Virus record (IMG/VR): IMGVR_UViG_2684622670_000003
Span: 1 to 6,355 of that record
Length of the DNA stretch: 6,355 nt
Origin: a virus
Lineage: Duplodnaviria > Heunggongvirae > Uroviricota > Caudoviricetes
Reading direction: 5' to 3' (one strand)
Shown in pieces: positions 1-6,355 of this stretch. Numbering within the stretch: the first letter of the stretch is position 1; each line of letters starts with the position of its first letter. Position numbers and translations under genes: made by a program. The notes beneath the pieces were generated by a model, which had not been told where the DNA came from, ran no database searches, and was given only the letters and a program-made list of their open reading frames with translations.

Positions 1-532
1 CGTCCGCCACCTGATTGCGGACCGCCCACCAGGATAATTCAGCCAGAGATAATTCCCGCTCCTGTGTGCCATTCATTGCGTGACGAATGACGTCAATCAT
101 CCATGCTGACAAGTTTTGGTGAGCAAGTTGCTCAAGTGATTCGGAGGTCTGGTCACGCAACTGGTTGTCGCAGTGCCAGCACAACACCATTGCGCCGGTA
201 CCATAACGGTGAATGACGGTTTCACTGTGGTGATAATCGCCGTGTGGCCACTGGCAGGATTTAATATGGCGCAACAGCCAGTCAGACAATGCACCAGCAC
301 CACCAGCAGCACGAATCACCCGCTCATCGCTGAAAAATGGCAGTAATGATTTATCCTCAGCCAGCGGCTGGCGAACAGCAGGAACGACTCCGGACGGCAG
401 ACCGCGCATGCTTTTCGGTTCCGGCTCCACCAGCACTCGAGGGTTATGAAATACCTGCATGGATTCACGGCCCGGCTTTAGCACCACCAGCCCAAGTTCC
501 GGTACCGGAACAGGTCGAAGTAATACCCGCAC
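1..532 (-). CDS. Cys/His-rich prophage protein, N-terminal ~177 codons only (gene continues past the left edge); possible HNH/zinc-finger-like motif
   Basis: The third minus-strand frame is open from 607 to position 1; it is missing from the ORF track because it has no stop inside the window. GTG start at 532..530 is preceded by GGAGG (541..537) and lies 1 nt after the TAA stop (536..534) of the upstream 92-aa ORF. Translation begins VRVLLRPVPVPELGLVVLKPGRESMQVFHNPRVLVEPEP and contains CQWPHGDYHHSETVIHRYGTGAMVLCWHCDN. Codon usage is enterobacterial (ccg, ctg, ggt). The 71-aa track ORF 97..312 is an out-of-frame artefact inside this gene. Confidence 0.5.
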   Translation of the reverse strand, partial: MRVLLRPVPVPELGLVVLKPGRESMQVFHNPRVLVEPEPKSMRGLPSGVVPAVRQPLAEDKSLLPFFSDERVIRAAGGAGALSDWLLRHIKSCQWPHGDYHHSETVIHRYGTGAMVLCWHCDNQLRDQTSESLEQLAHQNLSAWMIDVIRHAMNGTQERELSLAELSWWAVRNQVAD

Positions 533-533
533 G

Positions 534-812
534 TTACCTCCAGATGCGTTGCTGGAATGTGCGGGACGGACGCGGTGAGCGCTCGGAGTACGGCAGCCTG
601 ACGTAGATTATCCAGTGACGATAATCGAGGCTGAGGGCTTTCCTAAACTCATACCCACGTCTGCGGTAGTTCTGAATCAGCCATTCGGCCTGTTCTTCAG
701 TGCATGGGTCGTGCTGGAACCAGTCAGATTTGAATGCATGAGAACGCCGCCCGTGCCTGCTGGCAAAGACGGCTGAATTATCAGAATTGTGTAGTCTGGA
801 ATTTTGCGCCAT
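534..812 (-). CDS. hypothetical prophage protein, 92 aa
   Basis: ORF track 534..812. ATG at 812 is preceded by GGAGAA (SD-like) about 7 nt upstream. The TAA stop sits inside the GGAGG-TAA-C-GTG junction with the next gene, suggesting translational coupling. The C-terminal 20 residues (RLPYSERSPRPSRTFQQRIWR) are low-complexity, so a frameshifted single larger gene cannot be excluded. Confidence 0.5.
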   Translation of the reverse strand: MAQNSRLHNSDNSAVFASRHGRRSHAFKSDWFQHDPCTEEQAEWLIQNYRRRGYEFRKALSLDYRHWIIYVRLPYSERSPRPSRTFQQRIWR

Positions 813-881
813 CGGTTTTCTCCGGTGGCACAGTGTTACTCAACAGGGGTTCAGCCCTGCGCTGAATTGTAGATGAATTCA

Positions 882-1139
882 CTAATCTTCAAAAGCAGAA
901 AAACCAGCCTTAATCCCAGCTTCTTTCAGAGACGGCAACGATGTGACAAATTCATTTGCACGCAAAATAAAACCATCCGTCACAAGCCCATCCACAAAAT
1001 GAATTAACGCAGCTCCACTCTTCCTTTGTTGAGACTGTAAACATTTAATACGGCAGTGGCTGACAATAGCGCCATTCTCAACGCGCACAGTATAGAGGCC
1101 ATCTTCACTAAAAATTTCACGTAATTCTTCGATTTTCAT
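882..1139 (-). CDS. hypothetical small prophage protein, 85 aa
   Basis: ORF track 882..1142 begins with TTG; I trimmed it to the adjacent ATG at 1139, which has GGAAGGA about 8 nt upstream. Sequence MKIEELREIFSEDGLYTVRVENGAIVSHCRIKC... I do not recognise it. It sits immediately downstream of hok, the position that rem occupies next to hokD in E. coli K-12 Qin (memory of gene order only). Confidence 0.55.
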   Translation of the reverse strand: MKIEELREIFSEDGLYTVRVENGAIVSHCRIKCLQSQQRKSGAALIHFVDGLVTDGFILRANEFVTSLPSLKEAGIKAGFSAFED

Positions 1140-1257
1140 CAACAGAATCCTTCCAGATAAATAGCACTCCCCTGTTCGGGGTCCATCCCTCTTCTCCCTG
1201 CGCGCTACTTAAGTATTTTTGATTCTATTCCGGCACAATCTAAAACTTCAAACGCGT

Positions 1258-1291
1258 TGAAAATAAAAACAAAAACCCGCCGAAGCGGGTT
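1258..1291 (-). terminator. Rho-independent terminator downstream of hok (minus strand)
   Basis: On the minus strand: ACCCGC-uucg-GCGGGU hairpin (plus-strand arms 1275..1280 and 1285..1290, loop 1281..1284) followed directly by TTTTTGTTTTTATTTT. It lies about 70 nt after the hok stop codon. Confidence 0.65.
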
Positions 1292-1359
1292 AAGTGCGGG
1301 TGCGTTGAGGATGCCTGACACATCAGAGGTGGCGAGGGATTTCTCCCCCGCCTGGTCTC

Positions 1360-1515
1360 TTACTCCTCAGGTTCGTAAGCTGTGAAGACAGCGACCTCCG
1401 TCTGGCCGGTTCGGATTCGTACCTCGCAGAGGTCTTTCCTCGTTACCAGTGCCGTCACTATGACGGTTAAACAGATGACGATCAGGGCGATTAACATCGC
1501 CTTTTGCTGCTTCAT
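1360..1515 (-). CDS. hokD: Hok/Gef-family type I toxin (small membrane-depolarising peptide), 51 aa
   Basis: Translation MKQQKAMLIALIVICLTVIVTALVTRKDLCEVRIRTGQTEVAVFTAYEPEE. It has the family layout: short basic N-terminus, one hydrophobic TM helix, then the conserved LCE[IV]R...EVA.F.AYE periplasmic tail. I recognise it as matching E. coli HokD (RelF). ATG at 1515 with AGGAGAAG 6 nt upstream. The ORF-track 70-aa version (to 1572) is an in-frame upstream extension. Confidence 0.85.
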   Translation of the reverse strand: MKQQKAMLIALIVICLTVIVTALVTRKDLCEVRIRTGQTEVAVFTAYEPEE

Positions 1516-1636
1516 AGCCTGCTTCTCCTTGCCTTTCGGCACGTAAGAGGCTAACCTACGTTTGTGAAGCATAGATTGGGCCTCAGATTAATGTTAAACG
1601 TCTTGCAGGACGCGTAATGTTAACTGGGGCTTTTCT

Positions 1637-1672
1637 CTATCTGCCGTTGGTGTTCATGCCCGAGGCAGATAG
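1637..1672 (-). promoter_or_regulatory. Perfect 9-bp inverted repeat (stem-loop) in the predicted hok mRNA leader
   Basis: Plus-strand CTATCTGCC (1637..1645) and GGCAGATAG (1664..1672) are exact reverse complements with an 18-nt loop. Not followed by a T-run on either strand, so it is a structural element rather than a terminator. Confidence 0.4.
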
Positions 1673-1690
1673 CCTCAAGCACCCGCAGCA

Positions 1691-1719
1691 ATTCTACTTA
1701 ACTCACGTCACCTCGCCAA
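1691..1719 (-). promoter_or_regulatory. Candidate sigma70 promoter for hok mRNA
   Basis: Minus strand TTGGCG (1719..1714), 17-nt spacer, TAGAAT (1696..1691). It would place the transcript start near 1684, giving a leader of ~170 nt and a transcript of ~400 nt to the terminator. Sequence-only prediction. Confidence 0.3.
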
Positions 1720-1726
1720 TATAAAA

Positions 1727-1816
1727 TCAATCAGAGAGGTGATTCATAAGAACGATAACAAGACAATAAATTGCCATTACTGCCACAATAGCCAGCGCAC
1801 ATTTCAGAACCAGCAC
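1727..1816 (-). CDS. Candidate 29-aa hydrophobic mini-protein (single predicted TM helix)
   Basis: GTG at 1816 is preceded by GGAGG (1826..1822) with a 5-nt spacer. Translation (M/V)LVLKCALAIVAVMAIYCLVIVLMNHLSD, stop TGA at 1729..1727. It is below the ORF-track size cut-off. A candidate promoter TTGAAG-17-CATATT (1882..1854) lies upstream. Not verified by homology. Confidence 0.3.
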   Translation of the reverse strand: MLVLKCALAIVAVMAIYCLVIVLMNHLSD

Positions 1817-2057
1817 GATGACCTCCCATATTTGACGTACACGCGCATGATTCAATATGTAGCAACCTATTTCTTGCTTCAATATAAAATCAGGTATTGT
1901 TGTATAACTATTTAACTAACTCCCTATCCCCACATCTCAGGCGCTCAACGTCTGTGTTCGGGGCGTTTTTTAATACCTTACCCCCAGCGGCAAATCGAAT
2001 ACACCACCAGCGCCACCGCCATTGCAATTCCTACCGTTGTGAATGCTTCAGGCCAGG

Positions 2058-2573
2058 TCATCGCAAAACATCCTCCGCGCTTATCAGTTCGTTCCGCTTC
2101 AGGTAGTCCATCGCCTTCTCCGGTAATTTGCAGTCTGGATTAGCTTTTTTCAGTTGACTGACCAGTCGTTTAACCCACATTGTTAATTCGCCAACCTGAT
2201 TACTGGATGCTAGTGGATTGTCGGCTTTACCCAGAATGACAGCACAGCAGGCCTCTTTGAGTACCCAATCAACAGCATCTTTCCATGCTCCTGTTTCGAC
2301 TGGTGGGTTCTCACGCTTTACCTGTTCATAAAAGCGCACGGCTTTAACCAGTCCTTCTGATATCACAGGGACTGGCGGGGTAGTGAATAAGGCCTGAATC
2401 TCATAGCCCGGCCTGTCGTTGCCCCCCTCTTTTGTCGGTACATATTTCCAGTCACCAACCCACATCTTCTCCTGAAAGTCCGTAACGCCTTTTTTCACGT
2501 AGCGATATCGCCATGCAACTGGTTTTGCCTGCCCTGCCGTTTCATGCCCTTCCTGATAATTAATCTCGCTCAT
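2058..2573 (-). CDS. hypothetical prophage protein, 171 aa
   Basis: ORF track. ATG at 2573 overlaps the TGA stop of the upstream 58-aa ORF (ATGA overlap). Sequence MSEINYQEGHETAGQAKPVAWRYRYVKKG...; no motif I can name. Confidence 0.6.
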   Translation of the reverse strand: MSEINYQEGHETAGQAKPVAWRYRYVKKGVTDFQEKMWVGDWKYVPTKEGGNDRPGYEIQALFTTPPVPVISEGLVKAVRFYEQVKRENPPVETGAWKDAVDWVLKEACCAVILGKADNPLASSNQVGELTMWVKRLVSQLKKANPDCKLPEKAMDYLKRNELISAEDVLR

Positions 2574-2746
2574 TCATCGCCCCACTCATCACAATATGCT
2601 TCGACCGGAGTTTTTCCTGCTTCGTAGTCATCACGCCAGGCTTCAGCATCAGCAGCACTTCCACCACGTAACTCTGCATAGTCTATTAACAGTTCATGCC
2701 ATTCTTCAAAACTGACGTTGTATTTAGTTGAACCAAAATCAGCCAT
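2570..2746 (-). CDS. small highly acidic protein, 58 aa (not in ORF track)
   Basis: My own translation of the minus strand: MADFGSTKYNVSFEEWHELLIDYAELRGGSAADAEAWRDDYEAGKTPVEAYCDEWGDE. ATG at 2746 with GAGGAAG about 7 nt upstream. The start overlaps the stop of the 60-aa ORF (ATGGCTGA) and the stop overlaps the start of the 171-aa ORF. 16 Asp/Glu against 4 Lys/Arg. Confidence 0.5.
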   Translation of the reverse strand: MADFGSTKYNVSFEEWHELLIDYAELRGGSAADAEAWRDDYEAGKTPVEAYCDEWGDE

Positions 2747-2921
2747 TTTGTTCTTCCTCTTCGTCTTTTATTTCGTGATATGAGTAATTGCAGTAGTTAA
2801 AGAAAATTTCTTTTGCTTCGTCATGAATTTCATCAGGTGTTGCGTCATCGTCCACTTCGAATACATCCTCAAAATCTCCACCAGCTATTCCCGTTTCAAT
2901 AATTATTTTGAATTTTCGCAT
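2739..2921 (-). CDS. small highly acidic protein, 60 aa
   Basis: ORF track. MRKFKIIIETGIAGGDFEDVFEVDDDATPDEIHDEAKEIFFNYCNYSYHEIKDEEEEQNG; 19 Asp/Glu against 5 Lys/Arg. ATG at 2921 has a weak SD. AT-rich coding sequence compared with its neighbours. Confidence 0.5.
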   Translation of the reverse strand: MRKFKIIIETGIAGGDFEDVFEVDDDATPDEIHDEAKEIFFNYCNYSYHEIKDEEEEQNG

Positions 2922-3014
2922 TTCACTACCGCCATTTCGAACGGCCTCCTGATGTTCTGAGGGTGCAGAAATCCCTCCGGTTAAGGATTAAATTTTTAAC
3001 AGTGCTAAATTTAA

Positions 3015-3371
3015 TTATTCAGTTCTTGATTTTGCCGCCCTGCGTATCCGCGCTTTCGCGTTACGCTCAATCTGAATTAGCTTTTCTATATTTCTCCGCC
3101 TTTCCCGCTCCTCCTGGCGCAAGAGCCTTACATCATCTGCCAGTCTGGTTTCTCTTTTCGCCACAGAGAGCATCCAGTCAAATGGCTCCACAACTGCACC
3201 GCAGATTTTACAGCGGACCTGACGCTCTTTTTCGTCAACACGGACAGAGGCGTGATGACAATATGGTCTTTCCGATGGCTCATAAAGAAAATTAACCTGA
3301 TTACGTGGGTCATCCTCTTTTACCGGAAATAAAACAATATTACTTAACTCATCTTCTGGTTTTATTTCCAT
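3015..3371 (-). CDS. hypothetical protein, 118 aa, with a Cys/His zinc-ribbon-like motif and a basic, probably coiled-coil C-terminus
   Basis: ORF track 3015..3428 begins with GTG; I trimmed it to ATG at 3371, which has AAGGAGAGGAG immediately upstream. Contains CHH...CKIC, then a Lys/Arg/Glu-rich tail (RLLRQEERERRRNIEKLIQIERNAKARIRRAAKSRTE). Confidence 0.6.
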   Translation of the reverse strand: MEIKPEDELSNIVLFPVKEDDPRNQVNFLYEPSERPYCHHASVRVDEKERQVRCKICGAVVEPFDWMLSVAKRETRLADDVRLLRQEERERRRNIEKLIQIERNAKARIRRAAKSRTE

Positions 3372-3428
3372 GCTCCTCTCCTTTGATGCGAATGCCAGCG
3401 ATAATTGAAGCCTGATAGCTAATTTCAC

Positions 3429-3851
3429 TCACAGTACCGCCTCCTGAAAATTACCCTGATAAAACGACAATATGCGCTGCATAACTTCGCTCTTCCGACA
3501 CTCGCGACAGATTATATTCAGGCGCCTGTCGTAGCGACGTATTTCTCCATCTGGTAATGACCATATAAGGTCAGGATCAACCACAACCAGTTTCTTTGAC
3601 TTTGCTTTCGACATCTTTTCGATGGCTTTCATCCAGTCCTTACGTGCCTGCTCTGAAGGAAATATTCCATACCCTGAGCCATATACAACACCACTGGCTA
3701 CCAGCTCTTTCGTCAGAACTTCTATCAGATGTCTCGTCGCCCCGGTTTCATTTTCCAGTTGTTTACGCGTTTTCCGCCCATCCCTGCGTACCAGTTCCAC
3801 AATGCGCGCCTTCACTTCTTCCCGCTCTTCCTGTGTAAATACTCTTGCCAT
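3429..3851 (-). CDS. hypothetical protein, 140 aa, N-terminal winged-helix-like segment
   Basis: ORF track 3429..3866 begins with TTG; I trimmed it to ATG at 3851, which has GGAGG 5 nt upstream. It starts 15 nt after the stop of the 256-aa gene. Sequence MARVFTQEEREEVKARIVELVRRDGRKTRKQLENETGATRHLIEVLTKELVASGVV... Confidence 0.6.
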   Translation of the reverse strand: MARVFTQEEREEVKARIVELVRRDGRKTRKQLENETGATRHLIEVLTKELVASGVVYGSGYGIFPSEQARKDWMKAIEKMSKAKSKKLVVVDPDLIWSLPDGEIRRYDRRLNIICRECRKSEVMQRILSFYQGNFQEAVL

Positions 3852-3866
3852 AAGTGCCTCCGGCAA

Positions 3867-4637
3867 TCACTTTTCCGACACAATACGACTGGAAGAATCG
3901 ACAATCTGTCGGACAATATCCCGGTGCTTGTTCAGCTCCCGCAACGCGGCGCAGACTCGCTCCCACTTCTGGACATGACTTTTCGCCCGACGCAGTTCGC
4001 GGTTTGCCATATGCAGCGATGGTAAAACCAGGTCATCCGCTCGCGTTTCGGTAAACGATGGTAGCGACTGCACAATGCCCGCCACAGTTTCTGTTTTAAT
4101 ATCTTCCTGTGTTGCCGCTTCCTGTACTGGTAACGCAACACCTGCTGGCTGAGGAAAGGCCTTACCATCATTTTCCGTTACCGGCACGGATTTCGGCTCT
4201 GCTGGTAACTTATCGCCCGGCATGCAGTAACGAAATTTACCGTTCTGATTAACGCGTGCCAGCCGCCCCGTTGCGGTTACCACCGCCAGCGTGGAAGCAA
4301 CCTTGCGAGTACTGACACCGAACTTACCCGCCAGTTCCTCACACGTTTTAGCCCCCTCCTGACCGATAAACTCAATCATCATGTCTGCGGTAACTTTTTG
4401 TTCGACCTCCCCGGTCAGCATATCCTGTGCTTCAGATTTTACTGGCCGCTCTTCGGTTACCCGGGATTCACCTTCGCCAGCCAGAAACCAGGTGTGACCA
4501 GTTTTATCAACGACGCCATTTCTTTTGAGTTCCCACAGCTCGTTCAGCACTTCTTCACTACTGATATCAAGTCGCGTAGCCAGTTCTACCGACGTGGCTT
4601 TTCCCATCGCTTTCAGTGCGTCAAAAACAGTCTCCAT
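3867..4637 (-). CDS. hypothetical prophage protein, 256 aa, with two tandem winged-helix-like segments and an acidic/Pro-rich linker
   Basis: ORF track. ATG at 4637 with GGGAGG 6 nt upstream, 32 nt after the P-like stop. Two similar segments (VELATRLDISSEEVLNELWELKRNGVV... and CEELAGKFGVSTRKVASTLAVVTATGRLARV...) suggest duplicated DNA-binding-type folds. Family name not verified. Confidence 0.7.
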   Translation of the reverse strand: METVFDALKAMGKATSVELATRLDISSEEVLNELWELKRNGVVDKTGHTWFLAGEGESRVTEERPVKSEAQDMLTGEVEQKVTADMMIEFIGQEGAKTCEELAGKFGVSTRKVASTLAVVTATGRLARVNQNGKFRYCMPGDKLPAEPKSVPVTENDGKAFPQPAGVALPVQEAATQEDIKTETVAGIVQSLPSFTETRADDLVLPSLHMANRELRRAKSHVQKWERVCAALRELNKHRDIVRQIVDSSSRIVSEK

Positions 4638-4669
4638 AAATTTCCTCCCGGTAAAAATTACTTCTCAAC

Positions 4670-5335
4670 TCAAACAAACCCAGCCGCTTTCCGGCGTTCA
4701 TATTCCTGTTTCAGCAACTCAATTGGCGTTGGTCCCAACGGGCGTTTTGGTGCCGCCAGTTGTCGCCGTACTGGCGGAACGCTCAGGCCGTTACTAACAT
4801 GCTTTGCCCATTTCGTCAGCTGCCGTTCTGCAAGCCGTTTTAATTCCCCTTCGGTCATCTGGCGTTCAATCCCCTTTGAACGCATCTCGAGGCAAATGTG
4901 ATACAGCACAGGCTGAGACCACGGGTACTTATCACTTCCGTCGTATCGCCAGGACTCATTGCGCCAGCGGCGGTACTCCTCCATCACAGCATCCACCGTC
5001 AGACCAAATGGATTGGCCCCGCTTTCCGAAATCAGCGCCACAAACTCAGCCAGGTCCGGAGGCCATGTTTCACCCGCCCGGCAGCGGTCCATGCACTCGC
5101 GGCAGACCTGCCGGATTTGCTGCTCAGTCATCGCGCCAATCTGTGCAATCCAGAGCTTCGAAGGTGCGGCCCCGTTCTTCTGGGTCCAGCGGTTCGAATA
5201 AACCTCCCCCATGAGTTCCCACAGCTTCCAGGCCGTTTCCGTCGCTGATAAATCCGTTTTCACGTTCCCACTGCTCACGTGCTGCCCGAATTTCCTGAAC
5301 TGCCCGTGATGCGGTGCCACCTGGTGCTGCTGCAT
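4670..5335 (-). CDS. phage replication protein P-like (helicase loader)
   Basis: ORF track. The C-terminal two-thirds resemble lambda P as I remember it (PDLAEFVALI..., YPWSQPVLYHICLEM..., LTEGELKRLAERQL...). ATG at 5335 has GGGGG 6 nt upstream and a TAA one codon further up. The start is uncertain because the first ~70 codons overlap the O-like ORF in another frame; internal ATGs at 5212 and 5131 are alternatives. Confidence 0.6.
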   Translation of the reverse strand: MQQHQVAPHHGQFRKFGQHVSSGNVKTDLSATETAWKLWELMGEVYSNRWTQKNGAAPSKLWIAQIGAMTEQQIRQVCRECMDRCRAGETWPPDLAEFVALISESGANPFGLTVDAVMEEYRRWRNESWRYDGSDKYPWSQPVLYHICLEMRSKGIERQMTEGELKRLAERQLTKWAKHVSNGLSVPPVRRQLAAPKRPLGPTPIELLKQEYERRKAAGFV

Positions 5336-6164
5336 GGTTTACCCCCTTGCTGACTGGTTTAACCTGCGCCCTGACGTGATTTACGTGACGGGCGAATTTC
5401 TGCTCCCACTGAATCTGCGTAAACACTTTCCCCTCCGCTGTCCAGTAGTCCCGGAAGGCGGCAAGTTCAGCAGGTGTAAATTCTGTCTCCGGCAAAGCCA
5501 TCCCCCACAACGCAGCCCGTCGTCGAAAATCCCGTGACGGATACCAGCTATCGGTCATCGGAAATTTTCCGATGGGTTCGCTCAGACCATCCAGGAATAC
5601 AGGGGGTACAGCCTGTAACGACAAAACTTCCCGCTCACTGGTCGGAGCACTCTCGCGTGCGTTATGTGTGGGGTTTAGATCTTTGGGTTCCTTTGGGTTC
5701 CGTGATCCGTTTTTGGGTGTCTTTGATGGAAAATTTGGGTGTCTTTGGTTATTTTCCATGCAGCTAAGAGATCCGTTTTTGGGTCTGTTTTGTGCTGAAA
5801 CATAACCATTTTCGGTACTGTTTTTATTAACAGCACCAATTTTACTCACCTTTAAAGACTCCCGTTTTTGGGTGTATTCAGGCTCGGCAACGCTTTCTTC
5901 TACACCGATAAGTCGGTACACCACAATTTGCTTTGTTCTGCCTTTTCTCTCACCGGTATCAACAATTAACCCAATCTCCATCAGGTGTCGTAAGCTGTCC
6001 TGCACAGTCTTTTTGTTCAGTTCCGTTACTTCTGCCAGTGCAGATACAGACGGGTATGCACACAAATCGGCACCGCACATATCAGCAAGCCAGGTCAATA
6101 CAGACTTACTGGATGAACTGCCGGTTTTCACCTTTTTAGCCCATCGTAGTGCATCGATACTCAT
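5124..6164 (-). CDS. phage replication initiator, O-like (N-terminal HTH DNA-binding domain, iteron-encoding linker, C-terminal DnaT/replisome-organiser-like domain)
   Basis: ORF track 5124..6239 begins with TTG; I trimmed it to ATG at 6164, which has GGGG 5 nt upstream. The N-terminus MSIDALRWAKKVKTGSSSSKSVLTWLADMCGADLCAYPSVSALAEVTELNKKTVQDSLRHLMEIGLIVD is HTH-like. The linker is rich in PKNG repeats encoded by the iterons. The C-terminal segment TPAELAAFRDYWTAEGKVFTQIQWEQKFARHV is typical of phage O/DnaT-like replication proteins. It is followed by a P-like gene. Confidence 0.65.
   Translation of the reverse strand: MSIDALRWAKKVKTGSSSSKSVLTWLADMCGADLCAYPSVSALAEVTELNKKTVQDSLRHLMEIGLIVDTGERKGRTKQIVVYRLIGVEESVAEPEYTQKRESLKVSKIGAVNKNSTENGYVSAQNRPKNGSLSCMENNQRHPNFPSKTPKNGSRNPKEPKDLNPTHNARESAPTSEREVLSLQAVPPVFLDGLSEPIGKFPMTDSWYPSRDFRRRAALWGMALPETEFTPAELAAFRDYWTAEGKVFTQIQWEQKFARHVNHVRAQVKPVSKGVNHAAAPGGTASRAVQEIRAAREQWERENGFISDGNGLEAVGTHGGGLFEPLDPEERGRTFEALDCTDWRDD
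5681..5880. repeat. Iteron-like direct repeats inside the O-like gene (putative prophage origin of replication)
   Basis: Plus-strand copies: GATCCGTTTTTGGGTGTCTTTG (5704..5725), AAAATTTGGGTGTCTTTGG (5730..5748), GATCCGTTTTTGGGTCTGTTTTG (5769..5791), CTCCCGTTTTTGGGTGTATTC (5859..5879), plus tandem CTTTGGGTTC x2 (5681..5700). An AT-richer stretch (about 5800..5860) lies between copies 3 and 4. Lambda ori likewise sits inside gene O. Confidence 0.5.
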
Positions 6165-6355
6165 ACGAACCCCTGGCAGACATTTGTTTATCTGCAAAGT
6201 AATATTGATATTGCTGACGATACGCATGCTTGAAAGCAATAGCTTTTTCTATAAGCTCGTCAGTCTCACGTTCCACAACAGATGGATCCGCAAAAAGCAG
6301 CCCGGACTCCACCACATCGCCATATTCTTTGTTTAACCCGGCGATCATGTACGTA
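6136..6355 (-). CDS. hypothetical protein, C-terminal part (frame open to the right edge of the window)
   Basis: ORF track 6136..6348 (70 aa from an internal ATG), but the frame stays open to position 6355, so the true start is probably outside the window. The stop overlaps the O-like start by about 29 nt. Sequence ...MIAGLNKEYGDVVESGLLFADPSVVERETDELIEKAIAFKHAYRQQYQYYFADKQMSARGSYEYRCTTMG does not resemble lambda cII as I remember it. Confidence 0.4.
   Translation of the reverse strand, partial: TYMIAGLNKEYGDVVESGLLFADPSVVERETDELIEKAIAFKHAYRQQYQYYFADKQMSARGSYEYRCTTMG

Follow-up and report, generated by a model that had tools for sequence, protein, structure and literature searches.

Does a hokD-type toxin gene that stands by itself in a phage genome, with no relBE upstream, lack an antitoxin, or does it belong to a complete module whose antitoxin RNA had gone unrecognized? 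An earlier note on the viral DNA analyzed here, a stretch of 6,355 nucleotides that we call the window, raised both possibilities. It described a stand-alone locus equipped with a promoter, a leader, and a terminator of its own; we recovered every feature that it listed, each in its place. The region from about 1719 to 1266 is very probably a canonical hok/mok/sok type I toxin-antitoxin cassette that belongs to the hokD/hokW clade and sits, as a moron, in the early-right (replication-to-Q) region of a lambdoid prophage. The cassette type is already known: this is the complete hok/sok locus of a lambda-like prophage. It forms a self-contained unit of ~454 bp on the minus strand, comprising a promoter, a 169-nt leader (1684..1516), mok, hok, a 3' fold-back element, and a terminator (Table 1).

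Table 1. Elements of the hok/mok/sok cassette, in window coordinates
Feature	Position	Strand	Details
hok mRNA promoter	1691..1719	-	−35 TTGGCG 1719..1714, 17-nt spacer, −10 TAGAAT 1696..1691; predicted from consensus scan
Predicted full-length hok mRNA, ~419 nt	1266..1684	-	5' end GGGUGCUUGAGG from homology; 3' end after terminator U tract
tac (translational activator), mRNA 5' end	1673..1684	-	predicted to pair with fbi in full-length fold, with ucb in 3'-truncated fold
Leader hairpin I, perfect 9-bp stem	1637..1672	-	CUAUCUGCC 1672..1664 pairs with GGCAGAUAG 1645..1637
ucb (upstream complementary box)	1624..1632	-	within AAAGCCCCAG; predicted pairing in both folds
mok ORF, 70 codons, in frame with hok	1360..1572	-	ATG 1572..1570; SD GAGG 1584..1581
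dcb (downstream complementary box)	1565..1570	-	predicted to pair with mok SD region after 3' processing; from thermodynamic folding only
Second open frame, 62 codons, no start codon	1367..1555	-	+1 frame, serving as mok in relatives
hok toxin CDS, HokD allele, 51 aa	1360..1515	-	SD AGGAG 1529..1525; Pfam PF01848
fbi (fold-back inhibition) element CCUCAACGCACCC, 3' UTR	1298..1310	-	predicted to pair with 1684..1673, one bulged C
Intrinsic terminator of hok mRNA	1266..1291	-	stem 1291..1274 plus U tract; 69 nt past stop codon
Sok promoter	1529..1557	+	−35 TTGCCT 1529–1534, 17-nt spacer, −10 TAACCT 1552–1557; 29/29 identical to 933W sokW promoter
Sok antisense antitoxin RNA, ~71 nt, possibly to ~1640	1564..1634	+	predicted by homology to sokW

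Comparison of 1254..1720 with the hok/sok family and the Rfam models, the check that the earlier note had proposed, places the locus within the family. The hok mRNA leader model RF01794 represents the hok-sense strand from the 5' end of tac to the hok AUG, and it scores the leader and the Sok target rather than the Sok RNA strand. The model aligns end to end with 1684..1510 (positions 1–157 of 157, with position 1 at 1684) at 113 bits (gathering score, 59; E = 6e-26), so the match is far beyond chance. The region also aligns with the sokW, mokW, and hokW genes of AF125520.1. The 70-aa extended ORF matches Pfam PF01848 (HOK_GEF) at 81.6 bits (cutoff, 22; E = 3e-23) over profile positions 1–42 of 42, and it matches PHROG 251, “MokW-like host killing,” with an E value of 8e-33. 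The 51-aa peptide, named as HokD/RelF from the letters alone, is indeed identical to K-12 HokD; a single RefSeq protein accession, WP_000813254.1, is common to SMS-3-5 and K-12. Among 56 unique IMG/VR variants, nucleotide diversity climbs to ~0.45 beyond 1719..1266, which gives the cassette sharp boundaries.

No convincing promoter-plus-terminator had been seen on the plus strand by eye, and a generic consensus scan likewise returned no plus-strand promoter inside the leader. Nevertheless, the plus strand does carry a Sok promoter there, together with a terminator-like hairpin that ends in a U tail. Both approaches missed the promoter because its hexamers are weak relative to the consensus (4/6 matches at −35 and 3/6 at −10); the −10 sequence TAACCT fails the scan. 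This promoter, which lies inside the mok/hok SD region, is found at an equal position in 7 diverse hok loci, and both of its hexamers are invariant in the 56 variants. The predicted RNA consists of a single-stranded 5' tail (1564–1580), a long hairpin, and the 3' end GGGGCUUUU. It aligns column for column with the misc_RNA “SokW antisense RNA” of AF125520.1 (65/71 positions identical), it lies opposite the mok start, as do the annotated sokC and sokB of MG1655, and its predicted fold (−28.7 kcal/mol; z = −4.5) has the shape of SokC and SokB. Oligonucleotides published by Takada et al. (PMC8621323) fall on the same elements. The 30-nt hokW probe YO-597 matches 1527–1556 at 30/30 positions, the mutagenic primer YO-421 replaces exactly the Sok −10 TAACCT, and YO-592, the Northern probe for sokW, matches 1593..1564 at 26/30 positions. 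Homology to sokW, sokC, and sokB shows that a ~71-nt Sok RNA perfectly complementary to the mok start region would be made from TTGCCT-17-TAACCT.

These data bear directly on the proposal that hok is an antitoxin-less toxin, restrained solely by mRNA structure or by a mechanism other than Sok. The empty promoter scan of the leader would fit such a toxin, as would the RefSeq annotation in SMS-3-5, which consists of the hokD CDS only. However, plus-strand positions 1529–1634 are a positional and sequence homologue of sokW, sokC, and sokB, and the hexamers on which transcription of Sok would depend do not vary. Moreover, sokW RNA, transcribed from an identical promoter sequence, is detected by Northern blotting; HokW is toxic, sokW expressed from its own promoter neutralizes it, and mutation of the sokW −10 abolishes the neutralization (Takada et al. 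2021; PMC8621323). We therefore give the antitoxin-less reading next to no chance. The other possibility that had been entertained, a complete hok module with an unrecognized antitoxin RNA, was the correct one.

The hok strand holds what had been described for it. The consensus scan finds the promoter TTGGCG-17-TAGAAT, and the predicted transcript, which had been put at ~400 nt, runs from 1684 to ~1266. The leader, estimated at ~170 nt, carries the perfect 9-bp hairpin, which is the first helix of the RF01794 model, and the terminator lies almost exactly where it had been placed, ~70 nt past the stop. Positions 1685–1704, which contain the −10 region, are identical to those of 933W at 20/20 positions. 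In 8 diverse hok loci, plasmid and non-prophage copies included, the −10 box lies 7–8 nt upstream of a conserved G-rich 5' end. Homology between variants starts just upstream of the −10 box, which argues that the cassette carries its own start.

Expression of hok could instead depend on the prophage. All of the genes in the window are on the same strand as hok, which lies between O/P-like replication genes and rem/Q, so anti-terminated transcription from the early-right promoter pR should cross the cassette. Hence, hok might have no meaningful local start and be expressed only by read-through on induction, as K-12 hokD is expressed from the relB promoter. In keeping with this idea, HokW protein is not seen until RecA-dependent induction of the prophage, at which point sokW RNA vanishes (PMC8621323). 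Several observations make it very improbable. In addition to the conserved spacing of the −10 box and the point at which homology begins, the predicted pairing of tac with fbi needs a 5' end at 1684, and full-length hokW mRNA is already present on Northern blots before induction (PMC8621323). Read-through may add to hok expression, but it is unlikely to be the sole source.

The in-frame upstream ATG at 1572, which had been noted as the start of a 70-codon ORF, is the start of mok. GAGG lies 8 nt upstream of this ATG, and the start lies 57 nt upstream of that of hok, as in mokC and mokW; the architecture is that of mokC of MG1655 and mokW of 933W. The 57-nt spacing is found in 54 of the 56 variants of the clade. 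A second frame, correctly described as free of stops across hok, is open from 1555 to 1367 and contains no ATG, GTG, or TTG. In Rac-442/2, plasmid p12579_1, Pantoea, K-12 hokB, and R1-like hok, the mok start lies 58 nt upstream of hok, in the +1 frame, and mok is annotated in this frame in MN652886. The start-less frame is evidently the alternative mok frame used by close relatives, and our analysis accounts for its conservation in this way.

The evidence on mRNA folding is thermodynamic prediction only. Full-length hok mRNA has a minimum free energy of −172.3 kcal/mol (z = −6.9 relative to shuffled sequences). In the predicted full-length fold, tac and fbi form a duplex of −21.5 kcal/mol at +374, and ucb (1630..1624) pairs with the mok SD region (1580..1586). 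In the fold predicted for the truncated mRNA, ucb (1632..1626) pairs with tac, and 1585..1580 pairs with dcb. Seven diverse loci possess a homologous 5'–3' duplex, located 345–378 nt beyond the 5' end; hokB and R1-like hok show compensatory changes in it. The fbi element is identical to that of 933W at 13/13 positions. Because tac is invariant or nearly so (π = 0.003), covariation of tac and fbi is uninformative within the 56 variants, and the divergent loci hokB, R1-like hok, Pantoea, and Photobacterium were used for this comparison. In these models, the folding switch of R1 hok, for which the pairings of ucb, tac, and the SD in full-length and truncated mRNAs have been described (PMC9841398), is reproduced: tac/fbi and ucb/SD give way to tac/ucb and SD/dcb after 3' trimming.

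These folds suggest how the cassette would operate. With tac paired to fbi and the mok SD sequestered by ucb, as in the full-length fold, translation of mok and of the coupled hok should be precluded. Removal of the 3' ~45 nt would switch the fold, pairing tac with ucb and moving the mok SD into a small stem with dcb. By the R1 paradigm, slow 3' exonucleolytic trimming would perform this removal in the cell, and the trimmed mRNA would be both the translatable form and the target of Sok. Sok would block translation of mok, and hence of hok, and trigger cleavage by RNase III. Sok is presumably unstable; once its synthesis stopped, the 51-aa Hok would enter the inner membrane and depolarize or kill the cell. 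For the 95%-identical hokW-sokW, this scheme (an unstable Sok facing a stable hok mRNA, 3' processing, RNase III cleavage of the duplex, and killing once Sok is lost) has been demonstrated in part (PMC8621323). Judging from the work on Sp5 hokW-sokW, the likely outputs for the prophage would be retention, earlier lysis with phage release on induction, or both.

An intact anatomy does not guarantee a killing phenotype, since chromosomal hokA, hokB, and hokC are reported, as summarized in a preprint (bioRxiv 10.1101/2025.08.07.668861), not to cause post-segregational killing. Likewise, four K-12 hok loci are reported to be inactive (PMC5630033). The cassette might thus be a functionally silent relic that does not kill when Sok is lost and does not stabilize the prophage, but we consider this unlikely. 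Among the cassette elements, no inactivating lesion was found, and the regulatory elements are intact and nearly invariant in the 56 variants. The promoter, leader, and fbi are identical to those of the functional hokW-sokW of 933W/Sp5 (PMC8621323), and overexpression of the HokD CDS is toxic (bioRxiv 10.1101/2025.08.07.668861). Furthermore, ~72% of complete E. coli genomes retain the cassette.

Variation within the cassette is concentrated in one segment. The Sok promoter, the Sok hairpin, tac, and fbi are nearly invariant. In the segment that holds the Sok 5' recognition tail and the mok start (1564–1580), π is 0.17, ~17 times that of the hok CDS (π = 0.01). Genomes carry up to 10 copies of the cassette. 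Tail diversity might reflect diversifying selection for “specificity alleles” that insulate the cassettes of co-resident prophages from each other's Sok, a possibility that we advance tentatively and on balance doubt. If true, each prophage would keep its own addiction or lysis-timing module, and the switch between the 57- and 58-nt mok frames could be a by-product of allele turnover. Relaxed constraint is an equally simple explanation, because the hypervariable segment overlaps the non-essential N terminus of mok.

Two other candidate RNAs near the cassette were set aside. A second antisense pair around the small hydrophobic orf29, with a promoter-like site at 1698–1727 and a terminator at 1947–1967, both on the plus strand, was rejected, as the terminator occurs with orf29 in only 2–3 of 32 loci. 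A hit to the small RNA IsrK (Rfam RF01394) at 1351..1270, the location of the hok 3' UTR and terminator, reached only 24.9 bits (gathering score, 50; E = 0.028) and was treated as a chance match; a different origin has been proposed for IsrK (PMC8825220).

The earlier note had measured this locus against the relB-relE-hokD operon of the K-12 Qin prophage, in which hokD is also called relF. Its statement that nothing RelB- or RelE-like is encoded upstream of hok extends to the entire window, where tblastn with K-12 RelB and RelE gave a best E value of 1.2. In addition to the identical Hok protein, the K-12 DNA is 99.3% identical over a segment that begins 17 nt before the hok ATG and extends across the 3' UTR, fbi, and terminator, and the downstream rem and DUF968 (ydfU) genes are common to both. 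Homology ends at window position 1529, 17 nt upstream of hok. Everything 5' of this position (the mok start, Sok −10, Sok RNA, ucb, tac, and hok promoter) is absent from K-12, which has relE instead. K-12 relB-relE-hokD is apparently a derived truncation of the stand-alone cassette, and the window holds the complete form. Pedersen and Gerdes reportedly described K-12 hokD in 1999 as inactivated by rearrangement. The implied view of the K-12 arrangement as the norm is reversed by the counts: the stand-alone form is present in 3,926 of 5,426 complete E. coli genomes, and the K-12 relE–hokD junction is present in 1,173 (~22%), a roughly 3-fold difference.

[quoted passage not shown] Its practical value lies in annotation. 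PGAP/RefSeq labels such loci with a “hokD” CDS only, with no mok or Sok RNA feature, and the use of K-12 as the reference may mislead readers into expecting relBE upstream.

Among the known systems, hok/sok (parB) of plasmid R1 and the chromosomal hokC/sokC and hokB/sokB of E. coli have the same order of elements as the cassette here: promoter, tac, hairpin, ucb, mok SD/AUG opposite Sok, hok, and fbi. The switch between full-length and truncated folds predicted here is that of R1 (PMC9841398). hokC shares the in-frame mok and is 75% identical at the DNA level. In contrast, mok starts 58 nt upstream in the +1 frame in R1-like hok and hokB and 57 nt upstream in frame in the clade described here. 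The Sok hairpin is ~18 nt longer than that of SokC or SokB, and the Hok peptide bears only a distant resemblance to R1 Hok, to which HokW is 44% identical (PMC8621323).

Another close counterpart is hokW-mokW-sokW of the Stx2 phage 933W and the Sakai prophage Sp5, which is 95.1% identical to window positions 1296–1704 (409 nt). We located the 933W copy through the published sokW probe sequence; the RefSeq record NC_000924.1 contains no hok in the nin or early-left regions within 1–24 kb. Identity is 100% in the Sok promoter, the 5' part of the leader (50/50), the hok −10 region, and fbi; the sokW coordinates in AF125520.1 map exactly to window positions 1564–1634, and 933W also has a 70-codon mok in frame with a 51-aa Hok. 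Within the Sok 5' recognition tail and the N terminus of mok (MLHKR… versus MLNTC…), 4 of 17 positions differ between the two cassettes, and the C terminus of Hok differs as well (…FTAYEPEE versus …FVDYESEK). Downstream of fbi, the two sequences are unrelated (16/42 identical), a stretch that includes the terminator, which the window shares with K-12 hokD; the kinetics of 3' processing could therefore differ. Both cassettes are carried by lambdoid prophages, the 933W copy at 58.4–58.7 kb of 61.7 kb, close to the right end of the prophage, and the window copy between the replication genes and Q.

The minus-strand locus at 1719..1266 is a hok/mok/sok cassette of textbook form and belongs to the hokD/hokW type. 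Its 51-aa toxin ORF, hok, encodes MKQQKAMLIALIVICLTVIVTALVTRKDLCEVRIRTGQTEVAVFTAYEPEE, and HokD of K-12 and HokD of the comparison strain E. coli SMS-3-5 share a single RefSeq accession. Extension to an in-frame upstream ATG gives the 70-codon overlapping frame mok, the product of which matched Pfam HOK_GEF (81.6 bits; cut-off, 22) and PHROG 251, "MokW-like host killing" (E = 8e-33). The HokD identity proposed from sequence in an earlier note is thus borne out. The promoter, terminator, and perfect 9-bp hairpin described there were also recovered by our scans and folds, and tblastn with RelB and RelE of K-12 agreed that relBE is missing (best E = 1.2 in the window). Rfam RF01794 matched 1684..1510 over the full length of the model (113 bits; gathering score, 59; E = 6e-26). 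Although named "sok," this model runs in the hok sense, from the mRNA 5' end GGGUGCUUGAGG to the hok AUG, and the match therefore marks the hok leader and the Sok target region.

Features of the hok cassette and neighboring genes
Feature	Position	Strand	Basis or remark
O-like replication initiator	6239..5124	minus	PHROGs
P-like helicase loader	5335..4670	minus	PHROGs
DUF1627, DUF977, DUF7167 proteins	between P-like loader and hok locus	minus	domain matches
hok promoter	1719..1691	minus	TTGGCG-17-TAGAAT
tac (mRNA 5' end element)	1684..1673	minus	
9-bp stem	1672..1664 with 1645..1637	minus	
mok start (ATG)	1572	minus	
hok ORF	1515..1360	minus	
fbi (3' fold-back inhibition element)	1298..1310	minus	
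hok terminator stem	1291..1274	minus	
Sok −35 (TTGCCT)	1529–1534	plus	homologous to sokC/sokB segment
Sok −10 (TAACCT)	1552–1557	plus	17-nt spacer from −35
Sok RNA	1564–1634	plus	gap-free alignment to 71-nt sokW of AF125520.1, exact correspondence
Rem-like ORF	1142..882	minus	after hok locus
DUF968/ydfU-like region	beyond Rem-like ORF		start only

The Tyr47 codon of hok, TAC, is followed by G (1377..1374, minus strand), so this allele keeps TACG, at which TadA reportedly edits mRNA from A to I, turning this Tyr into Cys in hokC, hokD, and hokE of K-12 (PMC5630033); hokW of the Stx2 phage 933W likewise has Tyr, in a different local sequence (…VDYESEK). The hok 3' untranslated region, with fbi and the terminator, gave an isrK match (minus strand, 1351..1270) below the gathering score (24.9 bits versus 50; E = 0.028). 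Since a phage gene with an ASH domain is the proposed origin of IsrK (PMC8825220), the resemblance of hairpin and terminator most likely arose by chance.

The earlier note left two possibilities, a complete module with an unrecognized antitoxin or a toxin without one, having found no convincing Sok-like promoter and terminator on the plus strand. A promoter and a terminator-like hairpin are both present there. In the MG1655 annotation, the antitoxin RNAs sokC and sokB lie opposite the hok strand and overlap the mok start codon, and the homologous segment of the window carries a promoter followed by a short 5' tail, then a long hairpin with GGGCCUC…GGGGC flanks, and finally a U-rich end. The predicted fold (−28.7 kcal/mol; z = −4.5) has the shape of SokC and SokB, with about 18 additional nucleotides at the hairpin tip. 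The hexamers match the consensus at only 4/6 (−35) and 3/6 (−10) positions, and were therefore missed by the promoter scan and the first reading alike. AF125520.1, the original 933W record, annotates hokW, mokW, and "SokW antisense RNA"; the Sok promoter of the window is identical to that of 933W (29/29), and the RNA matches at 65/71 positions. In the Sp5 prophage, HokW is toxic and is neutralized by sokW driven from its own promoter; mutation of the sokW −10 abolished neutralization, sokW in trans gave partial rescue, and both RNAs were visible on Northern blots (Takada et al. 2021; PMC8621323). The oligonucleotides of that study match the window at 30/30 (hokW probe; 1527–1556), 26/30 (sokW probe; 1593..1564), and 50/50 positions (deletion primer; 1686..1637), and the bases replaced by the −10 mutagenesis primer are exactly the TAACCT of the window. 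Together, the homology, these matches, and the Sp5 results leave the antitoxin-less reading unsupported, and the complete-module reading is correct.

The in-frame mok start and a start-less second frame, both described previously, are present; the latter is open from 1555 to 1367 and contains no ATG, GTG, or TTG. In relatives, the mok ATG lies 57 or 58 nt upstream of hok. The 57-nt start is in frame and occurs in 54 of the 56 variants of this clade, in hokC, and in hokW, while the 58-nt start opens the +1 frame in Rac-442/2, plasmid p12579_1, Pantoea, K-12 hokB, and R1-like hok; MN652886 has mok annotated in that frame. The switch is seen even among cassettes with 88 to 95% identity, with both frames open across hok. 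The start-less frame of the window is therefore the alternative mok frame of relatives at 88 to 95% identity, and a 1-nt indel switches between the two.

Folded to minimum free energy, the predicted hok mRNA of 419 nt (z = −6.9) closed tac onto fbi with one bulged C and paired the upstream complementary box (ucb; GCCCCAG, 1630..1624) with the mok Shine-Dalgarno (SD) region (1586..1580). Without the 3'-most ~45 nt, the predicted partner of tac became ucb (1632..1626), and that of the mok SD region became the downstream complementary box (dcb; 1565..1570), in a short stem. These predicted conformations are those described for hok mRNA of plasmid R1, which passes from tac/fbi and ucb/SD to tac/ucb and SD/dcb pairing (PMC9841398). 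In seven diverse loci, the best partner of the 5' end was located 345 to 378 nt downstream, with differences compensated, as in hokB (GGGUGCCUGAGA with UCUCA·U·GGCACCC) and R1-like Klebsiella hok (GGCGCUUGAGGCUU with AAGCCUGAAGCGCC); the predicted long-range pairing is not peculiar to the window.

Beyond the anatomy, homology, and predicted structures observed here, the R1 and Sp5 literature suggests that the cassette would act through 3' trimming of the hok mRNA, mok–hok translational coupling, an unstable Sok with RNase III cleavage, and membrane killing by Hok. Its candidate roles would be prophage retention and earlier lysis with more phage release after induction; Sp5 showed earlier lysis and about twofold greater release (PMC8621323). 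Because the cassette lies on the early-right operon strand, we speculate that pR read-through at induction might disturb the convergent Sok promoter.

The earlier note took hokD of the K-12 relBEF operon as its reference, a comparison that proved to be inverted. A K-12 derivative aligned at 99.3% identity from the terminator to 1529, keeping just 17 nt 5' to the hok start codon, and has relE from there on; K-12 hokD has therefore lost the mok start, Sok −10, Sok RNA, ucb, tac, and promoter. The full cassette (≥80% covered) is present in one or more copies in 3,926 of 5,426 complete E. coli genomes (median, 2 matches per genome; maximum, 10), versus 1,173 with the relE–hokD junction. The cassette also occurs in 101 phage records, variously labeled MokW, HokD, gef, or host killer, and on P1-like and other plasmids (~88% identity); prophage enrichment of hok has been reported (bioRxiv 10.1101/2025.08.07.668861).

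A comparison of 56 unique variants showed a sharp rise in diversity, to ~0.45, on leaving 1719..1266, the mark of a discrete mobile cassette. Within it, the Sok −35 (π, 0.00) and −10, tac, the hok SD, and the coding sequence (π, 0.01) are almost invariant, and variability peaks at the Sok 5' tail and mok SD-AUG (1580..1564; π, 0.17), with three main tail alleles. Specificity may have diversified here, insulating co-resident copies (up to 10 per genome) against cross-talk through Sok; alternatively, the mok N terminus may be under relaxed constraint.

The 6,355-bp window, with every sizeable ORF on the minus strand, is the early-right part of a lambdoid prophage. SMS-3-5 has the same gene order, followed by RusA, Q, tRNAs, and lysis genes. 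It is identical over 467 bp at the hok locus and only ~94 to 96% identical in the flanks. SMS-3-5 matches the window in two blocks (1–3398 and 3786–6355), which lie about 1 kb farther apart than in the window; 3399–3785 has no counterpart in that strain, where additional ead/Ea22-like and DUF4406 genes are found instead. Such differences are ordinary lambdoid mosaicism and show that SMS-3-5 itself did not supply the window. Three exact plus-strand copies of CCGTTTTTGGGT within the O-like gene (5707–5718, 5773–5784, and 5862–5873; spacings, 66 and 89 bp) probably serve as iterons of the replication origin, as found in lambdoid ori; at least three matches with ≤2 mismatches arose in 7 of 200 shuffles.

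Two small hydrophobic ORFs precede hok on the minus strand; neither is annotated in SMS-3-5. orf29 (1813..1727; GTG start; 28 to 29 aa; MLVLKCALAIVAVMAIYCLVIVLMNHLSD) has a strong GGGAGG SD, stops 8 nt short of the hok −35, and is kept in 33 of 86 loci with conservative substitutions (e.g., LAMEGALAVVAVVGVYCLVVFLMDRLGN); it had no Pfam or PHROG match. The second (MTWPEAFTTVGIAMAVALVVYSICRWG; 27 aa; 2061..1978), kept in 57 of 86 loci, had no family match; its ATG overlaps the stop of a 171-aa ORF (ATGA), suggesting translational coupling. Sp5 cloning primer YO-432 matches its start exactly over the 3' 17 nt (18/23 over the tested part). Plus-strand promoter-like (1698–1727) and intrinsic-terminator-like (1947–1967) sites amid these genes would mark the two ends of an RNA running antisense to orf29; such a module is probably not conserved, as the terminator accompanies orf29 in just 2 to 3 of 32 loci.

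This cassette type is already known, having been annotated in 933W in 1999 and experimentally characterized in Sp5 in 2021. Besides the Sok promoter, 933W is identical to the window in the 5' part of the leader (50/50), the hok −10 region (20/20), and fbi (13/13), and the block 1296–1704 is 95.1% identical overall. On the 3' side of fbi, the two sequences, terminators included, are unrelated (16/42 identical). The sites also differ: the cassette of 933W lies near the right end (AF125520.1, 58460–58734), and that of the window lies between the replication genes and rem/Q.

Follow-up and report, generated by a model that had tools for sequence, protein, structure and literature searches.

A conserved 29-codon frame directly upstream of hok in Escherichia coli prophages, encoding a predicted one-helix membrane peptide

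Analysis of a 6,355-nt stretch of viral DNA (Caudoviricetes, IMGVR_UViG_2684622670_000003, positions 1 to 6,355; hereafter the window) revealed a frame of 29 codons on the minus strand, directly upstream of a hok gene, whose pattern of variation identifies it as a real gene that is maintained by purifying selection at the amino-acid level. Probably, this frame (the mini-ORF) is translated into a single-pass inner-membrane peptide and represents a prophage small membrane protein gene whose transcript runs into hok. The peptide would act independently in the membrane, as moron-type prophage accessory small proteins do, a role arrived at by exclusion, and transcripts starting at the mini-ORF promoter would continue into hok, which retains a promoter of its own. 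The claim is a modest one, namely a new family of a familiar kind.

All genes of the window are carried on its minus strand. The window covers the replication and nin-like portion of a lambdoid prophage, with an O-like gene containing iterons, genes with the domains DUF1627 and DUF977, a run of small genes, hok, and a DUF968 gene following each other in this order. The hok/sok locus is a textbook type I toxin-antitoxin system, and the copy in the window is complete, comprising the promoter, the leader with the Sok target, mok, hok, and a terminator:

Positions 1691..1719, minus strand: hok promoter TTGGCG-17-TAGAAT (-35 at 1719-1714, -10 at 1696-1691), promoter scan
Positions 1510..1684, minus strand: hok mRNA leader including the Sok antisense target (Rfam RF01794, 113 bits, E=6e-26); mok starts within it at 1572
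Positions 1360-1572, minus strand: mok frame overlapping hok
Positions 1360..1515, minus strand: hok coding sequence, 51 aa, HokD/HokW type (Pfam HOK_GEF, E=3e-23)
Positions 1274..1291, minus strand: intrinsic terminator of the hok transcript, terminator scan

The deduced Hok protein is identical to RefSeq HokD WP_000813254.1 of a neighbouring genome. The 5' end of the hok mRNA was placed at about position 1684, right downstream of the hok promoter, which is also where the Rfam sok/hok-leader match begins, and promoter scans recovered the same hok promoter site in three loci with other upstream flanks (L053, L081, and L029). Upstream of the hok promoter, the mini-ORF and its putative expression signals were located as follows:

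Positions 1727..1816, minus strand: mini-ORF with GTG start (1816-1814), 29 sense codons, and TGA stop (1729-1727), intact in 93 loci
Positions 1822..1827, minus strand: Shine-Dalgarno sequence GGGAGG, separated from the GTG by the 5-nt spacer TCATC, identified from the sequence and conserved across flank types
Positions 1832..1842, minus strand: conserved 5'-UTR motif GTGTACGTCAA, from the alignment and BLAST breakpoints
Positions 1854..1859, minus strand: candidate -10 hexamer CATATT of the mini-ORF promoter, identical in 7/7 divergent promoter types
Positions 1877..1882, minus strand: candidate -35 hexamer TTGAAG belonging to the mini-ORF promoter and separated from the -10 by 17 nt, based on conservation across promoter types

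The preliminary description of this DNA had claimed a GTG at 1816 behind a near-ideal Shine-Dalgarno sequence, opening 29 codons for a one-helix peptide, and all of these sequence statements were verified; the stop codon that it described as abutting the hok promoter is a TGA lying 7 nt from the hok -35. The deduced product, MLVLKCALAIVAVMAIYCLVIVLMNHLSD, has a GRAVY value of 2.03 and displays a single hydrophobic segment at residues 6-24, a predicted transmembrane helix (Kyte-Doolittle mean of 2.97 in the best 19-residue window), which is flanked by MLVLK and NHLSD. We infer that the peptide inserts in the inner membrane, where in most alleles the lysine-bearing N-terminal end should point toward the cytoplasm and the acidic tail toward the periplasm. 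A longer form of 51 aa starting at TTG 1882 was rejected, as its upstream part is unconserved and the flanks are unrelated in three of the flank types described below (B-D).

For the analysis of selection, 93 loci with this region were gathered from RefSeq E. coli, phage records, IMG/VR, and species-representative genomes. The start, the 29 codons, and the stop were kept in 93/93 loci, with no indels and with one stop changed from TGA to TAA. A minimum spanning tree linking the 21 DNA alleles comprised 43 substitutions, namely 24 synonymous, 19 non-synonymous, and none involving a stop, while a neutral simulation using the same transition/transversion mix as the data expects 13.3 synonymous, 28.3 non-synonymous, and 1.4 stop changes (P=0.00045 for the 24 synonymous changes observed). 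Frame conservation and synonymous bias had been set beforehand as the test of the coding claim, and both were thereby found. The other five frames, including the one with a plus-strand ORF of 58 aa, gave 9-15 synonymous changes and up to 12 changes involving a stop codon, and the antisense frames gather stops. Since the synonymous excess is specific to one frame, non-coding constraint cannot be its source.

Sampling of metagenomes anchored on hok and an exhaustive search with a profile added far more distant alleles. With these divergent alleles included, the tree revealed 42 synonymous, 48 non-synonymous, and no stop changes compared to 28, 61, and 0.6 expected (P=0.0016); as for the smaller set, relatedness and recombination among the sequences make the spanning-tree events partly dependent on each other. 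The pairwise dN/dS of deeply diverged alleles is unaffected by this non-independence, and it was below 1 in 36/36 pairs of nine divergent alleles (0.10-0.80), with dS reaching values of more than 1; at a dS of about 1, it amounted to 0.1-0.4. Generally, purifying selection on the mini-ORF is moderate, with a dN/dS of about 0.35-0.5. Length differences among the divergent alleles comprise whole codons only (-1, +1, +2, and +5), the replacements are conservative, and a C-terminal motif is conserved; the peptides form a small family with a length of 28-34 residues and the conserved core (A/G)(I/V)YCL...LM(D/E/N)(R/H)L(S/G)(D/N).

The loci revealed at least four unrelated types of upstream flank (the window carrying type A), with similarity starting just before the -35; the flanks are unrelated because different phage modules precede the mini-ORF and its signals. 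Homology among the flank types restarts at the 5'-UTR motif, with BLAST breakpoints at query position 94, corresponding to window position 1842. Comparison of seven promoter types with unrelated upstream flanks showed 100% identity for the -10, 73% for the -35, and 40% for the 17-nt spacer. The putative promoter has the form TTGA(A/G)N-17-CATATT, with the -35 variants TTGAAG, TTGAAT, TTGAGA, TTGAGT, and TTGCTG and a spacer of 17 nt throughout; it matches the consensus at 8/12 positions and was hence missed by the promoter scan, which had a cut-off of 9/12. Every flank type and divergent allele retains a Shine-Dalgarno sequence, which reads GGGAGG, AGGAGG, or AGGAGA, and the start codon is kept across unrelated flanks as GTG, with ATG in a few alleles. 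Flank type B has an extra in-frame GTG one codon upstream, yet this lies just 2 nt from the Shine-Dalgarno sequence. Among the divergent alleles, L176 displays a poor -10, and L177 lacks its own promoter but carries a perfect AAGGAGG-ATG immediately behind the small ORF that precedes it. Altogether, the mini-ORF is accompanied by conserved predicted signals for expression, i.e., a sigma-70-type promoter, a leader of about 30 nt, a strong Shine-Dalgarno sequence, and a GTG start.

A terminator scan of the minus strand from 1727 to 1291 found none, the first terminator downstream of the mini-ORF being that of hok, so that mini-ORF transcripts should extend through the hok promoter, giving hok mRNAs with a longer 5' end; the predicted read-through transcript, with its 3' end at the hok terminator, measures about 580 nt. 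The activity of the mini-ORF promoter is unproven, and we treat it as a candidate only. For the copy on the Shigella virulence plasmid pINV, which lies at complement 90908-90997 of pWR100 and presumably sits in an H-NS-silenced region, the promoter is predicted to fire at about position 91,027 of pWR100. Transcript-start data of S. flexneri M90T, obtained by dRNA-seq under one condition (TSB, 37 C, OD 0.3), contain no start site for either strand at positions 90,800 to 91,099 of pWR100 (PMC7132871 Table S3); thus, the mini-ORF promoter is not strongly active in that replicon and condition.

Comparison of the loci showed that the mini-ORF and its signals behave as a portable cassette of about 165 bp, which fits exactly into the space from the preceding gene to the -35 of a hok/sok locus of the hokD/hokW type. 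It extends from its own -35 to about 10 nt beyond its stop, ending exactly at the hok -35. All divergent family members with readable context directly precede a HOK_GEF gene, as seen for P0032, P0035, and P0030. In phage 933W and in a quarter to half of the hok loci, the preceding ORF is joined directly to the hok promoter, and in cassette-less hok loci a different small ORF (27 aa, MTWPEAF...) abuts the homologous hok promoter. An identical Hok protein was the sole criterion for selecting 80 metagenome loci, of which 25 harbored a member of the family and ten retained the final six codons of the ORF, behind a queH gene. Being deleted or cut to six codons in some lineages, the mini-ORF is dispensable. 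Conversely, the Shigella pINV copy, situated about 290 bp upstream of icsP, has kept the promoter, the Shine-Dalgarno sequence, and the 29-codon frame with an ATG start intact beside a decayed hok, of which the promoter and about 90 nt of degraded leader are left, and the ORF is also kept without an intact hok in the loci L015, L036, and L092. The co-regulation with hok that had been proposed was therefore not borne out: judged by these arrangements, hok can do without the cassette, and the cassette persists where hok has decayed or been lost.

A further proposal had concerned a 13-bp repeat, with one copy at each of the two promoters:

Positions 1880..1892, no strand assigned: upstream copy (minus strand TGATTTTATATTG), the TTG of which opens the mini-ORF -35, exact-repeat search
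Positions 1717..1729, no strand assigned: downstream copy, which includes the TGA of the mini-ORF and the TTG of which opens the hok -35, exact-repeat search

On the plus strand, CAATATAAAATCA is indeed present in just two exact copies, 1717-1729 and 1880-1892, and read on the minus strand, both end in the TTG of a -35 (TTGGCG for hok, TTGAAG for the mini-ORF), as had been described. Local alignment of the two promoter segments scored better than 99.8% of shuffles (P=0.002). Past the 13 bases, no homology was found on either side (P=0.84 for the flank only and P=0.49 for the downstream part only, each against shuffles), and a larger duplication behind the 13-mer was rejected on these grounds. 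The window contains further exact repeats of 13-15 nt (D7 and D8). Comparison of the 16 nt preceding both -35 hexamers across the 93 loci gave no support for an operator or other upstream element common to the two promoters. An exact 13-mer was seen in about 9/93 loci, which form a subset of flank type A; close relatives match 10-12 of its 13 bases, and the three other flank types, to which the majority of loci belong, share only ATTG before the -35. In other loci, the downstream copy appears in variants such as TGATTTCATATTG and TGATTTCACATTG; this copy is constrained regardless, as the stop codon and the hok -35 fall within it. Exact in few loci and absent from most, the 13-mer is not a conserved operator, and it would be read most simply as microhomology at a recombination junction, local to one flank type.

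The preliminary description had placed the peptide with type I toxins, which applies to its size and composition, as it has fewer than 60 aa, is hydrophobic, and is predicted to be membrane-targeted, and also to its position beside a proven type I toxin. That it represents a toxin of the TisB/Ldr/DinQ class, checked by an antisense RNA covering the whole mini-ORF mRNA, appears unlikely to us. In the window, such an RNA of 240 nt could start from a plus-strand, promoter-like site overlapping the hok promoter, TTAACT(1698)-18-TAAAAT(1727), and end at the following feature:

Positions 1947..1975, plus strand: hairpin with T-run, terminator-like, in flank type A only

Because of its G-U pairs, this hairpin is terminator-like on the plus strand only; it is kept, with variation, among the type A flanks, and the near-invariant weak GTG start would fit a tightly controlled gene. 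Against this, the plus-strand -10 is changed to TGAAAT in most loci, with loss of the key A, and the hairpin has no counterpart in flank types B, C, and D, which make up the majority of loci. Scans of L053, L081, and L029, representing these three flank types, found neither an antisense promoter nor an antisense terminator, and for the pINV copy no antisense start is reported (PMC7132871). Thus, these loci revealed no conserved sRNA gene, antisense or divergent, that is equipped with a promoter and a terminator. Likewise, no fold of the mRNA that hides the ribosome binding site was found: neither the mRNA (1848-1700, z=-0.82) nor the antisense strand (z -0.5) folds better than shuffles, and the Shine-Dalgarno sequence lies outside any stable helix in the centroid structure of the mRNA. 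Control by Sok in trans was rejected as well, since its complementarity to the translation-initiation region is no greater than chance (P=0.45), and no other segment of the window stood out. Searches of positions 1700-2000 in Rfam gave no match, nor did the peptide match a toxin family in Pfam, NCBIfam, PHROGs, or PADLOC. As no antitoxin RNA gene lies alongside, the peptide would not be a classical RNA-controlled toxin. A looser link to toxicity, to which we give only a small chance, is that the peptide and Hok form a two-peptide membrane module, or that the peptide is a toxin without an RNA antitoxin, controlled, e.g., by a stress-dependent promoter. In the former case, the 29-residue helix might modulate pore formation or membrane insertion of Hok as a helper or a brake; with regard to the latter, the invariant C of CATATT and a TTGAA 14 nt upstream of nCnCATAT resemble the sigma-32 consensus. 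Either would mean a novel arrangement for the most thoroughly studied type I system and would explain why alleles with a dS of more than 1 still sit exactly at the hok -35.

This constant position and orientation of the cassette relative to hok, together with a stop only 7 nt from the hok -35 and no terminator in between, would also suit a frame that is a regulatory upstream element of hok with an irrelevant product, where transcription and translation across the hok promoter would occlude it or yield 5'-extended hok mRNAs that fold and are activated differently. We consider this improbable, since selection acts on the amino-acid sequence, beyond a merely open frame, since the gene is intact where hok is decayed or missing, and since hok has a complete promoter of its own in every locus; moreover, the loci with an identical Hok mostly have no cassette. 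Very improbable is a chance ORF in a conserved non-coding spacer, the DNA being young or constrained by the adjacent hok promoter. It would agree with 24 variable columns among the 90 of the ORF, a share similar to that of the adjacent non-coding hok promoter, with the absence of the ORF from the annotation of all RefSeq rows sampled, and with the choice of some annotators to call the plus-strand 58-aa antisense ORF at this locus instead. It is at odds with the frame-specific synonymous excess, the low dN/dS of the divergent alleles together with their whole-codon indels, the accumulation of stops in the antisense frames, and the maintenance of the Shine-Dalgarno sequence and start across unrelated flanks. 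Our preferred reading, a translated gene for a small prophage membrane protein, draws on the same observations, i.e., a frame under purifying selection with a conserved start, stop, and Shine-Dalgarno sequence.

The Shine-Dalgarno sequence and the ORF were found together in 1899/5426 complete E. coli genomes (about 35%), the mini-ORF furthermore in some lambdoid phages, with 4 phage genomes counted and mEp460, HannyBb, and Tritos among the carriers, and its locus in 124 Shigella plasmid records. The cassette is absent from 933W, and in K-12 relBE occupies the corresponding position, with no copy in the 10 kb around hokD; YnfS, another 29-aa protein of the K-12 prophage Qin, is unrelated in sequence. 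A scan of species-representative genomes resulted in 6 loci, three from Escherichia/Shigella and three on short MAG contigs labelled as other genera, which we take to be mis-binned, and 1.84 billion proteins searched exhaustively with a profile yielded 17 matches only. As far as these searches go, the peptide family was found only in Escherichia and Shigella. Searches with the 29-aa and 51-aa forms gave no match in Pfam, NCBIfam, or PHROGs, and hits in these libraries, PADLOC, and PDB sequences were composition-level noise, e.g., ATP synthase c with 16-18 bits at a cut-off of 116. In GenBank, the ORF is annotated in E. coli B REL606 and BL21(DE3) as a 29-aa hypothetical or membrane protein under ACT43394.1/ACT39199.1, nr holds a MULTISPECIES entry for the peptide, and Prokka annotates the mini-ORF in pWR100. 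Of the suggestion that the arrangement is undescribed, it holds that no paper on the peptide or the arrangement was found in a literature search with most subscription journals outside its scope, while the ORF itself already figures in the REL606, BL21(DE3), and nr records.

Prophage copies of hok/sok are very common in E. coli, and in about a third of the complete genomes a second membrane peptide gene, maintained by selection, lies next to the hok -35. It is present in BL21(DE3), REL606, and pINV, missing from K-12 and from curated family libraries, and mostly unannotated. If expressed, it would represent a new family of small membrane proteins in widely used laboratory and pathogenic strains, and the resulting 5'-extended hok transcripts would be relevant to measurements of hok expression in these prophages.

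Among known systems, the one-helix type I toxins of E. coli are similar in size, namely TisB (29 aa), DinQ (27 aa), ZorO (29 aa), Ldr (35 aa), and ShoB (26 aa). Like them, the peptide is about 30 residues long, has a single hydrophobic helix bounded by short polar ends, is encoded in a chromosome or prophage, and lacks homologues beyond a narrow range of hosts. Each of these toxins is paired with a dedicated sRNA gene, antisense or divergent, and is made from a long, structured mRNA that needs processing, whereas the peptide gene has no conserved RNA gene, a leader of only about 30 nt, and an exposed strong Shine-Dalgarno sequence, and there is no sequence similarity to any of them. With the Hok/Gef family (PF01848; hok/sok of R1, hokD of Qin, hokW of 933W/Sp5), the genes are adjacent, have the same orientation, and travel in lambdoid prophages, and both peptides display a lysine-containing N-terminal end followed by a helix at residues 6-24. 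In contrast to Hok, the peptide has no periplasmic domain, and its gene has no mok-like overlapping frame, no Sok-like antisense, and no tac/fbi-type mRNA architecture. A degenerate copy of Hok was rejected, as BLASTP against the neighbouring Hok gave nothing at E<=100 and Pfam no match to PF01848. One-helix proteins of up to 50 aa have been catalogued in E. coli K-12 by conservation, tagging, and Ribo-seq, and being absent from the K-12 hokD locus, the peptide lies outside these surveys. Compared to the K-12 small proteins and to prophage morons, the mini-ORF differs in having no terminator directly after the gene and using that of hok. Apart from that, it resembles the small inner-membrane proteins of K-12 in its single predicted helix, a length of less than 50 residues, a good Shine-Dalgarno sequence, and in being missed by standard annotation, and the morons in having its own candidate promoter within a phage operon and in being present or absent at a gene boundary between otherwise collinear phages.

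An intact but divergent copy of the 29-codon peptide gene was identified on the Shigella virulence plasmid, where it starts with ATG, encodes the product MLVLKGTLAIAAVMTIYCLIVVLMERFSD and is accompanied by a promoter and an SD sequence. It is located at the following positions:

L181 1546–1701, corresponding to the Shigella flexneri pWR501 record 220088–220243: divergent peptide-gene copy
pWR100 (CP037924) 90908–90997, complement: divergent peptide-gene copy

Behind this copy lies the remnant of a decayed hok, and icsP is about 290 bp downstream of the peptide gene. Annotation of pWR100 with Prokka yields a hypothetical protein for the gene, while RAST calls an antisense ORF instead. The dRNA-seq table for S. 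flexneri M90T, which covers one growth condition (PMC7132871, Table S3), lists no start site at the pWR100 copy.

Deposited annotations also place hypothetical CDSs on the strand opposing the mini-ORF, namely in phage HannyBb (L002, 1411–1700) and in pWR100 (90749–91021). These two frames are without a coding signature, and stops build up in them across relatives. In ten metagenome loci (L095, L106 and eight similar ones), only the last six codons of the mini-ORF are left (ATG GAT CAC CTT TCT GAT TGA), preceded by AGGAG 7 nt 5' of the ATG, located about 60 nt upstream of the hok -10 and with a queH gene immediately 5'. This queH-adjoining truncation is a recombination breakpoint within the mini-ORF.

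Upstream of the mini-ORF cassette, two further features were detected in the window:

1978–2061, minus strand: unannotated 27-aa mini-ORF with one helix, protein MTWPEAFTTVGIAMAVALVVYSICRWG
1947–1975, plus strand: hairpin followed by a T-run, terminator-like on this strand only

The start codon of the 27-aa mini-ORF overlaps the stop codon of a 171-aa ORF (ATGA). More than 20 protein variants, one of them with an in-frame deletion of four codons, occur among the related loci, and PHROG 4612 is a weak match. In 933W, the hokW promoter lies directly 3' of this mini-ORF. The hairpin is confined to flank type A, the upstream sequence type of the window. Its G-U pairs turn into C-A mismatches on the minus strand, which is why it resembles a terminator on the plus strand alone; no gene on that plus strand is known at this position.

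Spanning the hok mRNA 3' end and its terminator, a sub-threshold match to Rfam isrK was obtained (24.9 bits, E=0.028; 1270–1351, minus strand). A 16-nt inverted repeat (88% complementary) joins 1334–1349 in the hok mRNA 3' region to 2962–2977, which lies on the same strand as that transcript and 1.6 kb further upstream; the repeat is probably due to chance. Further repeats were found within the 371-aa ORF (6239–5124, minus strand):

5682–5879: iteron-like direct repeats, three of GATCCGTTTTTGGGTGTCTTT and three of TTTGGGTGTCTTTG

They probably represent a lambdoid replication origin inside an O-like gene.

The promoter of the 29-codon mini-ORF follows the pattern TTGAA-N14-nCnCATAT (1854–1882, minus strand), with equivalent sites in five related loci (L053, L081, L179, L180 and L181) and an invariant C of CATATT across seven aligned promoter types. 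The sigma-32 consensus is CTTGAAA-N13-15-CCCCATnT, and this promoter resembles it, a likeness that may point to sigma-32.

Follow-up and report, generated by a model that had tools for sequence, protein, structure and literature searches.

Among described proteins, T7 Ocr, ArdA, phi29 p56, Ugi and AcrIIA4 resemble the acidic pair considered in this study in being small, very low in pI and encoded at early-gene positions. DNA mimics do not share one fold, and p56, for instance, is an acidic protein of about 56 aa composed of a beta-sheet plus a helix. Lambda and its relatives provide further points of comparison. [quoted passage not shown] Lambda NinF, a protein of 56 aa with a net charge of -10 that is encoded between P and Q, is similar to the acidic proteins in size, acidity and operon position. 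Neither acidic protein, however, has a sequence or fold match to the five proteins named first, homology to the lambda exo-xis proteins, or a relationship to NinF by profile comparison; candidate homologies to lambda Orf63, NinF or Orf55 were rejected at hhalign probabilities of <1%, and lambda lacks both families.

The window, a stretch of 6,355 nucleotides, is part of a lambda-like (Qin/Rac-type) E. coli prophage in which all relevant genes, and all features whose coordinates are given below, lie on the minus strand. In the direction of transcription, the gene order runs from an O-like initiator with a DnaT domain through a lambda P-like helicase loader, a DUF1627 protein and a DUF977/Ren-like protein to a zinc-ribbon-like protein (3015..3371), followed by a 60-aa acidic protein (2739..2921), a 58-aa acidic protein (2570..2746) and a 171-aa protein encoded at the ea22 position (2058..2573), with hokD farther on. 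In a near-identical RefSeq locus, the operon runs on via DUF968 and RusA to the Q antiterminator. Judging from this gene order, the acidic block would occupy a delayed-early, nin-type position between the replication genes and Q, and both acidic proteins are probably expressed early, as an earlier note on this DNA had proposed. The zinc-ribbon-like protein, the upstream cassette neighbour of the 60-aa gene, is a 357-nt CDS in RefSeq and matches phrog_1621, the match starting at residue 20 of the 137-aa ORF; its gene is a companion of the two acidic genes in E. coli and Stx phages. A 212-nt overlap between the O-like and P-like ORFs was set aside as an artefact of ORF listing, because RefSeq starts P later, with a true overlap of 8 nt.

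The 60-aa protein contains 19 Asp/Glu and 5 Lys/Arg (net charge -14, pI 4.06) and the 58-aa protein 16 Asp/Glu and 4 Lys/Arg (net charge -12, pI 4.05). The ORFs lie at 2921-2739 and 2746-2570, and the numbers given in the earlier note are all correct, as is its description of two small, strongly acidic proteins, both of which proved to be real and conserved. The same note described the 58-aa ORF as missed by the ORF track; the ORF is indeed unlisted there, but this reflects only a 60-aa length cut-off, since RefSeq annotates the gene (WP_000753060.1, 'hypothetical protein'). Both ORFs are genuine genes, with purifying selection, distant homologues and confident AlphaFold models as the evidence. 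Relative to the window allele, pN/pS was 0.05 for the 60-aa gene (26 distinct alleles from related prophages) and 0.13 for the 58-aa gene (30 distinct alleles), figures that are not independent samples as the alleles share ancestry; the variable sites in both genes cluster at third codon positions. Additionally, homologues of both proteins occur at 30-60% identity in unrelated phages. This evolutionary evidence suggests that the 58-aa frame is translated. The proteins are not new, as both are already catalogued as hypothetical or uncharacterised families, and the exact 60-aa sequence is public on at least 1000 contigs. Searches of Pfam, PHROG, PDB and NCBIfam gave no homology of either acidic protein to any housekeeping or structural family.

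The 60-aa protein belongs to Pfam DUF7167 (PF23768) as a full-length member, scoring 53.6 bits against a gathering cut-off of 24.4, with residues 2-53 aligned to profile positions 1-60; it also matches phrog_1997 (E 2e-30) and is annotated in RefSeq as WP_001224672.1, 'DUF7167 family protein'. DUF7167 is without an assigned function as a family, and no mention of it, or of the accessions tried, was found in the literature searched. The AlphaFold2 model (mean pLDDT 87.2) comprises a beta-hairpin (residues 2-8 and 17-23), an amphipathic helix (residues 29-43) and an acidic C-terminal tail of lower confidence. Residues I32, A36 and F40 vary little or not at all across the aligned family members, and D30, E31, D34, E35 and E38 would lie opposite these conserved residues, on the exposed face of the helix, while the tail is acidic in all members and variable in sequence. 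Net charge ranges from -10 to -18 in 42 of 42 aligned members, down to 32% identity, and negative charge is therefore a selected property of DUF7167. A PDB sequence search with the 60-aa protein gave no significant match.

For the 58-aa protein, the match to phrog_519 is confined to the C-terminal part of the profile (E 2.6e-22, positions 76-137 of 143), and no Pfam or NCBIfam model matches the protein. An exhaustive profile search recovered only 75 representative clusters for this family, mostly stand-alone proteins of 50-65 aa. Its AlphaFold2 model (mean pLDDT 87.9) is a three-helix bundle, with helices at residues 13-27, 34-42 and 47-55, and the conserved residues of the family are W16, W37, Y41 and G44. 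Net charge is more variable than in DUF7167, the extremes being -15 and +1 and the median -10. Neither a PDB sequence search with the 58-aa protein nor a Foldseek search of its model against the PDB gave anything significant. In the T5-like phage EP_H11, a single ORF of 218 aa encodes a NADAR domain (Pfam E 7e-27) and, at its C-terminal end, a copy of the 58-aa domain. Its relative IME392 has a stop at the end of the NADAR gene, and the homologue there, of 57 aa, is encoded by an ORF of its own, 18 nt farther downstream.

The genes of the acidic block are tightly packed, and the start-to-stop overlaps that the earlier note reported at both junctions are present in the sequence. The 60-aa and 58-aa genes overlap by 8 nt in ATGGCTGA (2739..2746), a junction that is identical in 78 of 80 near-identical IMG/VR prophage loci, and the start of the 58-aa gene is preceded, at a distance of 9 nt, by a Shine-Dalgarno-like GAGGA. 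The 58-aa and 171-aa genes overlap in ATGA (2570..2573), as in most related loci. Both junctions have the start/stop overlap typical of translationally coupled genes, and coupling is accordingly a prediction for each. Other genes in the same operon abut in a similar manner (3866/3867 and 3428/3429, in addition to the RefSeq overlap of O and P), and the DUF7167 homologues of other phages likewise overlap unrelated neighbours; the junctions therefore do not single out the 60-, 58- and 171-aa trio.

Upstream of the 60-aa gene, the translation-initiation region (2922..2946) consists of a strong AGGAGG, a short hairpin and TAGTGAA, followed by the ATG. Among 84 sequences (80 IMG/VR loci, three other loci and the window), this region occurs in 21 distinct variants, with a hairpin consensus of CCGCCC-GAAA-GGGCGG that is weaker in the window allele (CCGTTC-GAAA-TGGCGG). 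The stem is conserved and 95% paired across the variants, the changes being mostly G.U on the mRNA strand, and covariation in the 84 sequences was no better than in shuffles. A 10-codon mini-ORF with a strong Shine-Dalgarno sequence (MAVVKCENSK) upstream of the 60-aa gene was rejected as a conserved element, being present in only 8 of the 84 sequences.

The block is AT-richer than its flanks, in agreement with the earlier note: GC is 0.355 in the 60-aa gene and 0.446 in the 58-aa gene vs. 0.45-0.57 in neighbouring genes, and GC3 is 0.29 in both vs. 0.42-0.64 in neighbours, so that the AT-richness is more than a matter of amino-acid composition. That note had taken the composition as consistent with a horizontally acquired moron. 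The differing GC3 favours acquisition, but a consensus-based scan of the minus strand from 2000 to 3100 found no sigma-70-like promoter or intrinsic-terminator-like site, with counts at or below those of shuffles, and the block is therefore better described as a mosaic early-operon cassette than as a classic moron. The cassette is mobile. In the Stx2a phage ArgO145, gp17-gp13 carry the same order of zinc-ribbon, DUF7167, 58-aa and ea22-position genes, plus an additional small gene behind the zinc-ribbon gene; this homologous cassette belongs to the early-left, exo-xis-type region, to the integrase side of the exonuclease gene, whereas that of the window lies in the nin-type region downstream of P. 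In strain M7424, different small genes, the last of them an ead/Ea22-like fragment, occupy the corresponding site behind the same replication module. Combined, the low GC3 and the mobility support horizontal exchange of the cassette as its probable history.

Within E. coli, the two acidic genes are rarely separated. At a minimum coverage of 80%, 1749 of 5426 complete E. coli genomes (about a third) contain the 352-bp pair, and 1749 of the 1908 matching genomes keep the pair together; because about 92% of the E. coli records with either gene thus have both, the two may be functionally linked inside this lineage. All of the 80 IMG/VR loci retrieved also carry both genes, but these loci are 97-100% identical and therefore represent one evolutionary instance, and a scan of viral contigs with DUF7167 returned near-identical E. 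coli prophages only. Phage records numbered 36 for DUF7167 and 202 for the 58-aa family, with 60 of the latter listed. At least 13 listed records carry both families, and every one of these is of the E. coli lambdoid type, one bearing an Actinobacillus phage label.

Outside these phages the families part company. Profile comparison of DUF7167 with the 58-aa family gave an hhalign probability of <1%, and HMM searches of the loci of each family's distant homologues found the partner family absent within about 3 kb. DUF7167 stands alone, with no member of the 58-aa family, in Klebsiella, Enterococcus and Pseudomonas-type phages, i.e., in phages of both Gram-negative and Gram-positive hosts, and always among small genes of early, replication or recombination regions with neighbours that differ each time: in a nin region of Klebsiella lambdoid type, upstream of a DUF2800/PD-(D/E)XK nuclease in Guernseyvirinae, after a DUF3850/ASCH protein in Enterococcus Herelleviridae, in the Ter gene cluster of phages or contigs as large as about 150 kb, and between Dam and a HolE-like gene, beside ERF/SSB and near xis-int. 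The 58-aa family, in turn, has no DUF7167 companion in Ackermannviridae, T5-like, P2-like and other phages, where it lies directly after the major capsid gene (Vi01_151c of Ackermannviridae), adjoining NADAR (T5-like phages), upstream of RdgC (a Morganella phage), after gpA (P2-like prophages) or, elsewhere, beside RecT/SSB. The earlier note had regarded the two proteins as a candidate functional pair. Since the families are unrelated and have spread independently outside the E. coli-type lambdoid phages, they do not form an obligate pair, and the co-occurrence across the phyletic range that marks an obligate two-gene system is missing from the records and loci searched.

The explanation favoured here, to which we give an even chance, is that the acidic genes encode two unrelated, independently mobile accessory proteins within a mosaic early-operon cassette, each a small protein binder. 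The cassette comprises the zinc-ribbon, DUF7167, 58-aa and variable ea22-position genes, probably co-transcribed with the delayed-early genes, and in E. coli-type lambdoid phages the two acidic genes are joined, by happenstance on this reading, in a translationally compact unit. Each acidic protein, we infer, would most likely act alone as a small stoichiometric binder of another protein. DUF7167, with a tiny beta-beta-alpha core that would display an acidic helix face and an acidic tail, may compete electrostatically for the surface with which a broadly conserved host (or phage) protein binds nucleic acid and so serve as a decoy; because its very high negative charge is conserved, electrostatic competition would be the most likely mechanism. 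The 58-aa protein, a small helical domain with an aromatic core and less conserved acidity, is more likely to be an adaptor or inhibitor module with a specific partner.

The position of the cassette directly upstream of the ea22-position gene raises the possibility that the acidic proteins are developmental modulators of the exo-xis type (cf. lambda Orf60a/61/63/73 and Ea22), tuning the lysis-lysogeny decision or prophage induction via host regulators or RNA polymerase instead of counteracting defence. The 171-aa product of the window begins with an Ea22 N-terminus: by BLASTP, residues 1-23 only align with lambda Ea22, with the shared start MSEIN.Q, and alignments with lambda Ea22 and ArgO145 gp13 are confined to the first 16-23 residues. 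The location of the ArgO145 cassette among early-left genes on the integrase side of the exonuclease gene agrees with such a role, as does the fact that the exo-xis genes, likewise small and early, act on lysogenization and induction. The likeness of the third gene to ead/Ea22-like proteins does not extend past its N-terminal junction. The 171-aa gene matches phrog_660 (E 3e-70), is annotated in RefSeq as WP_021526748.1, 'hypothetical protein', and gave no PDB match to the Ea22 C-terminal domain. In related loci, the ATGA junction and the N-terminus MSEINYQ are usually kept, and beyond the first residues the gene is variable or truncated, ranging from 38 to 270 aa among otherwise near-identical loci; this pattern marks a typical mosaic boundary at the ea22 position. 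A developmental role for the acidic proteins is opposed by the absence of a sequence relation to lambda Orf63, Orf55 or NinF and of any homologue in lambda. Both families, moreover, occur in strictly virulent phages (Herelleviridae, Ackermannviridae and T5-like phages), where a role in lysogeny is impossible. Overall, exo-xis-type modulation is regarded as unlikely rather than remote.

Somewhat less likely is that the two proteins serve as accessory factors in DNA metabolism of the phage itself, where the acidic tail or surface might, for instance, regulate a phage nuclease, recombinase, single-stranded-DNA-binding (SSB) or replication protein. The block of the window follows the O/P replication genes, and the homologues described above adjoin the DUF2800/PD-(D/E)XK nuclease, Dam and HolE-like genes with ERF/SSB, gpA, RecT/SSB and RdgC, but no neighbour family recurs across lineages. 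A conserved 'exonuclease' neighbour of DUF7167 was considered and rejected, as the Enterococcus gene so described encodes the DUF3850/ASCH protein and not the DUF2800 nuclease found in Klebsiella phages. Adjacency is in any case weak evidence, because phage early regions as a rule mix DNA-metabolism and accessory genes.

The earlier note had also suggested that the proteins belong to the DNA mimics and anti-defence factors, with all three coupled genes expressed stoichiometrically. The strong charge on which this rested is borne out and is conserved, most clearly in DUF7167 (the 58-aa family being the more variable, as noted above). Acidity alone is nevertheless weak evidence for mimicry, because the small early proteins of lambda range from -14 to +13 in net charge. 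Among those of 70 aa or less, the range is from -10 (NinF) to +13 (NinE); at -14 and -12, the two proteins are more acidic than every lambda early protein of this size, NinF being nearest, and are at the acidic extreme rather than a class apart. The structural comparison that the note had called for did not favour mimicry: both models are confident, and fold searches gave generic matches only. Neither protein resembles a solved DNA mimic (Ocr, ArdA, Ugi, p56, AcrIIA4 or others), and no DNA mimic or known anti-defence protein is among the matches listed. As mimics have no common fold, the missing match withdraws positive support rather than speaking against mimicry. Additionally, PADLOC defence profiles gave no match for the 60-aa, 58-aa, 171-aa or zinc-ribbon proteins.

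In its strongest form, the suggestion is that the two acidic proteins, perhaps joined by the 171-aa protein, make up a stoichiometric DNA-mimic complex that blocks restriction, BREX, CRISPR or similar systems. The acidity of both proteins, the overlaps kept in E. coli-type loci, the near-constant association of the pair in E. coli genomes and the early operon position are all compatible with a complex of this kind. We nevertheless consider it very unlikely, as the families are distributed independently outside the E. coli lineage, the like charges of -14 and -12 disfavour mutual binding, neither fold matches a known DNA mimic, and overlapping junctions are also found beside DUF7167 homologues with unrelated neighbours. 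The third gene counts against it as well: a product that retains only its first residues and varies from 38 to 270 aa is too inconstant for a stoichiometric three-protein complex to be likely, which leaves the stoichiometric trio of the earlier note unsupported.

A tie between the 58-aa domain and the reversal of DNA ADP-ribosylation (NADAR, anti-DarT1), raised by the EP_H11 fusion and by a report that phage NADARs counter DarTG1 (PMC11257639), is highly improbable and was downgraded to a weak single-lineage adjacency given the separate ORFs in IME392, which confine the fusion to a single record of one lineage, while no NADAR was found beside the family among neighbours with Pfam calls in the window, P2-like, RecT/SSB and metagenomic loci, or in the record annotation of the Morganella and Vi01 phages.

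Nothing in this analysis shows that the two proteins work as a pair or mimic DNA. With respect to the favoured reading of two independent accessory proteins, the decoy idea is sustained by one feature, the conserved acidity of DUF7167, and an electrostatic decoy role for this family is plausible and is the mechanism favoured here, though at less than even odds. Such a mechanism would fit an anti-defence function without demonstrating one. That DUF7167 is anti-defence in the strict sense is more doubtful still. The most far-reaching version, in which DUF7167 would be a widespread nucleic-acid-mimicking decoy against a conserved DNA- or RNA-binding host protein of immunity or housekeeping and the 58-aa protein a second, independent inhibitor, is improbable, if not extravagantly so.

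As they stand, the two proteins are sensible, generic candidates among many small acidic phage proteins, and they do not constitute a new kind of system. Should either prove to act in anti-defence or host takeover, it would matter, because the genes are extremely common, with roughly one in three complete E. coli genomes, and Stx2a-converting phages too, having them. In that event, the reach of DUF7167 to Enterococcus and Pseudomonas phages would also imply a broadly conserved target and, should the most far-reaching version hold, about a third of E. coli genomes, including those of Stx phages, would carry an unrecognised anti-defence module.

Upstream of the acidic pair (the 60-aa DUF7167 gene at 2921-2739 and the 58-aa gene at 2746-2570, both on the minus strand) lies a 137-aa ORF on the same strand (3015-3428), the product of which has a weak zinc-ribbon match under the Pfam cut-off. 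The PHROG match of this ORF starts at Met20, and the RefSeq coding sequence is 357 nt in length; the true start is probably this methionine (position 3371, MEIKPEDE...). The zinc-ribbon-like gene also accompanies the acidic pair in the Stx2a phage ArgO145.

A short hairpin (2922-2946, minus strand) follows a strong AGGAGG and precedes the ATG of the 60-aa gene. Its consensus is CCGCCC-GAAA-GGGCGG, and the window carries a weakened allele, CCGTTC-GAAA-TGGCGG. Across 21 distinct variants the stem was 95% paired; the changes were predominantly to G.U on the mRNA strand, with a single G-C to A-U switch, and covariation within these variants was not significant when compared to shuffles. In T4 genes 38 and 25, a hairpin places a remote Shine-Dalgarno near the AUG, and by analogy the hairpin described here might draw the distant Shine-Dalgarno near the AUG of the 60-aa gene.

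Relatives of one or both genes of the pair were found in other phages. The record PP818812.1, labelled as 'Actinobacillus phage vB_Apl-pPE4', carries the DUF7167 and 58-aa genes; the encoded proteins are 97-98% identical to their E. coli counterparts, and the nucleotide identity is about 91% over 1 kb. Because this likeness is closer than expected of a Pasteurellaceae phage, the sequence suggests either that PP818812.1 is an E. coli-type lambdoid phage or that its host was misassigned. Distant DUF7167 homologues (32-39% identity) were located within a Ter gene cluster that resembles those for tellurite resistance (TerC, TelA, vWA-TerF-like, and TerD) in large Pseudomonas or Escherichia-type phages (L092-L094 and L008; phages or contigs from phages, 39-151 kb in length). 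Additionally, in two T5-like phages a NADAR gene is immediately followed by a homologue of the 58-aa protein; in IME392 (L104:703-1362) the homologue is a separate 57-aa ORF following the NADAR gene, and in EP_H11 (L004:2006-2662) the two are fused into one 218-aa ORF. The difference reflects either a fusion that occurred recently or an indel in one of the records.

Within the window, the O-like and P-like ORFs (5124-6239 and 4670-5335) overlap by 212 nt in the ORF list. This overlap was rejected as an artefact of the ORF listing, because at a locus with 99% identity RefSeq places the start of P at a later ATG (153 aa), leaving an overlap of 8 nt. Downstream of the cassette, a hok/gef-family type I toxin ORF (1360-1572) was present as a mok-extended 70-aa frame, corresponding to hokD in the RefSeq annotation of related loci.

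The ea22-position gene, directly downstream of the 58-aa gene (2058-2573 in the window), has the ATGA junction and begins with MSEINYQ in the window and usually also in the related prophage loci (L012-L091), and this N-terminus is shared with lambda Ea22. The gene is as short as 38 aa and as long as 270 aa in prophages that otherwise have 97-100% identity in the DUF7167 gene, and on this sequence comparison the ea22 position resembles a sharp boundary of mosaicism or recombination. E. coli M7424 (L105; NZ_CP063153.1, 2661381-2669081) carries the same O/P/DUF1627 replication module as the window but lacks, at this locus, the genes for the DUF977, zinc-ribbon, DUF7167, and 58-aa proteins; the module is followed there by different small genes, namely those for a 105-aa hypothetical protein and a DUF4406 protein, together with an incomplete gene of the ead/Ea22-like type. 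Therefore, the site behaves as an exchangeable accessory island.

Follow-up and report, generated by a model that had tools for sequence, protein, structure and literature searches.

Three genes behind a P-like helicase loader in a lambdoid Escherichia coli prophage appear to form two mosaic pieces, one with a remote homologue of lambda Ren

The window, a 6,355-nucleotide stretch of DNA from IMG/VR virus record IMGVR_UViG_2684622670_000003, contains three minus-strand genes at positions 3015-4637, here called g1, g2, and g3, with predicted products of 256, 140, and 118 aa. Our analysis indicates that these are real but ordinary phage genes: a very common E. coli prophage pair, in which a YdaW-type gene precedes a long relative of lambda ren, and then a small zinc-ribbon gene that is unrelated to the pair and appears to come from a separate cassette. 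We established the gene structures and family memberships, the homology of g2 to Ren, and the independent mobility of g3; from these we infer the functions of all three genes, including an anti-exclusion role for g2 and, by association, for g1. The explanation that we favor, and hold to be probable rather than secure, is that the interval forms part of the delayed-early rightward operon of a Rac/Qin-type lambdoid E. coli prophage, composed of two mosaic pieces, in which g1 and g2 would provide Ren-type protection.

On the minus strand, g1 (3867..4637) starts with ATG at 4637 and stops at 3867, g2 (3429..3851) starts with ATG at 3851 and stops at 3429, and g3 (3015..3371) starts with ATG at 3371 and stops at 3015. 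All three ATG starts agree with RefSeq calls in strain XH992 and have upstream Shine-Dalgarno sites (GGGAGGAAATTT, GGAGGCACTT, AAGGAGAGGAGC); the longest-ORF starts, TTG at 3866 for g2 and GTG at 3428 for g3, both lack such a site. The 15-nt g1-g2 spacer (3852..3866, minus strand) holds the GGAGG Shine-Dalgarno site of g2, and the 57-nt g2-g3 spacer (3372..3428, minus strand) holds that of g3. The gene sizes, spacers, and Shine-Dalgarno sites given in a previous sequence-only reading thus agree with the ORF list and the minus-strand sequence. Based on family matches with E values of 7e-98, 4e-33, and 7.5e-56, respectively, g1, g2, and g3 are genuine genes and not chance ORFs.

Upstream of g1, and separated from it by 32 nt, lies a P-like helicase loader gene (4670..5131, minus strand; stop at 4670; Pfam Phage_lambda_P E 1.5e-16, phrog_109). 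Its start is probably the one that overlaps the O-like gene's stop, and the mechanical ORF extends to 5335; at the equivalent place in XH992, the RefSeq call is a 153-aa “replication protein P.” Downstream of g3 are a DUF7167 gene (2739-2921, minus strand; PF23768 E 2.4e-14) and a gene for a 58-aa protein (2570-2746, minus strand); both are partners of g3 in a single cassette and lie outside the interval that the sequence-only reading described. In the closest genome, the gene order is dicA/dicC/ydaT, O, P, g1, g2, g3, hokD, DUF968, RusA, Q, and the interval is up to 95.7% identical to genes that RefSeq lists, in the same arrangement, as DUF1627, DUF977, and hypothetical. Promoter, terminator, repeat, and Rfam scans found no such element in the interval: the promoter scan, run over 2700-4800, returned no promoter-like site, and the two terminator-like matches, both inside g2, did not score above shuffled sequences. 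The sole Rfam match in the window, sok, lies outside the interval.

The g1 product is assigned to the DUF1627/YdaW family, with a match to Pfam DUF1627 (PF07789) over residues 91-245 (325.2 bits against a cut-off of 28.1, E 7e-98) and a full-length match to phrog_630 (E 6.6e-136). Using BLASTP, we aligned it to YdaW of the K-12 Rac prophage with 57% identity over 154 aa (E 1e-60), a similarity that spans both winged-helix-like segments. Whereas K-12 YdaW is cut off after about residue 151, g1 is the intact form; likewise, K-12 Rac has lost LygF, whereas g2 is present here. The order ydaU-ydaV-ydaW in K-12 Rac corresponds to O-P-g1 here, and phage Rac-SA53 has the matching order of initiator, loader, YdaW, and LygF, albeit the Rac-type loader is DnaC-like and the loader here is P-like. 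The truncated K-12 YdaW was a hit in an overexpression screen, as a “blocker” of the retron-Sen2 toxin (bioRxiv 10.1101/2020.06.22.160242).

Two winged-helix-like segments had been read from the g1 sequence, and we regard them as supported, although not proven. Pfam helix-turn-helix (HTH) models matched residues 1-50 and 85-137 below threshold, and AlphaFold predicted three-helix bundles with short strands at residues 4-48 and 84-127, a disordered linker after each bundle, and a long C-terminal helix at residues 197-255; however, the overall pLDDT of this model is low (54.6), and Foldseek against the PDB returned only nonsignificant winged-helix/HTH matches (best E 0.059). The model is poor and the alignment behind it shallow because only near-identical Escherichia proteins were among the best 120 matches listed; the homologue search with g2 likewise listed only such proteins among its best 120. 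We rejected the idea that g1 is a duplicated Ren: hhalign found only generic winged-helix similarity between g1 and g2 (24% and 5% probability), and the C-terminal Ren motif is absent from g1. Direct comparison of g1 with lambda Ren gave no alignment.

The g2 product, a DUF977/“LygF” protein, matches Pfam DUF977 (PF06163) with 114.7 bits against a cut-off of 22.1 (E 4e-33); in a search with the 145-aa ORF, the match covers residues 6-141 and positions 1-134 of the 134-position profile. PHROG 142, “Ren-like exclusion protein,” matches both g2 (E 2.4e-41) and lambda Ren (E 1.6e-41) at full length. When 65 g2 alleles were aligned with hhalign against Ren, represented by a single sequence (80/80 Ren loci in IMG/VR are 99-100% identical to lambda Ren), the result was a probability of 94.9% (E 4.5e-8) over 89 columns, with g2 residues 15-132 aligned to Ren residues 5-93. 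When an HMM of g2 alleles was searched against every ORF in lambda 38-44 kb and in the complete P22 genome, Ren was its sole match (E 3e-8). Based on these profile comparisons, g2 is a remote, long-form homologue of lambda Ren whose function may have diverged. We call the homology remote because the Pfam DUF977 model had no match to lambda Ren at E<1 and pairwise BLAST between g2 and Ren aligned just a 20-residue C-terminal motif.

Two features are common to Ren and g2: an N-terminal winged helix and the C-terminal motif N-x-h-x-(K/R)ECRxSxxMxRhLxxY. The conserved C-terminal motif given for g2 is DGEIRRYDRR-NIICRECRKSEVMQRILSFY; conservation in g2 peaks over residues 105-134, and the motif that it has in common with Ren is its best-conserved part. 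The winged helix of g2, which had also been read from the sequence, is supported by agreement among the PHROG matches, the hhalign comparison with Ren, and the published assignment of DUF977 to winged-helix proteins by HHpred/COMPASS (PMC2686095). The 96-aa lambda Ren is 44 residues shorter than g2 and lacks an insertion of ~30-40 residues that separates the two conserved parts of g2. Like ren, g2 is predicted to be a delayed-early gene of the slot that follows the helicase loader; in this window g1 lies between P and g2, whereas in loci L107 (DnaC-like loader) and L084 (DnaD-like loader) g2 comes directly after the loader, as ren comes after P. The view that none of the three proteins resembles a ren or nin product is therefore wrong for g2, given PHROG 142, the hhalign probability of 94.9%, and the sole match in lambda and P22. 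Among the lambda and P22 products compared (NinB-NinI, NinX/Y/Z, and Ren), g2 is similar to Ren alone and to no nin protein. Of the three genes, g2 is thereby assigned to the ren family, and g1 and g3 belong to other catalogued families (DUF1627/YdaW and phrog_1621). No nin family was matched by g1 in searches of Pfam and PHROG models, and no Pfam nin family by g3.

In loci whose g1 and g3 are 86-98% and 95-98% identical, respectively, to those of the window, g2 is just 55-77% identical; such a divergent g2 between conserved neighbors would fit allele exchange of a specificity factor. “LygF” is a locus name only, mentioned in a few Salmonella genome notes without a function. In the literature that we searched on LygF, DUF1627, DUF977, and YdaW, the winged-helix assignment and the YdaW screen match were the only functional leads.

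In the classic genetics of Toothman and Herskowitz from 1980, ren reportedly lets lambda escape Rex exclusion. The anti-Rex phenotype is known from lambda Ren alone; by analogy, g2 likely provides Ren-type protection from Rex-like exclusion, and g1 may do so by association with g2. In the proposed mechanism, the g1-g2 pair would constitute the first mosaic piece and would occupy the “ren slot” that follows the helicase loader, and both proteins would be produced together with O and P during early lytic growth. No catalytic motif is present in g1 or g2, and both most likely work through protein or DNA binding; a nucleic-acid-binding-like, nonenzymatic domain make-up, as noted from the sequence, was borne out for all three proteins. 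A Ren-like g2 would prevent Rex-type abortive-infection exclusion from being set off by the replicating phage, possibly through contacts with the replication complex or with exclusion proteins, and g1 would support or widen this protection. Two-hybrid contacts of the Rex proteins with both O and Ren have been reported (bioRxiv 10.1101/2021.04.19.439022). The second piece would begin at g3, which in E. coli travels with the DUF7167 gene and the 58-aa gene and elsewhere in Enterobacterales closes the nin region, ahead of Q. The window does not extend far enough to reveal a Rex-like system against which Ren-type protection would be directed.

Rather than countering exclusion, g1 and g2 could be replication accessory factors whose target is the phage origin or the O-P-DnaB complex and which might, for example, modulate helicase loading. 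Winged-helix domains are frequent in replication initiators, g1 and g2 are co-transcribed with O and P, and they are always found directly behind a helicase loader of any type: P-like here, DnaC-like in Rac and in loci L016 and L107, and DnaD-like in locus L084. Thomason et al. describe ren as “likely involved in DNA replication.” However, the same P family occurs in phages without g1 and g2, including Yersinia locus L262, in which unrelated genes follow P, and g1 pairs with varied loaders (a P-like gene is adjacent in 48/75 loci), which argues against a specific loader partnership. Lambda ren is moreover dispensable for replication, as established by lambda genetics, which counts against an accessory role. 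We consider the replication reading unlikely, although it keeps some weight; where the domain composition had seemed to fit a regulatory or exclusion module as easily as a replication accessory, the Ren link tilts the choice toward counter-exclusion.

The g3 product matches phrog_1621 (E 7.5e-56; residues 1-117 aligned to positions 1-120 of the 134-position profile), a large family that has no Pfam model and comprises at least 1578 clusters at the 50% identity level. All 59 of the distant relatives that we sampled belong to this family, and 58/59 also match phrog_8538 and phrog_4865. The protein has an acidic disordered N-terminus, a zinc-ribbon-like hairpin (CxH-x13-CxxC), and a basic helix of 55 residues with the near-invariant motif NIEKLIQIERNAKARIR; the signature common to g3 relatives is C-x-H...R-x3-C-x2-C-G-x3-DPFD, with a helix that ends in ERNxKARIR. 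The CHH...CxxC motif described from the sequence is present, but its first histidine, H39, is not conserved; the likely zinc ligands are C38, C54, and C57, which are invariant, and H40, found in at least 90% of relatives. The highly basic helical tail was also confirmed: AlphaFold predicted a beta hairpin at residues 43-61 and a single helix at residues 63-117 (pLDDT above 90 at residues 80-110), and residues 82-118 contain 14 K/R versus 6 D/E. The helix is probably dimerising.

Neither the sequence nor the fold of g3 has a significant match to any characterised protein, and PDB sequence searches with all three proteins returned nothing below E 0.06. The best matches of g3 are to TFIIB-type zinc ribbons, and all are below significance: 21.1 bits against Pfam Zn_Ribbon_TF (PF08271; E 2e-4), for which the cut-off is 29 bits; subthreshold matches to the same model in 7/59 relatives; and the TFIIB N-terminal domain (1pft, E 0.48) in Foldseek. 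We rejected P22 NinY/NinZ and the lambda nin proteins as identities of g3, as a g3 HMM searched against lambda 38-44 kb and P22 gave a best E of 0.7.

Outside Escherichia, the relatives of g3 in PHROG 1621 mostly take the final position of the nin region, immediately before Q, and in other lambdoid phages they occur between NinG, NinH, RusA, or YbcO and Q, whereas here g3 follows a Ren-like gene and heads the DUF7167 cassette. Across 104 loci of divergent relatives outside Escherichia, the Q gene starts ≤300 nt downstream of the g3 relative in 75, with four Q families represented. These positions, together with the TFIIB-type matches, speak for a reading in which g3 would be a small zinc-ribbon protein that either docks on RNA polymerase or helps or adjusts antitermination by Q. 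From one genus to another the C-terminal helix hardly varies, and this near-invariance points to a conserved target in the host, such as nucleic acid or the transcription machinery. However, in this window and in most E. coli prophages g3 is ~4.5 kb upstream of Q, and in Stx phages it lies in the early-left operon, within the Ea22 region. Adjacency to four interchangeable Q types would be expected from mosaic module boundaries alone, and it may merely reflect conserved gene order. Given the subthreshold zinc-ribbon matches as well, we think it improbable that g3 takes part in the late transcription switch. There is a similarly small chance that a broader version holds, in which the g3 family would be an early or late-switch factor acting on a conserved host component (RNA polymerase or nucleic acid) and g1 and g2 would be a two-protein Ren-type counter-defence pair.

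The sequence-only reading had treated the three genes as a block in a variable slot after P. The slot is as described, as the genes occupy the lambdoid position downstream of P and the gene content there varies, but the block does not travel as a unit. Each of g1, g2, and g3 alone occurs in 1679-2781 of 5426 complete E. coli genomes (31-51%), whereas the contiguous block, covered at 80% or more, occurs in 319. Our survey of loci combined a GTDB genome scan with a single peptide pattern, which found 12 loci, with contig look-ups and IMG/VR scans that used divergent queries. In these data, g1 and g2 are adjacent in 65/77 loci; g3 is found no more than 3.5 kb from g1 in 26/55 and immediately behind g2 in 5. 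Partial combinations were all seen, including g2-g3 without g1 in 37 of the 65 g3-anchored Escherichia loci, and elsewhere g1, then a different HTH gene, then g3.

We used blastn to align the window against phage ArgO145; this analysis identified a match at 2971-3399 with 94% identity that ends at 3399, and the phage matches that span g3 alone all end at window positions 3399-3401, which places a recombination (mosaic) junction in the g2-g3 spacer at ~3399, the point at which similarity to the Ea22-region cassette of Stx phages stops. In ArgO145, g3, the DUF7167 gene, and the 58-aa gene are co-linear with 92-94% identity, and the latter two genes co-occur with g3 in many IMG/VR loci. Among the 104 loci outside Escherichia, g2 occurs in none, so that it never adjoins the g3 relative, and g1 occurs in one. 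Based on these alignments and gene neighborhoods, the three genes are not one unit and appear to be two adjoining mosaic pieces. Searches of NCBIfam assigned neither g2 nor g3 to a family and gave g1 weak winged-helix matches only, and no protein rose above noise against the PADLOC-DB defence models, which gave no match to g2 or g3 and only weak winged-helix-level CARF/Csa3 matches to g1 (E 5e-5 or worse).

That the three genes are one functional module, regulatory or for superinfection exclusion, inherited and acting together, is thus very unlikely, even though they are tightly packed and co-directional without internal signals, the block is kept at up to 95.7% identity in the 319 genomes, g2 is upstream of g3 in 60 of the 65 g3-anchored Escherichia loci, and one Salmonella locus has DUF1627, DUF977, and g3 all within 3 kb.

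For the biology of these prophages, the block is a near-copy of genes that RefSeq already annotates and that between one third and one half of complete E. coli genomes carry. The g3 family, which is large and shows conserved placement before Q genes of four families, could reasonably be chosen for an initial study of function. PHROG already groups DUF977 with Ren, and our comparisons independently confirm this link, which gives DUF977/“LygF,” a very common uncharacterised E. coli prophage gene, a testable function, namely escape from Rex-like abortive infection, and which could help explain how Ren works.

All coding in the window lies on the minus strand; in that reading, the gene for the P-like helicase loader stops at 4670 and is followed, after gaps of 32, 15, and 57 nt, respectively, by g1 (4637-3867, 256 aa), g2 (3851-3429, 140 aa), and g3 (3371-3015, 118 aa). 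A GGAGG-type Shine-Dalgarno site precedes each ATG, and RefSeq has the same three genes called in E. coli XH992 (95.7% block identity). Because the matches to known families are strong (g1 to Pfam DUF1627, E 7e-98; g2 to Pfam DUF977, E 4e-33; g3 to phrog_1621, E 7.5e-56), chance ORFs are ruled out, and the gene block seen in the sequence-only reading is confirmed. No catalytic motif was found in the three proteins, and none of them matched defence-system models. A scan of positions 2700-4800 found no sigma-70-like promoter and only two terminator-like matches, both inside g2 and not above shuffled controls; with no internal promoter or terminator, g1-g3 would lie in a delayed-early transcript with the O-like and P-like genes and are predicted to be co-transcribed early together with these replication genes.

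The replication initiator (5124-6164, minus strand) is not of the lambda O type but an HTH protein that carries a DnaT DNA-binding domain (PF17948, E 8.7e-17). The mechanically called P-like ORF (4670-5335, minus strand, 221 aa) overlaps it by ~200 nt, and the true start of P probably lies at 5131, for a product of 153 aa, the length called in RefSeq. At the window edge, a 70-aa ORF (6136-6348, minus strand) corresponds to the C-terminal portion of a gene of the YdaT family. In XH992, the YdaT-family gene lies upstream of the initiator and adjoins dicC and dicA, so the window belongs to an immunity and replication region of the Rac/Qin type. Positions 1360-1684 carry a complete type I toxin-antitoxin locus, hok/mok-sok, with the Hok/Gef ORF at 1360-1572 (PF01848, E 3e-23) and sok at 1510-1684 (Rfam, 113 bits), all on the minus strand.

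The g1 protein, which also matches phrog_630, shares 57% aa identity over residues 1-154 with the product of K-12 Rac ydaW; by sequence, g1 is the intact counterpart of that truncated gene. Two tandem winged-helix-like segments had been described in g1, and they are supported by below-threshold Pfam HTH matches at residues 1-50 and 85-137 and by the AlphaFold model, in which two disordered linkers and a C-terminal helix of 59 residues accompany units of three helices/short strands at 4-48 and 84-127. However, this falls short of proof, as the overall confidence of the model is low (pLDDT 54.6) and Foldseek returned only winged-helix/HTH matches (Lrp, Csa3, ScpB, DtxR), none of them significant. 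At two related loci (L016, 4090-4407; L091, 3440-3844), a g1 variant of 238-253 aa has no g2 downstream, and the slot holds a small HTH protein of phrog_323, annotated as “transcriptional regulator, D5-like.” Because this protein replaces g2 there, the position after g1 seems open to alternative DNA-binding proteins.

DUF977 proteins, to which a winged-helix fold was assigned earlier (PMC2686095), are labelled “LygF” in Rac-type phages. Over its whole length, g2 matches phrog_142, “Ren-like exclusion protein” (E 2.4e-41), as does lambda Ren (E 1.6e-41), and pairwise BLAST aligned a C-terminal motif, NIICRECRKSEVMQRILSFY with NLVFKECRQSAAMKRVLAVY. An alignment of 65 g2 alleles from related loci matched Ren with 94.9% probability (E 4.5e-8, g2 residues 15-132 to Ren 5-93), and with the HMM from these alleles, a scan of every ORF in lambda 38-44 kb and in the complete P22 genome gave Ren as the sole significant match (E 3e-8). 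Since the Pfam DUF977 model does not reach Ren, the relationship is remote; g2 is nevertheless identified from these profiles as a homologue of Ren with consistent architecture, and the earlier view that none of the proteins resembles lambda nin products is qualified by g2, which does resemble ren.

Among 5426 complete E. coli genomes, g1-like DNA had a match in 2781, g2-like DNA in 2583, and g3-like DNA in 1679, each at ≥90% identity for g3. Close relatives of g1 anchored a set of 80 IMG/VR loci; there, g2 adjoins g1 in 65 of the 77 with enough downstream sequence, the upstream neighbour is a P-like gene in 48/75, and g3 lies within 3.5 kb in 26/55 (immediately after g2 in only 5); identity to the window copy is only 55-77% for g2, against 86-98% for g1. 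Of 65 loci anchored on g3, 37 carry g2 without g1, 5 carry g1 without g2, and the other 23 carry both. Three loader types and all gene combinations occur across individual loci, with orders such as a DnaD-like loader, g2, g3; a DnaC-like loader and g2 separated from g3 by two inserted genes; and a DnaC-like loader followed by g1 and another HTH gene, with g3 lying farther downstream. The early-left Ea22 region holds g3 in Stx phage ArgO145, and window positions 2525-3399 (g3, DUF7167, and a 58-aa gene) are 92-94% identical to that region; this homology ends at 3399, within the g2-g3 spacer. Based on the co-occurrence counts, the 3399 junction, and the settings of g3 outside Escherichia, the interval joins a g1-g2 pair to the opening gene of another cassette: g1 is the common partner of g2, and g3 is mobile independently of both. 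The three genes thus belong together only in part and do not form one module: g1 and g2 are usually adjacent, but g3 moves apart, and the whole block was at least 80% covered in one place in only 319 of the 5426 genomes. The earlier interpretation is accordingly supported in part.

A 171-aa protein (2058-2573, minus strand) matches phrog_660, phrog_924, and phrog_250 (Ea22-like group, function unknown) and no Pfam family; the boundaries of its gene vary among loci (28-100% coverage), and this variation suggests a further recombination hot spot. E. coli-type g1 or g3 copies with 88-96% identity in records labelled as a Collinsella MAG (L168), Ursidibacter (L172), and an Actinobacillus phage (vB_Apl-pPE4) seem to reflect contamination or mis-binning of contigs, not true host range.

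Lambda escapes Rex exclusion through ren. In two-hybrid assays, both O and Ren were contacted by Rex proteins (bioRxiv 10.1101/2021.04.19.439022). On these grounds, we propose that g2 may prevent the replicating prophage from setting off Rex-type abortive infection and that g1 may aid g2 in this protection. Strong divergence among g2 alleles between otherwise near-identical flanks would fit a specificity factor under exchange, and the recovery of K-12 ydaW as a “blocker” of retron-Sen2 (bioRxiv 10.1101/2020.06.22.160242) is a weak lead that points the same way. The main rival is that g1 and g2 are replication accessory factors, a reading weakened by their occurrence with three unrelated loader types. 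It is also weakened by the dispensability of ren in lambda.

The family of g3, phrog_1621, is annotated as of unknown function. Across 26 Enterobacterales homologues, C38, H40, C54, and C57 of the previously reported CHH...CxxC motif are invariant, whereas H39 varies; the C-terminal stretch LRxEExxRRxNIEKLIQIERNAKARIR is almost invariant. AlphaFold predicted an acidic, disordered N-terminus, a beta hairpin at 43-61, and a single long helix at 63-117 (pLDDT >90 at residues 80-110). Among 1.84 billion representative proteins, profile searching identified 1578 clusters at E≤1e-3. In a 59-row alignment of g3 with 58 sampled family members, C38, C54, and C57 are kept in all 58, and H40, R50, L98, N104, and R108 are each kept in ≥90%. 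All 59 sequences match phrog_1621, and 58 also match phrog_8538 and phrog_4865 (functions unknown); none has a Pfam family, with TFIIB zinc-ribbon matches below threshold only, and g3 has no significant PDB match by sequence or by fold. As a putative dimerising zinc-ribbon/basic-helix protein whose helix is invariant, g3 probably binds a conserved host molecule.

Seven database proteins (P0001, P0004, P0012, P0031, P0039, P0041, P0043) have g3 fused to Ea22-like, DUF1133 (Q-like), DUF1627, or DUF977 sequences; the fusions, which mirror the varied neighbours of g3, probably arose as gene-calling or frameshift artefacts. In the Serratia P0369 cluster, g3-family proteins of 146 aa are listed together with genuine RusA proteins of 127 aa that have no similarity to them. 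Read-through RusA-g3 fusions probably caused this as a clustering artefact, since the RusA and g3 genes of Serratia prophages overlap by 4 nt.

Outside Escherichia, we considered about ten genera, using GTDB loci (Kluyvera, three species of Erwinia, Photorhabdus, Pantoea) and contig look-ups (Serratia, Yersinia, Klebsiella, Pluralibacter, Salmonella). In all but Salmonella, the g3 homologue is the last gene of the nin region, behind NinG, NinH, RusA, YbcO, or DUF968, and is followed, sometimes after a 43-75-aa ORF, by the late antiterminator gene Q (PF06323, PF06530, PF03589, or phrog_753). The Salmonella homologue is found 2.2 kb downstream of DUF1627 and DUF977, with no Q gene called nearby. 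Two divergent family members served as anchors for a further 104 IMG/VR loci; among these, Q starts within 300 nt downstream in 75 and lies inside the 3-kb flank in 94. Although the loci lack phylogenetic independence, the four Q families are independent. None of the 104 has g2, and one has g1. Any tie between g3 and either Q or RNA polymerase is speculative.

Each of the three genes falls in a catalogued family, near-identical copies are already annotated in RefSeq, and DUF977-type proteins and Ren are already grouped by PHROG. What seems not to have been spelled out before in the searchable literature is the size of the g3 family, given that it has no Pfam model, and its conserved position before Q; together, these represent a modest annotation insight rather than a new kind of system.
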